DNA from: a bacterium
GTDB taxonomy: Bacteria > Zhuqueibacterota > Zhuqueibacteria > Residuimicrobiales > Krinioviventaceae
Length of the DNA stretch: 64,000 nt
Direction: 5' to 3'
Assembly (NCBI GenBank): GCA_963693055.1
Contig: OY843751.1
Span: 1,312,001-1,376,000, forward strand
Part shown: positions 1-64,000 of the stretch, one piece after another
Layout of the letters: the number at the start of each line of letters is the position of its first letter
Position numbering within the stretch: position 1 is the stretch's first letter
Notes under the pieces: generated by a model
What the model was told of the DNA's origin: nothing
Seen by the model: only the letters and a program-made list of their open reading frames with translations
Databases searched by the model: none
Made by a program: the position numbers and the translations under genes

Positions 1-347
1 TTGTTACCACATTGATGAATCGTCGTCGATATTTACCCGAGATTCACAGTGACAATCGCAGGGTACGAGAATTTGCTGAACGCACAGCAATCAATACTCC
101 CATTCAGGGCACAGCCGCGGACCTGATAAAGCTGGCAATGTTGAACATACAAAAGCGGTTAGAAAAAGAAAAACTGGGTTCTGTTATGATCATGCAGGTT
201 CATGATGAACTGGTGTTCGAGGTTCCTAAAAAAGAATTAGATTATATGAAAGAGCTGGTTAGGGATGAAATGGAAAATGCAATGAATTTGGATGTACCTG
301 TCAAAGTAGACATGGATACCGGTGATAACTGGTTTGAAGCACATTAG
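1..347 (+). CDS. polA: DNA polymerase I, C-terminal end (partial)
   Basis: Family A polymerase motifs RRRYLPEI, AERTAINTPIQGTAADLIK, QVHDELVFEV; gene begins upstream of the window. Confidence 0.97.
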   Translation, partial: VTTLMNRRRYLPEIHSDNRRVREFAERTAINTPIQGTAADLIKLAMLNIQKRLEKEKLGSVMIMQVHDELVFEVPKKELDYMKELVRDEMENAMNLDVPVKVDMDTGDNWFEAH

Positions 348-386
348 AATAGCAGGCAATAACTGAAAAAGAAGAGATGATAATAA

Positions 387-800
387 ATGGAATCCTCTAT
401 CAGTTTACATATTACCAGTGATCCATCATTACTTAGTTCAATGCGAACGGTTTTGTACAAGATTTGTGAAACTGCCGGATATTCGGTAAGTGAGATCAAC
501 AAAATAGTGCTTGCTGTTGATGAGGCTTGTGCAAATGTAATTAAACATGCTTATAAAAATGAACGAGAACAACCCATAACCATAAATTGCAGTGTAGGTA
601 ATGGATTGCTTGAAATAGAAATTTTAGATAATGGCGAACCTGTAGACGTTAAAAAAATCAAATCGCGCGAGCTGGATGAAATTCGTCCCGGTGGTTTGGG
701 TGTATACCTCATGAAATCTGTGATGGATACGGTCACCTATAGCGGTTCAAAACAGGGCAATTCGTTATATATGTCAAAACAATTACCCAAAAAAGGATAA
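387..800 (+). CDS. Anti-sigma factor Ser/Thr kinase (RsbW/SpoIIAB-like, HATPase_c_2)
   Basis: LAVDEACANVIKHAY, DNG and GGLGVYLM boxes; next to a STAS gene. Confidence 0.9.
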   Translation: MESSISLHITSDPSLLSSMRTVLYKICETAGYSVSEINKIVLAVDEACANVIKHAYKNEREQPITINCSVGNGLLEIEILDNGEPVDVKKIKSRELDEIRPGGLGVYLMKSVMDTVTYSGSKQGNSLYMSKQLPKKG

Positions 801-804
801 CCCC

Positions 805-1149
805 GTGAGTTTGGAAATTCGTACTGAAAAAAATGATCAATCAGTCTTGTTGCACATTAAGGGAGAAGTGGATCTGTACTCATCTCCCCAGTTGCGTAAA
901 GAAATGATGGAACAGATTAAAAAGAAAGCACCGCTTATTCTGATCAATTTAGAGGGTGTGCGATATATGGACAGTTCAGGTGTGGCCACGCTGATTGAAG
1001 GACTGCAGCATTGCAAAAAGTATAAAGGACGGTTTGCATTGTTTGGTCTGCAGGAAAACGTCAAAGAAGTTTTTGAGCTGACCCGTCTCGACAAGATCTT
1101 TGAAATCCATAAAGATCGTGAAAGTGCAACAAATCCGTCTGCCGTATGA
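805..1149 (+). CDS. STAS-domain anti-sigma factor antagonist (RsbV/SpoIIAA-like)
   Basis: GEVDLYSSPQLR and YMDSSGVATL (phosphorylatable Ser); GTG start; stop overlaps the mlaE ATG. Confidence 0.9.
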   Translation: MSLEIRTEKNDQSVLLHIKGEVDLYSSPQLRKEMMEQIKKKAPLILINLEGVRYMDSSGVATLIEGLQHCKKYKGRFALFGLQENVKEVFELTRLDKIFEIHKDRESATNPSAV

Positions 1150-1949
1150 GTGCATTAAATAGAACATTGGCACATGCCGGACAAGGATTTGTTGAATTTC
1201 TTGTGCATTTGACCCGTATTACCAAGTTGAGTGGTCAGGCGCTATTCTGGATTTTTGTGGCACCGTTTACCGGTAGAAAGATTCGCTGGCATTTGACATT
1301 TGTGCAAATGGTCAAGATTGGCGTAAATTCCGTGCCCATTGTGAATATTATCGCGTTCAGTGTGGGATTAATTATTGCCATGCAATCAGCCTATCAGCTG
1401 GCCAGGTTTGGCGCTACCATTTTTGTTGCAGATCTTGTGGGTGTTTCCATGACACGTGAATTGGGTCCGCTGATTACTGCAATTGTGATTGCTGGTCGAA
1501 GTGGTTCTGCCATTGCTGCCGAGTTGGGTACCATGAAAGTCGCTGAAGAAATTGATGCATTGAAAACCATGGCGCTTGATCCTATTGGTTATCTGGTGGT
1601 TCCCAGAACACTGGCAATGCTTATTGTTCTGCCATGTCTGACGGTACTTGCAGATTTTGTTGGAATAGCCGGTGGTTTTGTACTGGCTGTTGTGAATTTA
1701 AAGCTACCGTTTGTTGCTTATTTTAATCAAACTGCAGATGCAATTTTGTTCAAAGATTTTTTAACAGGGCTGATCAAGAGTGGTTTCTTTGCATTGATAA
1801 TTGCCCAGATTGGTGCATACCAGGGATTCAGTGTCTCCGGTGGTGCTGAAGGTGTGGGAAAATCAACAACCGCATCAGTGGTTACATCTATTTTTATGAT
1901 AATTTTTGCTGATTTATTGTTTACAATGCTGTTTTATTCAACGTTATAG
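1146..1949 (+). CDS. mlaE: MlaE-family ABC permease
   Basis: RELGPLITAIVIAGRSGSAIAAELGTMKVAEEIDAL and GAEGVGKSTT motifs. Confidence 0.93.
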   Translation: MSALNRTLAHAGQGFVEFLVHLTRITKLSGQALFWIFVAPFTGRKIRWHLTFVQMVKIGVNSVPIVNIIAFSVGLIIAMQSAYQLARFGATIFVADLVGVSMTRELGPLITAIVIAGRSGSAIAAELGTMKVAEEIDALKTMALDPIGYLVVPRTLAMLIVLPCLTVLADFVGIAGGFVLAVVNLKLPFVAYFNQTADAILFKDFLTGLIKSGFFALIIAQIGAYQGFSVSGGAEGVGKSTTASVVTSIFMIIFADLLFTMLFYSTL

Positions 1950-1956
1950 AGATTTT

Positions 1957-2751
1957 ATGTCTGAAAATGGACCATTAATTCAAATTCGTGATTTGCATAC
2001 CCGTTATGGTAAACGGGAGATACTTAAAGGAATCAATCTCGATATTTATCCATTCGAAACCCTGGTGATTTTGGGTCGTTCCGGCTGCGGCAAGAGTACA
2101 TTGCTAAGACATCTGATTGGGCTCCAAAAACCAACACAGGGTGAGATTCTGATAAAAGGTAAAGATTTTGTTAAAGCTTCTGAAAAAGATAGAAATGAAA
2201 TATTGAAAAAGATCGGAATGCTTTTTCAGAGTTCTGCGCTGTTTAATTCAATGACAGTGGGTGAGAATGTTGCGTTACCCTTGCGTGAGCACACTCCTCA
2301 GAATGATTCTACCATTAAAATTATGACACGAATCAAGTTGGGGTTGGTAGGTCTTGCAGGATTTGAAGGTTTTATGCCCTCGCAATTATCCGGTGGTATG
2401 AAAAAGCGTGCCGCATTGGCTAGGGCACTGGCAATGGATCCGGATATCTTGTTTTGTGATGAACCATCGGCGGGTTTGGATCCCATTGTTGCTGTGGGGA
2501 TCGATCATTTAATTTTAAAGCTCAAAGATGCTTTTAAAATGACAATTGTTGTAGTTACGCACGAGTTGGAATCTGTATTTATGATTGCAGACCGCATTGC
2601 CTTGTTGCATGAGGGCCAGGTGATCTTTCAGGGTACTAAAGACGAGATGAAGGTATGTACTGATCCTATTGTCAGACAATTCCTTGATCGTCAGCCTGAC
2701 AGCGAGGATGTTGATAAAGACCAGTATTTGGAATCTCTTGTAGGAAATTAA
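1957..2751 (+). CDS. mlaF: MlaF/Mkl-family ABC ATPase
   Basis: Walker A GRSGCGKS, LSGGMKKR signature, DEPSAGLDP; ATG at 1957 preferred. Confidence 0.92.
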   Translation: MSENGPLIQIRDLHTRYGKREILKGINLDIYPFETLVILGRSGCGKSTLLRHLIGLQKPTQGEILIKGKDFVKASEKDRNEILKKIGMLFQSSALFNSMTVGENVALPLREHTPQNDSTIKIMTRIKLGLVGLAGFEGFMPSQLSGGMKKRAALARALAMDPDILFCDEPSAGLDPIVAVGIDHLILKLKDAFKMTIVVVTHELESVFMIADRIALLHEGQVIFQGTKDEMKVCTDPIVRQFLDRQPDSEDVDKDQYLESLVGN

Positions 2752-2774
2752 AAATTTAAGGTGTTCAGGAAATT

Positions 2775-3674
2775 ATGGAATACAAATCGAGTGAAATTAA
2801 AGCTGGTATATTTATTCTGTTTAGTATAGTCGCTTTTGTAGTTTTTTTAGTGATCATACTGGGTTTGAATAATATACAGGAAAAAGAAATATACCGGGTA
2901 CGATTCAATTATGTCGGTGGAATTGAAAAAGGCTCTACCGTAAGATATGCCGGTATGGAAGTAGGGCAGATTGTGGATATTTATCTACCCAAGGATGACT
3001 ATCCCGGAGTAGAATTGAAACTGGAAGTGCTCAAAGATACTCCTATCCATGAAGACAGTCATGCATTTATGACCACAATTGGTCTCATGGGCTCGTTTTA
3101 TATTGAGATTACCGCGGGCTCTCCGGATTCTCCCTTGCTGCCTGAAGGAGCGCTGGTCAAGTCTCAAAACGTGACTGGTTTTGCACAGATGTCAAATTCT
3201 GCAACAAAGGTTACTGAAGAATTATATGTTCTCTTGCAGCATATGAATGAAGTGATGAACATGGAGAACCGAGAAAATCTGGGTAAAATGCTTACCGCCA
3301 TGACCGAGATTTCTGAAACAGCAAACCATGAGATGCAAGACATGCTGGCAAGTATGCGCATTCTTTCAGAGAATATGAACAAAACGGTTAATACTGTAAA
3401 TTCTTTACTAGCTCAAAATGATAGTACAATAGCAAATAGCTTGCAGGGTGTTCAATCCCTTGTTGAAAACAGTACAAACACTGTAAATCAGTTAAGCTCT
3501 GTCTTGCAAGAGATGGAGTATAATATATCTAACAATCAGGATAATTATTCCGAGTTAATGAGCAGTATGAATATACTTGTAAGGAACCTGGAAGAATTTA
3601 GTCAAAAGATTAAAGATCAGCCCTGGCAAATGGTCCGTAAAGAAATACCAAGAGAACGTCAACTGGCTGAATAA
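2775..3674 (+). CDS. mlaD: MlaD/MCE-domain protein
   Basis: N-terminal TM helix, GGIEKGSTVRYAGMEVGQI and GLMGSFYIEI MCE motifs, helical C-terminus. Confidence 0.88.
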   Translation: MEYKSSEIKAGIFILFSIVAFVVFLVIILGLNNIQEKEIYRVRFNYVGGIEKGSTVRYAGMEVGQIVDIYLPKDDYPGVELKLEVLKDTPIHEDSHAFMTTIGLMGSFYIEITAGSPDSPLLPEGALVKSQNVTGFAQMSNSATKVTEELYVLLQHMNEVMNMENRENLGKMLTAMTEISETANHEMQDMLASMRILSENMNKTVNTVNSLLAQNDSTIANSLQGVQSLVENSTNTVNQLSSVLQEMEYNISNNQDNYSELMSSMNILVRNLEEFSQKIKDQPWQMVRKEIPRERQLAE

Positions 3675-3704
3675 ACATAGATTTTGTTGCGGGAGAACGA
3701 TTTA

Positions 3705-4277
3705 ATGAAAAAAATGATCATGTTATTGGCGCTGTTACCATTGCTTTATTGCAGCAGAATGCCGGAAATTCGTTATTTTACTATTAATTACGAGTTTGAA
3801 AAGACCTCTGATAAAAAGTATGATGTTTTATTTATCAAGAATTTTAAAACTGAACCGATATATATTAGTGATAAATTGGTTTACAGGGTATCTGATTACG
3901 AGATTAAATTTGACCACTATCGGCGTTGGGTATTGGCACCTGCAGAAATGTTGAGCGTGCAAACTCTGAATGATCTTAGAAAATCGGGTTTGTTTGACTG
4001 GGTTACTGATGTATTACCCCGACAAAAGGATTTTTTGCGTCTTGAGGGTAAAGTGTTGCAATTTGAAGAAACCCAGCAAAATGGACAACGCTATGCAAAT
4101 GTTAAAGTATTGTTCAGCTTGCATGATAACGATACAGATAATTTGAGATGGAATAAAGAGTTAGGTGCTAAAGTGTTAATTGATTCACCTGACAGTGAAG
4201 GAATTGTTAAAGCTACAAGTCAGGCAGTAAAATTAACAATGGATCAGTTGGTAGATGAGCTGATCAATCTCGAATAA
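3705..4277 (+). CDS. PqiC-like ABC transport auxiliary lipoprotein
   Basis: Lipobox-like LLYC, YF motif, RWVLAPAEML; last gene of the Mce operon. Confidence 0.72.
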   Translation: MKKMIMLLALLPLLYCSRMPEIRYFTINYEFEKTSDKKYDVLFIKNFKTEPIYISDKLVYRVSDYEIKFDHYRRWVLAPAEMLSVQTLNDLRKSGLFDWVTDVLPRQKDFLRLEGKVLQFEETQQNGQRYANVKVLFSLHDNDTDNLRWNKELGAKVLIDSPDSEGIVKATSQAVKLTMDQLVDELINLE

Positions 4278-4354
4278 ATTCTGAACTAATTCGCCTTTTT
4301 AGCGTTGAAATAATAATGAATCGTAAATAGTGTTGTTTCGATTTCGGAGCCTTG

Positions 4355-6685
4355 ATGTCGAAAATTCTTATAATTGATGATGAACCTGAAATTCTGGATA
4401 TTGTAGCTTCTCTGCTGGATTTATTTCTTGAGGATAGCAAGGTTTTTAAAGCTTCCAAAGGTCAGATGGGCATCGAGATTGCAAAAAAGGAACGTCCCGA
4501 TACCATTTTATTAGATATTAACATGCCCGAGATGGATGGGTATGAAGTATGTGGTACATTGAAAAGTGATCCGGATACCCAAAATATTCCTGTAATTATT
4601 CTCACTGGTGTACAAACTGATTCCCACAGTAAAATTAAAGCCCTTGATTTGGGTGCAGATGTTTTCTTGCCAAAGCCAATAAAAGAGGGAGAGCTCATTG
4701 CACATGTCAAGGCCATGTTACGGATTAAACTTGCCGAAGATGAACTCAAAAAAGAAAAAGAACTTTTAAATTTTCTTGTTAAGCAACGTACAGAAGAACT
4801 TAATAAGGCCCGTAAAAGATACCAGCATTTATATGACTTTGCACCGGATCTCTATTTCTCTGTCCGCAAAGATGGAAATATCATATCGGTGAACCGAAAC
4901 GGAGCCAGTTCATTGGGGTATAACCATGAAGAATTGGTAGGCAAGCCTATTTGGGAAATTTTTCATCCTGAAGAGATATCTAGTGTAAAATCACAAATTC
5001 AAAAGATTTTCGACAAGAAGATTGTTAACGGAGAATGGGAGTTCCGCCAGGTCCATAAAAATGGCGATGTAATATGGGTGCAGGAAAAGACATTTTTATT
5101 TTTGAATGAAAAAGGTTACGCGAAGGAACTTTTGATCATGTGTCGTGATGTAACGGCGCAAAAAATTGCAGAAGAATCCTTGCGGGAGAGTGAACAGCAT
5201 TATAGAACCTTGTTTGAGCATGGTAACGATGCTATCTTGCTTTCCAGCCAAACCAAAGATATTATTGATGCAAATATTCAAGCTGTCAAATTATTGGGAT
5301 ATGACAAGAGCGAATTGATAAAGTTTAAATTTGGTACCTTGTTGAAATCATTGAATCACAAAGATTCTCAGCCCCCTGAATTTTCTGATTTAAAGATAAA
5401 TGATCGTTTCGAGTATGAAACGCACATTTTACACAAGGATGAAAGTATAATTCCTGTTCAGGTTTCAATAACACCATTGCAACGAAAGAATAAGAATCTT
5501 TATTTGATTATGCTGCGTGATTTGTCGGAACGTAAAAAAGTTGAAGAAGAAGTTCAAAAATCTCAAAAACTGGAATCCATAGGGATTTTGGCGGGTGGTT
5601 TGGCCCATGATTTTAATAACCGCCTTTCTGTGATTTTGGGTAATGCACAGCTTGGTAGAATGTCTCTGGAAAATGGCGGAGAGGTTGATAAATACTTTGC
5701 CAATATTGAAAAGGGAGCTATTCAAGCTACAACGTTAACGCAGCAACTGTTGACTTTTTCCAAAGGTGGATCGCCAGTTAAAAAATTCTATTCCATCAAA
5801 ACGTTGATCAGTGAGGCTGTTGAGCTGTCACTTAGCGGTTCAAAGACTGGATTGAAATCTGAACTACCGGATGAACTGTGGGCAGTTGAAGTTGATGAAG
5901 GACAAATTGTTCAGGTATTTAATAATTTGATAATCAACGCTGATCAGGCAATGGCAGATGGAGGTTTGTTAACAATCACTGCCGAAAATCTGTCAAAACG
6001 ATCAAAGAAAATTCATGCTGCTTTGAAAAATGGAGATTATATTAGAATTACTATTCAAGATCAGGGAATAGGCATTCCTCAGGCCAATCTTGATAAAATT
6101 TTTGATCCATATTTTACTACCAAGCAGCAAGGCAGTGGTTTAGGTCTGGCTGTTGCTTATTCAATCATCAAAAAACACGATGGACTATTAACAGCTCAAT
6201 CTGAACTGGGCAAAGGCTCTGTTTTTGAAATTTATTTACCGGCTGAACCAGATTATGTTCTTGAACCTGTAGTTAAAGAGGATGAACAATTTATTGGAAA
6301 GGGCAGAGTATTGGTGATGGATGATGAAGAAGCAGTTTTGTCTGTTGTAGATAACTATTTAACAATTTCAGGATATGATGTAGAGATTGCCAAAGATGGT
6401 AATGAAGCGATAGAAATGTATAAAAAAGCTGCTGGTGAAAAAAATGGTTATAATGTGGTAATTATGGATCTAACAATTCCGGGTGGAATTGGTGGGGGCG
6501 AGACCATGGAGATTTTAAAAGAATTTGATCCGGAAATCAACGCGGTTGTGTCTAGTGGTTATTCGAATGATCCCATTATGGCAAATTACGAGGATTATGG
6601 ATTCAAAGGGGTCATAGCAAAGCCTTATCGAATGAACGAATTGGGTAAAGTATTAAATCGAATATTTAACAATAACGTTTCCTAA
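4355..6685 (+). CDS. Hybrid sensor histidine kinase (REC-PAS-PAS-HisKA-HATPase-REC)
   Basis: N- and C-terminal receiver domains, two PAS/PAC domains, H-box LAGGLAHDFNN, FDPYFTTK..GSGLGL. Confidence 0.93.
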   Translation: MSKILIIDDEPEILDIVASLLDLFLEDSKVFKASKGQMGIEIAKKERPDTILLDINMPEMDGYEVCGTLKSDPDTQNIPVIILTGVQTDSHSKIKALDLGADVFLPKPIKEGELIAHVKAMLRIKLAEDELKKEKELLNFLVKQRTEELNKARKRYQHLYDFAPDLYFSVRKDGNIISVNRNGASSLGYNHEELVGKPIWEIFHPEEISSVKSQIQKIFDKKIVNGEWEFRQVHKNGDVIWVQEKTFLFLNEKGYAKELLIMCRDVTAQKIAEESLRESEQHYRTLFEHGNDAILLSSQTKDIIDANIQAVKLLGYDKSELIKFKFGTLLKSLNHKDSQPPEFSDLKINDRFEYETHILHKDESIIPVQVSITPLQRKNKNLYLIMLRDLSERKKVEEEVQKSQKLESIGILAGGLAHDFNNRLSVILGNAQLGRMSLENGGEVDKYFANIEKGAIQATTLTQQLLTFSKGGSPVKKFYSIKTLISEAVELSLSGSKTGLKSELPDELWAVEVDEGQIVQVFNNLIINADQAMADGGLLTITAENLSKRSKKIHAALKNGDYIRITIQDQGIGIPQANLDKIFDPYFTTKQQGSGLGLAVAYSIIKKHDGLLTAQSELGKGSVFEIYLPAEPDYVLEPVVKEDEQFIGKGRVLVMDDEEAVLSVVDNYLTISGYDVEIAKDGNEAIEMYKKAAGEKNGYNVVIMDLTIPGGIGGGETMEILKEFDPEINAVVSSGYSNDPIMANYEDYGFKGVIAKPYRMNELGKVLNRIFNNNVS

Positions 6686-6816
6686 AGAATATGTGTTTTG
6701 AATCCGAATTTTGCTTTTCTTTATCATTATTTCCAAAATAATAATTGAGATTTTGTTTGTAATCGCTTTAATTGATTAAGTATATTGGTCCATTTTTACA
6801 ATCAAGAGGTTGAGTA

Positions 6817-7410
6817 ATGGATTCTGAAAAAAATAATCAGTTGGGTGCTGTTATTACTTCCTGGCGGTATTCTCCACAACGGTCTAAAAAGTTTTTATTT
6901 TATATTTTAGGTTTATTGGGTGGTCTGGCTGTCTTTTTAATGTACTATGGTCAAGACCTTTTGCCGTTGTTAAAAGAGATACCCGAGTATTTTCTTTATT
7001 TTTTTGTGTTTCTGATCAGTCCCTTTATCAAATTCTTTAAATCAAACCAAGGTGATCAGGAGTGGACCTTATATAGTAAAGGGTATTCTCTTGTCGTTGT
7101 GGAAAATGATAAAATTATTGATTCAATTACAGGATACTGGAAAGACTATACATCATGTAATTATAAAGAGAAACAAGTGATTTTGTTACCTGCCAACAAG
7201 TCAAAACGAGTACTCAAGATGAACACTCCCAACAATACTCGGGATGTGTATATGGTTTGTCGGGAGCAAATATCAATGGCATGGGAAGAAAGTACTGTAA
7301 AGCAGATTCAGGATCAGCACATTGTCAAGAGTCCACAGCAAAAACATCTGGAAAAATATGAAAAAATGCTTGCCAAACGAAACAAAAGATTGTATGGGCA
7401 CGTAAATTAA
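6817..7410 (+). CDS. Hypothetical membrane protein (2 TM)
   Basis: 197-aa ORF with upstream GAGG RBS and two hydrophobic segments. Confidence 0.65.
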   Translation: MDSEKNNQLGAVITSWRYSPQRSKKFLFYILGLLGGLAVFLMYYGQDLLPLLKEIPEYFLYFFVFLISPFIKFFKSNQGDQEWTLYSKGYSLVVVENDKIIDSITGYWKDYTSCNYKEKQVILLPANKSKRVLKMNTPNNTRDVYMVCREQISMAWEESTVKQIQDQHIVKSPQQKHLEKYEKMLAKRNKRLYGHVN

Positions 7411-7448
7411 AAAAAATGCTTGATATTTATATTTTTTTTGACTAAAGT

Positions 7449-7485
7449 TAACCAACTGGTTAGTTAAACTGAATGGTTAGTTAAA
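7449..7485. promoter_or_regulatory. Putative TetR operator (tandem sites)
   Basis: TAACCA-AC-TGGTTA palindrome at 7449-7462 plus a degenerate copy 17 bp downstream (TGGTTAGTTAAA twice), abutting the TetR ATG. Confidence 0.65.
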
Positions 7486-8111
7486 TGGAAAAACATGATA
7501 CATCTAAAGAACGGATTATTGAAGCCTCCTGGCAGGAATTTGTAGACAGGGGGTATGACGGTGCACGTATGCAGCGAATTGCGGATAATGCCGGTGTAAA
7601 CAAGGCAATGATCTATTATTATTTTTCTTCAAAGGATGTTTTATTTGAGCAATTATTAAAAACAATTTTTGAAAAATTTTTTGGTAATTTTTTAGAGCAA
7701 TTGTATCTGGAAGATATGACTTTGGAAGAAATTCTTCGATCTTTTGTTGATAAGCATATAGACTTTTTGCAAAAAAATCCAATATTGCCCAAAGTAATCA
7801 TAAGAGAGCTGCATAGCTATAATCCTATAACCAGCAAGATTACTAAAAAGATCTTTGCTAACATGATTTTAGGTGTTATCCCCCAAGTAGATAAGAAAAT
7901 GAAATCTGCAATTGCTGCAGGAGAGATCAGAAATGTTAGTTCAATGCAAACAATTTGGAGTGTAGCGGGTATGAACTTGTTTTTCTTTTTTATGAAACCA
8001 CTTTTAGAATTGGTTATTGAAGCAAATGAGCTTGATGAAGTTGAGGTTTTAGAGGAACGTAAAAAAGCGATTATTGATTTGTTATTGTATGGATTACTTC
8101 CAAGAGATTAA
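7485..8111 (+). CDS. TetR/AcrR-family transcriptional regulator
   Basis: HTH: GYDGARMQRIADNAGVNKAMIYYYFSSKD. Confidence 0.93.
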   Translation: MEKHDTSKERIIEASWQEFVDRGYDGARMQRIADNAGVNKAMIYYYFSSKDVLFEQLLKTIFEKFFGNFLEQLYLEDMTLEEILRSFVDKHIDFLQKNPILPKVIIRELHSYNPITSKITKKIFANMILGVIPQVDKKMKSAIAAGEIRNVSSMQTIWSVAGMNLFFFFMKPLLELVIEANELDEVEVLEERKKAIIDLLLYGLLPRD

Positions 8112-8124
8112 TAAAGGTGAAGCT

Positions 8125-9462
8125 ATGAGATGTTTATATTTGGTTTTTATATTTTTTTTCGTTTCGGTTCCAATCTGGGCGCAATCGAATCCGTTGACGC
8201 TTGATGAATGCAAGGGAATGGCCGAAAAAAATAATCCTGATTTGGCAATTGCGAAAATTGAGCAACACGCTGCGGACAGCGATGTAAATCTATCCCATGC
8301 AGACCGTCTGCCGCAGTTGAATTTCAAAGGATCGTATCGTTATCAGAGTGAGGTGCCAGAATTGTCAATACCACCGGTAGACATTGGTTTTGGGAATCCC
8401 ATTACCGTTTTTGATGCCCCTATGACATTGGGTTCGAATGATACCTATGATTTTACCATGACGGTAACACAGCCGCTGTTCACCGGGTTTCAATTGAAAA
8501 ATCGGGATAAGGCAATGCGATATGCTGCCGAGAGTAAAAAGGTTGATTTTGAAAGACTGTACTCGGAATTGATGTACAGGGTTGAAACCGCTTACCGGAA
8601 TGTTCAAAAAGCAGCAATGTTTATAGAAATTTCACAAACCGCAAAAGAACAGGTAGAATCACATTTGATGGATATGCGCAATTTCTACGAACAAGGTATG
8701 GTCCGTAAAGATCAGGTGATGCAGGTAGAGGTAAAACTTGCGGAAGCCGAGTTGAGTATTGTGCAGGCAGAACATGCATTGGCAAATGCCACAGCATATT
8801 TGGAAAATGTGATTGGCAAAGAATTGAATGGTGATATTGAAACGGATAAAGTAGATGTTGCAAAGCTGCCTCCATTGAGTCTTGAATCTTCTCTAAATAC
8901 TGCATATCAGAACCGGCTTGAATTCCAGTCACTAGAGGCTATGAAAAATGCGGCCAAGAGTTCGGTTGATGCTGCAAAAGGTGGATATATGCCAACACTT
9001 GCAGCCTTTGCCTCGTTGGGATATGGTAAGCCCGGACTCGATTTTGTCAATAACGAGTGGATGGATTATTGGGTTGCGGGTGCAAGTCTTGAATGGTCAT
9101 TGTGGAACTGGGGCAAAACCAGTTCCACAATCCAATCCGCCAGACTGCAAGTGAACAAGATACAGGAATCGGAAGTAAAGCTGCGTCAGGCGATCAAGCT
9201 GGATGTTACCCAATCCGGTTTACGCGTCAAAGAAACAGTGAAACGTATGCAATTGACAAAACAGATTGTAGACCAGTCTGAAGAAACTTTTCGAATTGTT
9301 GAAAATAATTTTAAACAAGGTATGGCCAATAACAGTGAATTCCTGGATGTACAAATGGATCTGACCCGTGCCCGATTACAGTCAGCACAGGCGCAGGTTG
9401 ATTATCTGATTGCATTAGCCAATCTAAAGCGTGCAGAAGGAACAATAAAAGAGGTTAAATGA
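8125..9462 (+). CDS. TolC-family outer membrane efflux protein
   Basis: Signal peptide, LTLDEC...NNPDL, two OEP repeats, operon context. Confidence 0.9.
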   Translation: MRCLYLVFIFFFVSVPIWAQSNPLTLDECKGMAEKNNPDLAIAKIEQHAADSDVNLSHADRLPQLNFKGSYRYQSEVPELSIPPVDIGFGNPITVFDAPMTLGSNDTYDFTMTVTQPLFTGFQLKNRDKAMRYAAESKKVDFERLYSELMYRVETAYRNVQKAAMFIEISQTAKEQVESHLMDMRNFYEQGMVRKDQVMQVEVKLAEAELSIVQAEHALANATAYLENVIGKELNGDIETDKVDVAKLPPLSLESSLNTAYQNRLEFQSLEAMKNAAKSSVDAAKGGYMPTLAAFASLGYGKPGLDFVNNEWMDYWVAGASLEWSLWNWGKTSSTIQSARLQVNKIQESEVKLRQAIKLDVTQSGLRVKETVKRMQLTKQIVDQSEETFRIVENNFKQGMANNSEFLDVQMDLTRARLQSAQAQVDYLIALANLKRAEGTIKEVK

Positions 9463-10355
9463 TGCAAAAATATATCTATTATTCTGTTATGCTTTTCACT
9501 TTACTGTTATTCTTTTCGTGCAGTAAAAACAATGAACAGACCTTTTACAGTTCAGGTACTTTGGAAGCTACTGAAATTGTTGTGGGATCTCAGGCAAACG
9601 GTGAACTGCTTGCAGTTGACGTTGAAGAAGGCGATGCTGTTACTGTCGGCCAGGTAATTGCGCTGGTTGATACGGAAAAGCTGGTTTTGCAAGAACAGCA
9701 GCTTGAAGCTGGCTTGCTGGAATTATCATTGAATCGGGTGAATGCCAAACGGTCCGTAGCTCTGGCTAAAGAAAATCTGGAAAATGTGCAGAAAAAATAT
9801 GATCGCATCAAAGCACTGCTGAATGAGGGCAGTACAACCCAGCAGAATTTTGATGATATAGAGACTGCGTTAAAATCCGTGCAGACGCAATATGATAACG
9901 CAAAAACCAGCCTGAATGTTTTATCTGCCAAAGAGAGTCAACTGGAGGCACAAAAAGCGTTAATCAAAAGCCAGCTAAAAGATTGTGTTATTACTTCACC
10001 CATCGATGGTGTTGTGCTTGAAAAATATATCGATGCGGGAGAGTTGATCCGTATGGGCAGCAACATTGTCAACATTGCGGATATCCGCAAGATGTGGATC
10101 AAGTTTTATATCACTGAAGCAGATTTTGGACAAGTGAAAATTGGTAACAGTGCCCGTTTTGTGTCTGGTATTGAGCCTCCCAAAGAGTTTACCGGGAAAA
10201 TAACCTGGATCTCTCCCAAAGCTGAATTTACACCCAAAAATGTGCAAACCCGGGAAGCCCGTGCCGATCTTGTTTACGCGGTAAAATTAATGATTGATAA
10301 TCCTGACGGTGTGCTTAAAATTGGCATGCCCGGCGATGTGTATCTTGAAAAGTGA
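9459..10355 (+). CDS. HlyD-family periplasmic adaptor (YbhG-like)
   Basis: SGTLEA, biotinyl-lipoyl halves, coiled coil, AEFTPKNVQT motif. Confidence 0.9.
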   Translation: MMQKYIYYSVMLFTLLLFFSCSKNNEQTFYSSGTLEATEIVVGSQANGELLAVDVEEGDAVTVGQVIALVDTEKLVLQEQQLEAGLLELSLNRVNAKRSVALAKENLENVQKKYDRIKALLNEGSTTQQNFDDIETALKSVQTQYDNAKTSLNVLSAKESQLEAQKALIKSQLKDCVITSPIDGVVLEKYIDAGELIRMGSNIVNIADIRKMWIKFYITEADFGQVKIGNSARFVSGIEPPKEFTGKITWISPKAEFTPKNVQTREARADLVYAVKLMIDNPDGVLKIGMPGDVYLEK

Positions 10356-10356
10356 A

Positions 10357-11271
10357 ATGATGTTTGATATAGAAATCAAAAATTTGAGAAAATCCTTTGG
10401 TGATGTCACTGCTGTAGATAATTTAAATCTACAGGTAAAACCCGGTGAAATGGTAGGACTCATTGGTCCCGATGGAGCAGGCAAAACCACAACCATTCGG
10501 ATGTTATGCGGACTCTTGTTCCCCGATAGTGGCTCGGCTTCTGTATGCGGATTTGATGTGCAAAAACAATTGGATGATATACGGGCCGTGATTGGCTATA
10601 TGCCGCAGCGATTTTCACTTTACCCTGATTTGACGGTTGCGGAAAATCTGCGCTTTTTTGCCGATCTGTTTCAAGTGCCCAAAAAAGAGCGGGAAGATCG
10701 TCTTGAACGGTTACTCCAATTCAGCCGCTTGGGACCCTTTTCCAAACGGCGGGCCAATGCATTATCCGGTGGGATGAAACAGAAACTGGCCCTGAGTTGT
10801 ACGCTGATCCATACACCCCGGTTGTTGTTCCTGGACGAACCCACGACCGGTGTGGACCCGGTTTCGCGTTTAGAGTTTTGGCAGATCCTTAAAGAGTTAA
10901 AGGACGAGGGAGTAACCATTCTGGTGACTACTCCTTATATGGATGAGGCCGAACGCTGTGACCGGGTAGCATTCATCCACAAGGGACAAATATTGGCAAT
11001 TGAAGAGCCGCAAAAAATTCCAGATTTGTTTACCATGCGCTTGTTTGAATTACAATGCAGTGACTTTGTTAAAGCTGCACGTATTCTGGAAAACAGAAAA
11101 GGCATTGCCTCTGTGCAGATTTTTGGTGACCGTGTGCACCTTGCCGGTGAGGATGAGCAAAAACTCAGGCAAGCGGTGGAATCTGCAATGCGGAATGCAG
11201 AATTGACTGATTATGAATTAAATAATTTAGTACCAACCGTTGAAGATGTATTTGTAGAATTGATGCGATAA
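10357..11271 (+). CDS. ABC-2 type ATP-binding protein (YbhF N-half-like)
   Basis: GPDGAGKTT, LSGGMKQK, DEPTTGVDP. Confidence 0.92.
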   Translation: MMFDIEIKNLRKSFGDVTAVDNLNLQVKPGEMVGLIGPDGAGKTTTIRMLCGLLFPDSGSASVCGFDVQKQLDDIRAVIGYMPQRFSLYPDLTVAENLRFFADLFQVPKKEREDRLERLLQFSRLGPFSKRRANALSGGMKQKLALSCTLIHTPRLLFLDEPTTGVDPVSRLEFWQILKELKDEGVTILVTTPYMDEAERCDRVAFIHKGQILAIEEPQKIPDLFTMRLFELQCSDFVKAARILENRKGIASVQIFGDRVHLAGEDEQKLRQAVESAMRNAELTDYELNNLVPTVEDVFVELMR

Positions 11272-11275
11272 AATT

Positions 11276-12004
11276 ATGAAAGATATATCAGTAAATGTAA
11301 AACAGTTGACCCGTCAGTTTGGCAAGTTTACCGCTGTAGACCGCATTGACTTTGAGGTTTACGACGGAGAGATTTTTGGATTCTTAGGCGCCAATGGTGC
11401 GGGTAAAACCACTACGATCCGGATGTTGTGCGGATTGCTGCTGCCTTCCTCAGGCGAAGCCAGTGTAGAAGGGTTTGATGTCTATACGGAAACAGACAAG
11501 ATCAAGCAGAATATTGGGTACATGTCGCAAAAGTTTTCCCTGTATGAAGACCTTACCGTGCGCGAGAATATAGAGTTTTTTGGCGGAGTATATGGATTGT
11601 CTGACAGTGAACTGAAACAAGCCAGAGAACACACAGTAACAGAATTTGGATTAGGAGATGTTTGCAATAAACTCACCCGGGAATTGCCATTGGGATGGAA
11701 ACAGCGCCTGGCTTTGGGATGTTCTTTAGTGCATCAGCCCCATATCCTTTTTTTGGATGAGCCTACCGGTGGTGTGGACCCTATTTCGAGAAGGGATTTT
11801 TGGGAAAAAATTTACCAGCTTGCTGAAGGCGGAACCACCATCTTTGTAACCACTCACTATATGGATGAGGTGGAATATTGTAACCGAATATCCATCATGC
11901 ATGCCGGTAAAATTGTGGCAATGGATTCTCCCGGTGAATTGAAAAAGCAATACCAGAAAAAGACAATCGAAGATGTGTTTATTCATTTGATAAGCAGAGA
12001 TTGA
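11276..12004 (+). CDS. ABC-2 type ATP-binding protein (YbhF C-half-like)
   Basis: GANGAGKTT, degenerate LPLGWKQR signature, DEPTGGVDP. Confidence 0.92.
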   Translation: MKDISVNVKQLTRQFGKFTAVDRIDFEVYDGEIFGFLGANGAGKTTTIRMLCGLLLPSSGEASVEGFDVYTETDKIKQNIGYMSQKFSLYEDLTVRENIEFFGGVYGLSDSELKQAREHTVTEFGLGDVCNKLTRELPLGWKQRLALGCSLVHQPHILFLDEPTGGVDPISRRDFWEKIYQLAEGGTTIFVTTHYMDEVEYCNRISIMHAGKIVAMDSPGELKKQYQKKTIEDVFIHLISRD

Positions 12005-12006
12005 TC

Positions 12007-13116
12007 ATGAAGTCTAGAATTATACCAATCATACGTAAAGAGTTTATACATATACTGCGTGATCCGCGCAGTTTGGCAATTATCTTTATTATGCCAACCT
12101 TGATGGTTATGCTGTTTGGTTATGCAATTACCTTTGATATAAAAAATATCAATATCGCAGTATTGGACCAGGACCATAGCCGGGCATCACGCGAGTTGAT
12201 TGACCAGTTTTCTAATAGCGGGTATTTTACGATCGTAAAGTATTTGAACAATCGGGAAGAGATTGAAGAAGATATCATGTTCCGCCAGTTCATTGCGGCA
12301 ATTGTGATACCCAATGATTATCAGGAATCTCTCGATACCGGAAACCCCGCACAGGTACAACTTTTGGTTGATGGATCAAATGCCAATACCGCAACTATTG
12401 TGATCAATTACATTCGGGCTGCAATAAGCGCGTTGACCCTGAATATTAATGCCAACATTATCAAGATGCCAATCAATATTGAACCACGGTTTCTTTATAA
12501 TCCGGATTTAAAAAGTTCACATTTTATTGTGCCCGGTTTGCTGGCAGTACTCATGATGATGATTTGTGCCATGCTGACATCCATTACAATTGCGCGAGAA
12601 AAAGAAACGGGTACCATGGAGCAGATTATAGTATCTCCTGTAAAATCACGCGAGATTATCATTGGCAAGGTTACGCCTTATATTGGTGTTGCATTTCTGG
12701 TCTCAACTGCTGTGCTGATTTTTTCCAAAGTGGTTTTTGATGTGCCTATTCGCGGAAATATTTTGCTGCTGGCGCTGTTTTCTCTGGTGTTTATTTATGC
12801 CTCTTTGAGTATTGGTGTGTTTATTTCCACCAAAGCCAAAACCCAGCAGGTTGCACTTATGCTCTCTATGGTGGGAACGCTGCTGCCGTCTATTTTATTA
12901 TCCGGATTCATGTTTCCGGTATTTGCCATGCCGCTGTTTTTACGGATCATGTCATATATCGTTCCCGCAAAATATTTTATCGTGATCACCCGTGGCATTA
13001 TGCTAAAGGGAATAGGAGCTGAGGTTTTGTTTCCCCAGGCGCTTTTTCTGTTTGTCATTGGGACCATTTTGCTTTTTATCAGTTCCAAAAATTTTAAAAC
13101 CAATCTGGAGAGTTGA
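12007..13116 (+). CDS. ABC-2 permease (YbhS-like)
   Basis: KEFIHILRD, YNPDL...VPG, AREKETGTMEQ. Confidence 0.9.
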   Translation: MKSRIIPIIRKEFIHILRDPRSLAIIFIMPTLMVMLFGYAITFDIKNINIAVLDQDHSRASRELIDQFSNSGYFTIVKYLNNREEIEEDIMFRQFIAAIVIPNDYQESLDTGNPAQVQLLVDGSNANTATIVINYIRAAISALTLNINANIIKMPINIEPRFLYNPDLKSSHFIVPGLLAVLMMMICAMLTSITIAREKETGTMEQIIVSPVKSREIIIGKVTPYIGVAFLVSTAVLIFSKVVFDVPIRGNILLLALFSLVFIYASLSIGVFISTKAKTQQVALMLSMVGTLLPSILLSGFMFPVFAMPLFLRIMSYIVPAKYFIVITRGIMLKGIGAEVLFPQALFLFVIGTILLFISSKNFKTNLES

Positions 13117-13117
13117 G

Positions 13118-14245
13118 TTGCGAAAAATCAGATTTATCATACGCAAAGAGTTTCAGCAGATTCGTCGCGACAGGGCCATGCTGGCTATAATATTTGTGCT
13201 GCCGGTTATTCAGTTGATTTTGATGGGATATGTGATTTCTTCCGAAGTTCAGAATATATCAATGGTGGTTTGTGACCTGGACAACTCGTCTATGAGTCGG
13301 GAAATGATTAACCGGTTTACCACATCAGGATATTTTCATATCAATTATTATGAGAAAAATCAGGATAAACTGCTGGATTATTTAGACCGCGGCAAAGTCA
13401 CCGGGGCTATTGTTTTTCCAAAGGATTTTTACGAAAATATTGTAAATGGACAACCGGCATCTATTCAACTGTTGCTGGATGGTCAGGACTTTAATGGTGC
13501 TACTATTACGCTTGGGTATATAAATGGCATTTTGCAACAGTTTTCTACTGAGAATCTTGAAAAGCAAATGGCCAATTTAAAACTGGCAGGAATCAGCCCC
13601 AAACTTATCCAGGTGGAGACACGTGTCTGGTATAATCCCAATTTGGAATACAGCGATTACATGGTGCCCGGTATTGCGGTTTTTTTACTGACCATGGTTA
13701 CGGCATTGTTGAGTGCAATGGGACTGGTGCGCGAGCGCGAGATCGGTACACTGGAGCAATTGGTAGTAACTCCTATATCCAAGTATCAGTTATTGATTGG
13801 CAAGATACTGCCGTTCGTGATTTTGGGAATCCTCGAGTTTGCAATTGCTTTGGGATTTGCCAAACTGTGGTATCACATCCCCATGAATGGCAACCTGGCA
13901 CTGTTTAGTGTGTTTGCTGTGGTATATCTCTTTACTTCATTAGGCGTGGGATTGTTTGTTTCCGCAACCGCGCAAACCCAGCAGCAGGCCCTTTTTATGG
14001 CCTGGTTCTTTATGGTTTTTCTGTTTTTAATGTCGGGATTTGTGTTTCCTATAGAGAATATGCCGCAGATTGCTCAATATTTGACTTATATCAATCCCAT
14101 GCGGTATATGATTATTGTGATTCGGGAAATATTTATCAAAGGCGCACAGTTTCATCATCTTATGTGGCAGGGCGCTGCTATGGCTGCATTCAGTCTGACC
14201 CTGTTTTTGATATCGGTTAGAAAATTTCAATCGCGAGTAAAATAG
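13118..14245 (+). CDS. ABC-2 permease (YbhR-like)
   Basis: KEFQQIRRD, WYNPNL...VPG, VREREIGTLEQL; TTG start inferred. Confidence 0.88.
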   Translation: MRKIRFIIRKEFQQIRRDRAMLAIIFVLPVIQLILMGYVISSEVQNISMVVCDLDNSSMSREMINRFTTSGYFHINYYEKNQDKLLDYLDRGKVTGAIVFPKDFYENIVNGQPASIQLLLDGQDFNGATITLGYINGILQQFSTENLEKQMANLKLAGISPKLIQVETRVWYNPNLEYSDYMVPGIAVFLLTMVTALLSAMGLVREREIGTLEQLVVTPISKYQLLIGKILPFVILGILEFAIALGFAKLWYHIPMNGNLALFSVFAVVYLFTSLGVGLFVSATAQTQQQALFMAWFFMVFLFLMSGFVFPIENMPQIAQYLTYINPMRYMIIVIREIFIKGAQFHHLMWQGAAMAAFSLTLFLISVRKFQSRVK

Positions 14246-14254
14246 AGGAGCGTT

Positions 14255-15076
14255 ATGCCGGAATTACCCGAAGTTGAAACCATCCGAAAGGGTTTGGAAC
14301 CTGTCATTTATGGCAGCCGCATTCAGAGTATTGATGTGCACGACACCCGTTTGCGCTGGCCTGTGGATGTGGACGCGCTCGATTCATTGGTACAAGGGGA
14401 AATGATTGTGGCTGTTAACCGCCGATCAAAGTATTTGATCTGGCAGCTCTCGAACGACGCGCATGTGGTGATCCATTTGGGGATGAGCGGCAGATTAGGC
14501 GCTTTCAGACCGGATGAGCCGCTGGAGAAACATACGCATCTGGTGTTTCATCTGGACGATGTTGAGGTGCGGTACCGGGATCCCCGGCGCTTTGGTATGG
14601 TAGAGGTGGTGGAACCGGGTGGACTGCAATCATATGTCCGGTTTGCTCATTTGGGACCCGAGCCGTTATCCGATCAATTTAACGCAGACTATATAGCTAA
14701 AGCGCTGAGAGGCAAGAAATTCCTGATTAAAACCGCGATTATGGACGCCCGACTGGTAGTGGGCGTTGGGAACATTTACGCCAACGAAGCGCTGTTTGGC
14801 GCGGGAATCCATCCGCAGCGACCAGCGGGGAGCTTGTCCGGAGATGAAGCGGAGCGGTTGGTAAAATCCATCAAAGATGTTCTCACCGATGCTCTGCACC
14901 GCGGCGGCACCACGCTGAACGACTATCGTAATGCACTTGGGGAAACCGGATTCTTTCAGCAGTATTTGTACGTCTATCAACGTGATGGAGAGCCGTGTCT
15001 CAACTGCGGCAATCCCGTTGAAAAAGTCGTGCTCACGGGACGCAGTACGTTTTTTTGCCCGGAGTGCCAGGGGTAG
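14255..15076 (+). CDS. mutM: Formamidopyrimidine-DNA glycosylase
   Basis: PELPEVET N-terminus, HLGMSG, GVGNIYANE (H2TH), C-terminal CxxC...CxxC zinc finger. Confidence 0.97.
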   Translation: MPELPEVETIRKGLEPVIYGSRIQSIDVHDTRLRWPVDVDALDSLVQGEMIVAVNRRSKYLIWQLSNDAHVVIHLGMSGRLGAFRPDEPLEKHTHLVFHLDDVEVRYRDPRRFGMVEVVEPGGLQSYVRFAHLGPEPLSDQFNADYIAKALRGKKFLIKTAIMDARLVVGVGNIYANEALFGAGIHPQRPAGSLSGDEAERLVKSIKDVLTDALHRGGTTLNDYRNALGETGFFQQYLYVYQRDGEPCLNCGNPVEKVVLTGRSTFFCPECQG

Positions 15077-15246
15077 AATTTGCTTGCTTTTTGAATGGGG
15101 ATTCGGTTTATTATAATATTCAACGAACATTGATATGGGGATATCGGGGTGATGAATTTGTTGTGTTATCCATATTTGTTTATAAATTCTGCTATATGTT
15201 AATATATTGCTTTTCTATGTTATTTATAGTTTATTGGAGAGTTATT

Positions 15247-15876
15247 ATGGATGAAAAATTGCGTGAATACAAGGAGAGACGAACACGCTGGCAAGACAAA
15301 ACAAATAGTCAATTGGGATTTTTAAATAACTTGATTTTGACTATAGGAATTGCTTTTTTAACATTTAATTGCAAAAGTTTTAATTTACAGAATTACAGAT
15401 TGTCTTTTGAAAATATTGATTTCTCTGTATCATTTTTGTTTGTTTCAGTGATTTTGGTATTTTTTTCTATAATTTTAGGACTTGGTCTTGCTTTAAATCG
15501 GTTATGGGATTTTAGGATTACGACACATATTAATAGAGTTCGGCAAAATGTTTATCAATATAGCAAAGATAAGAACAATAACGATAAGAACAACGAAGGT
15601 GAGAAATTGGATGAAAGTACTCCAGATAATTATAATTTATGCGATGTTCTATCAATGTATAGAATTCTAAGTAAAGAAAAATATCCTAATATTACAATTG
15701 AGGATTGTAAAGATTATTTAAAAAATGAAGATGTTAAATTGAAAATAAAAAGAGAGTTTAAAGAACTAAGAGGAATTTCACATAATTTAGGAAGATATTC
15801 CTCGAAACTTGTTAAATTTCAAATAATTTTTTTGGGATGGAGTATCTTTTTCTTTTTGCTGTATATTGTTTTTTAA
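15247..15876 (+). CDS. Hypothetical membrane protein (about 3 TM), AT-rich
   Basis: GGAG RBS before ATG 15247; hydrophobic helices; abrupt drop in GC after mutM. Confidence 0.65.
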   Translation: MDEKLREYKERRTRWQDKTNSQLGFLNNLILTIGIAFLTFNCKSFNLQNYRLSFENIDFSVSFLFVSVILVFFSIILGLGLALNRLWDFRITTHINRVRQNVYQYSKDKNNNDKNNEGEKLDESTPDNYNLCDVLSMYRILSKEKYPNITIEDCKDYLKNEDVKLKIKREFKELRGISHNLGRYSSKLVKFQIIFLGWSIFFFLLYIVF

Positions 15877-16627
15877 TTAGAATTTTTACTCTGGCTGACC
15901 CCCGGCTGGTGGATCGGTCGGAACTGAAAATATAAACTCTGTTAAAAAAAAATGAAGAGTTTTGCGTCAAAAGCGAAATTTTAGACCCAGTCAATTAAAG
16001 ATGTTTAGTGCAATTTTAAAAAAATATTAAGGTCTTTTATGAAAATTGCTTTATTAATTGGTGTTGATAGTTATACGAATGGGGTAAGTGATTTACCAGC
16101 ATGTAAAAAAGATGTTGATTCCATGAAAAGTATTATTCATGCTACAAAGCTATTTGAAAAAATATTAGTGATAAATAACGATTGTAACGGTGAGAATGTA
16201 AAAAAACAAATCACCGACTTTGTTGAAAAATTAATGGATAGTGAAATTGAAGAATTGTTTTTTTATTTCACAGGACATGGTGAATATTATAATAATGAAT
16301 TCTATTATATTCTTTCTGATTTCAATGAACAAAGAAGGAAACAAACAACTTTAGAAAATGAAGAAATAGATCAATGGATTCGTTCTTTAAATCCAAAACT
16401 CACAATTAAAGTCGTTGATGCTTGTAACTCTGGAACATCTTATATAAAAAATGAAACGGCTATTAGTGATTATCTTGAAAAATCAAAAAATAAATTTAAT
16501 AATTGTTATTTTATGTTTTCGTCTAGTCAAACTCAGTATTCATATCAAGATAATGAGTTGAGTCATTTTACACGTAGTTTTCTTGCCTCACTTTTTAAAA
16601 AAAATGATGAAAAGATACGATATAAGG

Positions 16628-17601
16628 TGTGATTTATCTTAGAGTTGTTTACAGTTTTCTACTGAATTGAACCCGTTCCTTTAAAAGAGATAGGGTTCAA
16701 TTCAGTAGAAACGATTTTAAGTGTTGTTTACAATTTCGGGATTTCCTAATTTATATTATTCAAAGGAGATCCTATGGTTATTCACAAACATACTCGATTA
16801 ACGCCGATTCAAAGAGAAACAATTTGTAAATTATATTTCGATGAAAGAAAACGTGTCTGTGATTTAGCTCGTGAATTTCGTGTTAGTCGTCCTACAATCT
16901 ACAAGATAATACATCGTGGGCGTCAAAAAGATTATACAGTTCACAAGAGCACAAACAAACGCTTTCGCTGTTTGAAATACGGCATCAAACGCCTGGCTAA
17001 AATTGAGAAAAAAATTGAAGAAAAACTCAAACGCCAGGCAAAACGATATAATAAGGACTATCCAGGTCAAATGATACACGGAGACACTAAAAAATTGCCC
17101 TTAATCAAGGGAGAATCACCTTTTGAACGCACTGAATACTTGTTTGTAGCTATTGATGACTTTTCAAGAGAGCTATACGCAGCTATTTTACCGGATAAAA
17201 CTCAATTTTCTGCTGAAAAATTTCTGGAACAAGTCGTTGATGAATGTCCATATACAATCGAACAGTATTACACTGATAATGGTACAGAGTACCGAGGTGA
17301 TCCGAATAACCACAAATTTATGCTATTGTGCAAAGAACACGGTATTGAACAAAAATTTACCAAAGTCAGAAGACCACAAACCAATGGAAAGGCAGAAAGA
17401 GTTATACGGACGTTGATTGAACTCTGGCATAATAAAACCATATTTAATTCATCAGCTCATCGTAAAACAGAACTGAAAAGATTTCTTAATTACTATAATG
17501 GAGTAAAACCACATAAAGGTATTGATGGCCTTACTCCTGAAGAAAAACTAATTCAATATTTTTATCCCGATATATTGTAAATAACGCTAGCATTTCTAAC
17601 A
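16628..17601 (+). mobile_element. IS481-family insertion sequence (974 bp)
   Basis: 5'-TGT...ACA-3' ends with imperfect 26-bp IR; 7-bp target duplication TATAAGG (16621-16627 and 17602-17608). Confidence 0.9.
16774..17580 (+). CDS. IS481-family DDE transposase
   Basis: HKHTRLTP HTH, HGDTK, AIDDFSR, TDNG.EY, PQTNGKAER. Confidence 0.93.
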   Translation: MVIHKHTRLTPIQRETICKLYFDERKRVCDLAREFRVSRPTIYKIIHRGRQKDYTVHKSTNKRFRCLKYGIKRLAKIEKKIEEKLKRQAKRYNKDYPGQMIHGDTKKLPLIKGESPFERTEYLFVAIDDFSRELYAAILPDKTQFSAEKFLEQVVDECPYTIEQYYTDNGTEYRGDPNNHKFMLLCKEHGIEQKFTKVRRPQTNGKAERVIRTLIELWHNKTIFNSSAHRKTELKRFLNYYNGVKPHKGIDGLTPEEKLIQYFYPDIL

Positions 17602-18464
17602 TATAAGGATATAATTGACTTTATTTCTGATGATTTTGAAGAAAACACAGCTCAATCTCCTGTTTTTATTACACAAGCGTCTTTTACAGAGATTTTTTGT
17701 CATGTAGATGAAAATATAAAAGATATTATTAAAACGTTGAATATTCAAAGAGAAGATATATTAATCGAAGATAAAATTGAGTCAACAAATATAGCTGAAA
17801 AAAGAAGTCTTGAAGAGATTATAAGTAAGGATTCTGAAAATTGTCGTACAAATGAAGAAGTTGAAATATTTTTAGGGAAAATCAAAACAGAAATAAATAA
17901 TAAAAAGTTCTCATCTGAAATTTCTTCTGTATTTGATTTTCAGTTTAATTTTTCTAAACATGATGAATTTGATAACTTAATTAGCGAAAAAGTGATTGGT
18001 AATTGGCTTTCTAAAAATGAAAATGAGTTTTTTGCTGAAGCAAGAATAGAAGAAGAATCTTATAAAGAAGAAGTCTCAGATTTTTTTAATTATGGATTAT
18101 TTAATCGAGGAACAAAAATAATAACAAAATATAGAGACATTATAGTGGGTTATACTAACACCTCAAATGTTAGTTTTGACATAATTAGAATTGATGCAAA
18201 TTCTAAGTTCCCCAACGTTTTGTCTTACAATTGCACTATATCAATCATTTTATCAAAAAGATCAATTGTATTTTTTTATTTTTATAATCAATATCAGGAG
18301 AAGAACTGGAATCAACGTGAATTACTACCTAATATAAAATGGTCATATTTTGAAAATTTTTTTATTGATGAGAAAAAAACAATTGATTCATTAAATAGTA
18401 TACTCGATGAATATGGAATTTTTATATTAAATAATTTGAAAGAACGATTTAAACTTAATAGTTC

Positions 18465-18514
18465 GTAGCCCGGACTTTGAGTCCGGGGTTGTAAAGAGAA
18501 GATTTTTAGGCTAC
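18465..18514. repeat. REP-like palindrome (GTAG type)
   Basis: GTAG + CCCGGACT-TTG-AGTCCGGG, closed by GGCTAC at 18509-18514; a single copy in the window. Confidence 0.4.
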
Positions 18515-18782
18515 AAATTGTATACGCATCGGAGAACGTTACACTCATCTCCGATGCGGTCGTTCAGGGGTGAGTGTCAGGCTACACTTTGCCAGGCACT
18601 TTTTAAGTACAGTCTAATGTAATATATGATTCTATTTCAAGTGATTGCGAAACACAGTTTCGCATAAAATGTCCAATCCAAGTTGAACTTGGATTGGAGG
18701 AAAAAACGACGTTAAATGTATTGCTTATTGTGCTACAAAGGGGTATTTTTTTAATAATAGTAATAAATCAGGATTTTCACCA

Positions 18783-19070
18783 ATGAACATACACAATCCA
18801 CCGCATCCGGGAGAGTTTATTGATGAGGTTTATTTAAAGCCGTATAATCTCAGTATCCGCTATCTGGCGGCAAAGCTGAATGTATCTCCATCCACTTTCA
18901 GCCGTTTGATCAAGGGGCAGAGCAATGTCAGTTCTGACATGGCCCTGCGGTTGTCTAAAACACTGGGCAGAAGCGCGGAGAGTTGGCTGATCATGCAGAA
19001 CCATTACAATCTCTGGCAGGCGCGTCAGCAGGTCAACCTGGAACAGGTTGAGAAATTGGTCTTAGAATGA
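18783..19070 (+). CDS. higA: HigA/VapI-family antitoxin (XRE HTH)
   Basis: NPPHPGE, MALRLSKTLG, WL.MQ..Y.LW motifs. Confidence 0.9.
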   Translation: MNIHNPPHPGEFIDEVYLKPYNLSIRYLAAKLNVSPSTFSRLIKGQSNVSSDMALRLSKTLGRSAESWLIMQNHYNLWQARQQVNLEQVEKLVLE

Positions 19071-19103
19071 TCTATTCGTAAAATTTATCGAAAGAGGGCA
19101 ACC

Positions 19104-19946
19104 ATGAAAAAACTATTATTGATGTATTTACTGACTGTAATGCCATTATTCGCGCAGCAGCGCACAATCCCCATATGGCCGGGATTAGCGCCGGGCACTG
19201 AGAATCGTGAAAACCATGAAGAGTGGAGAGGTAAAACCAATGTGAAAAAGGTTTATCAACCTGATCTGGCAGTCTTTTTGCCGGAAAATGTAACAACTCT
19301 TACACCTGCAATTCTTGTTTGTCCCGGTGGCGGGTACCGCAATGTAGTGATCGAAAAAGAAGGATACAAGATTGCTCGCTGGTTGAACAAGAACAATATT
19401 GCTGCGTTTGTGCTAAAATATCGTCTGGATCCCGATGAAGCGCTCGAGGATGCCCAACAGGCCATGCGAGTTATTCGGACCAAAGCGGATGAATTTAATG
19501 TTGATGCAGATAAAATCGGGATTATGGGGTTTTCGGCAGGGGGGCACCTGAGTGGTAATCTTGCTACCCATTATCAGATTGTTACAGATGGAGTTGTAGA
19601 CTCTACCAGCGCCAGACCGGATTTCTGGATAGGTGTGTATGGAGAGTATAATTCAATGTCTTCTCAGACCGGTGAGAAATTCTTTTATGAACGTGTGCAT
19701 AAAAATTCTCCGCCAGTATTGTTAATCCATGCGGCAAACGACAGCAAAGTGCCGGTTGCATTCAGTGTAGACATGTTTACCGCTTACCATCAACAGGGAG
19801 CACTGGCGGAATTGCATATCTATGAGCAGGGAAAGCACGGTTTTGCGCTCGAAACCAATCGCAGTAACGAAATCACCAGTACGGTAAACAACTGGTCTGC
19901 TCGTTTATTGGAATGGCTAAAGGTCAGAGGTGTAATAGCATATTAG
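19104..19946 (+). CDS. Secreted alpha/beta hydrolase (esterase)
   Basis: Signal peptide, CPGGGY, GFSAGG nucleophile elbow, D..V, HGF. Confidence 0.88.
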   Translation: MKKLLLMYLLTVMPLFAQQRTIPIWPGLAPGTENRENHEEWRGKTNVKKVYQPDLAVFLPENVTTLTPAILVCPGGGYRNVVIEKEGYKIARWLNKNNIAAFVLKYRLDPDEALEDAQQAMRVIRTKADEFNVDADKIGIMGFSAGGHLSGNLATHYQIVTDGVVDSTSARPDFWIGVYGEYNSMSSQTGEKFFYERVHKNSPPVLLIHAANDSKVPVAFSVDMFTAYHQQGALAELHIYEQGKHGFALETNRSNEITSTVNNWSARLLEWLKVRGVIAY

Positions 19947-19968
19947 AAAAAAATGTTTCAAGAGCAGG

Positions 19969-20006
19969 GCACCAGTTACATAATAGTTTCTGGTGCTTTT
20001 TTTTTT
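19969..20006 (+). terminator. Intrinsic terminator
   Basis: GCACCAG...CTGGTGC stem followed by a long T tract. Confidence 0.5.
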
Positions 20007-20091
20007 CAAGGATTTTAGTTTTAGTAATGATTAATTATCTCTTCTTGATATTCAATTCTCATGTTGCTATATTGCAAATAATTCTATTAAT

Positions 20092-21951
20092 ATGATATTC
20101 ATTATGTATAAAATCAATTGCAAACATCTGTTTGTTCCACTCTTGTTCTTGTATCTGGGAAGTTTTCCCAATGCTGTAGGTGCTACTATGCCCGATCAGG
20201 TTGTTTTAACGAATTGGGAATATGCCATAGGTAAAGACATTCCTGATTCTACCGCATGGAAACAGATGACCGATATGCATGAAATGTCCCACTATTGTCA
20301 GAAACAAACAATATGGCTCAGAACGGCACTTCCTGAATTGTCTGTAAGGCATTTGTCACTTTATGTCAAACGGATCAGTCAGCCCATGCAAATATTTCTT
20401 AATGGAGAGGAGGTGTTTCAGGCTGGCAAAACAGAGGAACAGCAAGGCATCGATTTTGTCCGTTGGGACAATTTGTTGGTGCCATTGCCTGATTATGCAC
20501 CCGGTTCTGATCTGGTTTTAAAATTGTATCCGGTAAATAATTTAACTGGTTTTAGATGGCACACTGTACTGGTGCCAGATGAAATTATATACAAAGATTT
20601 ATTTATTAATAGTATTGATGATATCGCCCTGGCAACAATATTTTTAGCAACTGGTATCGCGGTTTTACTTGTATTTTTTATATCCCGCAAATCAAGGTTA
20701 CTAATGGGCATAATTATTTATTTGTTTTCACTGGTCATTTTTCTTTCAAGCAACAATCCTTTAATACAGTTGTTGTTGCCTGCACCCCGGTTATATTATC
20801 ATCTTGATTACATTTTCCTGATCAGTGCAACCATTGGGGCTTTTTATGCTATTGAACAGCTCATTGAATACCGCTATAAAAAAATAATGAAATCGATTTG
20901 GTTTGTTCATTTCTTGTTTTTATTATTTTCTATAGTAATACTAAATTTTACAGGTTTTACTTTTCCACAGATTGTGAATTATTTTATGGGCTTGCTCATT
21001 GTGAATATGATTCTATGTATAACCGTTATGATCAAGAGTATAAAAACCGGACAATTCACAGCAAAATTATTATTTGGAGGTATGGCCTCTTTTTTGTTTT
21101 TTGCGATTATAGAGATAATTTTATTCTATTATGGGGAAAAACAGCAAATATATAGTTACAGTGTCAAAGTTTTACATATTGGAGCGTTAATATTTGTTAT
21201 TTCTCTGATCTGGATAGCTATTTATCTCTATCTTGACACCTATAAAGAAAAAGAGCTTGCACAGCAAAAAGAACTTGATGCTGTGAAAAAAGGCAACAAG
21301 GCCAGAGAACTATTTGCCATGAGGCTGATTGAATCTCAGGAAAGTGAGCGAAACAGAATAGCCATGGAATTGCACGATAGTGTGGGGCAAAAATTGTTGA
21401 TTATAAAAAATCTGCTCTTGTCTGAATTACGTAAAATATCGGGCAATAACAGTCCATTAGAACAGGTTTGTGATATTTCAGGTGAAACCATACAGGATGT
21501 TAGAAACATTATTTATAACCTTCGTCCGCAGCATTTGGACCAGTTGGGCCTGACAACAGCTATTGAGACGGTCATTGAAAAATTTGCAGACAGTTCAACT
21601 ATTGCTTTTCATGATGAACTGGATGATATTGATAATGTGATGTCTAAAGAAGATGAAATCAATTTTTATCGGATCATTCAGGAAAGTTTAAACAATATTG
21701 TTAAACATTCAAAAGCTGATAAAGCTTTTATTACAATTAAGCGAATAGAAAATAGCATTAATCTTGAGATCAGGGATAATGGGGTAGGATGCATGGATTG
21801 CGATCCCTCTGAAAATGTGGGAAAGGGAGGCTTTGGAATAACCGGTATGTATGAACGTGCGAGAATGATTGGCGCTGAAATAAAAATGGGCCCTGCTGAA
21901 AACGGCGGGACGATTATTGTGTTAAATTTGAATGGGATTGAAAATGAATGA
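20092..21951 (+). CDS. NarX/HisKA_3-type sensor kinase with periplasmic and multi-TM domain
   Basis: ERNRIAMELHDSVGQ H-box, QESLNNIVKHS, DNGVG, GFGITGMYERA. Confidence 0.9.
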   Translation: MIFIMYKINCKHLFVPLLFLYLGSFPNAVGATMPDQVVLTNWEYAIGKDIPDSTAWKQMTDMHEMSHYCQKQTIWLRTALPELSVRHLSLYVKRISQPMQIFLNGEEVFQAGKTEEQQGIDFVRWDNLLVPLPDYAPGSDLVLKLYPVNNLTGFRWHTVLVPDEIIYKDLFINSIDDIALATIFLATGIAVLLVFFISRKSRLLMGIIIYLFSLVIFLSSNNPLIQLLLPAPRLYYHLDYIFLISATIGAFYAIEQLIEYRYKKIMKSIWFVHFLFLLFSIVILNFTGFTFPQIVNYFMGLLIVNMILCITVMIKSIKTGQFTAKLLFGGMASFLFFAIIEIILFYYGEKQQIYSYSVKVLHIGALIFVISLIWIAIYLYLDTYKEKELAQQKELDAVKKGNKARELFAMRLIESQESERNRIAMELHDSVGQKLLIIKNLLLSELRKISGNNSPLEQVCDISGETIQDVRNIIYNLRPQHLDQLGLTTAIETVIEKFADSSTIAFHDELDDIDNVMSKEDEINFYRIIQESLNNIVKHSKADKAFITIKRIENSINLEIRDNGVGCMDCDPSENVGKGGFGITGMYERARMIGAEIKMGPAENGGTIIVLNLNGIENE

Positions 21952-22597
21952 AATTACCCTGTTGGTTGCTGATGATCATCCGTTGTTTCGTTCCGGGGTA
22001 CGTAACGAACTGGAGAGGATAGAACATTTTCAAATTATTGCGGAAGCGGGTGATGGTATAGAGGCCCTAAAGTTGATAAAAGAACACAAGCCTGATGTAG
22101 CTATCCTCGATTTTGAAATGCCGGGATTGAATGGATTGGAAATCGCTTCAAAAGTTGCGGATTTAGACTTTGTAACCGCAATCATTCTGCTGACAATGCA
22201 TCGGGATAGAAAAATTTTTTATAAGGCTATTGATATGGGAATCAATGGCTATGTACTTAAAGATGATGCGATTACAGATATAATCAATGCAGTAAAAGCT
22301 GTCTCTGCAGGCAGACCATTTATCAGTGATGACCTTGCCGAAATACTCATTGAAAAAGCCAGATCAACACAGCCGGATAAAGATATCGCTGATAAGATTA
22401 ATGAACTTACTTTTGCGGAAAAGCGGGTGTTGAATCTTGTTGCTGAATTGAAATCCAATCAGGAAATTGCTGATTTGCTGTTTATATCAAAAAGAACCGT
22501 TGAAAACCACAAAGTGAACATTTCTTCAAAACTGGGATTAGAGAGTTCACGCAAGTTGCTTAAATTTGCTTTGCAAAATCGAAATCTAATGAATTGA
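21944..22597 (+). CDS. NarL/LuxR-family response regulator
   Basis: ADDHPLFR, LDFEMP, SNQEIADLLFISKRTVENHK. Confidence 0.93.
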   Translation: MNEITLLVADDHPLFRSGVRNELERIEHFQIIAEAGDGIEALKLIKEHKPDVAILDFEMPGLNGLEIASKVADLDFVTAIILLTMHRDRKIFYKAIDMGINGYVLKDDAITDIINAVKAVSAGRPFISDDLAEILIEKARSTQPDKDIADKINELTFAEKRVLNLVAELKSNQEIADLLFISKRTVENHKVNISSKLGLESSRKLLKFALQNRNLMN

Positions 22598-22628
22598 ATC
22601 AAACAGTTCCCACTCTTAATTGTTTGCA

Positions 22629-22644
22629 TGTGCGTTAACGCACA
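22629..22644. promoter_or_regulatory. Perfect 16-bp palindrome, candidate response-regulator site
   Basis: TGTGCGTTAACGCACA directly downstream of the NarL-type gene. Confidence 0.45.
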
Positions 22645-22698
22645 GAAAAAAATGTGTTTGCACTCATTTATTCCCCTCTTTTAATTATTATATTCCAA

Positions 22699-24030
22699 CA
22701 CTACTGTCCCAATATTAGTTGAATAAATTCAATTGGTTATCATTTTGTAAGCCATGAGTAAGATTATCATTGTTGCTAAGTAACTGTAAAATAGGAGTTC
22801 TTTGAAACATATTAACGCTTAATATTTGCAAAAAAGTGTAGAGCGGAATCGCAATATTCAAACGTTTCTTTATTATCGCTATAAGCACGTATATACATAT
22901 TGCAATCCATATTTGCGATTTAACGGCATTGACTGAAGTGCCATAAAAGGACTTAATTTTTAGGTTTTGTTTTATCCATTTAAAAAACAATTCAATTTGC
23001 CAGCGGCATCTATATAGTTCAGGAATAGTTAATGCCGGCAAGTTAAAAATATTTGTCAACAAAACGAGCGTTCGTTTTTGATCAGTTATGTATATTTTAA
23101 CGCGTCTGAGTCTTTCAGGATAATCTCGTGATGCATAGTAATTCACTAAAGAAACTGTTTGATCACATCGAAGACCTGTACTTTTATTAACCGGATGTGA
23201 ATAGACCCTTTTAGCTTTAAGGTTCGACTTTGCCGGAATGACAAAAAAGGCTCCAGCTTGATGGAATCTATACAGACGCTCAAAATCTATGTAACCCTTG
23301 TCTAGCAAATATATGGCGCCAGGCTCAGGAATCAACATATCAAGAATGTTAACATCGTGGATTTTCCCTTCAGTTATCTCTATAAAAGTTGGTATGTTAC
23401 CACGAAGATCCATTTGAGTATGCACTTTTATAGCACCTTTTGATTTTCTAAATCTGGCCCATGGAAATAAAGAAAGGCACAAGTCAATTGTTGTTGAATC
23501 TAATGCGTAAACCATTTCTTTTAATTCAAGGCCGAATTTTTCATCACGATATAACTTGCGGGCCTGATTAATAAGTATTTGAGCAAATTCAGCATAGATG
23601 CGCCAGTCTCGATGTTCATTTGCATTAGCCAAAGTATTTCGAGCAACTATGCTGCGAAAACCCATGTGGTAAAGTAGTTTTCGTTGTGATCTTAAACAAG
23701 CTTCTATATCTCTCAAACTATCTCGGAAAGTGAGTTGGGCAAAAGCCATGCAATAAAATTGATCAAGACACGAGAAGGATTTAACTTTGTACTCTCCTCT
23801 GTATTTGTGGACGCAACGATGGAATGCCTTTAAAGGCAGGAATTCCATTATTTGAGAAAAAACAGTTTTCCCTTCGTGCATTTCGCCATTCCTCCGCCAT
23901 TGTTTTGTTGTGATAGAATGGTGAAATGTAATAATTTAATTCAAATCGTTCCCGTTAAAAATGATAGCGTAAAGATATAATTAACAATTAAATACAATCA
24001 CTACTTTCCCCTAACGTTGGGACAGTAGTG
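22699..24030 (-). mobile_element. IS4-family insertion sequence (1332 bp)
   Basis: TIR CACTACTGTCCCAA(TA/CG)TTAG, 18/20 identical; 9-bp TSD ATATTCCAA at 22690-22698 and 24031-24039. Confidence 0.95.
22715..23881 (-). CDS. IS4-family transposase (DUF4372 + DDE)
   Basis: ALDSTTIDL, DKGY, Y-2-R-3-E-6-K signature YRCRWQIELFFKWIK. Confidence 0.95.
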   Translation of the reverse strand: MHEGKTVFSQIMEFLPLKAFHRCVHKYRGEYKVKSFSCLDQFYCMAFAQLTFRDSLRDIEACLRSQRKLLYHMGFRSIVARNTLANANEHRDWRIYAEFAQILINQARKLYRDEKFGLELKEMVYALDSTTIDLCLSLFPWARFRKSKGAIKVHTQMDLRGNIPTFIEITEGKIHDVNILDMLIPEPGAIYLLDKGYIDFERLYRFHQAGAFFVIPAKSNLKAKRVYSHPVNKSTGLRCDQTVSLVNYYASRDYPERLRRVKIYITDQKRTLVLLTNIFNLPALTIPELYRCRWQIELFFKWIKQNLKIKSFYGTSVNAVKSQIWIAICIYVLIAIIKKRLNIAIPLYTFLQILSVNMFQRTPILQLLSNNDNLTHGLQNDNQLNLFN

Positions 24031-24065
24031 ATATTCCAAAAAGAAAACAAAATTTTGGTAATTGG

Positions 24066-24413
24066 ATGAAGTTTCTGATTGTGGAAAGAAATGCCCGGTT
24101 TCGTGCATTTCTTCGAGAATTTATTGCTCAAGGTGATGATATTATTATAGAGCTAGAGGGATCAAGGGATGTAAGAGAAGCACTCGTCAAATATGAGCCG
24201 GACTATATAATAATTGATATAAAGTCCAAAGATGATGACTTGAACCTCGCAGCAGCCCTGAAAAAAGAATTCCCAAATGTCAGGTTCATTCTGATCTCTG
24301 ATTATAAAGATGAAAAATTCAAAGCCAAAGCAAAAAAGATATATGCTGATGGTATTGTATCCAAGGAAAACCTGTTGGAACTACAGGAACTGGTTTATTT
24401 TCGACATGTATAG
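24066..24413 (+). CDS. Stand-alone receiver-domain protein
   Basis: KFLIVE...PDYIIIDI...FILIS...IVSK receiver pattern. Confidence 0.8.
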   Translation: MKFLIVERNARFRAFLREFIAQGDDIIIELEGSRDVREALVKYEPDYIIIDIKSKDDDLNLAAALKKEFPNVRFILISDYKDEKFKAKAKKIYADGIVSKENLLELQELVYFRHV

Positions 24414-24459
24414 AATTCAAATTTTTTAAACATTTAATGATTTTAGGATGGATTGAATC

Positions 24460-27400
24460 ATGAGAACATTATTAATCACTTTACTGTTATCTCTTTTGTT
24501 AGTTACAATGGTTTTTGCAGATGGCACCCAGCCACCGGGTTTTGGCAATTTGGATGATCCCTACCTGGTTTCTACCCTGGACCATTTGATCTGGATCAGC
24601 ACCAATTCCGGTTCATGGAGTTGCCATTTTAAACAAACCGCAAACATAGATGCTCACAACTCTGCAGCGCTGAATTTTAATGGCAGCGTTTTTTTGGGTT
24701 TCTCTCCTATAGGCGACAATACAACTCCATTCAGCGGTGTCTATGATGGACAGGGTTTCTGGATTAGTGAGCTATATATTAATCGTACAGCTAATAACAA
24801 TCGGGGGCTATTTGGTTATATGGATGGGGTCTGGCCCACTGTGCAAAATCTGGTAGTGAAAAATTCTTATGTTGCCGGTGATGATAATGTTGGCATTCTG
24901 GTGGGAAATGCTCAAGGTCCATCAGAGATTACAAATTGTAGTTCAAACGGTGATGTTGTGGGTGATTATAATTGCGGCGGTCTTGTGGGAACAGTAGGAA
25001 ATTCTGCAACAGTAACAAACTGTTCTTCAACTGCTGACGTTGCCTGCTCTTATAACAAGATAGGCGGATTGGTGGGATCTAACGATGGGGAGATCAACAC
25101 CAGTTTTGCTAAAGGTAATGTTAATGGTAATTCCAGGGTCGGTGGACTAGCTGGGTATTCTGGTGGAACCATTAACAATTGCTATGCTGCAGTAGGATCG
25201 GTTTCCGGTTTAACCTTTATTGGTGGATTACTGGGACGAAATATAGGCGGTACGGTAAATGACTGTTTTGCTGCCTGCTCTGTTTCAGGCAACTCTGATA
25301 TTGGTGGATTGGCGGGGGATAACGATGCAACCATAAATAGGTGTTTTTATGATTCCCAGGTTTCCGGACAATCCGATGTGGGTAAAGGTAGTCCTCAAAA
25401 AACCATCATGATGAAAACATTTTCTACTTTTTATTACCAATATGCTTTTGATTTTGAAAATGAGACAAGAAACGGCTCTGATGATGTTTGGGATATGGAT
25501 TTTTCAGGCGGCGTCAACAGTGGATATCCGTATTTGGCCTGGCAGGATGGTTCAACGGTTTCGCTACCAAACGAACCGGCAGAGCCGAGCGGTAGCGGAA
25601 CAAGCGGCGATCCCTACCAGATTGAAACTCTGGAACATTTGATATGGCTCGCCCGTAGCCCTGGAAAATGGAATTCAACTAAATATTATATTCAAACTGC
25701 GAATATTAACGCCGCTAATGCAAGTTCATGGAACGGTGCGGCCGGTTTCCCTTCTATTGGCAAGTCATCAACAAGTTTTGATGGTAATTATAATGGTCAG
25801 TATCATACCATTAGTGATGTTTATATGAGATATACCGAATGGAATGATGTTGGCGTTTTTGGTAAAACCAATTGCGCTAGTATAAGAAGGTTAGGTGTAA
25901 TAAATGCAAACATTACCGGTAATGATAATGTGGGGGCAGTAATTGGTGATGGATCAGGAGATCATAACCTTTATCTTGGTACTATAGATGATTGTTATTC
26001 TACCGGTGTAGTTAGGGGTGGCAATTATGTAGGTGGAGTAGTAGGTGTTACAAACATATTTTTTGAGACTACCAACTGCTATTCAGCCGCCGATGTTTCG
26101 GGTGATGGCTATGTTGGTGGACTGGTAGGGGCTAACAGGGGAGCTGTATTTACCAGCTTTGCCAGGGGGGATGTTGATGGTTCTTATTTGGTGGGAGGCC
26201 TGGTAGGTTATACCAGCGATGATATAAGGAACAGCTATGCTACCGGTTCTGTTTCGGGGGGGAATAGTGTTGGTGGGCTGATAGGAAGGTTTGGTGACGG
26301 TACTATTTCGCGTTGTTTTTCCGCAGGCAGCGTGTCAGGAACAACAGATGTTGGTGGTTTAATTGGAGACAAGATTGGTACTAATATGTATTCCTGTTTT
26401 TATGATAGTGATGTTACCGGCATGACTGATGAAACAAAAGGGAATCCCAGAACCACTGATGAAATGAAAAATTTTACAACATTTTATAATGCCGGTTGGG
26501 ATTATGTTTCGGAAACAGCAAACGGCACTAATGATCAATGGGACCAGGATTGTTCTGCAAGTATCAATAATGGTTATCCCTACCTGAGCTTTCAGGATGG
26601 TTCAAGCGTGAGCTTGTCACTTTTGCCAGAGGCACCGGATGTTGGAGACGGATCCAGTGGAGATCCCTACCAGATTGCGTCACTTTCAAATCTGTATTGG
26701 TTGAGTTTGAATTCAGAGGAATGGGGTAAATATTTTATCCAGACTGTAGATATTGATGCCTCAGTTACGTCTACAATAGAATGTGGATCAGGTTTTCCGC
26801 CTATTGGTAATGCGTCTACAATGTTTTCCGGTTCATACAATGGGCAGGAACATACAATTGATGGCTTATACATCAGCCGTAATGGTGAAAGCTATGTGGG
26901 ATTGTTTGGGTATACGGATAATGCTATGATTCAAAAGCTGGGGGTAACGTCTTGTAATATTGACGGTTCTACCTATGTTGGCGCCATTGCCGGACGAAAT
27001 AACAATTCTTCGCAAATTTCAAGCTGTTATACTTCCGGTAATATTGAAGGTACCTTAGAAACAGGAGGTATTGTAGGGCGAAATAATACCGATGCAATTA
27101 TCAGGAATTGTTATTCCATGGCATCTGTGGATTGTCCGTCTAGTACTGGTGGTGTAGCGGGAGCAAACTTTTCGGGTTCTGAAATTATTAAAAGTTATGC
27201 ACGGGGTAGCGTAACGGGAATTCTGGATGTTGGTGGTTTGGTAGGAAAAAATAGCGCTATAGTAACAAACTGTTTTTATGATATGCAAACTACTGGTAAA
27301 GTTGACAGTGACAGGGGAACACCTTGTCCAACGGTTGTAATGCATATGCTTGATGTTTTTTTACAGGCAGGTTGGGATCTGGAAGTAGAGACGACAAATG

Positions 27401-28956
27401 GTAGCGCGAATATTTGGGACATGGACCACACCGGTAGTGTTGGAGGATGCTATCCCTATTTGAGCTGGCAGGACGGAGCAAGTGTGTCAATTCCTTCAAA
27501 ACCGGCCTCCGGTGACGGCTCGGTAGGAGATCCTTACCAGATCACGTCTCTTTCCGATCTGGCCTGGCTCAGTTTGTTTACTGAACAATGGTCAAAATTC
27601 TGTGTCCAGACTTCTGATATTGACGCATCATCCGCCAGCAGTTGGTTTAGCGGACTTGGGTATTCTCCCATCGGGAATTTGACAACCCAGTTCACCGGTA
27701 CATATGATGGCCAGGGTAATCTAATTAGCAATCTGACAATGAACAGAGGTGCTTATAGTTGTATTGGACTGTTTGGTTATACTGACGGATCTACAATTAA
27801 GAACCTGGGACTGAAAAATTGTGATATTACGGGGAACCAATATGTAGGGGGGATTGCCGGCAGGAATAGTAACAGCGCTTTAATTGAGTGTTGTTATACA
27901 GCCGGTAGTATAGTGGGAACGTCAGATGCAGGTGGAATTGCCGGTCGGAATAATAATAACGCGATCATTCGTAACTGTTATTCAAAAGCTGATGTTGCCT
28001 GTGCAAACTCTGCTGGCGGATTGGTTGGCTCTAATAACTCTGATTCAGATGTGGCTTACTGTTATTCAATAGGAACAGTCTCTGCAGGAAGCGGTACAGG
28101 CGGACTGATTGGTGAAAATAACGCCGGGGTATCCCATAGTTTTTATAATTTAGAAACTTCGGGGCAATCGGATACCGGCAAAGGAATAGGTATATCTACT
28201 GTGTTAATGCAAAGGCTTGAGACATTTACAACCGTTGGTTGGGATTTTGAAATTGAATCTGGTAATGGTACAAATGATTATTGGGACATGGATTGTTCCT
28301 GCTCTATCAATAACGGTTTTCTGTTTTTGAGTTGGTTGAACGATGGAGATACAGCATTGCCGGTTGAACTTGCTGCTTTTTCAGCCAAATGTGAGAACAC
28401 GCTTGTGATGCTTGAATGGACCACTGCGACTGAATCCGCAAATTTGGGATTTATTCTTGAGCGGCGTGATGAACACAGTGACTGGCAGCAAGTTGCTTCA
28501 TACAAGATGAGTAACGAATTATTGGGACAGGGCACATCTGTAACGGAAACAAGATATGCATACAATGATGATACGGTAAATCCCGGAGAGACCTATACAT
28601 ATCGTCTCTCGGATGTGAATACCAATGGTGAGGTGAATGAACTAGCAACAGTGGCGGTAGAGGTTGTTTATATTCCAACCACTACCCAGTTGTTACCGGC
28701 GTATCCGAACCCGTTCAATCCATCTACAACCATCAGGTATGATCTGGCAAAAGACGGATATGTAAATATTGCGATATATGATATATTGGGCAAGCAGGTC
28801 AGGTCTCTGTATAACGGAGAGCAGACTATAGGGAGTTTTGACCTGCAATGGAACGGTTTGGATGAGCAGGGCAGTCAGGTTTCAAGCGGCATCTTTTTTG
28901 TGCGAATGCAGTGTGGGCAGCAATGCAGTGTACAGAAAATTACATTGATGAAATAA
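24460..28956 (+). CDS. Large secreted GLUG-repeat protein with T9SS/FlgD-type C-terminal domain
   Basis: Signal peptide; four repeated modules (GSG..DPY.I, F.PIG, YDGQ, VGGLVG.N); LPVELAAF and YPNPFNP CTD. Confidence 0.88.
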   Translation: MRTLLITLLLSLLLVTMVFADGTQPPGFGNLDDPYLVSTLDHLIWISTNSGSWSCHFKQTANIDAHNSAALNFNGSVFLGFSPIGDNTTPFSGVYDGQGFWISELYINRTANNNRGLFGYMDGVWPTVQNLVVKNSYVAGDDNVGILVGNAQGPSEITNCSSNGDVVGDYNCGGLVGTVGNSATVTNCSSTADVACSYNKIGGLVGSNDGEINTSFAKGNVNGNSRVGGLAGYSGGTINNCYAAVGSVSGLTFIGGLLGRNIGGTVNDCFAACSVSGNSDIGGLAGDNDATINRCFYDSQVSGQSDVGKGSPQKTIMMKTFSTFYYQYAFDFENETRNGSDDVWDMDFSGGVNSGYPYLAWQDGSTVSLPNEPAEPSGSGTSGDPYQIETLEHLIWLARSPGKWNSTKYYIQTANINAANASSWNGAAGFPSIGKSSTSFDGNYNGQYHTISDVYMRYTEWNDVGVFGKTNCASIRRLGVINANITGNDNVGAVIGDGSGDHNLYLGTIDDCYSTGVVRGGNYVGGVVGVTNIFFETTNCYSAADVSGDGYVGGLVGANRGAVFTSFARGDVDGSYLVGGLVGYTSDDIRNSYATGSVSGGNSVGGLIGRFGDGTISRCFSAGSVSGTTDVGGLIGDKIGTNMYSCFYDSDVTGMTDETKGNPRTTDEMKNFTTFYNAGWDYVSETANGTNDQWDQDCSASINNGYPYLSFQDGSSVSLSLLPEAPDVGDGSSGDPYQIASLSNLYWLSLNSEEWGKYFIQTVDIDASVTSTIECGSGFPPIGNASTMFSGSYNGQEHTIDGLYISRNGESYVGLFGYTDNAMIQKLGVTSCNIDGSTYVGAIAGRNNNSSQISSCYTSGNIEGTLETGGIVGRNNTDAIIRNCYSMASVDCPSSTGGVAGANFSGSEIIKSYARGSVTGILDVGGLVGKNSAIVTNCFYDMQTTGKVDSDRGTPCPTVVMHMLDVFLQAGWDLEVETTNGSANIWDMDHTGSVGGCYPYLSWQDGASVSIPSKPASGDGSVGDPYQITSLSDLAWLSLFTEQWSKFCVQTSDIDASSASSWFSGLGYSPIGNLTTQFTGTYDGQGNLISNLTMNRGAYSCIGLFGYTDGSTIKNLGLKNCDITGNQYVGGIAGRNSNSALIECCYTAGSIVGTSDAGGIAGRNNNNAIIRNCYSKADVACANSAGGLVGSNNSDSDVAYCYSIGTVSAGSGTGGLIGENNAGVSHSFYNLETSGQSDTGKGIGISTVLMQRLETFTTVGWDFEIESGNGTNDYWDMDCSCSINNGFLFLSWLNDGDTALPVELAAFSAKCENTLVMLEWTTATESANLGFILERRDEHSDWQQVASYKMSNELLGQGTSVTETRYAYNDDTVNPGETYTYRLSDVNTNGEVNELATVAVEVVYIPTTTQLLPAYPNPFNPSTTIRYDLAKDGYVNIAIYDILGKQVRSLYNGEQTIGSFDLQWNGLDEQGSQVSSGIFFVRMQCGQQCSVQKITLMK

Positions 28957-28990
28957 GAACGTGTTATTTTAGTCAGTATTGAGAGGAAAA

Positions 28991-31900
28991 ATGAAAAAAA
29001 TATATTCTATTCTGTTAATAGTTATTTTTCTTACAACAGGCCTTTATGCCGACGGCACCCAGCCGCCGGGTTCCGGCACATCTGATGTTCCTTATGAGGT
29101 ATCCACTCTGAACCATTTATTATGGATCAGTACCAATTCCGGTTCGTGGAGTGCCTGCTTTGAACAGACAGCAGATATCAATGCCTCAGCAACAGCCACC
29201 TGGAACAGTGACGGAGAAGGCGGTTATGAAGGCTTCTCCCCGATTGGGAAAATTCTTGACTATTTTGAAGGCTCATACGATGGTCAGGGATACGCAATAG
29301 AGGGTCTGTATATTAACCGGACCAGTGATTATGTTGGATTGTTTGGGGCTATTGAAGGTGGCTCTGTCGAAAACCTAATCCTGAAAAACGTAAATATTAC
29401 CGCAGAAGCGATGGTCGGCGGACTGGCTGGATACACTGTAGATGCAGTATTTACAAATTGCTCCGTCTCAGGGTCGGTTTCATGTATCAATTCGTATGTA
29501 GGTGGACTGATCGGAGACATAACGCTTTCGACCCAGATTAACGAATGCCGGTCATTATGCAGCGTTTCCGGTACCTTCAATGTAGGCGGGTTGGTTGGAT
29601 GTACTTATAACTCTACGGTTATTAAAAATAGTTACGCCCGGGGCAGTGTTGACGGTACTCTCAGCAGTGTTGGTGGACTGCTTGGATATAATTCGTATGG
29701 CTGCCAGGTTAACAATTGTTACGCCACAGGCAGCGTTTCCGGTGACAGCCAATATGGTGGCCTGGTGGGCGAAAATAATGGAACTGTGAGCAATAGTTTT
29801 TACGATCAGGAAACCACCGGGCAGGACGATACGGGCAAGGGCACACCGAAAACCACTGAGGAAATGAAAACACTTTATACCTTTACAAATGCTGGTTGGG
29901 ATTTTGATAACGAGACAACTAACGGAACAGATGATGTCTGGGATATCGATTATATCAACTCATCAAATATCGGTTACCCCTATCTGAGTTGGCAGGATGG
30001 CGCCACAGTCGCCCAGCCTTCAGGCCCTGACGGAAGCGGTACATCCAACGATCCTTACCAGATCAGTAACCTGACAGATCTCTGTTGGTTAAGCCAGAAC
30101 CCGTCAAGCTGGGACAAATATTTTATCCAGATTAATGATATTGATGCTTCCAGTACGAGTTCCTGGAGTGGAGGTTTTGGATTCTCCCCTATTGGGAACA
30201 ATAATGACTATTTTGAAGGCTCATACGATGGCCAGGGATACGCAATAGAAGGTTTGTATATTAACCGGTCCAGTAGTTATGTTGGATTGTTTGGGGATAT
30301 GATGGGTACAGGACCTGTAAAAAACCTGATCATGAGAAACGTAAATATTACCGGAGACACGTTTGTCGGCGGACTGGTTGGGCAACAAAATTACAAAGTT
30401 ATTACGAATTGTTCCGTTACAGGGTCGGTTTCAGGTGCCGGGTATGTAGGTGGAGTGGTTGGGCTCGAGCAGTATTCCGCCGAGGTTAACGAATGCCGGT
30501 CTTTATGCAGCGTATCCGGTACCTTCTATGTAGGCAGTCTGGTTGGAGGTGCTCGTTTCTCTGCGGTTATTAACAATAGTTACGCCCGGGGCAGTGTTGA
30601 CGGTACTAACAGCTATATTGGTGGACTGCTTGGAGGGAATGCTGATGGCTGCCAGGTTAACAATTGTTACGCCACAGGCAGCGTTTCCGGTGACAGCCAA
30701 GTTGGCGGCCTGGTGGGCGAAAATGAGGGAACGGTGAGCAATAGTTTTTATGACCAAATAACAACCGGGCAGGACGATACGGGTAAAGGCAGTCCCAAGA
30801 CAACAGCAGAAATGAAAGATTATACAACATTTATCAACGCCGGGTGGGACTATGTGGCGGAAACTGTTAATGGTTCAGATGATGATTGGGACCAGGACTG
30901 TTCTGAAAGTATTAATAACGGTTACCCCTACCTGAGCTGGCAGGACGGCGCTTCAGTTTCCCTCGCTGTTTTGTCAATTGTACCCTCGGCCGGGGATGGT
31001 TCCAGCGGTGATCCGTACCAAATTGCCACTATAAATAACCTGTACTGGCTTTCTCAAAACAGCGATCAATGGGGACAAAATTATATCCAGGTAGCTAACA
31101 TTGACGCGTCCGTTACCGGCAGCCTGGACAGCGGATCAGGTTTCTCAAGTATTGGCTCAGATGTAATAAACTTTAGCGGTACGTATGATGGTCAGGGGTA
31201 CAACATTGATAATTTATATATTAACCGGTCGGCCTCTAGTTTTATCGGTCTTTTCGGATATACAAACGGCGCCGGGATCAGCAATATTGCCCTGACCGGT
31301 GCAAACATAACCGGCGACCAGTATGTGGGTGGAATAGCCGGGGTAAGCTCTTCAGGCCAAATTGTCCAATGTTATACCAAAGGCAGTATCTCTGGTAATT
31401 ATAATGTGGGTGGTGTTAGCGGTTGTAATAACAATACTACAATACGCAACTGCTATTCCACGGCAGATATCTCCGGCACCACCAACACTGGTGGCCTGAC
31501 AGGACTAAATGGTGTCACATCAACCATTGATAAATGTTACGCCCGGGGCAGCGTCTCCGGTACCACCAACACCGGCGGACTGGTAGGGGCCAATTCCGCC
31601 ACCGTGAGCAATAGTTTTTTTGACAGCGAAACCACCGGACAAAGCGATAATAGCGGCAAAGGAGTTCCCAAATCCACGCAAGCCATGCAGACATTCAGCA
31701 CTTTTTTCGATGCCGGGTGGGACCTTGAGGTTGAGACAGGTAACGGCAATAATGATATCTGGGACATGGACCATACCGGCAGCTTTGGTGGCTGTTATCC
31801 TTATCTCAGTTGGCAGGATGCTTCAGATGTATCTATTCCGGCAAAACCGGCAGACGGTGATGGTTCCAGCGGTGCCCCGTACCAGATCGCAACCCTGAGT

Positions 31901-34333
31901 GATTTGGCCTGGATCAGTCTGTTCGCCAACAAATGGGGCCTGCACTTTATTCAAACCGCGAATATCGATGCGTCTACAACCGGCACCTGGTTTAACGGCT
32001 CCGGATTTTCACCCATCGGTAATAGTAGCACCGAATTTACCGGCTCTTATGACGGCCAGTTATATAGCATTTCCGGATTGACCATCAACCGGTCATCAAC
32101 CAGTGATGTCGGATTGTTTGGCCGTACCAGCGGCGCCATTCTGGAAAATATTGCAGTGATCAATGCGGATATTACCGGCAATGACGCTGTGGGTTGTCTG
32201 GTGGGTAACAATAGGGCCAGCTCCACAGTAAGCAAAAGTTATTCTACCGGTACTGTCAGCGGTAACATAAATGTTGGGGGTATTACGGGTTTGAACTATA
32301 ATGCCAGCCTGGCGCAGTGTTATGTTACGGCCGGTGTTAGCGGCGCCTCGGATGTGGGCGGACTGGTGGGCTCTAATTATATTTCCGCCACAACACAAAA
32401 ATGTTATGCCCGGGGTGACGTTACCGGCACATCCAACATTGGCGGACTTGCTGGCTCGAATGCAGGTGGAACGGTCAGCAGATGTTATGCAACCGGTGAG
32501 GTCTCGGGCTCATCCAATACCGGCGGACTGGTGGGTAATAACAATAATACAGTTACTGATAGCTTTTACGATGAATGGACCTCTGGGTGTAGCGATACCG
32601 GTAAGGGAGAACCTGTAAATACAGTATTTATGAAAATCCACTTGACGTTTACTGATGCCAATTGGGACTTTGCCACAGAGACCGCCAACGGCAGCAACGA
32701 TGTCTGGGACATGGATTACAACCAGGCAATAAACAGCGGTTACCCCTACCTGAGCTGGCAGGATGGCAGTAGTGTATCACTCAACTGGACAGCAGCAGCG
32801 CCTGCTGACGGTGAGGGCACCAGCGGCGATCCCTACCAGATTGCCAATCTGGAAAATCTTGCCTGGTTGTCACTGTATGCCAATCACTGGGACAAATATT
32901 ATATACAAACCGCAAACATTGATGCCTCGGCAACCAGTACCTGGAATGGAGGTGTAGGATTTTCACCCATCGGTAACAATTCTGTATGGTTTACCGGCAA
33001 TTACGACGGTCAATCTTACACTATCACCGGCCTGACCATCGATAGGTCAGGTACCAATAATATAGGTCTGTTTGGTTATACCAACGATGCCGTCATAAAA
33101 AATCTTGGGGTCTTGAGTGTTAATATTACCGGCAACAATAATGTGGGCAGTTTGATAGGCAATTTAAACGCCGGTACTGTAAAAAAGTGTTACTCTAACG
33201 GTAGTGTTTCCGGCAATGCCAAGGTTGGTGGTCTGGCAGGGTCCAACAACAGTGGGCTGCTTGGTCAGTGTTTTGCCAATACTGGTGTTTCGGGCGCTAC
33301 CGATATAGGTGGACTGGTGGGATACAACAACTATTCCTCTGATGTTAATAACTGTTATGCCAAAGGCAGTGTTTCCGGCACATCAAATGTGGGCGGTCTT
33401 GCCGGTTCAAATGTCTCATCAGCCATCCTGAATAAAAGTTATGCCAAAGGCAGTGTCTCCGGTTCTTCTGCCTCGGGTGGTCTGGTGGGTTTTAATGCTG
33501 GCGATGTGATTTTTTGCTTTTACGATTTAGAAACCACAGGGTGTAACGATACCGGCAAAGGCATACCCAAGTCTACAACAGATATGAAAATCCTGTCCAC
33601 ATTTACGGATGCGGACTGGGATTTTGAAGCAGAAACGGCTAACGGCAACAATGATTTTTGGGACCTGGATTGCAGTTGTTCCATAAACAATGGCTATCCC
33701 TTTCTCTCATGGTTAAATGGAGAAGATGTGGCCCTGCCCGTGGAATTGTACAGCTTTACAGCTGTTTGTGATAATGGCATAGTGATACTTGAATGGCAAA
33801 CCGCCAGTGAACGCGACAACCTGGGTTTTATACTTGAGCGACGAGATGAAAACAGCAACTGGCAGGAAATCAATTCTTACAAGATGTGTCAGACTCTGCA
33901 AGGGCAGGGAACAACTCCCTCGGAAACGGAATATTCCTACATTGATGATACGATTTCTCCCGGAAATACCTATACCTACCGTCTTTTGGATGTAAATACC
34001 AGTGGTGCGATAAATGTACTCGCATCTATATTGGTTAAAGTGGAATCTATTCCAACGACAACGCAATTATACCCTGCGTATCCGAATCCGTTCAATCCAT
34101 CTACAACCATCAGGTATGATCTGGCAAAAGACGGATATGTGAGTATTGCTGTATATGATGTGCTGGGCAGGCAGGTCAGGTCACTGTTTAACGGTGAGCA
34201 GGCTGCGGGGAGTTTTGATCTGCAATGGAACGGTCTCGATGATCTGGGTTGCCAGGTTTCGAGCGGTATTTATCTCGTTCGTTTTCAGACTGGTAATTTT
34301 ACCCGGACCCAAAAGGTTATGTTTGTAAAATAG
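28991..34333 (+). CDS. Large secreted GLUG-repeat protein with T9SS/FlgD-type C-terminal domain (paralog)
   Basis: Same architecture with five modules; LPVELYSF and YPNPFNP CTD. Confidence 0.88.
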   Translation: MKKIYSILLIVIFLTTGLYADGTQPPGSGTSDVPYEVSTLNHLLWISTNSGSWSACFEQTADINASATATWNSDGEGGYEGFSPIGKILDYFEGSYDGQGYAIEGLYINRTSDYVGLFGAIEGGSVENLILKNVNITAEAMVGGLAGYTVDAVFTNCSVSGSVSCINSYVGGLIGDITLSTQINECRSLCSVSGTFNVGGLVGCTYNSTVIKNSYARGSVDGTLSSVGGLLGYNSYGCQVNNCYATGSVSGDSQYGGLVGENNGTVSNSFYDQETTGQDDTGKGTPKTTEEMKTLYTFTNAGWDFDNETTNGTDDVWDIDYINSSNIGYPYLSWQDGATVAQPSGPDGSGTSNDPYQISNLTDLCWLSQNPSSWDKYFIQINDIDASSTSSWSGGFGFSPIGNNNDYFEGSYDGQGYAIEGLYINRSSSYVGLFGDMMGTGPVKNLIMRNVNITGDTFVGGLVGQQNYKVITNCSVTGSVSGAGYVGGVVGLEQYSAEVNECRSLCSVSGTFYVGSLVGGARFSAVINNSYARGSVDGTNSYIGGLLGGNADGCQVNNCYATGSVSGDSQVGGLVGENEGTVSNSFYDQITTGQDDTGKGSPKTTAEMKDYTTFINAGWDYVAETVNGSDDDWDQDCSESINNGYPYLSWQDGASVSLAVLSIVPSAGDGSSGDPYQIATINNLYWLSQNSDQWGQNYIQVANIDASVTGSLDSGSGFSSIGSDVINFSGTYDGQGYNIDNLYINRSASSFIGLFGYTNGAGISNIALTGANITGDQYVGGIAGVSSSGQIVQCYTKGSISGNYNVGGVSGCNNNTTIRNCYSTADISGTTNTGGLTGLNGVTSTIDKCYARGSVSGTTNTGGLVGANSATVSNSFFDSETTGQSDNSGKGVPKSTQAMQTFSTFFDAGWDLEVETGNGNNDIWDMDHTGSFGGCYPYLSWQDASDVSIPAKPADGDGSSGAPYQIATLSDLAWISLFANKWGLHFIQTANIDASTTGTWFNGSGFSPIGNSSTEFTGSYDGQLYSISGLTINRSSTSDVGLFGRTSGAILENIAVINADITGNDAVGCLVGNNRASSTVSKSYSTGTVSGNINVGGITGLNYNASLAQCYVTAGVSGASDVGGLVGSNYISATTQKCYARGDVTGTSNIGGLAGSNAGGTVSRCYATGEVSGSSNTGGLVGNNNNTVTDSFYDEWTSGCSDTGKGEPVNTVFMKIHLTFTDANWDFATETANGSNDVWDMDYNQAINSGYPYLSWQDGSSVSLNWTAAAPADGEGTSGDPYQIANLENLAWLSLYANHWDKYYIQTANIDASATSTWNGGVGFSPIGNNSVWFTGNYDGQSYTITGLTIDRSGTNNIGLFGYTNDAVIKNLGVLSVNITGNNNVGSLIGNLNAGTVKKCYSNGSVSGNAKVGGLAGSNNSGLLGQCFANTGVSGATDIGGLVGYNNYSSDVNNCYAKGSVSGTSNVGGLAGSNVSSAILNKSYAKGSVSGSSASGGLVGFNAGDVIFCFYDLETTGCNDTGKGIPKSTTDMKILSTFTDADWDFEAETANGNNDFWDLDCSCSINNGYPFLSWLNGEDVALPVELYSFTAVCDNGIVILEWQTASERDNLGFILERRDENSNWQEINSYKMCQTLQGQGTTPSETEYSYIDDTISPGNTYTYRLLDVNTSGAINVLASILVKVESIPTTTQLYPAYPNPFNPSTTIRYDLAKDGYVSIAVYDVLGRQVRSLFNGEQAAGSFDLQWNGLDDLGCQVSSGIYLVRFQTGNFTRTQKVMFVK

Positions 34334-34458
34334 TATCATATGACCAGAGGAGAAAAAGAAATTTATAAAACCCCCTAAAAATACAACGGAGCGTCAGATC
34401 ATTAATAAATTTGGTGATCTGTCATTCTGAAAGTAATAAAAGGGAAATATAAAAGCAA

Positions 34459-35283
34459 CTAATTGTTCTTTGAAAGATTCAACTGACTCCTTTGATTTTT
34501 AATTTTATCAGGCAAAAGATCAACATATTGTTGTATGACACGTTTGGAAAGTCTTGCCAGCTGGCTGATTTGATCAAGGTTTTTAATGTCATGCTTCCAA
34601 AGTAATTCAACACGATGGTAATCTTTGATATACCTGTCAACCGCTTCGTTGCTGTGTTTGGTTTTCAAAGCGATTTCGGGAGTGAGATATCCCTCAAGAT
34701 ACAGAGTGATAATTTCGCGTTTATGAGTAATAGCGCCGGAAAGATCATGGATGTTGCCACGCGTTGGTAAGAGATGCCCTTCTTTTTGGATTTCATTTAC
34801 ATATTTACTGACAACGGCATCACAGACACCGAGTAACATAGCCAGGTCAAGTTGAGTAAGCAGAGCACCTTGATCAAAAGCTTCATCAACCCAACGTTTG
34901 AGGCGTCTTTTCCTTAAAGTTTTGGAATCAAAACCATGCGCGATATGAGAAGTATCCTGATCAGTAATGAAAGAGAGGACAACGGGTTTCATTCGGGTAG
35001 CGGCAATACTTTTTCCGCGTTTGGGGTATTCATCGACAGGAACAGCCATCCAGACGAGTTGCCCATAGTGAATATGGTGCAAGTCATCATCAATAGAGGA
35101 GACAAGGAAATAGTCATCAATGATTTTAAGGATATCATCAATGATGGCATTGGCAGTGATGGCTCCTTTGTCATAGCCATAGCTATTCAAAAAGTTGTAC
35201 AGTAGTAACTGCTTGAGATCTTTATCTTTAAGTCGTCTCATTTTTTTGAGTTGAATTTGTTCTTTAGTCAAAGGTTTACTCAT
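34459..35283 (-). CDS. DUF1670-family protein, B type
   Basis: EAFDQGALLTQLDLAMLL, PTRGNIHDL...THK, HS...RY; ATG 35283 with GGAGG RBS; frame stays open upstream to 35337. Confidence 0.8.
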   Translation of the reverse strand: MSKPLTKEQIQLKKMRRLKDKDLKQLLLYNFLNSYGYDKGAITANAIIDDILKIIDDYFLVSSIDDDLHHIHYGQLVWMAVPVDEYPKRGKSIAATRMKPVVLSFITDQDTSHIAHGFDSKTLRKRRLKRWVDEAFDQGALLTQLDLAMLLGVCDAVVSKYVNEIQKEGHLLPTRGNIHDLSGAITHKREIITLYLEGYLTPEIALKTKHSNEAVDRYIKDYHRVELLWKHDIKNLDQISQLARLSKRVIQQYVDLLPDKIKNQRSQLNLSKNN

Positions 35284-36115
35284 TTTCTTTGCCTCCTGAT
35301 AGATGTTGAGGAATGGATTTTTTTTTCGCGTCGCCACCAGGTTCCGCAGGAGATAACAGATCGTTTAATCGCGTATTGTTTTGTTGAAGATAGGTTTGGT
35401 AGAGTTGGATATACTCGCGCACCAGGCGGTCGGATTTCTTTGCAATGAGTCGAATCTGGTTCGGAGAGAAATTTTCCTTGTATAAAAGGGCGATCTGCAT
35501 AAAGTCAGCGAGGTAACGTTTGATGCTGGTTTCAGAATGATTGGTTTTTTGTTCTATTTCTGAAAAGGTATAACCTTTAAGATACAGATCAATAATGATG
35601 GTTTTATGAGACAGTCCGGGACCCATGTCATGTTTCATACCTCGTGTCATGATAAACATACCGTGATGACGGAGATGATAAATGTCACGTTTAACAGTGG
35701 CCGGACTGGTGGTTAAAAGCATTGCCAGGTCTTCATAGCTGAGTAAAGCACCCTGATCATAGGCTTGTCGAGTCAGACGGGCGATCCGGTGTCGTCTAAG
35801 TCCGGCAAGGCCATAATTAGCCAGGGCTTGCAGATCTGTATTAAAGTCAATTAGTTTGAGACGGACCGTAAGCTTTCGGGTTAATCTGATATGTTTGCCG
35901 GCTGGTTCTTCAGCGGCAACAGCTTCATAAGCGACTTCACCTCCTGATAATGAAATGTTGGAATGTTCCTGAAAGTATTGGTCAAATTGTTGATAGTAAG
36001 CTTCGGCAATAATAGGAGTCAAATTGAAATCCTGAGACAGTTTTTGGACAATAGCGTTTTTAGCTGTCTTGGATTCGAGTCTTTTTAAACCATAATTATT
36101 TTTAACATCTGCCAT
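35276..36115 (-). CDS. DUF1670-family protein, A type
   Basis: QAYDQGALLSYEDLAMLL, TRGMKHDMGPGLSHK, HS...RY; AAGGAG RBS. Confidence 0.8.
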   Translation of the reverse strand: MADVKNNYGLKRLESKTAKNAIVQKLSQDFNLTPIIAEAYYQQFDQYFQEHSNISLSGGEVAYEAVAAEEPAGKHIRLTRKLTVRLKLIDFNTDLQALANYGLAGLRRHRIARLTRQAYDQGALLSYEDLAMLLTTSPATVKRDIYHLRHHGMFIMTRGMKHDMGPGLSHKTIIIDLYLKGYTFSEIEQKTNHSETSIKRYLADFMQIALLYKENFSPNQIRLIAKKSDRLVREYIQLYQTYLQQNNTRLNDLLSPAEPGGDAKKKSIPQHLSGGKENE

Positions 36116-36215
36116 AAGAATCTCCTTATTTCTGTTTTTATTAAAACAATGATTCCTATGGTCATATGCACTAAACTTTAAATAATTATATTTTGATAAA
36201 GGTAAGGGGCAAAGC

Positions 36216-36255
36216 GTGCCAGGGATACTTATTGCATCACTGGCACTTGTTTTAT
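36216..36255. terminator. Stem-loop, probable ancestral terminator between the convergent flanking genes
   Basis: GTGCCAG...CTGGCAC stem with T-rich tail, in the 95-bp spacer between the two DUF1670 units. Confidence 0.5.
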
Positions 36256-36399
36256 TTACGTTTAGGAAATATTTCCGGTAGGTTGTTTTTAAGATTAGAA
36301 CATTTATTCATTTTTTCAGCTAACGAAAGGAGCTCGTAGGGCGACTGGAGTTAGCTGAAAAACAATGACAACCTAACCTATTAATTCCTTTTCAAATTT

Positions 36400-37215
36400 T
36401 CAAGTTTTCTTTTGTATTAAATCTGAATGATAATGATAAACCAGATCACGATATTGTAATATTGTACTCCGTCCTAATCCGGTTATTCTTACCATTTCCA
36501 TTAAATTAAAACCTTTTTCCAATAATGATTTTACGTTCTTGTAACTCTTTAAATACCGACTCGTTGATTCAATTGTGTGATTTGTAATCCGGGCGATATC
36601 CGGTTCGGGATATCCCTGCTCGTACAAATCTATAATTGCGGCTTTATGCGTCGGCTTACTGCCCTGATCCAGCATCATTCCTTTAGTCGGCAATATATCA
36701 TCATGCGTTTCATGATAAATTGTCATATACCGACCAATAGTGTTTAATGAGCGATTCAACAATACACTGAGTTCTGCACCTGTCAACCAGCCGCCCTGTT
36801 CTGCCGCACTCTTGCATAACCGCGCCATTACTTTAATATCCCGTTCTGTTTGTTTTTCATAATTAGCACTGCCATCTTTTGGGGGATAAGAATAATGGCT
36901 TTTGATACGATTGTCAATATCCGCATCTGTTACCAACGGTAGCACAACTGTCTGAACCTCATAATCTTCCGCTTTTGTGCCATAACTTGGCTTTCGGTTT
37001 GTCGCTTTGGTTGTCCGCCAGATAATCTGACCAAAACTTTTCTTTTCCAGCTCTGGATAAAATTCATTTTGCAATGCGACAATATCTTCTGCAATCATCC
37101 GGATGACTTTGTGGCTTCCCAGCATTTTATAATTTTCTTCCAGTAATCGAATAATCGCATTTTGAAAGCTACGCTTAGCTATTGATTCATAACGATTTAA
37201 AGGCTTAGTCTTCAT
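36400..37215 (-). CDS. DUF1670-family protein, B type
   Basis: GQIIW, SAAEQGGWLTGAELSVLL, PTKGMMLDQG...THK, HT...RY. Confidence 0.78.
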   Translation of the reverse strand: MKTKPLNRYESIAKRSFQNAIIRLLEENYKMLGSHKVIRMIAEDIVALQNEFYPELEKKSFGQIIWRTTKATNRKPSYGTKAEDYEVQTVVLPLVTDADIDNRIKSHYSYPPKDGSANYEKQTERDIKVMARLCKSAAEQGGWLTGAELSVLLNRSLNTIGRYMTIYHETHDDILPTKGMMLDQGSKPTHKAAIIDLYEQGYPEPDIARITNHTIESTSRYLKSYKNVKSLLEKGFNLMEMVRITGLGRSTILQYRDLVYHYHSDLIQKKT

Positions 37216-38032
37216 CGATCCCCTCCTTGGTTTGTTTTTTTTTCGAGGGGTATAACACCTTTAATTGCTCCAATAACTCTACATAGATCGGCGGCCATTT
37301 GTCACCCTGTTTATGATGCTCAAAAATATCCAGGTACTCACGGGTCAAACGCTCACTTTGGCCTAATAACCGACTGATCTCTTTGATATCCTGCATACCA
37401 TGATTCAGTAATAACAACAGCCTGCCAAAGCTGCACACATATCGTTTTATTGAAAACGCGCTATGACGACTTTTACGAATAATTGCATCGTATGTGTCTC
37501 CCTGCAAATACAGTTCAATAATGTGGCTTTTGTGTGACAAGCTCCGACCGATGTCATGGTCTGTTCCGCGCGTGTGAATAAAGTTGCCATCAGTCTGCAA
37601 AGACTTTATATCCTGGCGTACAGTGCGGCTCGTAACCTGGAGGATCCGGGCCAAATCCTCTTGTGTCAAAGAACCTTCCTGATCCCAGGCTTCTTCGGTC
37701 AATCGTAAGACCTTTAACTGGCGCAGTGCCTTGGGACCGCTTTCTTTTAATACATTTAAATCTTCTACACCGGCATCCAGTGTTAACTCTACTTCTTTCA
37801 ATTCCTGCTCACCCAGGGGCTTGCCATGTTTTGCCTTGGTGGATGCGCAGATATATTTTATTTTACCAACTGTCTGGGGAACCTCGCCAAATAAACACTG
37901 CTTGGCTAAATCCAATATCCCTTTACTTTCTGCCGGTGATAATTCAAATTCTTTTCGTAAAGAATTGATGAATACTTGCTCGGGTGTTTTTTCTAATATC
38001 CTGTCATACAAACTACTACGAGTATTGTACAT
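37205..38032 (-). CDS. DUF1670-family protein, A type
   Basis: EEAWDQEGSLTQEDLARIL, TRGTDHDIGRSLSHK, HS...RY; GGAGG RBS. Confidence 0.8.
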   Translation of the reverse strand: MYNTRSSLYDRILEKTPEQVFINSLRKEFELSPAESKGILDLAKQCLFGEVPQTVGKIKYICASTKAKHGKPLGEQELKEVELTLDAGVEDLNVLKESGPKALRQLKVLRLTEEAWDQEGSLTQEDLARILQVTSRTVRQDIKSLQTDGNFIHTRGTDHDIGRSLSHKSHIIELYLQGDTYDAIIRKSRHSAFSIKRYVCSFGRLLLLLNHGMQDIKEISRLLGQSERLTREYLDIFEHHKQGDKWPPIYVELLEQLKVLYPSKKKQTKEGIDED

Positions 38033-38088
38033 TTGTCCTCCGGTAAGTTTTGAAATCTTTGTTTGACTTCCGGTTACTTCTAGTAAAT

Positions 38089-38117
38089 ACTATATGAAAT
38101 AACCGCCTTTTTTCCAA
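38089..38117 (-). promoter_or_regulatory. Candidate sigma70 promoter inside the right end of element 2
   Basis: Minus strand TTGGAA-N17-TATAGT upstream of the 38032 start. Confidence 0.35.
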
Positions 38118-38137
38118 AACCTACCGGAAAATTTTCC

Positions 38138-40645
38138 TTATTTCACAAACAAAGCTTTTCTGATTTTAATACAATTTCCTGTTTCCAGTTTGTAAAAATA
38201 TATGCCGCTTGAAAGATCCTCCGCATTCATCATGTAGGTGTATACTCCCGCTCCTTTTTGTTCGTTCACAAGTTCACGAACTTTTTCCCCCAATACATTA
38301 TACAGGGTCAGTTTTACATTTGATTTGTAGGGTACAGCATAGTTGATTGTTGTTGTCGGGTTAAAGGGATTGGGATAGTTTTGCTCTAATCTAAACCGAG
38401 TGGGGATTGCCGTATCCTTCTCTCTGGAATCGATGCGAGTATAAACAGGAGGCTCTTCCGGTACCCAGTCATAGCTGAAACGAGGATTAGATGTTTTTGC
38501 AAAAATGTTTTCAAGGGTATATTCGGCAGCTTCTTCATCGGATAGTTGTCTGGATATAGGAGTTCTATATGTTGTATCCGCACCTTCACCGTAACAGTTG
38601 TATTCTGCGTATAATGCCGGTGGCACATTCCAGGCCGACCATCCCACTAGTGAAAGAGCTGCAGGCTCTTGCGTATTGATGAATACCGTGCGTGGCGCTC
38701 CCTGCCAGGGGCGACCCAGCACAAAAGTATAAATCTCTTTGCCATCAAACCCAATATTATCATTACTAATGATACAATCTTTGAATACATAACCGAATTT
38801 GGAATCTGCTTCTGTGGCTGCTGCTGTCAGGGCTCCACCGTTTCGGTTGATGTGAATTTCGCAGCTATCAAACAGCACAATATTACGTCCGAAAATAAAA
38901 TCAACCGATCCTTCAATGTAGCAGTTTTTCATATAGGTCCTGCCTGTACCCCGGCCACCCCAGGTATAGTAAGTGTCCTGATATCCGAGCAGTCTGCAGT
39001 TATAATAGCTTTGCCGGTCTCCGTTTACACGTAGAGCAACCGCCTGTTGGTCTTCAAAACTACCGTCATTCATTACAGTGTTCTGAAAAGTAATATTAAC
39101 TGCTGTAAAGTCATCCGCATCAATTGCTGTGCTGTACGAATTGGAGGTGCCGCCTGCTTTGCCAGCATAATCATCAAATGTGAGTATGGTACTGTCCGCA
39201 TTTTCACCCCGAAGCGTTACATTGAGCTTTTCTCTGTCAAGTAGCAGCTTTTCGTAATATACTCCATTTTTGATATAAATATAATAATTACCGGTATATT
39301 TGTCCGGAATGTTATCAAACGCTTGCTGAACAGTAGTATAATCTCCATTGCCCGAATGGTCAACCACTTTATAGACATCCGGTTGGGGAGCCAGAGTAGT
39401 GAATTCGCGGACCGATCCATAACCGGTCCCGGCGCTATTGGTAGCATACGCACAGACGTAATAGGTTGTGGTTTCCTGCAAGGGGTAGATCAAGCTGTTA
39501 AAGGCTGACATGCCGTCACCTTCTATGTTATAACTGTCATCCAGAGTAGGGGAGCCGGTAGTATTCCACACCAGACCTTTCGCGGTAATTTCGGCGCCGC
39601 CCCAGTCAATAACACTGCCGCCGCATTCAGCGGTTTCTACACGTACATTAGAAACACCGGCAGTAAATACCCAGGGAACATCTAATGAATCAAGGGTTTT
39701 GAATGTAATTTCTTCTCCATAAGCAGTACCTGCGGCATTTATAGCATATGCTTTGGCAAAATATTCTGTACCGGGAGTTAGGCCCGTCAAATGACTTGTA
39801 AAGGCACCAGAGCCGGTTCCATCTGATGTGTGATTGTTTTCGATAGTGGGGGAACCTGTGGTATTCCAAACAACACCACGTTGAGTAATTTGTGCGCCAC
39901 CATCAGATTCAATATCACCTCCGCAGGTGCAATAAGTGGTGGAAACAAATGTAGCATCTTCCGTAGAGAGACTGGCTAAATCGTATTCAATTTCACCTTC
40001 CACAGTGCCACTAATTTTGACATCTTTTAATAAAAGATATTTACCGGTAAGGCCGCTGGTTTGATTGTGGACCCAGGGATAGACTCGCAGGTAAAAAGTT
40101 CTATCGCCAGGGATCTGTACATTTAAATTCAAGGATACTGTATGCAACGAGTCGGCACGTAATATATATCCGTTGCTTTCAAGCACAAGAGAAGCAGGGA
40201 TTTCTTCAAATGTATTGAAATCAGGATCCTGTGAGTAAAGAATACGGGCTTTAAGATAGTTGGTATAGTCCGCTCCAATTTTTAAAGAAGTGTTTTTGAT
40301 TGTGAGATCTGTGCCGCTCATTGCGGATACGGCAAACTGTGTATAAACCGATTCAATGATGTCGGTTTGATTCTCCGGCCATTGTGTGGCTCCACCCGGG
40401 GGACGGTTGTCGCTGCGTTGGCTGTTTTTGGCACCGGTGTAACTATTTACGCGCATACCAACGAATTGCTGATCCACTGCATCTATAGGGCCGGAGGTCA
40501 AAACGGTTAGTCCGCTACCTTCTGTCGCTGGATCACTCAACTCCCACAATGCATATGCAGAGGTGGTTTCATTTACCTCTTGTCCAAAACTATTACCGGT
40601 AATGAAAAGAGTACAAAATAACAAAAGAAATGTTTGTCGATTCAT
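38138..40645 (-). CDS. Secreted pectinesterase (CE8) with FN3-like domains and T9SS-type CTD
   Basis: GDYTTVQQA, QAVAL, GYQDT, GSVDFIFG, LGRPW motifs; two CGG...RGVVW repeats; NYPNPFNP. Confidence 0.92.
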   Translation of the reverse strand: MNRQTFLLLFCTLFITGNSFGQEVNETTSAYALWELSDPATEGSGLTVLTSGPIDAVDQQFVGMRVNSYTGAKNSQRSDNRPPGGATQWPENQTDIIESVYTQFAVSAMSGTDLTIKNTSLKIGADYTNYLKARILYSQDPDFNTFEEIPASLVLESNGYILRADSLHTVSLNLNVQIPGDRTFYLRVYPWVHNQTSGLTGKYLLLKDVKISGTVEGEIEYDLASLSTEDATFVSTTYCTCGGDIESDGGAQITQRGVVWNTTGSPTIENNHTSDGTGSGAFTSHLTGLTPGTEYFAKAYAINAAGTAYGEEITFKTLDSLDVPWVFTAGVSNVRVETAECGGSVIDWGGAEITAKGLVWNTTGSPTLDDSYNIEGDGMSAFNSLIYPLQETTTYYVCAYATNSAGTGYGSVREFTTLAPQPDVYKVVDHSGNGDYTTVQQAFDNIPDKYTGNYYIYIKNGVYYEKLLLDREKLNVTLRGENADSTILTFDDYAGKAGGTSNSYSTAIDADDFTAVNITFQNTVMNDGSFEDQQAVALRVNGDRQSYYNCRLLGYQDTYYTWGGRGTGRTYMKNCYIEGSVDFIFGRNIVLFDSCEIHINRNGGALTAAATEADSKFGYVFKDCIISNDNIGFDGKEIYTFVLGRPWQGAPRTVFINTQEPAALSLVGWSAWNVPPALYAEYNCYGEGADTTYRTPISRQLSDEEAAEYTLENIFAKTSNPRFSYDWVPEEPPVYTRIDSREKDTAIPTRFRLEQNYPNPFNPTTTINYAVPYKSNVKLTLYNVLGEKVRELVNEQKGAGVYTYMMNAEDLSSGIYFYKLETGNCIKIRKALFVK

Positions 40646-40802
40646 GAGATTACCCTCAAGTTGAAATACGACCCCAATACTGATTTGTGATATATTGATT
40701 ATAATGAATTTTCATTCAATGAGCAAGGGGATATCCTTTTTTTTTACCGGTGATTGAAAAAACTGTTGGTCGATTCCGTTTATAATCAATTACCCTATGA
40801 CG

Positions 40803-40838
40803 TGCGACATATGTACTGGTTTTTGCGACATGTGTACT
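40803..40838. promoter_or_regulatory. Direct repeat with 21-bp period, candidate activator site
   Basis: TGCGACAT(A/G)TGTACT at 40803-40817 and 40824-40838, upstream of the pectinesterase gene. Confidence 0.55.
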
Positions 40839-40863
40839 TGGTTCCATAAGTTTTTTATAATTA

Positions 40864-42075
40864 GAAACATCTGAAATATTGGATTTTTTCATATTGAACT
40901 AATAAATTGAGTTCAATTTTCCAAAGAGAATGAAATATTTATAAAATCTATAACATTTAAAATTGTTCTTTGACAAAATTTACTATCATTACTCTAATAC
41001 ATAGGTTATATACCTACGAAATGGCTCAAGTGGTTAATGTAACCATACGCCTGATATTATAAACCCATGCTGCAATCACAAATTCAAAACGATTTCGGCC
41101 CATATCATAATAACTGCACCGATCATAATCTAATACTTGCTTCATAAAGGCAAACGGTCTTTCAACTGCATTCCGAACTTTAGATAATTGCTTATTTCTT
41201 TTTACCTGCTTTGATGTCAAATTTCGGTTTCTATATCCTTTATCAAGAATGCCGCAATAGACTCCTTTGCCTCGCAGGTTGCACTTGCGGGCTTTGTTCG
41301 TGTAACCTTTATCTGCGAACACCGCATTTTCTTTTTCTGTTATCAGATCCGGAAAAAGATTTGTGTCGTGAATACTTGCGCTGGTAAACTCTACAGAATG
41401 AATAATATCACTGTCCAAATCTGTACCAATATGGCCTTTGTAGCCATAATGCGTTTTGCCACGTTTCTTTGTGAAATCTGCATCACGATCACGCTTGCTT
41501 CCTGGTTTCGCTTGTGCTTGTTTTATAGTTGCATCAACAAGTGTTCCTTTGCCAACGATCAGACCCATTTTTTCAAGCTGTTTGTTGAATTGCCGGAACA
41601 GTATTTTATCAAGACCAAGACGGGCAAATAGTTCACGATATCGGCAGATAGTGGTTTCGTCAGGGATTGCATCCGCACTGGTCAGTTCCAGAAACAATTG
41701 AAAACTACGTCGATCCGCAATCTCTTCTTCCAGGCGAGGATCGGATAAACCATAGATACGTTGTAATAAAAAACAACGAACAATAACTAACAAATCAAAT
41801 GACGGCTTGCCTGCATTTGATTTTCTGGTTTTTGATTGTTCAATACGTTCTTCAATGGGTTCAAGTAAATTTTGCCAATCAATTTTTTCTTTGATAATTT
41901 CCAGAGCTTGTTTGCTTTGGGTTTTTATATGCTTTTTGAAATTTTCATTTGCTGCTGTGGTAAACAAGTCTTCATTGTTTATTCTATTGCGACCCATGTA
42001 AAACTCCAGTTTTTTTTATCATACAGCAAATTAGTAAATTATTACCTTTGATTCTAATAATATTTCAGAGGTTTC
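40864..42075 (-). mobile_element. IS5-family insertion sequence (1212 bp)
   Basis: TIR GAAAC(A/C)TCTGAAATATT, 16/17 match; AATTA duplicated at 40859-40863 and 42076-42080. Confidence 0.9.
41026..41997 (-). CDS. IS5-family transposase
   Basis: LSDPRLEE, IPDETT, VDAT, GYKGH, ADKGY, R..VERPF. Confidence 0.93.
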   Translation of the reverse strand: MGRNRINNEDLFTTAANENFKKHIKTQSKQALEIIKEKIDWQNLLEPIEERIEQSKTRKSNAGKPSFDLLVIVRCFLLQRIYGLSDPRLEEEIADRRSFQLFLELTSADAIPDETTICRYRELFARLGLDKILFRQFNKQLEKMGLIVGKGTLVDATIKQAQAKPGSKRDRDADFTKKRGKTHYGYKGHIGTDLDSDIIHSVEFTSASIHDTNLFPDLITEKENAVFADKGYTNKARKCNLRGKGVYCGILDKGYRNRNLTSKQVKRNKQLSKVRNAVERPFAFMKQVLDYDRCSYYDMGRNRFEFVIAAWVYNIRRMVTLTT

Positions 42076-42263
42076 AATTAAATTATTCTGAGACTGTGGG
42101 ACTATTATTGATTGGCGTTTGATGGCAAGAGTGTAGAGCTGGAATTTGGTTGGTAATACATTTTCCCCCTGTTAATCGATACAAATTAAAAATTATAAAA
42201 AATCTTAATGATTAGGTTTCACTTTCCGACTTTGTAGAAAGGATAAAATATGGGAATCATAAA

Positions 42264-43100
42264 GTGGATACCAGATACAATTTCATCATTTATTTATTTT
42301 GTAGCATCATGCCGTTCGCAGTTGTAATCTGTGGTTGTAACAAAACGGCCCCACCTCAATGGTGGGCGGCTTCCGGTACAAACGTGATACACACAAAATG
42401 GTTTACAGATGTTGCAGATACCTCACAAATGCTGGAAACCGTTAACGGAATTTGGGTATTACCAAAACAGCCTTTAGAGGATGACAATATAAAAATCGAA
42501 TCCTCAACAACATCTTTATTCGCTTTCAATGAGAAAATATCCATTTTAGGGCATGTGGACCAAATTGCATGTCATCAATCCGGCAATGTTCAGCAAGAGT
42601 ATTATCGCTTTGATAATGGCGATGTATTGCTGGCCGGTGTAAAAACCGCGGATTCCTCCCGGTTATTTACAATCTATGATCCGCCAATGATGTTGGTACC
42701 GGATAATTTGTTCGATATGGAAACCAAAATTGTGTGTCAAGCCCGGTCACGCTATCATAATGAACTGACAGGATTACAAAGTCAGGGGCCTCTGGTGCAT
42801 ATAGAAATAGAACGACTGCAAAAGGGCAAGGTATTGTATCAAAATAAATCGTTAGATGCAGTTGTATGTAAAGTGACCCTGTCTCAGGATCAGGAAATAA
42901 ACTATCAGGATACAAAATTTACATTGCCCAAAACAAGAGTGATTTCAAACCATTTGTTAATAGCTCGTGGAGTTGGGACGCTTTTAGAATGGAGTATACG
43001 GTATACGCATGATAACCAAAATGCAAAGAAAAAGAAAAGTGATAACAGCAAGTTTGATAAAAAACTATTAATTGTTTTGCATAAACATATCAGTCATTGA
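42264..43100 (+). CDS. Hypothetical protein, possible lipoprotein
   Basis: 278-aa ORF with ICGC lipobox-like motif; start uncertain. Confidence 0.55.
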   Translation: MDTRYNFIIYLFCSIMPFAVVICGCNKTAPPQWWAASGTNVIHTKWFTDVADTSQMLETVNGIWVLPKQPLEDDNIKIESSTTSLFAFNEKISILGHVDQIACHQSGNVQQEYYRFDNGDVLLAGVKTADSSRLFTIYDPPMMLVPDNLFDMETKIVCQARSRYHNELTGLQSQGPLVHIEIERLQKGKVLYQNKSLDAVVCKVTLSQDQEINYQDTKFTLPKTRVISNHLLIARGVGTLLEWSIRYTHDNQNAKKKKSDNSKFDKKLLIVLHKHISH

Positions 43101-43116
43101 AAAGAGGGAGAAAATA

Positions 43117-46100
43117 ATGAAATTCAATAATCTTATCCTTGTAATTTTGACCGTAATGGGTCATTCACTTTACGCGCAAACCAACCTGGTACAAACCATA
43201 ACCGAAGCCAATGCAGATGTTGTGGCCGGTTGGGGTGCTCGCTCTATTACCTATGCCAATGTCAATGGCGACGCGTACGATGACCTGGTCATTGGAGCAG
43301 GTGAAGCCAATACCGACGGCAGCGTCTTTATCTATTACGGGGGACCCACTCTGGACGGGACGGTAGACATTACCCTGAACGCTGTAGATTCCGATACCTG
43401 GTTTGCTGAAATTATAGCCAACGCCGGTGATTTAAACAATGATGGTTACGACGACCTGCTTGTTTCAGCACCCAGATATAACGAAGGAGCGGGGCGTATT
43501 TATGTGTATTTGGGCGGAACCAGTATGGATGCAACACCTGACCTGGTCCTGGACCCTGACACGGATATGGAAAATTTTAATTACATTTCCCTGGCTGGCG
43601 CGGGCGATGTCAACCATGACGGCTATGATGATTTTCTTTTGGGCGTTCCACTCTACAACAATTTAACCGGCATGGCCAGCATTTATCTGGGCGGGGCAAC
43701 TTTAAACAGCACACCGGACTATACATTTTACGGTAATAATGAAGGTGATCTTTACGGTGAAAGGGTATGCGGCGCTGGTGATGTCAATAACGATAACTAT
43801 GATGATGTGCTCATTGGCGCTTGTAAAAAAGACAACTATACCGGGGAGGCACAGCTCTTTTTAGGCGGTGCCAGCATCAGTAGTACGCCGGCACAAACTC
43901 TGACCGGTGAAAATGAAAATGATGATTTTTCCTGGGGAATGGCCGGTAATCTGGACGTGAACAATGACGGTTATGATGATGTGGTGGTGAGCAGTGATGG
44001 TTATGACTATACAACCGGCAGGATTTATATCTATTTTGGAAGTGCAAGTTTTGACGCCACCGCCGATGTGAGTATCGATGGTAACAATCCATACGAACAA
44101 TTCGGTAGCCGAGTTAGCAGCGCCGGCGACATGAACAATGACAATTATGACGATATTTTAGTTACGGCTGTAGGGGAAAATAACGAGGGAATGGTTTATG
44201 TTTTTTTGGGTGGAAGCAGTATGGATACATATGACGATTTTTATTTGGAAGGCTCTGAAGAGGATGAAAAATTAGGATGTACCATTGCCGGCGGCGGCGA
44301 CATGAACAATGACGGCTATGATGATATTGTCATAGGGTCCGCTGAAAATGTATACAGTACATTTTATGCCTTTCAGGGTAGTAATCCCCTGGACGACACG
44401 GTAGATATGACCATTCAGGATGAGCTGGGAATGGTACCCGGTAAATACAACGCTTTTGGCAAATCCATTGCCAACGCCGGCGATGTGAATAATGACGGCT
44501 ATGACGACATGATTGTAGGGGCCACCAATTATGACGAGAAAGGCGCGGCGTATATTTATTACGGTGGCCCGGGTATGGACTATACCGCGGATGTCATACT
44601 GGTTGGTTACACCAAGAGCGGACAATTTGGTTGCGCGGTTGCCGGTGCGGGAGATGTAAATAATGACGGCTATGATGATGTATTGGTAGGGGCAAGTGAT
44701 GATGGCTCAAGAGGTAAAGCATTCCTCTATTTGGGCGGCAGCAATATGGATAGCACGCCAGATGCAAGTATGGAAGGTCAATATAACGGAAATTTTGGTC
44801 ATGCACTTGATGGTGTGGGTGATGTAAACAGCGACGGGTACGATGATTTTATCATTTGTACAAATAGCTGCAATATTGGATCGGGCAGGGCCTATTTATA
44901 TTATGGCGCGGAAACAGTAGATGGGACGGCAGATGATCATTGGCAAGGCAGTTTGGGAGAATATTACGGCAGTTCAGTTAGCAGCGGCGGAGATTTTAAC
45001 GGCGACGGTCATAATGACGTTATCATTAGTTCACGGAGTTTGGATGGATATATTTACATTTACAGGGGTGGTAGTTCATTTAGCTTTGGCAGCTATAGAC
45101 TTATAACCGGCCCGAACAATAATGACAGATGGGGACATAAAGCACGCTTTGTAGGCGATGTAAACAATGATGGATTTGATGATATAATGGTAACCAACCA
45201 AAAAGGCCCTGATGATTCAAGTTCCGTGTTCTTGATTCTGGGTAATAACTCGGATGATTATAGTAGTGATCTTGAGTTCAAATTTATGTACGAGGATTAC
45301 AGTTATGATCTTGATATAGGTTATGTAGGCGACCTTAATGACGATGGCTTTGACGACATTGTAATAGGCGATCAGACTAAAAATCGTTTATCAGGCCAAA
45401 CCTGTGTTTACCTGGGCGGCAGTACTGTAGACAATATAGCAGACGCCATCATATATGGAAACGATACTAATGACCACTTTGGTTGCGCGATTGCCGGTGT
45501 GGGTGATATTGATAATGATGGTCATATAGATTTTATGGCGGGCGCTTATGCGGAAGGCGATAATGGTACGGTCAAACAATATTATCTCAGTGATGATATG
45601 GTAGTGACCGGCGTTAAAGTGTTTTTGCAAGGCGCATACGATGCGGACGCTGTCGATCCTGTCATGACCACGGAATTGGCGGGCAGCATTCCCACCACAT
45701 CCCCCTATTCCGATAGCCGCACCGTCTCCAGTGTGCCGGATAGTGTAGTTGACTGGGTATGGCTAGAACTGCGGTCAACGCAGGACGGCGCTGCCGAATA
45801 TGGCCGGTCTTACTTTTTACAAAATGATGGTTACCTGGTGGATGATGATACCAGCAAAACCATTCTTGATCTCTCATCACAGGTTGCGCCCGGAGACTAT
45901 TATATGGTGATCAAACATCGAAATCACCTATGTGTGGAAAGTGCCGCCGCACAAACGCTCAGCAGTTCCATGAGTACATATAATTTTGCATCAAGTTTAA
46001 CCAATTATTTAGAGTCAAACGCGGCTACGCTGGAAGCAGGTGTGTACGGCATGTACGTTGGAGACTGTGGATGCGATGGCATCATTACCAATGCAGACAA

Positions 46101-46236
46101 AGATCCAATAAATGCCAACATTGATGCCACCGGATATCAGACAGGTGATACCAATATGGATGGTTTAATCACCAATGCCGATAAAGATTTTATCAACTCA
46201 AATATGGATGCATCATCATCTGTAAATAATGAATAA
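43117..46236 (+). CDS. Secreted FG-GAP (integrin-alpha-like propeller) repeat protein with C-terminal dockerin-like domain
   Basis: About 14 FG...AGDVNNDGYDD repeats; VKVFLQGAY...KHRNHL domain; duplicated DG.ITNADKD.IN.N.D tail; no YPNPFNP CTD. Confidence 0.85.
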   Translation: MKFNNLILVILTVMGHSLYAQTNLVQTITEANADVVAGWGARSITYANVNGDAYDDLVIGAGEANTDGSVFIYYGGPTLDGTVDITLNAVDSDTWFAEIIANAGDLNNDGYDDLLVSAPRYNEGAGRIYVYLGGTSMDATPDLVLDPDTDMENFNYISLAGAGDVNHDGYDDFLLGVPLYNNLTGMASIYLGGATLNSTPDYTFYGNNEGDLYGERVCGAGDVNNDNYDDVLIGACKKDNYTGEAQLFLGGASISSTPAQTLTGENENDDFSWGMAGNLDVNNDGYDDVVVSSDGYDYTTGRIYIYFGSASFDATADVSIDGNNPYEQFGSRVSSAGDMNNDNYDDILVTAVGENNEGMVYVFLGGSSMDTYDDFYLEGSEEDEKLGCTIAGGGDMNNDGYDDIVIGSAENVYSTFYAFQGSNPLDDTVDMTIQDELGMVPGKYNAFGKSIANAGDVNNDGYDDMIVGATNYDEKGAAYIYYGGPGMDYTADVILVGYTKSGQFGCAVAGAGDVNNDGYDDVLVGASDDGSRGKAFLYLGGSNMDSTPDASMEGQYNGNFGHALDGVGDVNSDGYDDFIICTNSCNIGSGRAYLYYGAETVDGTADDHWQGSLGEYYGSSVSSGGDFNGDGHNDVIISSRSLDGYIYIYRGGSSFSFGSYRLITGPNNNDRWGHKARFVGDVNNDGFDDIMVTNQKGPDDSSSVFLILGNNSDDYSSDLEFKFMYEDYSYDLDIGYVGDLNDDGFDDIVIGDQTKNRLSGQTCVYLGGSTVDNIADAIIYGNDTNDHFGCAIAGVGDIDNDGHIDFMAGAYAEGDNGTVKQYYLSDDMVVTGVKVFLQGAYDADAVDPVMTTELAGSIPTTSPYSDSRTVSSVPDSVVDWVWLELRSTQDGAAEYGRSYFLQNDGYLVDDDTSKTILDLSSQVAPGDYYMVIKHRNHLCVESAAAQTLSSSMSTYNFASSLTNYLESNAATLEAGVYGMYVGDCGCDGIITNADKDPINANIDATGYQTGDTNMDGLITNADKDFINSNMDASSSVNNE

Positions 46237-46246
46237 AGGAGATACC

Positions 46247-47350
46247 ATGAACTTTGATAAAAGAATCATGATCGTTGTATTGTTATTGTCCCTGATGGGC
46301 ACATTGCCTGCATTTGCACAAACTGTTGATTTGACTATCAATAATCAACAGGTAAGCGGTGGTTATTTGTATTTTGATGTGGTGCTCAACCGCACCAGCG
46401 CTTGGGCTGCAGATTTTTTGGGCGATTGTAGTTTTTATTTCAGTTATAACAACAGTGCGCTTAGTAACCCCTCTGTCACCTCGCAGCATGCGGACCTTAC
46501 TTTAGGAAATGGCTATTCTATTACTTCCGGAACAAACGCTCCGTATGTATATGTTACCATTACCTATGGTTTTAGTGAAACGCCAATGGCTATATCACAA
46601 AACATAGACTATACCCTGTTTACTCTTCGTATGGATATAGATGATTCTGGTGCAAACTCAAACCTGAATTGGAACACGACCGCATCTGCTGTGCTGGATG
46701 TAGCTGACCAGTCCACCACCGAATCGTATTACGGTGGCAGCGATGTTACATTACCGGTAGAGCTTTCATCCTTAACCGCGAATCAAAATGGTAATGTGGT
46801 AGACATTTGCTGGACCACAGAAAGTGAAGTTGAAAACCTGGGTTTTATTGTTCAACGTAGCATTGACGATCAGGAAACCTGGACACAAGTTGCTTCTTAT
46901 AACACACATGCGGAATTAATGGGGCAGGGAACAAGCTCGAAACAAACAATATATAATTTTACCGATTCTGATGTTCAATCCGGGACTGTTAGTTATCGTC
47001 TTTCTGAAGTAAGTACATCTGGTCAGGTGAATATTTTGGGTACGGTTGATGTTAGCCTGTCAAAGATACCGGAAAAGACAGAGCTGGATATGGCGTATCC
47101 CAATCCCTTTAATCCGGTAACAACAATAAGCTATCATATGGCAAAAGACGGACCGGTTGAAATTTCTGTTTATAATTTGTTGGGCAGTAAAGTAAAGACT
47201 TTGATTGATATGAAAATGGCTGCTGGCAGTTATCAAACAATCTGGCAGGGTAAGGATGATTCCGGTCAGCAGGCAGCTTCGGGAATGTATCTGGTAGTTA
47301 TGAAGGCCGGACAGAAAAGACTAACTCAAAAAGTTTTGTTGATAAAGTAA
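46247..47350 (+). CDS. Secreted protein: cohesin-like N-domain plus T9SS/FlgD-type CTD
   Basis: Signal peptide, beta-rich ~150-aa domain (FYFSYN.SAL...LFTL), LPVELSS, YPNPFNP; the cohesin call is inference. Confidence 0.7.
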   Translation: MNFDKRIMIVVLLLSLMGTLPAFAQTVDLTINNQQVSGGYLYFDVVLNRTSAWAADFLGDCSFYFSYNNSALSNPSVTSQHADLTLGNGYSITSGTNAPYVYVTITYGFSETPMAISQNIDYTLFTLRMDIDDSGANSNLNWNTTASAVLDVADQSTTESYYGGSDVTLPVELSSLTANQNGNVVDICWTTESEVENLGFIVQRSIDDQETWTQVASYNTHAELMGQGTSSKQTIYNFTDSDVQSGTVSYRLSEVSTSGQVNILGTVDVSLSKIPEKTELDMAYPNPFNPVTTISYHMAKDGPVEISVYNLLGSKVKTLIDMKMAAGSYQTIWQGKDDSGQQAASGMYLVVMKAGQKRLTQKVLLIK

Positions 47351-47373
47351 GTTAAATCAGATAAAATGATAGA

Positions 47374-47412
47374 GTGCTCCTGGATTTATATATCCGGGAG
47401 CACCTTTTTTTT
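47374..47412 (+). terminator. Intrinsic terminator
   Basis: GTGCTCC.GGAT...ATCC.GGAGCAC followed by a T tract. Confidence 0.75.
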
Positions 47413-47502
47413 ATAAAAAGTTAATTACCTTTTGCATTTCAAAAAAAATATTAATAGGTTGAAAATATTAAAAATTAAAATTCTTAAAAATCTAATTATG
47501 CA

Positions 47503-50397
47503 ATGAAAAATTTGTACAAATACGGTTTTTTTATATTTTTTTTACTTTTATTGTCTGCAAACTCTTGCAGCAATCAAGGGGGATTTGCGAGTCAATCTGT
47601 TAAGGATTTGGTCAATCTGGACAAAGGCTGGCAATATCGAGTTGGTGATTCTCCAATAAATGAAAAGGGATTTCTCGTTTGGCTGGATGAAAACTGGGAT
47701 GCTCCTGGGTGGAATACAGTTTATGATATTAATGATTTTTGTATCAAAAACACAAGCAAAAGCCTATGGTTGAGAATTCAATTGCCGGAATGGGAGGAAA
47801 AGAATGCCGGGATTTATATTAATGGAGTTTCTCAGCAAGTACAAGTCTATCTTGATCATGAATTAATATACCAGTTTGGTAATTTTAAATCACTTGGTGA
47901 GGACCATTTTTACGGATGGCGTCAGCACCCCATTCAGCTGCCGCCGAATGTCTCAAATAAAATGCTGACCCTGCGTATATGGTCAAACGGGCAATATACC
48001 GGAATTGTAGAACCTGTAATCCTGGCCCCCATGTTTGATATTATAGAATCTTTGTTTTACCAGAATATTGATGAACTTTTACTTGCCGGTTTATTTGTGA
48101 TTCTGGGTGCGGCAGTATTGATTATGTTTGTTTTTTTTCAACATACGCGGCTCTTTCTCGGTATTTCTATGTTTTTGTTATCTATGGGGTTTTTTACTGC
48201 AAGTAATTCTTTATACTTGCAATATATGGTTAATGCGCCACATCTCTTTTTTATGTTTGATCTTTTTTCGCTTCTAGCTGCACCCATTGGTATAATGTTG
48301 ATCATTGAACCCCTGGTATTACAAAAATATGGTAAAATTGTCAAACTGTTTAGGCAATTTGCAGTGCTATATTGGATATCTATATTATTTATGGTACAGA
48401 TTTTTCCTAAAATTAATCTTGATATCGTTTATAACTTTTTTTTCTTGATGGTTACTTTTTTTGTATTAAACAGTACTTTTTTTATATATAAAAGTTTAAA
48501 AAAGGGAGGTAAGCAAGTTAAAATCCTGTTTGTTGGCGTACTATTGGCCCTGCTGGCATATTCAATTGAAACTATAATATACTATACTTCCCAAAGGGTT
48601 GTTTTAACATCTTATAATATGAGTTTTATACCTGTAGGTGTATTGTGTTTTGTTGGCTGTTTGACCTGGATTATAGTTCAACAATATGTAGAAACGTACC
48701 AACAAAAAGAAGCAGCGTTCAAAAGTGTAATGGAATCAAAGCTTCAAAGAGAACGTATGAAAGATGAGATAAAGCTGAAAATTCTTGAAACGGAAAAATG
48801 GCAAGAGCTCAACCATATAAAATCACAATTTTTTGCCAATATTTCTCATGAATTTCGTACGCCACTCACACTGGTACTGGGAACAGCAAAACAGCTTTAT
48901 AAAGAAACAAACGATCCCGGGATACAAGAAAAATATAAAATTCAGATCCGAAACAGTAATCGTTTATTGTGTCTGGTCAATCAGCTGTTAGAGCTTTCTA
49001 AAATTGAATCCGGCAAAACCAAAATTAATGTCCAAAAACTCGATATAGTTCCAATGATTAAGGGTATTTGCCAATGTTTTGAACATCAACTCAAGCTTGA
49101 AGATATTAAACTGAAATGTAACAGCGGTGTGGAATCTATTTTTATATATTATGATCCTGTCATGATGGAAAAAATAATAATGAATGTTATATCTAATGCT
49201 GTAAAATTCACTAATCCAAGCGGACAGGTGACTGTTGATATCATTCAAAAAGAGGTTCTGGAAATTCAGGTCAGAGATACCGGTCCAGGAATCTCGCAGG
49301 AACACTTGCCTCATATATTCGACAGGTTCTATCAGACAGGGAATAATTATGAACGTGATCCGCATGGCAGTGGAATTGGACTTGCACTGACCCGTGAACT
49401 TGTTTTGCTGCATCATGGAGAGATCAAGGCTGCGAGCATTGTTGGTGTGGGAACAACAATCACCATTCAATTGCTTTGGGGATGTGACCATTTTAAGGAT
49501 AAAGAAATTGTAAAAACAGATAATAATAAATCCGTTCAAGAGTACTCAAAAGTTGTGAATGAAATTGAACCTCTTTTATTCAACGATAAAATGATGACAG
49601 AGACACCAAATAAAGAAATAAATTCCGGATATGAGACAGATACGCATTTGTCAATATTGCTTATTGTTGAAGATAATATAGATATGTGCAACTATATCCG
49701 AAATATATTTCAGAATGAATATAAAATTTTGAACGCAATGGATGGTAAAACCGGATTTTTTCTGGCGGTTGAGTATGTACCGGATCTGATAATTAGTGAT
49801 GTAATGATGCCTGAAATGGATGGTTTTGAGTTGTGTGATAAAATAAAAGCTGATGTACGTACCAGCCATATTCCTTTTATTTTGTTAACAGCGCGTTCTA
49901 ACAGTGAAAGTAAGCTTGAGGGATTACAACTGGGAGCAGATGATTTCCTGATTAAACCTTTTGAAGAGGCAGAACTTTTAACAAGAAGTCGAAATTTGAT
50001 TGAGCAAAGACGTAAATTGCGCGAACGATTTTCAAAAGATTTCAATATACCCTTTAACGATTTGTCAACCAATCTTTCAGATGAAAAATTTTTGCAAAGG
50101 GCGGTTGAAATTATTGAAGCTAATTTGGAAAATACCAATTTTACAGTAGAATTGTATTGTCACGAGATTGGTTTTTCCCGTTCGCAATTACATCGCAAGC
50201 TACAGGCACTTACCGGGCAATCTACCAGTAGTTTTATACGTTCCATTAGATTGAAACGGGCCGTTCAGATGCTGGTTCAGAAATCAAATACGGTTTCAGA
50301 AATTGCATATGCCACAGGCTTCAGTAGTGCGGATTATTTTCGTCATTGTTTCAAAGAATATTTTGGCCTTACACCTACCGATTATATCTCTCAATGA
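47503..50397 (+). CDS. Hybrid two-component system (periplasmic + multi-TM, HisKA, HATPase, REC, AraC HTH)
   Basis: FFANISHEFRTPLT, HIFDRFYQ, GSGIGLAL, SDVMMP, SRSQLHRK...GFSSADYF. Confidence 0.93.
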   Translation: MKNLYKYGFFIFFLLLLSANSCSNQGGFASQSVKDLVNLDKGWQYRVGDSPINEKGFLVWLDENWDAPGWNTVYDINDFCIKNTSKSLWLRIQLPEWEEKNAGIYINGVSQQVQVYLDHELIYQFGNFKSLGEDHFYGWRQHPIQLPPNVSNKMLTLRIWSNGQYTGIVEPVILAPMFDIIESLFYQNIDELLLAGLFVILGAAVLIMFVFFQHTRLFLGISMFLLSMGFFTASNSLYLQYMVNAPHLFFMFDLFSLLAAPIGIMLIIEPLVLQKYGKIVKLFRQFAVLYWISILFMVQIFPKINLDIVYNFFFLMVTFFVLNSTFFIYKSLKKGGKQVKILFVGVLLALLAYSIETIIYYTSQRVVLTSYNMSFIPVGVLCFVGCLTWIIVQQYVETYQQKEAAFKSVMESKLQRERMKDEIKLKILETEKWQELNHIKSQFFANISHEFRTPLTLVLGTAKQLYKETNDPGIQEKYKIQIRNSNRLLCLVNQLLELSKIESGKTKINVQKLDIVPMIKGICQCFEHQLKLEDIKLKCNSGVESIFIYYDPVMMEKIIMNVISNAVKFTNPSGQVTVDIIQKEVLEIQVRDTGPGISQEHLPHIFDRFYQTGNNYERDPHGSGIGLALTRELVLLHHGEIKAASIVGVGTTITIQLLWGCDHFKDKEIVKTDNNKSVQEYSKVVNEIEPLLFNDKMMTETPNKEINSGYETDTHLSILLIVEDNIDMCNYIRNIFQNEYKILNAMDGKTGFFLAVEYVPDLIISDVMMPEMDGFELCDKIKADVRTSHIPFILLTARSNSESKLEGLQLGADDFLIKPFEEAELLTRSRNLIEQRRKLRERFSKDFNIPFNDLSTNLSDEKFLQRAVEIIEANLENTNFTVELYCHEIGFSRSQLHRKLQALTGQSTSSFIRSIRLKRAVQMLVQKSNTVSEIAYATGFSSADYFRHCFKEYFGLTPTDYISQ

Positions 50398-50616
50398 TAA
50401 TATAAAGATTTTACCCGGTTCATATTCCGAATAGATAAAGATGCCCCGGTTTTAACCCCTTATTGGGCCGGGGAGACAATAGCATAATCCATATAGGATG
50501 TGACTCGCTTGTCTGCTGGTAGATTTTATTTCAGTAGCAGCTTTGTCGAGTTTTTGTGATTATTGTCATTACTGATTGCTGATTTTAATGATAGAATGGT
50601 ATTTTAAGCAAGTAGG

Positions 50617-50648
50617 AAAATGGCAGCCAGTATTGTTTGCTGGCTGCC
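50617..50648 (-). terminator. Intrinsic terminator
   Basis: GGCAGCCAG...CTGGCTGCC stem immediately after the 50656 stop. Confidence 0.6.
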
Positions 50649-50655
50649 TTGAATG

Positions 50656-51759
50656 TTATTTTAAAAATAGAATTTTTTGGGTATTATTGTAACCATTTGA
50701 CTGCATTCTGACCAAATATGTACCGCTGGGTGCGGTAATACCAGCATCAGTTGATCCATCCCATTTGATCGAATACTCTCCGGCAGACTGGTGTTTGTCG
50801 TTTAATAGCTTAATCTGTCGTCCTAGTACATCGTAAACAGTCATGGTGACATGGCTGTCTTGAGCCAGGTTATAGTTCAAGGTTGTTGACGGATTAAACG
50901 GGTTGGGGTATGCAGCATAAAGTCGGGTTGATTTTGGTGATATCAATGTTTCAACAAAGAGAGAGCCAATTTCGGTGACCTCACCATTACTGGATACATC
51001 ATATAAACAGTAGGTATAGCATTCTCCTGCTAATATAGTAGCATCTGTATAATTGTATTGTGATGGGGAAGAGGTTGTGCCTTTTCCAACAAGCTCGTTA
51101 TTTGACCGAAAAGATACAATTTCTTTCCATTCAGCATTTGCTGTTTTGCGTTTTAGGATGAATCCCAGATTGTTGCTTTCACTTTCAGTAGTCCAGGTAA
51201 GGCTTACGGTATTGCCTTTATGATTTGCCGTAAAGGACGACAACTCTACTGGAAGTGTAAGATCGCTGCCACCGTAATACGATTCGGTGGTGGACTGGTC
51301 AGCTACATCCAGCACAGCAGATGCAGTTGTATTCCAATCCAGATTAGAACTTGCAGCGGGGTTATCAATATCCATGCGGACTGTAACAAGTGTATAATCT
51401 GTACTTTGTGCAATGGCCATTGGAGTTAGACTGTACCCATAGTTGATGGTAACATATACATAAGGATTGTTTGTGCCATATGTTATAGTATAACCATTAC
51501 CCGAAGTGAGGTTTGCATGCTGTGATGAAACAAATGGATTACTCAGTGCGCTGGTGTTATAACTAAAGTAAAAACTGCAATCGCCTAAATAATCAGCAGC
51601 CCATGCGCTGGTACGTTCAAGTACAATATCAAAGTATAAATAACCACCGCTAACTTGTTGGTTGCTGATAGTCAGGTCAACAGTTTGTGCAAAAGATGGA
51701 GCGAAACCCAACAGGGTCACTAATAATACTGTCATCAAAAATGTTTTAACAAATTTCAT
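50656..51759 (-). CDS. Secreted protein: cohesin-like N-domain plus CTD (paralog of 46247-47350)
   Basis: N-domain nearly identical to that of 46247 (AQTVDLTI.NQQVSGGYLYFD...WNTTASAVLDVADQSTTESYYGGSD); LPVELSSF; YPNPFNP. Confidence 0.75.
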   Translation of the reverse strand: MKFVKTFLMTVLLVTLLGFAPSFAQTVDLTISNQQVSGGYLYFDIVLERTSAWAADYLGDCSFYFSYNTSALSNPFVSSQHANLTSGNGYTITYGTNNPYVYVTINYGYSLTPMAIAQSTDYTLVTVRMDIDNPAASSNLDWNTTASAVLDVADQSTTESYYGGSDLTLPVELSSFTANHKGNTVSLTWTTESESNNLGFILKRKTANAEWKEIVSFRSNNELVGKGTTSSPSQYNYTDATILAGECYTYCLYDVSSNGEVTEIGSLFVETLISPKSTRLYAAYPNPFNPSTTLNYNLAQDSHVTMTVYDVLGRQIKLLNDKHQSAGEYSIKWDGSTDAGITAPSGTYLVRMQSNGYNNTQKILFLK

Positions 51760-51771
51760 GATAAATCCTTT

Positions 51772-54444
51772 TTAATTATTCACTGACGAAGCTTTGTCCA
51801 TGTTTGTGTTAATAAAATCCTTGTCGGCATTCGTTACCAGGCCGTCCATATTAATATCACCATTTTGATAGTTGCTGGCGTCCATGTTTGTATTGACCGG
51901 ATCTTTATCTGCATTAGTTATCAGGCCATCACCATTGGGATTACCTGCATACATGCCGTAAACGCCTGTTTCTACAACCGCAGCGTCTCCACCGTAATAT
52001 TTGTCAAAAGCAGTGGATCCATTTACTGTAAAGTCGTATAACGTGTTACCGCTTGTGCTTAGTGTATGTACCTCATCGCTTTCTATAGCAAGGTGATTAC
52101 GATGTTTGATGACGATAAAATAGTCTCCCGCGTCGGCTTCCATTTCGATAAATGAAGTTGTTCCGTCGTCACCTACAATTCGTCCATCTTTGTGGAGCAA
52201 TGCGCTTTTGGAAGCCACAGTGCTGCCGTCTGCGGTTGATCTGATTTGTACCAGCACCCAATCCACAATATCTGCTGGAATTGAAGAAATGGTACGGGCA
52301 TCTTGAGCATAAGGTGCAGTGGTTGGGATTATGTCATTTGTATTAAGCGTTGTAGCCATTGCATCATTGTCTGCATTGTACGGTCCCTCAAGAAAGACTT
52401 TGACCTGTACATGAATATTGGCGCCAAACCCGGTATCACCGGCTGTCCAATATGAAAAGCTGTTTATTCCGCTCAACGTTAAAGTATTTGCACTCGTATT
52501 CAATGTTGCGGATTGTTCTGTCCAACTGTTGCCATCTGCTGATTTGTACAAATCCAGATCCGCTTCGGTTGTACCGTTCAATTCTGTATCAAGATAATTG
52601 AAAACAAGAGTTGCGTTTGTTGGTGCATTATTGGAAGTGATTTGGTAATAACGTTCAATTCCGCTTGTACCCTGTGCAGTATGCCCTCTGGTAATGGTTG
52701 TGCTTCCCAGGTCTCCATCTTCGGTAATAACTGCTCCCAATCCGGCAACATCCATATCAATATTGCTCAAACTGCGTGTTGTGGTAATGGTACCGCTTGA
52801 ACCGTATAAATACCCGGCATCTTCAATTAATTCGCCTAAAGCGCCTAGTGTGATTGTGTTTCCAGCAAGATCGAGATTTCTTTCAAGAATCAAACTGCCA
52901 TTAACAGTCATAGCGGAAGTTAGTGATGAACTTGTATTGCTTCCCAAATAAAGATTATGGAATGACTGGGAGGCAGGGATGTCTGGTTCACTGTATCCAT
53001 TGCCATAGTCATAAATCCCGACATTGTCTCCCACTACCGGAATCCCGTTTGACCAGTTTTCCGCCGTTGACCAGTTTGTTGATGGAGTATTAAGCCAAGT
53101 ATTAAAGGCTGAAGACGCTTCCCAATCTGTTGATCCGTCCATGTTGGTCAGTGTTCCATTATTGCCATTTCCTGTATAGTCAGGTAGTATAGTACCACTG
53201 ATATTGTCAAAAGTGTAATAAGTGATTAAACCCGTTTCATTACCTGTCAGGGATTTGCACATGTTTTCACGGATCTCTAAAGCTGAGCGAGCTGTGTTCC
53301 AGATACGTACCTGATCAAATTTAACGGAGCAAATGAACGACGTGTTACCATTATCAGAGCCTAAACATAAATAGTCTGAACCATCCAATGAAAAGTTGGA
53401 GGTGATTGTCTCCGATGCCTCTAATTTGCCATTGATATAGATTTTGGTTTCCCGGTTATCGTACACAAAACACAAATGATACCAAACATTCGCGCTTACA
53501 GTATATCCTGAATTGACAACAACCTGGTTAGCGGATGCATCACTAATAAATAAATTTATTTCATTCGCGGAATCTTTGTAGGGGACAATTCTACAATTTG
53601 CGCTTTGCGCTTGGGCAAGATAAACCATGTTTTGTTGATTGGTAAGTGAATTGAACATGATCATATATTCTAATGTTACCGTTGAAGAAGACGATGACGT
53701 TATTGTCGCTTCGATGAAATCATTGGTTCCATCAAAATCCAGACAGTTTTTGGGGCCATACATTGCGGACGATGTTTGCCATTCGGTACCCGCCATGTTA
53801 GTTAACGCACCATCATAGTTGCCATTGTAATCTGATAATGTTGTTCCCGATGTCTCATTGAATTGATAATAAGCCACCAGATTGGTTTCCGATGCGGGGG
53901 CTGGTAGTTCACGATACATATTTTGACGGATTTCAGCTTCGGTGCGGACATCGTTCCAGATGCGTACTTCATCGATATTACCGGGAAAATAAATATCCTC
54001 TTTAGTGTATTTGCCTATACACATGAAATCAACACTTGTTACATTGCTGTTTGTGCCGCTGCCGTCTGCTATGCCGTTAACATACAATTGAACGGATTCA
54101 CCGTTTTTAACTACTGCTACGTGCACCCATTCACCTGTAATGATTGATTGTGAACCTACGGTAGAAATCCAGGAGCCACCATTCGGATGCGTACCAAATT
54201 CAAGAACACCTGAAGTTATTCTAAACTGTACATTGCTGCCATCAGAAGTGTTGCCCCAACTGATAAAATCGTTCAAGGCTTCGGTGCTGGTGGTTTTAAT
54301 CCAGGCTTCAATGGTTATTGTTTCCGTATATGCCGGTGAACTGGAGAACTGTACATAATCGTCAGTTCCATTAAAAACTAGAGAATAATTTTGGGCTATT
54401 GCCGCAACTGTCAAGATGAGAATTAAAAGTATTATTCTTTTCAA
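51772..54444 (-). CDS. Secreted LamG (concanavalin-like) two-domain protein with C-terminal dockerin-like domain
   Basis: Two LamG domains (WVHVAVV, IDEVRIWN); VKVFLEGPY...KHRNHL; duplicated DGL.TNADKD tail; TTG start. Confidence 0.82.
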   Translation of the reverse strand: MKRIILLILILTVAAIAQNYSLVFNGTDDYVQFSSSPAYTETITIEAWIKTTSTEALNDFISWGNTSDGSNVQFRITSGVLEFGTHPNGGSWISTVGSQSIITGEWVHVAVVKNGESVQLYVNGIADGSGTNSNVTSVDFMCIGKYTKEDIYFPGNIDEVRIWNDVRTEAEIRQNMYRELPAPASETNLVAYYQFNETSGTTLSDYNGNYDGALTNMAGTEWQTSSAMYGPKNCLDFDGTNDFIEATITSSSSSTVTLEYMIMFNSLTNQQNMVYLAQAQSANCRIVPYKDSANEINLFISDASANQVVVNSGYTVSANVWYHLCFVYDNRETKIYINGKLEASETITSNFSLDGSDYLCLGSDNGNTSFICSVKFDQVRIWNTARSALEIRENMCKSLTGNETGLITYYTFDNISGTILPDYTGNGNNGTLTNMDGSTDWEASSAFNTWLNTPSTNWSTAENWSNGIPVVGDNVGIYDYGNGYSEPDIPASQSFHNLYLGSNTSSSLTSAMTVNGSLILERNLDLAGNTITLGALGELIEDAGYLYGSSGTITTTRSLSNIDMDVAGLGAVITEDGDLGSTTITRGHTAQGTSGIERYYQITSNNAPTNATLVFNYLDTELNGTTEADLDLYKSADGNSWTEQSATLNTSANTLTLSGINSFSYWTAGDTGFGANIHVQVKVFLEGPYNADNDAMATTLNTNDIIPTTAPYAQDARTISSIPADIVDWVLVQIRSTADGSTVASKSALLHKDGRIVGDDGTTSFIEMEADAGDYFIVIKHRNHLAIESDEVHTLSTSGNTLYDFTVNGSTAFDKYYGGDAAVVETGVYGMYAGNPNGDGLITNADKDPVNTNMDASNYQNGDINMDGLVTNADKDFINTNMDKASSVNN

Positions 54445-54729
54445 TTGTTTATCTCCACAATTTTAAAATTTGGTTTTGAATTAAATGTGAATAGAAAAAT
54501 TTTGTAATTATTGATTAACAATAAATATGCCAATAAAAGTTATTATACAATATTAATTTATTAAATTTTCTATATATAAAAAAAAAATAATTTTTACTTT
54601 ATATAATTTTTAAGATAATTATTTACGAAAAAAATTTAATTTTTTAATAATTATGGCAAGAGTCTGATTTCTAAAGGTAGTTTATTGAGTGGAAGATAGA
54701 TAGAGAGTTAAAGATTTGTATAATGAGAG

Positions 54730-54761
54730 CCTTGTACCGGAACAAATGTTCCGATACAAGG
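54730..54761. terminator. Stem-loop terminator
   Basis: CCTTGTA.CGGAACA/TGTTCCG.TACAAGG downstream of the 54790 stop. Confidence 0.6.
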
Positions 54762-54789
54762 TCTTCTTTTCCTGTCAATTCATTATGAT

Positions 54790-56067
54790 CTATTTAATTA
54801 ATATTACTTTTTGGATTTGAGAAAGATTACCTGTCTGCAATCTTACCAGATAGGTACCGCTGGGAGCCATGATCCCTGAATCGGTTGAACCGTCCCACTG
54901 TGCCGAGTATTCACCAGCGGTCTGATATAGATCATTAAGTAAACTGATCTGACGTCCCAACATGTCAAAAACGCCAAGTGTTACATGACCATCTTTTGCC
55001 AGATTGTATTTGAGTGTGGTGGATGGATTAAATGGGTTGGGGTATGCTGCAAAGAGCTGAGTTGTTGTTGGGATAGCTGAAACCTTAACCTCAGTTTTCC
55101 CGATTTCACTCCTGTTGCCATCTGAGCTGACATCGGAGAGACGATAAGTGTATTCCTTTCCCACGGTTACATTGTTATCTATAAAACTGTATTGAGAAGT
55201 GGAGGAGGTTGTTCCTTTTCCAGTCAGATCCGAGTGTGTTTTGTAAGAGGCAATCTGTTCATAATCCGAGTTTTCCATGCAACGTTCAAGTATGAATCCC
55301 AAATTGTCAGATTCGCTTGCGGTTGCCCATTCCAGGATGATTGATTTGTTTTCAGGTTTTGCTGAAAAGGACATTAATTCCACAGGGAGAGAGAGATCGT
55401 TAGCCACTGTCCAGGTTGCCCCGGTAATTGTTCCGGTATGTCCATTACCAGTATTATCTGTCAGTGTGGTGCCGCTGCCATTACTCATTTTATAATAAGC
55501 AACAAGGCCTGATTCGGAACCGGTAAGCTCTATGTTTTTGTTGTTATTAATCTCTGTCACAGTACGGGCATCGTTCCAGATTCTGACTTCGTCAATAAGG
55601 CCGTCGAAAAATCTGGTAGTATAATCTACACCAATGCACAACGGATCGGAATTTGCCGATGTGACCAAATAGCCTGATGATGAAGATGTTTTAAGGCTGC
55701 CATCAATATAAATATAGCATACACCACTATTTACAACACCAGCAACATGGTGCCACGTATTAGCGGTTAGTGAATTCGTTGGGCTTTGTAATCCATCAAA
55801 GCTTATGTTCTGGTTGTCTCCTATTCGAATTACAAATCCATCAGCTGCGCCTGTTTGATATTTAGAGATAATGCCGTTTCCTGATGTAAAGCTGTGACAA
55901 TAGATCCAGGCTTCAACGCTATAGTCACCCGTTAAATCGAGGTTGTCATGGTCGGGTATTGCAACAAAATTACTAGAGCCGTTAAATTCTAGAGCATAAT
56001 TTTGAGCATTTGATGTGCTCCATAAAAGTAGAACCAGAATAGATAAAATAGTACCAATTTTCCTCAT
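54790..56067 (-). CDS. Secreted LamG-domain protein with T9SS/FlgD-type CTD
   Basis: WHHVAGV, IDEVRIWNDAR, LPVELMSF, YPNPFNP. Confidence 0.87.
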   Translation of the reverse strand: MRKIGTILSILVLLLWSTSNAQNYALEFNGSSNFVAIPDHDNLDLTGDYSVEAWIYCHSFTSGNGIISKYQTGAADGFVIRIGDNQNISFDGLQSPTNSLTANTWHHVAGVVNSGVCYIYIDGSLKTSSSSGYLVTSANSDPLCIGVDYTTRFFDGLIDEVRIWNDARTVTEINNNKNIELTGSESGLVAYYKMSNGSGTTLTDNTGNGHTGTITGATWTVANDLSLPVELMSFSAKPENKSIILEWATASESDNLGFILERCMENSDYEQIASYKTHSDLTGKGTTSSTSQYSFIDNNVTVGKEYTYRLSDVSSDGNRSEIGKTEVKVSAIPTTTQLFAAYPNPFNPSTTLKYNLAKDGHVTLGVFDMLGRQISLLNDLYQTAGEYSAQWDGSTDSGIMAPSGTYLVRLQTGNLSQIQKVILIK

Positions 56068-56378
56068 TCATAACTCCTTTCTTAGGCTTTGTCAGATAGT
56101 ACATGTTCATTAGATATTAGTTATAAAGTAAAAGTGAATTTTTTGATTTTGTTCTTTTGTTGTTTTAATATTCAACCTGATAAAAATACTGATTTAATAT
56201 TACAAATAAAAATAATTTTAAAAGAAAAAATCTACTGACAGTTTCAAGCTTGATTCAAATGTTTTAAAAATAAAAGATATTTAATATTTATGAATATGAT
56301 ATGTTTCTTGTATGTATCAATTCTTGTGCCAATTTATAACTATTGTTATTATTTAATGCATCTTTTGTTTTAAATAAT

Positions 56379-58349
56379 TTATCTCAGGAATATGATTTTT
56401 TGTGTTTGTGTTACGGATTCTGTTTGCAAACGTATTAAATAAGTTCCGCTGGGTGCAGAAATTTCATTATCATTAGTACCGTTCCATTGGATAGAATATT
56501 CACCCGCAGCCTGCTGCTGGTTGACCAGTGTTTTAATTTTTCTTCCCAATACATCAAATACAAAAAGACTTACCTGGCTGTCTATTGCTAAATGATATTC
56601 AAGTCTGGTAGTAGGATTAAATGGATTTGGGTACGCTGCGAATAATTGTGTTTTTGAAGGTACAGCTGACGATTTAATAAATGTTGTTCCGATCTCTTTT
56701 CTGTCTCCGTTGATATTGACTTCAAAAAGTCTGTAACTGTAATCTATTCCTGATTTAATACTGGTATCAATAAAATGATATTGTGATTGGGACGAGATTG
56801 TTCCCTGTCCTGTAAGTGTTGTATTGGATTTATATGAAGCGATCTGCTGCCATGCAGAATCTTTTGATTTGCGTTCAATAATAAATCCGAGATTATCTCT
56901 TTCGCTAGCCGTAACCCACTCTAGTTTTACCACGTTACCTTGGCTGGATGCTGTAAAGGATACCAGTTCCACTGGCAATGATGCATCACCGTTAGATAAA
57001 GCCGCATTGCTGATTGAACCGTCTAGTGCACCTTTGTCTAAGGTCAGACTGCTATTGTTTACAATTACTCCCTGAACCGCACCCGTGGCATTAGATGCAA
57101 TATCACCAGTGAGAAAGAAATAAACGTTACTGGTACTTATTGCGCTGGTGAATCCTGAAAAGGTCACAGAACTACCGTCACTGGGATCGGCTGCAACAGT
57201 CGATCCCAGTTGGGTATCTGATCCGAAAACGGCATCTGCGGATGCCCACAATTTAAGGTTTGATAGACCGGTTCTGGTACCGTTGAGCTGGATTGATAAA
57301 TCAGTTACTGATGCCCCGGTGACATCAGCAGACAGCTGCAAACGGCCCAGAACCTGATCTGAACTCCCCGGCGTAACTGTTGGTGTATAGCTACTGCCGT
57401 CAGTAAAAGTAATTGTAGCATTGGATGTGGTGAAATTTTCCACACCGCCATAAGCATTACCCTGAGTATTGGTTGCATATGCCTGAAAATAATAAGTGGT
57501 TCCGGGTAAAAGAGAACCAATGATTTCATCAAACTCGCCAGTACCACTGCCGTCCGATAACTGGGTGACACCTGCATCTCCAATATAAGGTTTTGTATCT
57601 GTAGCAGAATACACATAACCTCGTTCAGTAATTGAATTACCACCGTCATAGGTAATATTACCTCCCAGTGTAGCAGAGGTTTGAGTGACCGATACTGCAG
57701 CGGTTGTTGTAAGCACCGTTTCTGTGGGAGGCGTTGTACTGCCTTCATAGTAAATGTTTAAATCGTCTACTGCAAAGTCATTGCCATAATTGTCGGATTG
57801 TGCATTAGTTAAGGTAAGCGTTGGCCGTAAAGAAGCCGCTGTAAAAGAACCCGAGAGACGGTTCCAGGTTTGATAATTAGGACACGTAATAGTTCCAATG
57901 ACTTCAGCATCGGCTTTGAATGTCAAAGAGGCGTGGGCTCCATCATTATAAACATCCATAACCCAGGCAGAGAAATCATATGTTTGGCCTAAAATTAAAT
58001 CCTGACTGGGTGTTCCCTGCCATACGACTGTTGAGGTGTTTGCGGATCCATTTGCAATGAACATGAGACCATCGCCAGTAGTATGGTCAGTTCCGCTGAG
58101 CCATGCGCTATGAAAGTCATATGCACTGTATCCTACACTATAGTAACCTTCAGGTCCAAGTTCATTATTAATACCAACCTGGTCTGCAATAAAAGTATAA
58201 CCGCTTGAAAAGCCAGAATTTCCCAATGAAAAATCTCCGTTAACTATTACAATTCTTTCAGCATAAATCATCATTGTTGTACTGAAAATATAGATTGCAA
58301 TTGTCATACAAAAATTGACAGGTGTAATTCTTAATAAATTGTGTTTCAT
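56379..58349 (-). CDS. Secreted multidomain protein (carbohydrate-binding-like + FN3-like) with CTD
   Basis: NGDFS.GN...GNDFAVDD domain, ITERGYVYS FN3-like domain, LPVELVSF, YPNPFNP. Confidence 0.8.
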   Translation of the reverse strand: MKHNLLRITPVNFCMTIAIYIFSTTMMIYAERIVIVNGDFSLGNSGFSSGYTFIADQVGINNELGPEGYYSVGYSAYDFHSAWLSGTDHTTGDGLMFIANGSANTSTVVWQGTPSQDLILGQTYDFSAWVMDVYNDGAHASLTFKADAEVIGTITCPNYQTWNRLSGSFTAASLRPTLTLTNAQSDNYGNDFAVDDLNIYYEGSTTPPTETVLTTTAAVSVTQTSATLGGNITYDGGNSITERGYVYSATDTKPYIGDAGVTQLSDGSGTGEFDEIIGSLLPGTTYYFQAYATNTQGNAYGGVENFTTSNATITFTDGSSYTPTVTPGSSDQVLGRLQLSADVTGASVTDLSIQLNGTRTGLSNLKLWASADAVFGSDTQLGSTVAADPSDGSSVTFSGFTSAISTSNVYFFLTGDIASNATGAVQGVIVNNSSLTLDKGALDGSISNAALSNGDASLPVELVSFTASSQGNVVKLEWVTASERDNLGFIIERKSKDSAWQQIASYKSNTTLTGQGTISSQSQYHFIDTSIKSGIDYSYRLFEVNINGDRKEIGTTFIKSSAVPSKTQLFAAYPNPFNPTTRLEYHLAIDSQVSLFVFDVLGRKIKTLVNQQQAAGEYSIQWNGTNDNEISAPSGTYLIRLQTESVTQTQKIIFLR

Positions 58350-58741
58350 GCTATTTTCTTTCCCTCATTCTTCAAGTCTGGAGCCTGACTTGTTGTGTTG
58401 ATCTTGAAATTTGAACTTGATTGTCATTTTTTAGTCAGGTTGATCTATTCATGACATGTACCCAGAATTCTCCAGCAAGCATCATTCCTTAGATTCTTGC
58501 TGAGAAAAGTACAGCACGGTAGGGCTCAAGTTAGTTCATCCGCAAGAAAAACGGTAAAAATAATATAATGTTTAGCCATTTTTGTTTATACTGTTTTGTA
58601 TTTTTACCCATTGATATAAAAATTATATTAATTTGTTTAAAGTTAAAAAATTTCTATATTTACAACATAATTGTATTTGTTAAAATTGGTAAAACTTTAC
58701 ATTAATGATAAAGATTAAACGGTATTGATAAAATATATGGA

Positions 58742-60484
58742 GTGAATGATTTGGGAAAATTCAGTTTATTAATACAGTTTGTTTTTATGTTTTGTTTTGT
58801 CCTCCTGGGATCCCCAACTGCTCAATCAAACACATTTGATTTTGACGCTCAGATACGTGGTTTGGATACATTGAATATTGAACAATTCCGTTTGGAAATT
58901 GATACATTATATTTTGAACTGGAACGTATCAATGACTATGAAATTAAAAAGGAATATGCCGATCGTCTTTTTGCCATCACTAAGGAGAGGGACGAGTTGG
59001 CTCACATTCGTTCGTTGGTTTATCCGGTAATCTATCCGGATTCTATCAAAGTACTTTATATGAATGAAGCCTTTGAAATTGCGAAAAGATTAAACTCTGT
59101 TAAAGAATTAGCATGGTTGGAGGAAAGGCGTTGTCGTTATTTTATGGGAAAAGCCCAGTATGATTCGGCAATGATAAGCTTATTAATATTGAGAGATGAA
59201 TTCAGTCCCAGCCCTGGCAGTGAAGAATACCTGAATATTGAAAACCTATTGGGAGATATTTACTATAGAACCGGTATGTATGAACAAGCATTGACTGCCT
59301 ACCAAAATATTTATAAAGAGTTTGTAAAGCAGGACAAATGGAATTATTGGCGACCTTTTGTTCTCATGAACAATATGGGTTTAATAGGTATAGTAACATC
59401 TGATTATCAATTAGCAGAAAACTGGTTTAGCAAGTCATTAGAAAAAGCCAGACAATATTTGATGGTTCCTGAAAAAAATAATATCATTGCTTATATTTTG
59501 GTGAAATTAATGCAAGTAAATATCGAAAAGGAAAGCTATGATGTAGCCAGAAATTATTTACAGCAAATATTATCTATACCACAAGATCAATTTTATACTG
59601 ATGTTCACCAGGAACTTTTGTTTTGGAAAAGTATGCTATTGTTAAAAGAGGGGGATGCAGATGGAGCATTGGAACAGGTACAAGCTTTATTAGATTATGG
59701 TAAAAAAAGACAAGCTGCTGTGCGGTTTAAAACTGAAGTTAATTTATTGCTATCTCAAATATACAAAGCGCAAGGTAAACGCCAATTGGCTTTACAGCAT
59801 TTGGAAAAATATACAGTTGTAAATGATTCTTTAATGAAATATAATCACTCTATTCGTTCGTTACTTTTACTGGCAGAAAAAGATCATAAACTTACAAGAG
59901 AAAAGTTGAAAGCTGCCAAACGTCAGGAATTATGGTTGTTTTCATTCATAGCAATTATATTATTAGCCTTGGTGATTGTTGTTCTGTTATACAGGCGTCT
60001 TTATCTGTCAAAATTGAAAATGGTTGATAATGCAATGGAAAAAGAATTAAAAGGTGAAAAACAATCTGTATCAACCCGATTTAATGAGTTGCCAAAAGAT
60101 ACTGAACAGCAAGAGGGCACGTTTCAACTACTTTTCCAGTTGGACGAATTAATAAATGAGAAAAAAATATATCTTGATCCTGATTTGAATATTCAAAAAA
60201 CAGCAGACTATTTATCTACTAATCGAACCTATTTATCTACAGCTATAAATAATACCTACAATATGAACTTTCCTACCTATATTAATCGCTTGCGTATACA
60301 GGAATCTATACACCTGATTGCTGAGGGTTTTACAAAAAATCAGACACTGGAAGCATTGGCATCACAATCCGGCTTTGCCAATCGGGTAGTATTTGTAACA
60401 GCGTTTAAAAAGTATACCGGTGTTACTCCGTCCTTTTTTATCAAGAATTTTGAGCATTATCATGCAAAGCTGGTTGAAAAATAA
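58742..60484 (+). CDS. Membrane-anchored TPR sensor with AraC HTH
   Basis: TPR-like helices, one TM, YLDPDL...TNRTYLS..IN...SGF.NR..F..AFKKYTG.TP. Confidence 0.88.
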   Translation: MNDLGKFSLLIQFVFMFCFVLLGSPTAQSNTFDFDAQIRGLDTLNIEQFRLEIDTLYFELERINDYEIKKEYADRLFAITKERDELAHIRSLVYPVIYPDSIKVLYMNEAFEIAKRLNSVKELAWLEERRCRYFMGKAQYDSAMISLLILRDEFSPSPGSEEYLNIENLLGDIYYRTGMYEQALTAYQNIYKEFVKQDKWNYWRPFVLMNNMGLIGIVTSDYQLAENWFSKSLEKARQYLMVPEKNNIIAYILVKLMQVNIEKESYDVARNYLQQILSIPQDQFYTDVHQELLFWKSMLLLKEGDADGALEQVQALLDYGKKRQAAVRFKTEVNLLLSQIYKAQGKRQLALQHLEKYTVVNDSLMKYNHSIRSLLLLAEKDHKLTREKLKAAKRQELWLFSFIAIILLALVIVVLLYRRLYLSKLKMVDNAMEKELKGEKQSVSTRFNELPKDTEQQEGTFQLLFQLDELINEKKIYLDPDLNIQKTADYLSTNRTYLSTAINNTYNMNFPTYINRLRIQESIHLIAEGFTKNQTLEALASQSGFANRVVFVTAFKKYTGVTPSFFIKNFEHYHAKLVEK

Positions 60485-60521
60485 TAACTATTTTTTCATA
60501 ACAAAATTTATTTTAGAAAAG

Positions 60522-60559
60522 TGTATAGCTCTTTCGGTATTTTCCGAAAGAGCTATACA
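60522..60559. terminator. Bidirectional terminator
   Basis: Perfect 16-bp stem TGTATAGCTCTTTCGG/CCGAAAGAGCTATACA between convergent genes. Confidence 0.8.
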
Positions 60560-60576
60560 AATTTTGTTATAAAATA

Positions 60577-61917
60577 TTATTTGATAAACAATACTTTTTG
60601 TGAATGAGTTGTGTTCCCTGTATTCATCTGAATCAGATAAGTACCGCTTGGGGTAAGCTGACCGCTATCTGTAGAGCCATTCCACTGGACCGAATATTCT
60701 CCTGCAGGCTGTTTTTGGTTAATCAGCTGTTTGATCTGACGACCCAAAACATCATAAACTGTCATGGTAATGTGGTTGTCTTTTGCTAAATTATACTTGA
60801 GCGTTGTGGTTGGATTAAACGGATTTGGATAGGCTGTAAATAATTGTGTGGAAACAGGCACTGTTTCGTTAACAGATGTTGTACCAATAATGTTTATTGT
60901 TCCGGTTATGCTGGCTTCGGTGAGACGATAGATGTAATTCATTCCCGCTGAAGCATTCTTGTCTGTATAAATATATTGCGATGGGGAAGAGGTAGTACCT
61001 TGACCCGTTAATTCCGTATGGGTTTTGTACGAGGCGATCTGCAGCCAATGGGTATCATCGGTTTTACGATCGATAATAAAACCGAGATTATCTCTTTCGC
61101 TGGAAGTGATCCATTCGATATCGATCCCCATTGAGGTAGAAACTGCAGTTAAGGATTGTAAAGCGACAGGCAAACTTCCATCCAGTCCTGTACCTTGTAT
61201 GGAAAAGCTAAAGGAACTTTCGTCTTGATCATCGTTGGATATTGTAATTGTTGCCGAGCGTGTTCCCTGTACAGTAGGATCAAAGGTTACCTGAAAGGTT
61301 GATGAGCTGCCTATACCAATTTCAGAATTGGGATCAAGAGTGACAGAAAAATCACCAGCATGAGTACCGCCAATCTCAACCAGGGGGGCGCCTGTTAATC
61401 CTAATGGCCATACCCCACTGTTAGATATAGTAAAAGAGTGAACTACTGTTTGAGATGTAATATCGGCATCACCAAAGTCTGTATTGTCGGTAAGCGATGG
61501 TAAAGGATCGTTGTTTTTAATGTTTTGTCCATTACCGGATACAGATATTTCTGGCCAAAGTACAGTAACCAGAGGAGTGCCGGTTGCTTCACCCCACAAA
61601 ACCCACCCCGAAGCTGGCGGTTCAGATGGGGGTGCCTCCGGATCTCTATATTCTACGAAATATAAAATATCATCATCATCATTATAGTTGGTATCAATAT
61701 TCCAGTATTCAACGCCGCCGTACCAGTCACAATAGACGTAATTTCCGTCAACGTCCATCCAGTATTTGTAACCATCACTATCTACACCTTGTACACTATA
61801 GGTGCCGTTTACATTTGCAGGAGTAGTGATTCCGGTAATTTTCAAACCCTGACTGTAAACCTTTAAAGTAGTAATTATTACAAATACCAGAAAAATTGTT
61901 TGATTTAATTTTTTCAT
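60577..61917 (-). CDS. Secreted protein with ASH/choice-of-anchor-D Ig-like domain and CTD
   Basis: PEISVSGNG...TDFG...FTISNSG...VTFDPT..G.RSATITI.N.D.DE; LPVAL; YPNPFNP. Confidence 0.83.
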   Translation of the reverse strand: MKKLNQTIFLVFVIITTLKVYSQGLKITGITTPANVNGTYSVQGVDSDGYKYWMDVDGNYVYCDWYGGVEYWNIDTNYNDDDDILYFVEYRDPEAPPSEPPASGWVLWGEATGTPLVTVLWPEISVSGNGQNIKNNDPLPSLTDNTDFGDADITSQTVVHSFTISNSGVWPLGLTGAPLVEIGGTHAGDFSVTLDPNSEIGIGSSSTFQVTFDPTVQGTRSATITISNDDQDESSFSFSIQGTGLDGSLPVALQSLTAVSTSMGIDIEWITSSERDNLGFIIDRKTDDTHWLQIASYKTHTELTGQGTTSSPSQYIYTDKNASAGMNYIYRLTEASITGTINIIGTTSVNETVPVSTQLFTAYPNPFNPTTTLKYNLAKDNHITMTVYDVLGRQIKQLINQKQPAGEYSVQWNGSTDSGQLTPSGTYLIQMNTGNTTHSQKVLFIK

Positions 61918-61944
61918 TTTCTTTCTCTTGTTTACTAATACTTT

Positions 61945-62502
61945 TTAAAATGGATTTTCACCATTTACACAAATATAATATCGAAGTACTAGAACCGGTT
62001 GAATATTGGAATGTGGTTGATTTTCACCGGACGATATAATTACACCTGGGGCCATTGTTGTTGAAGAGATGGAAGGAGAGGAATAGTATTTTAGATCATC
62101 ATACTTTTCATCCATTTCTTTTATTTTTGCAGGATAATTGTTTTCAATTTCCAAGTTGTCTGCATCTTTATTAGAGCAAAATACCGAATGATTATGGGAA
62201 GGTATTTGAGATTTGGTTAAAGTTACTTCACTAGCCCCCCCTGTTTCTCCCAAAGTACGTGCTGTTAGTTTCGCTCGTTTACCCACTCCAACCACTACTC
62301 TGTCTTTCAGGTTCGGAATTGCAAAATTGTTGACCCCATCTCCTCCGAAATGATTTCCAATTATTGCAAATAATTCAGGATATTCTGTAATTTTTAACAG
62401 ACGGCCATCGCAATATTTCCAATTTGTAGTAATAAATTCTCCGTACAGATTGTAGGGGAATGCTTCTATTGTACCCATAAAACTGGTTTCACTGGCCATC
62501 AT
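61945..62502 (-). CDS. Phage tail-collar domain protein (MdpB-like)
   Basis: GTI..F...W..CDG.LL...LFAIIG..FGGDG...FAIPNL; HSNIQP.L...YIC. Confidence 0.88.
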   Translation of the reverse strand: MMASETSFMGTIEAFPYNLYGEFITTNWKYCDGRLLKITEYPELFAIIGNHFGGDGVNNFAIPNLKDRVVVGVGKRAKLTARTLGETGGASEVTLTKSQIPSHNHSVFCSNKDADNLEIENNYPAKIKEMDEKYDDLKYYSSPSISSTTMAPGVIISSGENQPHSNIQPVLVLRYYICVNGENPF

Positions 62503-63058
62503 GTTCTCCTTTGTTTTCAGATTCATGCCTTGGGGGAAAGATACCATTTATACATATAATATAATTTAAACAGAAAAATGGCATCATATTCTCATGACCC
62601 TCGCCATCGCCTGTCATACCAATCATATTTTTTTTCATTAATACATCTTTATCTTTTCTATAAAAATGATATTTGTTAGAACTACTGTTTTGTGCCGGAT
62701 AATTATTTTCAGGATCATTAACCAAACCTGTTCTACCTGGTGTTGTAGTACATTGTAAAAGGTGATTATGTAATGGCATTTGATCTCTTTCCAATATTAT
62801 TTTTTCATATCCACCATGATTCCCAAGATTGAAGTTTGACGATTCTCCTTGACCGGTCCCAACCGGTATACATCCGCGCAAATCCGGCAATGCTATTGTA
62901 GTTCGGCCATCACCCCCAAAATTGTTGCCGATTAGGGCTGCAAGTGCCTTGTGATCTGAAATGGATAATAGTGATCCATCACAAATTGCCCAATTGGTAG
63001 GGATTTTGGGGCCAGCAAAAAGTGCAATTTCTCCCAGAAAACTGTTTAAACCTGCCAT
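62489..63058 (-). CDS. Phage tail-collar domain protein (MdpB-like)
   Basis: GEIALFAG..P.NWAICDG...GGDG...LPDLRG; HENMMP. Confidence 0.9.
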   Translation of the reverse strand: MAGLNSFLGEIALFAGPKIPTNWAICDGSLLSISDHKALAALIGNNFGGDGRTTIALPDLRGCIPVGTGQGESSNFNLGNHGGYEKIILERDQMPLHNHLLQCTTTPGRTGLVNDPENNYPAQNSSSNKYHFYRKDKDVLMKKNMIGMTGDGEGHENMMPFFCLNYIICINGIFPPRHESENKGEHDGQ

Positions 63059-63074
63059 TTTTTATCTCCTGAAT

Positions 63075-63602
63075 TTATTCAACTGGTTCCTGTTCATGAG
63101 GATATGTACCTTCAACACATATGATATAATGCAAAGCCAAAAAAGGCTGCATGTTAGAGTGCCCGTTGATACCACCTTCCTGGCTTATTATCTCATCTCC
63201 CATTGTTTTGTTATCATGTTCTGCGCAATAACATAAAATGTTTTCAAGGTTTGGTTTTGCGAAAATATTGTTTTGGGGCTCGAAAGATTTTGTTGTATCA
63301 CTAACATCACAAAATACAGAGTGGCTATGAGACGGTGTATGATATTTTTGTAGATTAGATTTTTCTTTTCCCAGATAGGTTGCAAGATTATAGTTGCCTT
63401 CTCCCATTACTGCTCTGCCATTTAGGTTAGGTAAAGCAAAATATTCATGACCGTCCCCTCCATATTTTATATGAATAATAGAATACAGTTTTGTGTATTT
63501 TACAATCTTTAGCATATCACCATTACAGAACATCCAGTTCTTGGGTAGATAACTCCCGGCATAAAGTTTAATGGTTCCAATAAAATCATTGTTTTCTTGC
63601 AT
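63075..63602 (-). CDS. Phage tail-collar domain protein (MdpB-like)
   Basis: GTIKLYAG..P.NWMFCNG...YGGDG...FALPNLNGR; HSNMQPFL. Confidence 0.9.
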   Translation of the reverse strand: MQENNDFIGTIKLYAGSYLPKNWMFCNGDMLKIVKYTKLYSIIHIKYGGDGHEYFALPNLNGRAVMGEGNYNLATYLGKEKSNLQKYHTPSHSHSVFCDVSDTTKSFEPQNNIFAKPNLENILCYCAEHDNKTMGDEIISQEGGINGHSNMQPFLALHYIICVEGTYPHEQEPVE

Positions 63603-63917
63603 AAACCCTCCTGTTTGATTTTTGAATTTGGAATTGTCAAACCAGTCCCCTTAATTTTGCCCGGTTTTATTAACAGGAATTGTATTGGAGGGACCAATTT
63701 ATTCATATACAAATGCAACTGAATTGATGTAAAGATATGGAATATATTGATGCCCTAACAAGCACATATGTTTCAAAATGCAGAGATTATGTTGCATTTG
63801 AGATGTTGAAAGGTGATTTTTCGAGAAAAAATTGTATTTTGCGGATAATTGGTTTATGAATTGAAAAACTTTAATTCAGGGTTCTGATAGTATTTAAATT
63901 GTGAATGGTGTGTAAAG

Positions 63918-63949
63918 AAACCTCCCCGGAATCATCGATTCCAGGGAGG
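63918..63949 (-). terminator. Intrinsic terminator
   Basis: CCTCCC.GGAATC/GATTCC.GGGAGG stem after the stop at 63957. Confidence 0.65.
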
Positions 63950-63956
63950 GAGATAG

Positions 63957-64000
63957 TTATTTTAAAAGTTGAATTTTCTGGCTCTGATGGTAACGTGCTG
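63957..64000 (-). CDS. 3' end of another CTD-bearing protein (partial)
   Basis: Minus frame reads ARYHQSQKIQLLK*, matching the QK..(L/F).K* ends of the other CTD proteins; followed by a terminator. Confidence 0.5.
   Translation of the reverse strand, partial: ARYHQSQKIQLLK

Follow-up and report, generated by a model that had tools for sequence, protein, structure and literature searches.

The window, a 64,000-nucleotide stretch of contig OY843751.1, carries two small elements lodged in the tails of two convergent host genes. Host gene 1 (28979..34333, plus strand) encodes a GLUG-repeat protein with a T9SS-type C-terminal sorting domain; host gene 2 (38138..40645, minus strand) encodes a pectinesterase-domain protein with a T9SS-type sorting domain. 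Unit 1 (34330..36181, 1852 bp) occurs in the genome as six identical copies, and unit 2 (36256..38141, 1886 bp) as seven, six of them at least 99.7% identical and one 92.7%. Between the units lies the original 74-bp host stretch (36182..36255) that separates the two genes, with a hairpin and what remains of both former stop codons; this stretch and the two units are annotated without strand. Each unit encodes two DUF1670 proteins and nothing else. In being compact, sharply bounded, present in several copies and absent from an orthologous locus, the units resemble insertion sequences, with the DUF1670 proteins as the only candidates for a transposase. No relatives of these elements were found in plasmids, and a left-end search of 301 genomes from another class added little.

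Unit 1 opens with a stop-restoring end (34330..34351, plus strand) made of ATAG, a 12-bp imperfect dyad (34334-34345) around the first CATATG, and the inner arm of a subterminal inverted repeat. Its two DUF1670 genes lie on the minus strand: orfA (35276..36115) encodes 279 aa with a predicted winged HTH and tandem HTH, and orfB (34459..35280), in the +1 frame relative to orfA, encodes 273 aa counted from the ATG, with a frame open to 35337; an A9 run near the orfA end (35318..35326, minus strand) is a putative slippage site that could give an A-B fusion. The far end (36154..36181, plus strand) consists of the inner arm, a 12-bp dyad (36160-36171) around the second CATATG, an 8-bp spacer and the element-side core AA (36180-36181). 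Unit 2 has its far end at 36256..36284 (minus strand), with the core AA (36256-36257), a 7-bp spacer, a 12-bp dyad (36265-36276) and the inner arm; orfB (36400..37215, 271 aa), an A9 run near the orfA end as candidate slippage site (37235..37243) and orfA (37205..38032, 275 aa) follow, all on the minus strand. Its stop-restoring end (38118..38141, minus strand) contains ATAA (38141-38138), a 12-bp dyad (38137-38126) and the inner arm. A sigma-70-like promoter match (38089..38117, minus strand; 9/12, a consensus match only) adjoins the inverted repeat of unit 2 on its interior side; at the end of unit 1, scanning for promoters gave nothing above chance.

The last codon of host gene 1 is AAA (34328-34330), with the host-side core AA at 34328..34329 (plus strand); unit 1 starts directly after this core and supplies the stop codon TAG. 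The stop TAA of host gene 2 comes from unit 2, next to a host-side core AA at 38142..38143 (minus strand). The insertion point lies within the last codon of T9SS-tail genes, where bases of the element restore a stop codon. Among the 13 genomic copies, 11 sit directly after a T9SS-type tail, one is off-target, and one is nested behind a unit 2 that itself lies at a T9SS-type tail. The orthologous locus of a same-genus genome (G001) is empty and aligns with the window once both units are removed at 34330-36181 and 36256-38141; each of its empty sites holds one AAA TAA and neither palindrome nor dyad. A preliminary description of this locus had argued against random target duplication, which is supported; its expectation of a palindromic core in the empty target fails, the ortholog having AAA TAA only. 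The suggestion that the target mimics element half-sites finds no support either: only AA plus RTAR is common to target and element. The genome contains 241 T9SS-type tails; a target matrix, built partly from a few of this genome's own sites, finds 1431 genomic sites at a score of at least 5, only 181 of them T9SS-type tails; a short DNA motif is a candidate for the target signal, perhaps not the only one.

The palindromes reported for the element ends lie where they were placed, namely CATATG at 34337-34342 and 36163-36168 in unit 1, and GGAAATATTTCC at 36265-36276 and GGAAAATTTTCC at 38126-38137 in unit 2; they recur in 6/6 unit 1 and 7/7 unit 2 copies, far above chance, and the unit 2 arms (21 nt, 90%) are the strongest inverted repeat of the region. 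The inner ends join into long palindromes because both ends are inverted repeats of each other. The outer flanks TAGTAT, CACTA and AGGAAA, taken in the preliminary description for an attB-like host target, are identical in all copies and continue into 4-10 further element bases; they therefore belong to the element. Similarly, the TA versus AT difference at the unit 2 dyad centres is constant in 7/7 copies and is therefore no exchanged core. The palindromy of CATATG is not conserved: of the 102 paired unit-1-type copies, only 24 have TA in the centre of both dyads, and 55 have AA/TT. The dyads are imperfect in most ends, and their centres are non-palindromic in most relatives. The inverted repeats, about 21 bp long, are subterminal and asymmetric, with 4 bp outside the dyad at one end and 9-10 bp at the other; in the predicted circle the symmetric spacer between dyads would be 5-7 bp, not 2 bp. 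The palindromes are likely protein-binding dyads rather than crossover sites. Conservative, att-like joining remains the likely mode of insertion to judge by the junctions, but away from the palindromes; a crossover at palindromic cores is contradicted by the empty ortholog, which has no palindrome.

At most 2 bp are common to both junctions, because the third base varies on the far side: in the 102 paired unit-1-type copies it is A on the gene side throughout, and on the far side G in 53, A in 48 and T in 1. A 5-bp duplication of AAATA is ruled out, as the third base differs between junctions in 54/102 copies. The dinucleotides (gene side/far side) are AA/AA in 98 pairs and AG/AG in 1; CA/AA, AG/CG and AA/TG, once each, are the only full-length paired mismatches, and the AA/TG copy is compatible with either polarity. 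A short core with some tolerance of mismatch, as had been proposed, is supported, 3/102 pairs being mismatched. A deleted copy reads AT/AA and a solo relic AA/GG.

The core differs by lineage (AA, CG, CA, AG). In genome G327 the far ends read CG in 7/7, with a variable third base, and the five gene-side junctions read CG three times and AG twice, a left-right difference that is not significant by itself (p=0.15); occupied tails there are Arg in 5/5, against 12 Arg and 23 Lys (hand count) endings among 41 stop-ended tail matches (p=0.0045 for Arg). In G150 the gene side reads CA, CC and CA and the single far end CA; in the assemblies of both genomes the elements are collapsed, which breaks the physical link between a left junction and its right counterpart. 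Two elements of 97.5% identity carry AA/AA and AG/AG respectively, and one unit-2-type element carries CG/CG. In the present genome AA is found in 11/11 occupied tails vs 148/230 empty ones (p=0.018). On these sequence comparisons, the dinucleotide behaves as an element-borne core that steers target choice. Coupling sequences of the Tn916 type are ruled out by the constancy of the far-end spacer: in genome G147, 19 of 20 copies share it, and the remaining one is a truncated case. Equal dinucleotides in 99/102 pairs, and the single copy at the empty site, also fit ordinary transposition by staggered cuts that truly duplicates 2 bp of the target, an IS630-like outcome combined with a lineage-specific protein preference and later mutation of mismatched copies; this is considered unlikely in view of the mismatched pairs, double mismatches AA/TG and AA/GG included, the uniform CG of the G327 far ends beside gene-side AG in 2/5, the switch of preference between the 97.5%-identical elements, and subterminal asymmetric repeats with no match to a DDE family.

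Solo-dyad relics of 25-26 bp, equal to the attB-like join of the preliminary description, are present in relatives. Eight matches occur in 6/101 genomes, seven of them at T9SS-like tails, with three more among five of those genomes; unit-1-type solo dyads account for 2 among 5 matches in 167 genomes. These sites retain both outer ends and the displaced tail, and were therefore formed after ordinary full insertion; their existence means that exchange or deletion across dyads happens. The attB-like join is thus real in relatives as a post-insertion relic; in this genome neither attB- nor attP-type joins were found with up to 5 mismatches, and solo-dyad sites were found neither here nor in five genomes with 53 element ends. 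No circle junction was found in the joints of four contig sets, this genome or viral contigs, where contigs drop rare forms; the right-left junctions that were seen are nested insertions of a different element, not circles. A circle with a long palindromic attP, recombining at dyad centres with an attB that mimics the half-sites, would yield such solo dyads. It is refuted as the main route by the empty ortholog without dyad, and is very improbable overall given the lack of solo sites in this genome and in the five with 53 element ends, their need for a prior full insertion and the non-palindromic centres of most relatives; as a secondary route it is doubtful.

The DUF1670 family is spread over several bacterial phyla, plus rings in Methanosarcina, and comprises uncharacterized proteins predicted to bind DNA; it is named in no paper of the literature library searched. 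The predicted protein of orfA is built from HTH-type domains and shows no active site that could be recognised, and Foldseek, VIA and a viral structure library reveal no catalytic fold. Against the PDB, neither the whole protein nor residues 144-255 has a Foldseek match at E 0.001 or better; VIA gives rows of winged-HTH, TrpR- and Mor-like type alone, none above Z 6.7, with resolvase rows covering HTH-sized stretches only (Z 4.9), and the viral library a single row (E 7.6e-4, TM 0.14). Searches of PDB sequences, PHROGs and the ESM Atlas (best 0.80 and 0.76 in the latter) give generic HTH leads only. The units have no Pfam or NCBIfam match to serine recombinase, DEDD/IS110-family, DDE or HUH/Y1 domains, in scans that pick up a neighbouring IS5. 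Tyrosine recombinases are absent among the fold-search rows listed, and identity with them is not favoured by hhalign, which gave a probability of 0.2% against a shallow alignment of the six tyrosine-recombinase-like ORFs of this genome.

Five residues are conserved in both DUF1670 paralogues: R158 in 96/97, Y201 in 94, H170 and Y235 in 92 each, and H193 in 90; the spacing of R158, H170, H193 and Y201 presumably resembles the R-K-H-R-H/W-Y centre of tyrosine recombinases. It is conceivable that the role of the DUF1670 pair is limited to binding and pairing DNA and that a host Xer-type recombinase or topoisomerase cuts and joins, which would suit an HTH-type protein without recognised active site in a genome with six tyrosine-recombinase-like ORFs; with the five residues conserved like catalytic ones in both paralogues, and a family spread across phyla and into Methanosarcina, this is improbable. 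Natural proteins with two or three DUF1670 repeats exist, and an A6+ heptamer lies inside the A/B overlap in 73/85 rows, a count that still includes about 6 spurious or broken pairs; the second ORF is in the +1 or the -1 frame relative to the first, varying among elements. A predicted A-B complex scores 0.47 vs 0.00 for the best control and weakly supports A-B pairing, in a benchmark where, at 0.60 or below, the mark is reached by 18/157 solved complexes and by 2/2 passing mismatches.

A guide RNA of the IS110/IS1111 kind, encoded in the non-coding end and reading tail and core, would also account for the strong site specificity, and asymmetric subterminal repeats with a two-base core recall IS1111 and IS621 as presented in PMC11187229 and PMC11208160. 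In 33 diverse elements, whose non-coding ends vary widely in length, no conserved non-coding stretch was found beyond the 22-28 terminal bases; there is no Rfam match, and the units have no IS110-family transposase match. A poorly conserved RNA could escape both searches; RNA guidance nevertheless has hardly any chance of being correct.

The explanation that we consider best, and fairly probable, is that these insertion-sequence-type elements enter the last codon of T9SS tails by a DUF1670-driven conservative exchange at a two-base core. The DUF1670 proteins would bind the 12-bp dyads near each end, where a pseudo-dimer may form on each dyad, either from A with B or from an A-B fusion produced by slippage; the element ends would be joined as a circle with the core between the two dyads. 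A cut in the last codon, directly behind its second base, would leave the host dinucleotide on the gene side and pass the element's own dinucleotide to the far side. The exchange would take place at a core borne by the element, which in most cases agrees with the target; deletion of the interior between dyads would come later, as a decay route. That the chemistry uses a conserved tyrosine, within the set R158, H170, H193, Y201 and Y235, is a tentative proposal that we lean slightly against. A broader version, with nearly even chances, holds that DUF1670 may be a new HTH-built class of site-specific recombinase with an R-H-H-Y centre, whose A-B pseudo-dimer reads two 12-bp dyads and needs no guide RNA for secreted-gene tails, the donor's last two bases setting the core and retargeting it from Lys-stop to Arg-stop or Gln-stop without protein change. 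If true, transposition chemistry would exist outside the DDE, DEDD, HUH, serine and tyrosine enzymes, and DUF1670 would be assigned a function as an undescribed kind of DNA-joining enzyme. The elements would follow a harmless-landing strategy, using the coding tail that recurs most often in genomes with a T9SS and sparing the protein; a small integrator that leaves little scar, and whose landing codon depends on two bases of the donor, could serve orthogonal DNA insertion.

Several known systems share parts of this arrangement. The IS3 and IS1 families have two overlapping ORFs with an A-run for fusion and a DDE domain; the overlapping ORFs and A-run here could likewise yield a fusion, however the ORFs are paralogous, the frame of the second can be +1 or -1, and a DDE domain is not found. 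IS630 and other DDE elements have terminal repeats with true duplication, whereas the repeats here are subterminal and mismatched pairs occur; IS200/IS605 elements (HUH) differ in that the units have no HUH/Y1 match and dyads that are imperfect in most ends. The 6-8 bp overlap between symmetric sites in both partners, typical of tyrosine recombinases, is not seen here, where the target is free of dyads and no more than 2 bp are shared. For IntDOT, a tyrosine recombinase, 2 bp of homology suffice at one side of a 7-bp overlap according to PMC3809561; the dyad geometry here similarly places the matched 2 bp at the margin of a 5-7 bp spacer, but there is no captured coupling sequence, and tyrosine recombinases do not turn up as matches by sequence, profile or fold. 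The att sites of phiC31-like serine integrases pair through a central dinucleotide, other dinucleotides giving orthogonal pairs with low-level mismatched recombination (PMC3936721); here the proteins are unrelated, the dinucleotide is off-centre between dyads and the target is dyad-free. IS607, with serine transposases, makes no target duplication, and its end dinucleotide matches an invariant target GG, which is interpreted as an exchange across 2 identical bp (PMC6188088); the absence of duplication and the 2-bp identity of end and target, as deduced from junctions, recur here. IS607 lacks terminal inverted repeats, carries a serine recombinase domain and, apart from GG, shows little target specificity, while the present units have 21-bp subterminal repeats, gene-tail specificity, lineage-variable cores and no serine domain. 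IS1111 elements have asymmetric subterminal inverted repeats with extensions of 7 and 3 bp (PMC11187229, PMC11208160); the IS110/IS1111 group resembles the units in these repeats, a short core, the lack of true duplication and site-specific targets, but the units have two paralogous HTH-type proteins in place of a DEDD transposase and no conserved guide-RNA region. In the nearly precise excision of Tn10, as outlined in PMC12524634, the interior is lost by copy-choice between short direct repeats in the ends, and the solo-dyad relics could be modelled on this process; with inverted repeats of only about 21 bp here, the relics may instead be enzyme-made.

Two elements stand back to back in the window, flanked by two convergent host genes; each carries two overlapping ORFs (orfA and orfB) on the minus strand, and the line-up of genomic copies places unit 1 at 34330-36181 and unit 2 at 36256-38141. 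The complete 6.5-Mb genome contains six identical copies of unit 1 and seven copies of unit 2, which together explain all 26 of its DUF1670 matches; one unit 2 copy is a 92.7% variant, and the unit 2 of the window differs from the majority copy at four positions (36451, 37090/37628, 38052). Gene orientation relative to the ends is opposite between the two units. Elsewhere in the window are an unrelated IS5-family transposase (41026-41997) and a tandem pair of large GLUG-repeat proteins, each with a T9SS-type tail (24460-34333; the tail was checked for the second).

Eleven of the 13 genomic copies lie directly behind a gene for a protein whose C-terminal sorting domain is of T9SS type, a domain confirmed in both host genes of the window; one copy is off-target, and one is a unit 1 behind a unit 2 that had entered the stop-restoring end of unit 1. 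A stacked pair with unit 2 within that end of unit 1 occupies one gene tail at G000:C1:507846-511583 in the window's own genome, and comparable nested stacks occur at loci L008, L189, and L303. The cut falls after base 2 of the host's last codon, and the first four bases of the element restore both codon and stop: in the host-gene direction ATAG or ATAA comes first, then a 12-bp imperfect dyad and the inner arm, while the far end reads inner arm, dyad, 7-8 bp spacer, and AA. The genome has 241 T9SS-type tails, 159 of them Lys-ended. The same tail targeting is displayed by unit-1-type elements of Ignavibacteria, Poribacteria, Cloacimonadota, and others, and by unit-2-type elements; DUF1670 pairs at L024 (genome G046) and L028 (G057) have different ends, in which the outer arms are longer and the dyads are perfect (TGCCA-WW-TGGCA); they lack an adjoining T9SS tail and are a second target class of DUF1670 elements. 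Only at high scores does a matrix derived from 97 targets tell tails apart from other genomic sites (29 of 29 sites are tails at score 20, 181 of 1431 at score 5); real targets score 4.3-29.8.

The preliminary description proposed an att-like insertion with exchange at palindromic cores; its motifs are all present at the coordinates it gives, and most of the att-like idea holds. The crossover, however, is not the palindrome but probably a core of two bases within the last codon of the host gene. The orthologous locus of a same-genus genome lacks both units and contains a single AAA TAA per site with the palindrome absent; it aligns to the window minus both units with a score of 274.5 and short gaps only at the revised boundaries, versus 244.5 and gaps of >20 bp at both sites for the boundaries first proposed. 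A scaffold of genome G031 likewise features an empty AAG TAA tail next to a filled junction. The outer flanks, considered an attB-like host target, have the same bases in every genomic copy and belong to the element.

After deduplication by flanks, 102 unit-1-type copies with physically paired ends gave core pairs of AA/AA (98 copies), AG/AG, CA/AA, AG/CG, and AA/TG (a single copy for each of these four). No more than two bases can be common to both junctions, since the third base is invariably A at the gene-side junction but G at 53 of the far junctions. Unit-2-type elements (hand count) have AA/AA in the seven genomic copies and seven relatives, and CG/CG in one. The main rival, a true 2-bp target duplication, is compatible with 99 of the 102 paired copies. 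Two elements at 97.5% identity differ in core (AA/AA vs AG/AG). In genomes G327 and G150 the element body is collapsed in the assembly, leaving gene-side and far ends without physical linkage; in G327 all seven far ends have CG, then a variable base, then a stop, and the five gene-side junctions (three CG, two AG) are every one an Arg codon, while its stop-ended tail matches are 23/41 Lys and 12/41 Arg (hand count; 2 of 43 rows left out as non-stop), an Arg bias of occupied tails with p=0.0045. In G150 the gene-side junctions are CA, CC, and CA with one far end CA, and 12 of 24 empty stop-ended tail matches are Lys (3 of 27 rows left out). On the simplest reading, the far dinucleotide would be the element's and the gene-side dinucleotide the host's, a match usually being required; insertion of both units is probably best explained as conservative exchange at an element-borne two-base core by a putative enzyme activity.

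The palindromes, whose distance to the cut in both units is 10 bp for one end and 15-16 bp for the opposite end, are the centres of 12-bp dyads within subterminal inverted repeats; because the dyad reads alike in both directions, the two are also direct repeats. The central two bases are constant among copies and vary freely among relatives, a pattern that would suit a spacer making no protein contacts within the binding site of a dimer. The attB and attP joins first proposed are absent from the window's genome with up to five mismatches allowed; the attB-like join does occur in one relative, where solo relic L299 is the exact unit 1 join, its gene-side dinucleotide being AA and its far-side one GG. 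Such relics (25-26 bp; both outer ends and one dyad at gene tails) gave eight matches in 6 of 101 genomes, seven at T9SS-like tails, with three further in five of those genomes and two of unit-1 type. The relics as a whole are L288-L295, L297, L299, L309, L310, and L315, several of them divergent; that at L315 occupies an Arg tail and reads CG/CG. None was found in the window's genome or in five genomes with 53 element ends. The relics postdate normal insertion, since the displaced tail is retained, and could derive from copy-choice deletion, in the manner of the nearly precise excision of Tn10 (PMC12524634), or from a further activity that the element itself has.

Orphan stop-restoring ends of unit 2 occur at four T9SS-type tails (G000:C1:1730470, 3844052, 5975671, and 5684726), running 17-47 bp before diverging, and were likely kept as suppliers of the host stop codon. 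An orphan far end at G000:C1:333463, also at a T9SS-type tail, meets the host gene in a short stretch of microhomology, and similar left-only relics are present in relatives. In Poribacteria (L098, L110, L112) an identical foreign sequence replaces the stop-restoring end at the same base in three copies; it may be the 3' terminus of a group II intron that entered the dyad.

The only matches of the four window proteins are to DUF1670 and, weakly, to HTH models, and their pairwise identity is 29-38%; clustered at 50% identity, the family comprises 1230 representatives, and the control genome of the archaeon Methanosarcina acetivorans has matches above cut-off. The AlphaFold model of orfA is confident (pLDDT 89) and predicts a helical start, short beta element, winged HTH, and tandem HTHs; fold searches found no catalytic fold for DUF1670, a weak match being no proof of a new fold. 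Of 97 sequences, 90-96 conserve R113, Q121, R158, H170, H193, Y201, and Y235 (in unit 2 orfB, K replaces R158); the spacing of these residues resembles that of tyrosine recombinase box II, but a profile test against tyrosine recombinases was negative. The A-run within the A/B overlap is conserved in 73 of 85 rows and the relative frame of orfB is +1 for the two units of the window but -1 in many relatives, which suggests transcriptional slippage. Complex prediction scores A + B at 0.47 (best control 0.00), weakly supporting a predicted complex. Natural fusions (P0124, P0131, P0134, P0139; P0145-P0248) contain three or two repeats of DUF1670; in many two-repeat proteins the first is degenerate.

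Full-text search found no paper on DUF1670 (PF07900), ISfinder and subscription journals being outside its scope. No guide RNA is evident in the non-coding ends, and no circle junction was found in contigs, viral contigs, or the window's genome. By their defining tests, the IS607, IS110/IS1111, DDE, and HUH families do not include these elements. The proposed match of element and host dinucleotides parallels published accounts of IS607 (PMC6188088), of serine integrase att sites (PMC3936721), and of IntDOT (PMC3809561).

Follow-up and report, generated by a model that had tools for sequence, protein, structure and literature searches.

Two adjacent units in the window (the whole 64,000-nt stretch of contig OY843751.1 analysed here) lie between two convergent genes and contain no genes other than two of the DUF1670 family each, raising the question of whether they are mobile and, if so, which enzyme moves them. 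Profile searches bore out the family assignment made in an earlier, sequence-only reading for all four ORFs (PF07900; 160–211 bits, E 6.6e-47 to 2.1e-62, at a gathering cut-off of 25 bits). All are encoded on the minus strand: B1 (34459..35337; 292 aa from a GTG start, its homologues starting at the ATG of MSKPLT) and A1 (35276..36115; 279 aa) in the first unit, E1, as well as B2 (36400..37215; 271 aa) and A2 (37205..38032; 275 aa) in the second, E2.

E1 and E2 are real mobile elements

Alignment of genomic copies places E1 at 34330..36179 (minus strand; 1850 bp, ends ATAGTATCATATG ... CACTAAACTTT) and E2 at 36258..38141 (minus strand; 1884 bp, ends ACGTTTAGGAAATATTTCC ... GGAAAATTTTCCTTAT), both sets of limits being approximate. 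By blastn, the genome holds six copies of E1 (identity 99.68–100%) and seven of E2 (99.7–99.8% for five others, 98.7% for one and 92.7% for one), and its 26 PF07900 matches fall into 13 adjacent pairs. All 13 copies lie at unrelated loci and have ends that are sharp and identical. E1 forms a separate 1854-bp unitig in contigs publicly available for this organism, with a depth of 60 vs. ~10 for the flanking sequence (~6-fold); these assembled contigs showed neither a circle junction nor an excision product. At the orthologous locus of a same-genus genome (G001), both elements are absent and a single AAATAA ... TTATTT is found. With six plus seven near-identical copies, an empty orthologous site and alignments that break within a few nt of the repeats, the proposal of two independent IS-sized insertions is strongly supported. 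Neither repeat-free synteny, nor a lack of empty sites or extra copies, nor alignments running on through the repeats—three patterns named beforehand as speaking against it—was observed.

Both inverted repeats lie where the sequence-only reading had put them. In E1, the gene-proximal (B-side) repeat (34337..34351; CATATGACCAGAGGA) matches its partner at 36154–36168 in 14 of 15 positions, the distal end (36154..36179) consisting of the repeat TCCTATGGTCATATG and the tip CACTAAACTTT. By itself, this repeat is near chance, since 10 out of 40 mononucleotide shuffles of 34200–38300 reached 14/15; we take it as real because it is present at the ends of all six copies. E2 has a distal repeat at 36264..36284, holding the perfect palindrome GGAAATATTTCC (36265–36276), and a gene-proximal one at 38118..38138, holding the perfect palindrome GGAAAATTTTCC (38126–38137); the two agree in 19 of 21 positions, a value attained in none of 40 shuffles of the same region. 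As proposed, the repeat sets of the two units are unrelated and their proteins strongly diverged (29–38% identical between units; 34% for A1 vs. A2). The repeats had been assumed to close the units, but the true ends are located 4–11 nt further out; the repeats themselves are preserved in all copies and in relatives.

Beyond this genome, E1-type ends are conserved in Ignavibacteriales, Melioribacteraceae and Poribacteria. Among E2-type elements whose overall identity is no more than 73–90%, four of four retain the distal 27-nt terminus and three of four the proximal one. Five of six E2-type elements also possess a hairpin 3′ of B2 (36317..36360, minus strand), identified from sequence and comparison of these elements, with compensatory changes in its outer stem and no U-tract following it on either strand; among E1-type and E2-type elements, a conserved hairpin was found in the latter only.

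The distribution is patchy (28 of the phylum's 151 genomes), activity of the family, with the same two genes only, extends to at least five phyla, and an archaeal control genome yielded a Pfam match. Our literature search found no paper naming DUF1670, and homologues are annotated in some sources as ‘biotin operon repressor’ or ‘transcriptional regulator’. These labels, together with the shuffling result for the E1 repeat, would suit ordinary chromosomal regulator genes duplicated by recombination, with inverted repeats arising by chance. Such a history is, however, extremely improbable given the patchy distribution and the ~6-fold depth, and it is refuted by the 13 sharp-ended copies at unrelated loci and the empty orthologous site. 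E1 and E2 are real mobile elements, each of which moved recently and independently; they display the general hallmarks of insertion sequences—near-identical sharp-ended copies, an empty site and inverted repeats—and, in Pfam and NCBIfam at E ≤ 1, match no recognised transposase class.

Insertion into the final lysine codon of sorting-tail genes

ORF analysis, profile matches and comparison with the empty site identified the target genes. To the left lies the gene for a GLUG-repeat protein with a T9SS type A sorting tail (28979..34333, plus strand), whose last Lys codon occupies 34328–34330 and whose stop codon occupies 34331–34333; bases 34330–34333 (A TAG) come from E1. From the junctions of six copies, variant junctions and the empty site, the E1 insertion point maps to the AA of this codon (34328..34329, plus strand). 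The second copy of the AA (36180–36181) precedes the stretch 36182..36252, which comprises the displaced ATAA of the left gene (36182–36185) and the original intergenic spacer (36185–36252). The terminator-like hairpin that had been predicted to remain after removal of both units is there (36216–36246), while the length of that region is 68 bp according to the empty site, not ~110 bp. E2 is bordered by the duplicated TT (= AA) at 36256–36257 and 38142–38143 and adjoins a pectinesterase gene with a T9SS sorting tail (38138..40645, minus strand), to which it contributes the stop codon (38138–38140) and the third base of the last Lys codon (38141). Each element thus brings its own ‘A + stop codon’, and the target gene stays intact.

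This choice of site is recurrent. Eleven of the 13 insertions adjoin the tail of a T9SS sorting-tail gene, at its last lysine codon (AAR), and all 11 tested tails score above the TIGR04183 cut-off; the genome encodes at least 150 such tails. Orientation is fixed for both elements (6/6 for E1, 7/7 for E2). Where the 5-mers flanking an insertion are unlike, the gene side reads AAATA and the far side has the target's own AAGTA, AAAAA or AAGTG, a rule resting on three copies here plus two related loci (L109, L049) and at least seven Poribacteria copies. Because variant junctions keep the element type on the gene side and the target type on the far side, true duplication is limited to ~2 nt (AA), and the junction data restrict the exchange to the first 2–3 nt. 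At most ~2 nt (AA) are therefore duplicated or common to both junctions, which is compatible with a 2-bp crossover, with a target duplication of 2 nt and with insertion that duplicates nothing.

The shared target also bears on the idea that E1 and E2 are non-autonomous and moved in trans by another transposon's transposase, e.g. a DDE enzyme as in the two-protein PIF/Harbinger systems. Classical insertion sequences are present, including an IS5-like DDE element at 40856–42077 with ~10 further full-length copies, and two-component systems of a DNA-binding protein plus a transposase are described in the abstract of bioRxiv 10.64898/2026.05.26.728016. Yet E1 and E2 end motifs (≤3 mismatches) were found in the genome only in the 13 copies and at a few solo ends. 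Moreover, elements with unrelated ends have the same target and junction geometry, which follows their own diverged protein pairs and not a shared helper. We regard mobilisation in trans as very unlikely.

Recoding and fold of the DUF1670 pair

Each A gene contains a slippery run of nine A, at 35318..35326 in A1 (minus strand; T9 on the plus strand) and at 37235..37243 in A2 (minus strand). All 13 copies have the run, which lies at the same nucleotide position (~nt 789–798) in A1 and A2 despite their divergence. With one A less (A8) or two extra (A11), the A1 run would give a single A1–B1 frame of 551 aa; one A less in A2 would give a single A2–B2 frame of 543 aa. A run of at least six A occurs at the A/B junction in 67 of 72 related loci having both frames, the offset being +1 for A9 or A7 and −1 for A6–8 followed by G; distant relatives (Poribacteria) have A_AAA_AAG in phase with a −1 offset. 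Natural fusions also exist, both at one related locus (L084) and as proteins with two or three DUF1670 modules. Fusion of orfA to orfB through 9A runs is documented for IS elements (PMC1088944); here, likewise, IS-style recoding is predicted to join A to B, slippage and fusion both being predictions from sequence.

Structure modelling returned three helix-turn-helix (HTH) modules, an N-terminal part without a match and only two beta strands. The sequence-only reading had seen no DDE, HUH, serine-recombinase or IS110 motif; correspondingly, searches of Pfam and NCBIfam gave no match to any of these families at E ≤ 1 and matched HTH families only, among them the resolvase family HTH_7, hit by the C-terminal HTH of B2 (E 2.9e-7). 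The sole match in a PDB profile search was a designed HTH repeat, and neither the whole protein nor its N-terminal part had a Foldseek match at E ≤ 0.001. Weak fold matches included the Tc3 and Pax paired domains, and the best VIA-align scores were Z 6.2 (wHTH, sigma-4-type HTH) and, for the N-terminal part, Z 4.5.

Evidence for four catalytic classes was looked for and not found. For a tyrosine recombinase with a Phage_integrase-type domain (R..HxxR..Y), there was no Pfam match, the hhalign probability against six domains of host tyrosine recombinases was 0.3%, and the junctions speak against a 6–8 bp identical overlap. A serine recombinase catalytic domain had neither a Pfam match nor profile similarity (hhalign 0.1% against the resolvase), and the predicted fold has no beta-alpha-beta core. 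A DDE transposase lacked a Pfam DDE match, reached an hhalign probability of 0.2% against the IS5 DDE protein of the window and disagrees with a model of two strands; the Foldseek and VIA-align results do not by themselves argue either way. An HUH enzyme (IS200/IS605, IS91) had no Pfam match at E ≤ 1 and no H-hydrophobic-H among the conserved columns.

Conservation singles out a few positions (B1 numbering). Across 67 sequences that are otherwise ~30% identical, D198, H205 and H228 vary little or not at all, and H197 is present in 49. With canonical HTH signature residues excluded, D198, S/T204, H205 and H228 plus H197 are the best candidates for a putative active or metal site. R235-Y236, Y271, D164 and R193-G194 occupy what we take to be standard HTH or winged-HTH signature positions and may be conserved for structure rather than catalysis.

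With HTH modules as the only recognisable parts of DUF1670 and no catalytic fold found, the protein could be just a site-selecting DNA binder that recruits a host enzyme (a Xer-type tyrosine recombinase, a topoisomerase or a nuclease) to elements that are themselves mobile. The host does encode seven tyrosine-recombinase matches and one resolvase, and IMEX elements, which borrow XerCD, offer a precedent. On the other hand, the same two genes alone occur in at least five phyla, and any helper would therefore need to be universal; the targets are many unlike gene tails and not one dif-like site; and the invariance of D198, H205 and H228 exceeds the demands of binding end sequences that are unrelated. 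Furthermore, recoding between orfA and orfB is a device typical of transposase genes (PMC1088944). Recruitment of a host enzyme thus appears rather unlikely to us.

The elements being autonomous, with DUF1670 as their mobility enzyme, is consistent with all observations. This reading is based on DUF1670 genes being the sole genes, on no other element having the same ends, on the conservation of ends together with their own pair across relatives and on the IS-like recoding; with neither a catalytic fold nor a catalytic motif found, the enzymatic role is one we infer.

Relation to known systems and a proposed mechanism

E1 and E2 resemble IS1 and IS3 in their size of ~1.9 kb, two overlapping frames with a slippery run, a predicted fusion, near-terminal inverted repeats and multiple copies. 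They differ in that orfB is here a paralogue of orfA and not a DDE catalytic domain, in lacking an RNase-H-like fold, in requiring a +1 shift or one A less instead of −1, and in strictly site- and orientation-specific insertion with ~2 nt in common. IS110/IS1111 elements insert site- and orientation-specifically, have subterminal inverted repeats and cause little or no target duplication, all of which applies to E1 and E2 as well; besides, some DUF1670 relatives (CBDBEE loci) are located inside REP-like palindromes. Unlike these elements, E1 and E2 have no DEDD/RuvC-like transposase match (E ≤ 1) and no Rfam family match, and the 3′ non-coding region of E1-type elements (38 to 229 nt) is not conserved. 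A dinucleotide target, a 2-nt duplication and bipartite HTH DNA binding recall IS630/Tc1-mariner, an assignment that was rejected on the junction dinucleotide (AA inside AARTAR, not TA), in addition to the fixed orientation and the absence of a DDE/D domain. For serine-recombinase elements (IS607, resolvases), a 2-nt crossover core would fit, as does the HTH_7 match of B2, whereas the resolvase catalytic domain and its beta-alpha-beta core are missing.

Among systems that spare their target, Tn7 integrates downstream of glmS and duplicates 5 bp, employing TnsABC and TnsD, which recognises the conserved 3′ coding end at attTn7. E1 and E2 likewise recognise a conserved 3′ coding end and leave the gene functional, but insert inside the last codon, accept a whole gene family as target and encode two small HTH proteins only. 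XerC/XerD are a paralogous DNA-binding pair, as are A and B, which are encoded together, have the same conserved residues and might each serve one of two unlike ends; in contrast to this parallel, there is no sequence-profile relation to tyrosine recombinases (0.3%), and the junctions of E1 and E2 are at odds with the 6–8 bp overlap.

Overall, we favour, with some reserve, the view that E1 and E2 are unrelated members of a multicopy IS family that encodes two DUF1670 paralogues only, its own predicted recombinase. The pair is likely to be an undescribed kind of insertion enzyme. In the mechanism we propose, RNA-polymerase slippage on A9 would likely yield an A–B fusion of ~545 aa, the counterpart in distant relatives being −1 ribosomal frameshifting on A_AAA_AAG. 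The fused form would be the active one, and A alone and B alone would have a regulatory role, like their counterparts in IS1 and IS3. Binding of the ends with their palindromes and of the conserved sorting-tail coding DNA would fall to the three HTH modules in each half, and strands would be exchanged at the AA dinucleotide, probably via an excised or circular intermediate in which both ends are joined across AA.

Tentatively, DUF1670 could represent a DNA transposase or recombinase of a new class that is built of HTH modules only and works as a recoded A–B tandem or as an A/B hetero-oligomer, its active site centred on His/Asp. It would read the conserved coding DNA of the whole sorting-tail gene family and integrate with single-base precision, such that last codon and stop are rebuilt. 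If true, this would make the DUF1670 pair a natural, compact integration machine, gene-preserving and orientation-specific, in at least five phyla.

Two recently inserted DUF1670 elements

Elements E1 (~34330–36179) and E2 (~36258–38141) each hold two DUF1670 paralogues on the minus strand: B1 (34459–35337) and A1 (35276–36115) in the former, B2 (36400–37215) and A2 (37205–38032) in the latter. Pfam searches assigned all four reading frames to DUF1670 (PF07900; E = 2.1e-62, 9.8e-59, 4.9e-48 and 6.6e-47), in agreement with the sequence-only reading, which had also rightly stated that no DDE, HUH, serine-recombinase or IS110 motif is visible: the remaining Pfam and NCBIfam matches were all to helix-turn-helix (HTH) families. 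To the left lies the gene for a GLUG-repeat protein of 1784 aa (28979–34333), ending at position 34333, and to the right, in convergent orientation, a pectinesterase gene (stop codon 38138–38140). G+C content drops to 0.33–0.45 across the units, compared with 0.45–0.52 in the left gene. The GLUG-repeat protein combines many GLUG motifs with an M26-peptidase N-terminal-like region and a C-terminal type A sorting domain (TIGR04183; hereafter T9SS tail), and several paralogous tail genes occur nearby in the genome.

The host genome, a single 6.5-Mb contig, contains 26 PF07900 matches forming 13 adjacent pairs. In a blastn search of the region against this genome, both units proved to be multicopy: E1 has five further copies at 99.68–100% identity and E2 has six, four of them at 99.74–99.79%, one at 98.7% and one at 92.7%. 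Both frames are open in all 13 copies, and alignments between copies break within a few nucleotides of the inverted repeats. Public contigs of this organism contain E1 as a separate 1854-bp unitig (34328–36181) with a depth of 60, compared with ~10 in its flanks, and pieces of E2 reach 44–46, compared with about 8. At the orthologous locus of a genome from the same genus (G001), both flanking genes (83–88% identical) and the spacer are present and neither element is; this empty site reads ...ATGTTTGTT AAATAA, a 66-bp spacer with a hairpin, and TTATTT CACAAAC.... E1 and E2 were inserted recently and independently, in a site- and orientation-specific manner. Beside such copies and such an empty site, the view that DUF1670 pairs are not mobile is virtually untenable; the public contigs (three runs of one sample) showed neither a circle junction nor an empty allele, and contigs cannot show rare forms.

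Proteins of E1 and E2 are 29–38% identical, A1 and A2 being each other's best match. The earlier view that their arrangement is no recent tandem duplication was borne out, as the two convergent tail genes offer two separate targets 68 bp apart, each occupied by a different element; a composite element is likewise ruled out as the cause of the side-by-side units. In runs X1 and X2, summed contig depth rises to ~235–270 in bins 35911–36057 and 37234–37380, where loose contig ends at 36026 and 37302 run into unrelated sequence; more abundant other DNA in the sample has short stretches in common with A1 and A2.

Ends, target sites and distribution

Both inverted repeats exist where they had first been placed. 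The 19/21 match of E2 was reached in none of 40 shuffles; the 14/15 match of E1 was equalled in 10 of 40 and is therefore unconvincing taken alone. Aligned with their flanks (gene at left, slashes marking the tips), all copies gave the junctions gene-AA / ATAG TAT CATATGACCAGAGGA ... TCCTATGGTCATATG CACTAAACTTT / AA ATAA for E1 and gene-AA / ATAA GGAAAATTTTCC GGTAGGTT ... AACCTACC GGAAATATTTCC TAAACGT / AA ATAA for E2. The repeats are thus subterminal, 4 nt from the gene-side tip and 7–11 nt from the far tip, and CTAAAC is common to the far tips of both elements.

Eleven of the 13 insertions adjoin the last codon of a gene, and the tails of all 11 genes match TIGR04183 above cut-off. The genome contains at least 150 T9SS tails (150 of 264 candidates scored); a simple motif count gave 205, with 147 ending in Lys and 126 in AAATA. 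The elements have a fixed orientation to the target gene, which is faced by the B-side end in all six E1 copies and by the A-side end in all seven E2 copies. The two insertions that adjoin no last codon are E1 copies, one at ~509.7 kb within the AAATA that an E2 copy had restored at its far end (gene-AAATA-E2-AAATA-E1-AAATA), the other at atatatAAA/aaccg, where no reading frame ends.

Each element seems at first to have a 5-bp AAATA on both sides, but the flanking 5-mers are unequal at E1 copies at 58 kb and 6088 kb and an E2 copy at 2266 kb in the host genome and, in relatives, at loci L109 and L049 and at least seven Poribacteria copies: the gene side always reads AAATA, and the far side AAGTA, AAAAA or AAGTG, corresponding to the Lys codon plus stop of the target. 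As a true duplication gives equal copies, these variant junctions rule out a 5-bp AAATA target duplication; heteroduplex repair as the source of unequal 5-mers would be expected to leave mixed outcomes, unlike those found. On the simplest reading of the junctions, AA alone (0–2 nt) would be shared or duplicated. With 'A TAG' in E1 or 'A TAA' in E2, the element provides a new third base for the codon plus a stop, and the gene's original ones are pushed to the far end; because codon and stop are rebuilt in this way, as can be read directly from the sequence, the target gene stays intact.

Solo end remnants lie on the host contig near 1730450, 5975651, 3844072, 5684746 and 4718446 and at 333437–333467, with doubtful cases at 5106381 and 1108962: stretches of 11–45 nt from the gene-side end of E1 or E2 are still located 3′ of the stops of T9SS tail genes, and one solo E2 far end adjoins a truncated tail gene. 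These remnants are scars of older, later deleted insertions.

Homologues of A1 fall into 981 clusters (E ≤ 0.001), and exhaustive HMMER searching with B1 yielded 1027 representative clusters. Among the 120 A1 matches listed, identity was 73–100%, many lay on contigs of 1–3 kb, and names were 'DUF1670 domain-containing', 'hypothetical' or regulator-type, never transposase. Eighty related genomic loci were found in Calditrichota, Ignavibacteria, Bacteroidetes-labelled MAGs, Cloacimonadota and Poribacteria, a single genome often having several that are 98–100% identical, and E1-type termini of the form TATTT-AAAGTTTAG-GTCATATGACC ... GGTCATTTGATAC-TATTT are conserved across those phyla. In E2-type elements, 73–90% identical overall, the 27-nt far terminus was kept in four of four and the near terminus in three of four; this persistence indicates that the ends are more strongly constrained than the genes. 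Within the host phylum, the family occurs in 28 of 151 sampled genomes, nearly always as adjacent pairs. Copies in one Poribacteria genome sit within a REP-like palindrome and not in a gene tail; two loci of one Poribacteria genome (L081 and L083) have an identical 40-nt far-side flank and differing gene-side flanks, a pattern suggesting that copies have recombined or that a segment was duplicated. Among the literature sources covered, a search by family name returned no paper on DUF1670 or PF07900, and a search by topic brought up nothing relevant.

The A/B overlap and the 3′ non-coding parts

In E1 and E2 alike, B is offset by +1 from A, and an A9 run (KKK, residues 264–266) begins at the same position, nt 789, in A1 and A2 despite 34% protein identity; it is kept in 13/13 copies. 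By computation, A and B become one continuous frame, of 551 aa in E1 and 543 aa in E2, when one A is removed or two are added. Both frames are present in 72 of the 80 related loci, and an A run of at least six nucleotides marks the overlap in 67 of these 72: A9 (n = 20) or A7 (n = 4) where the offset is +1, A6–8 followed by G (n = 42) or A10 (n = 1) where it is −1. The A6–8-plus-G motif of Poribacteria is an in-phase heptamer, A_AAA_AAG, and locus L084, with one extra G, has a natural open frame of 586 codons. PMC1088944 describes conserved 9A runs in the orfA/orfB overlap of insertion sequences, where transcriptional slippage makes the fusion. Judged by its sequence, the A/B overlap follows the gene logic of IS-type transposases, with an A–B fusion as the predicted product.

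Proteins with two (~500–545 aa) or three (~930–950 aa) DUF1670 modules exist. Four of them (P0126, P0128, P0136 and P0144; 930–952 aa) contain three modules and no other recognisable part. Across 14 longer DUF1670 proteins, the additional parts were DUF1670 or HTH modules only, except in P0254 (400 aa), where a single DUF1670 module is combined with a CHC2 zinc ribbon of the DnaG type.

A hairpin 3′ of B2 (36317–36360; core AGCTAAC...GTTAGCT) stands beside an internal copy of the end motif (AGGTTAGGTTGT). Its core is nearly invariant in five of six E2-type elements, which elsewhere are ~74% identical, its outer stem shows six pairs with compensatory changes, and a U-tract follows it on neither strand. 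E1-type elements possess 38–229 nt of 3′ non-coding sequence, the Ignavibacteria copies resembling plain terminators. A guide RNA common to the whole family is unsupported, as the hairpin occurs in E2-type elements only and no common RNA structure was found in the 3′ non-coding part of E1-type elements; Rfam (both strands, E ≤ 1) gave no match within 34200–38300. Read by eye, the same part of Poribacteria E1-type elements (L056, L068, L088 and similar) contains a sigma-70-like TTGAC-N17-TA(T/C)ACT directed outward through the gene-side end, which in a circular form would read into gene A.

DUF1670 proteins as candidate recombinases

An AlphaFold2 model of B1 (67 sequences; pLDDT 84.7, pTM 0.61) comprises four N-terminal helices and a two-stranded hairpin (residues 8–133), a winged HTH (137–200) and further HTH modules (202–250 and 254–292). 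Foldseek found no match to the whole model at E ≤ 0.001, its best rows being MntR, Pax and Tc3-type DNA-binding domains; VIA-align gave a best Z of 6.2 (NiaR winged HTH; rmsd 1.9, 57 aligned), followed by sigma-4, LuxR and resolvase HTHs (Z 5–6) and the Topo VI-A CAP domain (Z 5.7). Folded alone (pLDDT 83.3), the N-terminal 136 residues likewise lacked a Foldseek match at E ≤ 0.001 (best E 1.3), and VIA-align reached Z 4.5 at best. No catalytic family appeared among the Foldseek or VIA-align matches, which does not exclude one. PHROGs and PADLOC returned weak HTH-level matches only, the ESM Atlas without PF07900 only HTH clusters (best score 0.81), and a PDB sequence profile search only the designed HTH repeat 8vd6.

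Across 67 sequences of ~30% identity (B1 numbering), H205, H228 and Y236 are invariant (67/67), followed by K206 and S or T at 204 (66 each), R148 and Y271 (65), D198 (64), Q156 (63), D164 (60), R193 (59), R235 (58) and H197 (49). R235-Y236, Y271, D164 and R193-G194 are positions we take to be standard structural ones of HTH signatures; with these set aside, D198, S/T204, H205, H228 and partly H197 are family-specific, and we regard them as the strongest candidate residues for catalysis or metal binding. Y236 and Y271 presumably lie in HTH recognition helices at the aromatic core position (S..V.RW-type signature). A tyrosine nucleophile at either position was downgraded, hhalign comparison with six host tyrosine-recombinase domains being null (probability 0.3%). 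Against the host resolvase and the DDE transposase of the IS5 element in the window, hhalign gave probabilities of 0.1% and 0.2%.

The sequence-only reading had proposed the DUF1670 proteins as the mobility enzyme, and that they are the element's own recombinase is what we hold to be probable. They might instead serve as DNA-binding factors that recruit a host enzyme, a less likely arrangement though one to be taken seriously: in its favour, the fold matches are to DNA-binding domains; against it stand the family-specific residues as candidates for an active site of their own. Also weighed was a transposon enzyme moving E1 and E2 in trans, which appears quite improbable. The 323-aa product of the IS5-like element in the window (40856–42077) matches DDE_Tnp_1 (E = 1.6e-27) and DUF772; this element has ends unrelated to those of E1 and E2 and is present in ~10 further full-length copies at 96–100% identity, one of them interrupted.

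If DUF1670 is the recombinase, the active protein would be the A–B fusion produced by slippage, whose HTH modules would bind both the element ends, which carry palindromes, and the conserved DNA encoding the tail. Exchange would take place at AA, probably through a form with the ends joined across AA, and the predicted junctions would read ...CTAAACTTT-AA-ATAGTATC... for E1 and ...CCTAAACGT-AA-ATAAGGAAAA... for E2.

Whichever enzyme acts, DUF1670 elements cause assemblies of T9SS-bearing bacteria to break at the ends of secreted-protein genes. To our knowledge, well-studied prokaryotic insertion sequences all use one of a few enzyme classes (DDE, DEDD, HUH, serine or tyrosine); the DUF1670 element is abundant, recently active and found in many phyla, yet carries an enzyme of none of these classes. 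Its behaviour is that of an insertion sequence, and its newness would lie in the mobility machinery, conditional on the predicted catalytic role. If a host enzyme is borrowed, housekeeping machinery would be exploited parasitically in a new way. If the enzyme is the DUF1670 pair itself, insertion that is precise, fixed in orientation and sparing of the gene, at a short conserved motif of coding DNA, would be of interest for genome engineering, and a domain of unknown function would gain a function and contain a new catalytic class.

What the first reader, a model, noticed from the sequence alone, without database searches (positions are those of the whole stretch)
35283..37245. Conserved CG-A9 slippery site predicts a recoded A-B fusion in both units
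Seen: near the 3' end of each A gene the coding strand reads NCG AAA AAA AAA (T9 on the plus strand at 35318-35326 and 37235-37243). In both, the B gene lies in the +1 frame and that frame is stop-free from the A9 run to the B ATG (unit 1 R-K-K-N-P-F-L-N-I-Y-Q-E-A-K-K-M; unit 2 R-K-K-N-K-P-R-R-G-S-M), although the surrounding DNA is dissimilar. B also has its own RBS and an overlapping start. Established: runs of 9 or more A/T drive transcriptional slippage, and IS families (IS1, IS3, IS630) use recoding to make the active fused enzyme. Inference: A, B and a ~550-aa two-domain fusion are all produced, with the fusion possibly limiting mobility.
Basis: partly seen in the sequence, partly recalled or inferred. 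Interest (0 to 1): 0.82.

Follow-up and report, generated by a model that had tools for sequence, protein, structure and literature searches.

The report
Slippery A-run joining two transposon genes
Two small jumping-gene elements each carry a run of nine A's where their two related DNA-binding genes overlap; the run is kept at that spot in relatives from many bacterial phyla, so it is likely a programmed slip site that would make a fused two-part protein, a trick already known from other insertion sequences.

Summary
Both units (minus strand) read NCG AAA AAA AAA near the end of gene A. Gene B lies in the +1 frame, which is open from the run to B's own RBS and ATG.

All four proteins are Pfam DUF1670. 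The units are multicopy, inverted-repeat-bounded elements with 6 and 7 copies. All 13 copies carry A9, and independent contigs of three runs show no indel.

An A-run or A/G tract sits at the same junction in 61 of 64 public genome junctions and in all 69 resolved metagenome junctions. This holds down to about 30% protein identity. B is in the +1 frame (mostly A9) or the -1 frame (A_AAA_AAG, A_AAA_AAA, G_AAA_AAA in phase). The B frame is open from the run in 60 of 61 and 64 of 64 cases.

Natural single-ORF two-module and three-module DUF1670 proteins exist.

Best reading: programmed slippage, here most likely by RNA polymerase (A9 to A8), giving A, B and a roughly 550-aa A-B fusion. The closest precedent is IS1447.

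No RNA or protein evidence was available. "CG" is not part of the motif, and a role in limiting mobility is untested.

This scan reached the same conclusion earlier on other DNA (e1-7719340). Two library searches found no paper on DUF1670.

The parts
35318..35326 (-). Unit 1 slip site: A9 read in frame as AAA AAA AAA, followed by T (A9T), 39 nt before the A1 stop
   Evidence: identical in 6 of 6 copies; 0 gaps in contigs of X1-X3
37235..37243 (-). Unit 2 slip site: A9 read in frame as AAA AAA AAA, 27 nt before the A2 stop
   Evidence: (7 of 7 copies; the 92.7% divergent copy has TAA directly after the run in frame 0 and keeps the +1 frame open)
35276..36115 (-). A1, 279 aa, DUF1670 (E 9.8e-59)
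34459..35283 (-). B1, 274 aa from its own ATG, DUF1670 (E 2.1e-62), +1 frame relative to A1
37205..38032 (-). A2, 275 aa, DUF1670 (E 6.6e-47)
36400..37215 (-). B2, 271 aa, DUF1670 (E 4.9e-48), +1 frame relative to A2
35284..35317 (-). Unit 1 trans-frame linker (34 nt, stop-free in the B frame). It contains B1's RBS AGGAGG at 35297-35292
   Evidence: length constant in 19 distinct relatives
37216..37234 (-). Unit 2 trans-frame linker (19 nt, stop-free in the B frame). It contains B2's RBS GGAGG at 37226-37222
34333..36179 (-). Unit 1 element, about 1847 bp, with imperfect terminal inverted repeats (core CATATGACCA) and flanked by AAATA at 34328-34332 and 36180-36184. Six copies in the genome
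36258..38138 (-). Unit 2 element, about 1881 bp, with 20-bp inverted repeats (18 of 20 matched, core TTTCCGGTAGGTT) and flanked by AAATA at 38143-38139 and 36257-36253. Six near-identical copies plus one at 92.7% identity

Best explanation
The A9 run at the end of gene A in each of the two DUF1670 insertion-sequence-like elements is likely a programmed slip site. RNA polymerase would occasionally make an A8 transcript, which puts gene B in frame and would yield an A-B fusion of about 550 aa. A and B would also be made alone.

Shown:
- The runs, the frames, B's own RBS and the multicopy mobile nature of the units.
- Conservation of a slippery tract at this junction across the family.
- The existence of natural single-ORF fusions.

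Inferred:
- That slippage happens in this organism.
- That it happens at transcription rather than on the ribosome.
- That the fusion is the selected, active product.

By analogy with IS1, IS3 and IS1447, the fusion would be the form active in transposition, and the slip frequency would set its dose. This analogy is the weakest step.
For: 1. Anatomy: the run is in-frame AAA AAA AAA. B is in the +1 frame and that frame is open from the run in both units, although the units share only 29-34% protein identity.

2. Copies: all 13 genomic copies have A9. In the 92.7% divergent copy a C-to-T change puts TAA directly after the run in frame 0, yet the +1 frame stays open.

3. Public genomes (75 loci, 64 A-B junctions):
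- +1 frame: A9 x24, A8 x9, A7 x4, A10 x1, A6 x1.
- -1 frame: A7 x13, A8 x5, A9 x1, A10 x1, A6 x1.
- Single ORF: x4.
- The Poribacteria A7 set reads GAA AAA AAG, i.e. A_AAA_AAG in phase with B in the -1 frame.

4. Open B frame: it is open from the run in 60 of 61 pairs, against 36 of 61 for the third frame as control. By 80%-identity clusters the figures are 14 of 15 against 6 of 15. Only 13 other A runs of 7 or more occur in 101,920 nt of A+B coding span.

5. Metagenomes: 69 junctions were resolved from 80 loci.
- 62 have B in the -1 frame (A6G5 'CG AAA AAA GGGGG' x32, and others).
- 7 have B in the +1 frame.
- The B frame is open in 64 of 64 with a run of A5 or longer.
- The other 5 carry A4G7, with G_GGG_GGA in phase.

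6. Three-module relatives also carry A9 or A6G at their ORF junction.

7. Natural fusions: 20 two-module and 4 three-module proteins among the best 150 hits. P0025 is colinear A then B.

8. Codon choice: lysine outside the run is AAA in only 187 of 330 codons in the A9T relatives, yet the run is never interrupted in 19 distinct sequences whose flanks vary freely.

9. Run avoidance: long A/T runs are progressively avoided in coding DNA of this genome. Pc/Pg falls from 0.83 at length 5 to 0.30 at 9 and 0.10 at 10 or more. This is the signature Baranov et al. 2005 link to slippage (PMC1088944, Results read).

10. Precedent: IS1447 has an A9T at the OrfA 3' end with OrfB in +1. Its cDNA clones were 9 of 52 A8 and 8 of 52 A10, against 30 of 30 A9 in DNA, and seven A's sufficed (PMC6211511, abstract and sections 8 and 9 read).

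11. The finding meets Baranov's criterion: the same ORF layout and run in non-identical homologues.
Against: - No RNA run holds the locus and there are no protein data, so neither slippage nor the fusion has been observed.
- B keeps a strong RBS and ATG of its own in essentially all relatives. The fusion is therefore not needed to express B.
- No stimulatory RNA structure was found next to either run. Z-scores were -0.56 and +1.67 upstream and +1.80 and -1.88 across the junction.
- Variability by codon position in the 34-nt linker fits neither frame cleanly.
- Many relatives have only A5-A6, which is short for polymerase slippage, so the mechanism may differ between subfamilies.
- The run-length variants that give a single ORF (L041, L070) or a shifted layout (L058) come from assemblies that, from recall of their naming, are long-read MAGs. 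They could be homopolymer errors.
- Neither A nor B has a recognisable catalytic domain. The IS3-style logic of a DNA binder fused to a catalytic domain does not transfer directly.
Confidence: 0.75

Rival explanations
1. The fusion is made on the ribosome, not by RNA polymerase. This would be +1 frameshifting or sliding on the poly(A) tract here, and classical -1 frameshifting in relatives.
For: All -1-frame relatives carry heptamers in the correct phase: A_AAA_AAG, A_AAA_AAA, G_AAA_AAA and G_GGG_GGA. These are among the frameshift heptamers listed by Antonov et al. 2013 (PMC3711429, passages read). A5-A6 tracts are short for polymerase slippage. Ribosome sliding on poly(A) is known (recalled, not read here).
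Against: For an A9 with the target ORF in +1, the one tested precedent (IS1447) is transcriptional. Close relatives switch between the +1 and -1 layouts by changes in run length (the L027/L028/L080 cluster). That is easier if both directions of slip are produced, as polymerase does. No +1 frameshift signal such as a rare or stop codon follows the run.
Confidence: 0.15
2. There is no recoding. The A-run is kept because it encodes a lysine-rich tail of A and/or provides an unstructured A-rich leader that helps translation of B. The overlap of A and B is ordinary translational coupling.
For: B has its own conserved RBS and ATG. The run lies 10-34 nt upstream of that ATG. The window's A and B genes prefer AAA over AAG, 66 of 91 outside the runs. 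An open frame of 5-14 codons is not rare: the third frame is open in 36 of 61.
Against: - The homopolymer is uninterrupted even where AAA is only 57% of lysine codons.
- The B frame is open in 60 of 61 and 64 of 64 junctions.
- The heptamer phase matches the direction of B's frame.
- A4G7 variants keep the tract but not the lysines.
- Natural single-ORF fusions show the two modules work as one chain.
- Three-module relatives repeat the device at another junction.
Confidence: 0.1
3. The run is a DNA-level switch. Replication slippage would toggle copies heritably between a split state (A9) and a fused state (A8).
For: Run-length variants exist among related copies in other assemblies: L041 A8 single ORF against L028 A9, L070 A8, and L058 A10 against L057 and L059 A9 in one genome.
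Against: 13 of 13 copies in this genome are A9. No indel appears in contigs of three runs, though contigs drop rare variants. The variants could be homopolymer errors. This rival does not exclude RNA-level slippage.
Confidence: 0.07
4. Assembly artefact: the true sequence is A8 and A-B is one gene.
For: Homopolymers are error-prone, and the genome is a single 6.5-Mb contig.
Against: Independent Logan contigs from three runs agree on A9 at both sites. A 96%-identical relative from another sample also has no gap. A9 with the same layout recurs in 24 junctions from public genome assemblies.
Confidence: 0.02

Closest known systems
IS1447 (IS3 family, Clostridium thermocellum), PMC6211511
   Same: A9T at the 3' end of the upstream ORF, with the downstream ORF in the +1 frame. 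The fusion is made from A8 transcripts. A conserved run of 7-9 A's is found in relatives.
   Different: IS1447 fuses a DNA-binding OrfA to a DDE catalytic OrfB and is an IS3 member. Here both halves are paralogous DUF1670 multi-HTH modules with no known catalytic domain. B has a strong RBS of its own. No adjacent stem-loop was found.
IS1 / IS3-type -1 programmed ribosomal frameshifting (A6C, A_AAA_AAG); review PMC5009743, passages read
   Same: OrfA, OrfB and an OrfAB fusion arise from a slippery A-tract at the overlap. Relatives of these units (Poribacteria and others) carry A_AAA_AAG in phase with B in the -1 frame.
   Different: The window's own units need a +1 shift, not -1. They have no rve/DDE domain and no downstream pseudoknot or stem.
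Roseiflexus IS630 element: slippage on heteropolymeric T5C5 (PMC5009743, passages read)
   Same: It shows that mixed two-base tracts can serve as polymerase slip sites for transposase synthesis. This is comparable to the A6G5, A7G4 and A4G7 tracts of the metagenome relatives.
   Different: That site depends on an upstream nascent-RNA hairpin. None was seen here, and the window's sites are plain A9.
This scan's earlier report e1-7719340 (another genome)
   Same: Same family and same junction. It concluded that a conserved slippery A-run probably makes an A-B fusion.
   Different: That case was the A_AAA_AAG / -1 version. This window shows the A9 / +1 version in two diverged units side by side.

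Membership tests
Programmed transcriptional slippage site of an insertion sequence (IS1447 / Baranov 2005 type) | Homopolymeric A or T run of about 7-9 or more at the overlap of two ORFs | tested here: met
   A9 in both units, 13 of 13 copies
Programmed transcriptional slippage site of an insertion sequence (IS1447 / Baranov 2005 type) | Downstream ORF in a shifted frame that is open from the run | tested here: met
Programmed transcriptional slippage site of an insertion sequence (IS1447 / Baranov 2005 type) | Same ORF layout and run in non-identical homologues | tested here: met
   61 of 64 genome junctions have a run of A6 or more at the homologous place; L033 (decayed) and the run-less fusions L029 and L060 lack it. 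64 of 69 metagenome junctions carry a run of A5 or more and 5 carry A4G7
Programmed transcriptional slippage site of an insertion sequence (IS1447 / Baranov 2005 type) | Homologues encoded as a single ORF | tested here: met
Programmed transcriptional slippage site of an insertion sequence (IS1447 / Baranov 2005 type) | Run length heterogeneous in cDNA but not in DNA; fusion protein detected | not testable with these tools
   No RNA holder was listed. The DNA contigs are homogeneous
IS3 family | OrfB with a DDE (rve) catalytic domain | tested here: not met
   Only DUF1670 and HTH models hit. The AF2 model is all-alpha multi-HTH with no PDB fold match at E <= 1e-3
-1 programmed ribosomal frameshift site (X_XXY_YYZ) | Heptamer in phase and downstream ORF in the -1 frame | tested here: not met
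   In the window B is in the +1 frame. The feature is met in relatives
Pfam DUF1670 (PF07900) | Score above the gathering threshold (25 bits) | tested here: met
   160-211 bits for all four proteins
Insertion sequence (generic) | Multicopy, terminal inverted repeats, short flanking direct repeat | tested here: met
   6 and 7 copies at 92.7-100% identity. The inverted-repeat cores occur only in these copies. AAATA flanks are perfect on both sides in 10 of 13 copies
Insertion sequence (generic) | Recognisable transposase or recombinase domain | tested here: not met
Phase-variable homopolymer (contingency locus) | Run-length polymorphism in DNA among copies or reads | tested here: not met
   13 of 13 copies are A9 and there is no indel in contigs. 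Rare variants are not excluded

The most novel reading that the evidence does not exclude
The slippage-made A-B fusion is the active form of a new kind of DNA-moving enzyme. It would be built from two DUF1670 multi-helix-turn-helix modules, each keeping an invariant R...R...TxG...D...HK...H...RY set of residues, with none of the known transposase or recombinase folds. The slip frequency would set the jumping rate of a family that homes to the last codon of type IX secretion cargo genes.
Probability: 0.3. Interest if true: 0.85.

Novelty: new member of a known kind. Interest (0 to 1): 0.55.

Why it matters
Recoding at A-runs is a known way for insertion sequences to dose their transposase, so the device itself is not new.

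What it adds is a handle on an uncharacterised mobile-element family. Neither 'DUF1670' nor 'PF07900' returned a paper in the library searched, although the library lacks most subscription-journal papers.

The deep conservation of a slip site between two paralogous DNA-binding genes, together with natural fusions, says the two modules act as one unit. It also predicts which construct to express when testing how these elements move, namely the pre-fused form.

Finally, it gives a family-wide natural experiment in which +1 and -1 layouts and A-only and A/G tracts interchange.

Tried and rejected
RNA evidence: no RNA holder was listed for the locus. Only contigs of DNA-like runs could be laid, so transcript heterogeneity could not be tested.

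A+B complex: complex prediction never ran because the queue was full. Whether A and B bind in trans is therefore not addressed.

Wide structural search: pdb_via_wide never ran because the machine was busy.

Searches for a catalytic domain or name found nothing useful:
- Foldseek against the PDB gave no match at E <= 1e-3. The best rows were winged-helix regulators.
- A PDB profile search gave HTH fragments only.
- PHROGs gave weak regulator hits.
- NCBIfam gave nothing above its cut-offs.
- A plasmid tblastn gave no match.
- The ESM Atlas gave scores of 0.81 or less.

Stimulatory RNA structure: none was significant. A CCCCUC/GAGGGG pairing across the unit 2 run that would mask B2's RBS had z = -1.88 and was not pursued.

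Linker analysis: codon-position entropy in the 34-nt linker was inconclusive.

Fusion model: an alignment for folding a natural fusion (A5) placed the B-type sequences on the first half, so it was not used.

Rejected ideas:
- Assembly artefact.
- 'CG' as part of the motif.
- A larger master element sharing the inverted repeats.
Full report
OBSERVATION

On the minus strand the window holds two tandem gene pairs: A2 37205-38032 with B2 36400-37215, and A1 35276-36115 with B1 34459-35283.

Near the 3' end of each A gene the coding strand reads NCG AAA AAA AAA. On the plus strand this is T9 at 35318-35326 and 37235-37243.

In both pairs B starts in the +1 frame. That frame has no stop from the run to B's ATG:
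- Unit 1: V-A-T-R-K-K-N-P-F-L-N-I-Y-Q-E-A-K-K-M-S.
- Unit 2: P-R-K-K-N-K-P-R-R-G-S-M-K-T.

Each B also has its own Shine-Dalgarno sequence (AGGAGG 8 nt, GGAGG 6 nt before the ATG) and overlaps the A stop.

WHAT THE UNITS ARE

All four proteins match Pfam DUF1670 at 160-211 bits against a cut-off of 25. Otherwise they match only helix-turn-helix models. NCBIfam and PHROGs add nothing above threshold.

Identities are A1/A2 34%, B1/B2 29% and A1/B1 34%. The two units are therefore old paralogues, each holding an old A/B duplication.

It holds 26 DUF1670 matches, that is 13 A-B pairs.

BLAST of the region gives these copy numbers:
- Unit 1: six copies at 99.7-100% identity.
- Unit 2: six copies at 98.7-100% plus one at 92.7%.

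Both units end in inverted repeats. The repeat cores occur nowhere else in the genome. The units are therefore small insertion-sequence-like elements of about 1.85 and 1.88 kb whose only genes are A and B.

IS THE A9 REAL AND MORE THAN CHANCE?

All 13 copies carry A9. In the divergent unit 2 copy a C-to-T change creates TAA directly after the run in frame 0, while the +1 frame stays open.

Logan contigs support the run length:
- Three runs of one sample (probably the source sample) cover both runs without any gap.
- A 96%-identical relative in a different sample (44 substitutions over 1119 bases) also has none.
- Table 4 lists no indels.

Contigs cannot exclude rare variants, but a systematic A8-to-A9 assembly error is excluded.

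The genome has 260 A9/T9 runs. With a crude ORF map (87.7% coding), the coding share of A/T runs falls with length: 0.83, 0.79, 0.70, 0.56, 0.30 and 0.10 for lengths 5 to 10 or more. Of the 63 sense-strand A runs of 9 or more inside ORFs, 13 are these junctions.

Baranov et al. 2005 (PMC1088944, Results read) interpret such a fall as selection against slippage-prone runs in genes.

COMPARATIVE TEST: PUBLIC GENOMES

A scan of one genome per species gave 75 loci from Ignavibacteria, KSB1, Cloacimonadota, Fidelibacterota, Poribacteria, Halanaerobiales, Symbiobacteriaceae and others. These resolved into 64 A-B junctions.

| B frame relative to A | Run lengths |
|---|---|
| +1 | A9 x24, A8 x9, A7 x4, A10 x1, A6 x1 |
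| -1 | A7 x13, A8 x5, A9 x1, A10 x1, A6 x1 |
| Same ORF (single ORF) | 4 junctions: two with A8 (L041, L070), two with no run (L029, L060) |

One +1 case (L033) is a decayed copy whose A6 is not at the homologous place.

The Poribacteria A7 group reads GAA AAA AAG GGG with B in the -1 frame. This is the classical A_AAA_AAG heptamer in phase. The A8/-1 cases also read A_AAA_AAG or A_AAA_AAA in phase.

For the frame test I added the window's two pairs and dropped the four single-ORF cases and L033, leaving 61 pairs:
- The B frame is open from the end of the run to the B domain in 60 of 61. The exception, L065, is a decayed copy.
- The third frame, used as control, is open in 36 of 61.
- By 80%-identity clusters the figures are 14 of 15 against 6 of 15.
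- Elsewhere in the A+B coding spans there are only 13 A runs of 7 or more in 101,920 nt.

Among the 26 A9/+1 junctions the two preceding bases are CT 15, CG 8, AT 2 and AC 1. 'CG' is therefore not part of the signal.

COMPARATIVE TEST: METAGENOMES

From 80 loci (the best 80 of 291), 69 junctions were resolved and 11 were not.
- 62 have B in the -1 frame. These comprise 'CG AAA AAA GGGGG' (G_AAA_AAA in phase) x32, A7 x15, A6 in other phases x3, A5 x4, A8 x3, and A4G7 x5 (G_GGG_GGA in phase).
- 7 have B in the +1 frame: A9 x2, A8 x3, A6 x2.
- The B frame is open in 64 of 64 junctions with a run of A5 or longer.

Three-module relatives also carry A9 (L029 in +1, L061 in -1) or A6G (L060, G+C-rich) at the junction of their ORFs.

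Within one 80% cluster (L027, L028, L032, L041, L080) the run length and the direction of B's frame both change, yet B stays reachable by a one-base slip.

In 19 distinct A9T relatives of unit 1 the 30 nt before the run and most of the 34 nt after it vary freely. The A9 and the 34-nt spacing do not vary. That set was selected by a pattern that required A9. Lysine codons outside the run are AAA in only 187 of 330 cases there.

NATURAL FUSIONS

An exhaustive HMMER search with A1 found 1230 relatives at E <= 1e-3. Among the 150 best:
- 20 are two-module proteins of 502-660 aa.
- 4 are three-module proteins of 930-952 aa.

I read 11 of these. Three (P0025, P0028, P0038) have the A-like module first. 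In the other 17 two-module proteins the A-like module is second.

In P0025 the first half matches A1 best (136 against 80 bits) and the second half matches B1 best (76 against 49 bits). It is a colinear A-B fusion without an A-run.

MECHANISM

Shown:
- The run, the frames and B's own start.
- The mobile nature of the units.
- Family-wide conservation of a slippery tract with B one base out of frame.
- Single-chain relatives.

Inferred:
- A fraction of transcripts carries A8. IS1447 is the tested precedent: A9T, OrfB in +1, 9 of 52 cDNA clones with A8, 8 of 52 with A10, 30 of 30 DNA clones with A9, and seven A's sufficient (PMC6211511, abstract and sections 8 and 9 read).
- Translation of A8 transcripts gives a fusion of about 552 aa (unit 1) or 543 aa (unit 2). 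This is arithmetic.

A10 transcripts would only change A's last residues.

Frameshift use is known for the IS1, IS3, IS5 and IS630 families (review PMC5009743, passages read). DUF1670 elements are not among them.

Whether the polymerase or the ribosome slips stays open. The -1 relatives fit ribosomal heptamers, while the interchange of +1 and -1 layouts fits polymerase slippage. I found no stimulatory RNA structure.

What the fusion does is unknown. The AlphaFold model of A1 has mean pLDDT 88.3 from 82 sequences. It is all-alpha with several helix-turn-helix units and one beta hairpin. Foldseek against the PDB gives nothing at E <= 1e-3, and a PDB profile search gives only HTH fragments.

Residues invariant across 80 A-type, B-type and fused sequences are R107, R113, Q121, L125, T157, G159, D163, H170, K171, I187, H193, R200 and Y201 in A1 numbering (mapped by me from P0025 numbering). 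These may be catalytic or DNA-contacting. That is speculation.

RIVALS

- A lysine tail or A-rich leader without recoding (about 0.1).
- A heritable DNA-level switch (about 0.07). The A8 and A10 variants in other assemblies may be homopolymer errors.
- Assembly artefact (about 0.02).
- Ribosomal instead of transcriptional slippage, within the recoding reading (about 0.15).

COMPARISON AND NOVELTY

The device works like IS1447 in the window, and like IS1/IS3 in the relatives. The elements are not members of those families, because no DDE domain is present (tested, not met).

Neither 'DUF1670' nor 'PF07900' returned a paper in the library searched. That library lacks most subscription-journal papers.

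This scan has reported the family many times on other DNA. The word search gave 94 notes in at least 30 genomes. One note reached the same conclusion for the A_AAA_AAG version (e1-7719340). I saw these notes only after my own analysis, and they are not independent evidence.

VERDICT

It is a new member of a known kind of recoding, sitting in an undescribed mobile-element family.

Noticed in passing
window 34328-34333 and 38138-38143; also genome copies and loci L031, L039, L049, L051, L057-L059, L063, L088, L090-L096, L102, L105, L122, L125, L135: Both elements sit exactly at the stop codon of genes ending in a type IX secretion sorting domain. The flanking genes match TIGR04183 at 44.7 and 50.1 bits against a cut-off of 23.

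Unit 2 follows '...LFVK*' in the same orientation; 7 of 7 copies have such a tail. Unit 1 abuts '...MFVK*' of a convergent gene; I read such a tail at four of its six copies. One further copy (at C1:509.7 kb) is inserted at the AAATA end of a unit 2 copy. The sixth flank (C1:6088 kb) showed no clear tail.

The insertion lies after AAA TA of the K-stop, and the element supplies the last base of the stop codon. About 23 homologous elements in other genomes show the same neighbourhood (123 pairs examined; three further pattern hits look spurious).
   Followed up: partly
window 34328-34332 / 36180-36184 and 38139-38143 / 36253-36257: Both elements are flanked by a 5-bp direct repeat, AAATA. It is perfect on both sides in 10 of 13 copies. 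In 3 copies the far-side copy differs by one base (AAGTA twice, AAAAA once), although the elements themselves are almost identical.

This fits a shared recombination core at least as well as a target-site duplication. It may hint at site-specific recombination rather than DDE-type transposition.
   Followed up: partly
proteins P0004, P0011, P0014, P0019 and loci L029, L060, L061: Three-module DUF1670 architectures exist. Some are single chains of 930-952 aa. Others are a two-module ORF plus a third ORF. They have an extra N-terminal module beginning MGR(K/E)(K/R)xYRQ, and again an A-run at the ORF junction.
   Followed up: partly
window 37221-37250 (minus strand): In unit 2 the sequence CCCCUC just before the A9 can pair with GAGGGG of B2's ribosome-binding site, with the run in the loop (-10.7 kcal/mol, z = -1.88). 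L027 seems to keep such a pairing with different letters (CCCATC / GATGGG). This could couple B translation to A translation. It was not tested further.
   Followed up: no
genome C1:507.8-511.6 kb and window 34.3-38.1 kb: Units 1 and 2 lie next to each other at two places in the genome, in different relative orientations. This is explained by both using AAATA-type targets.
   Followed up: partly
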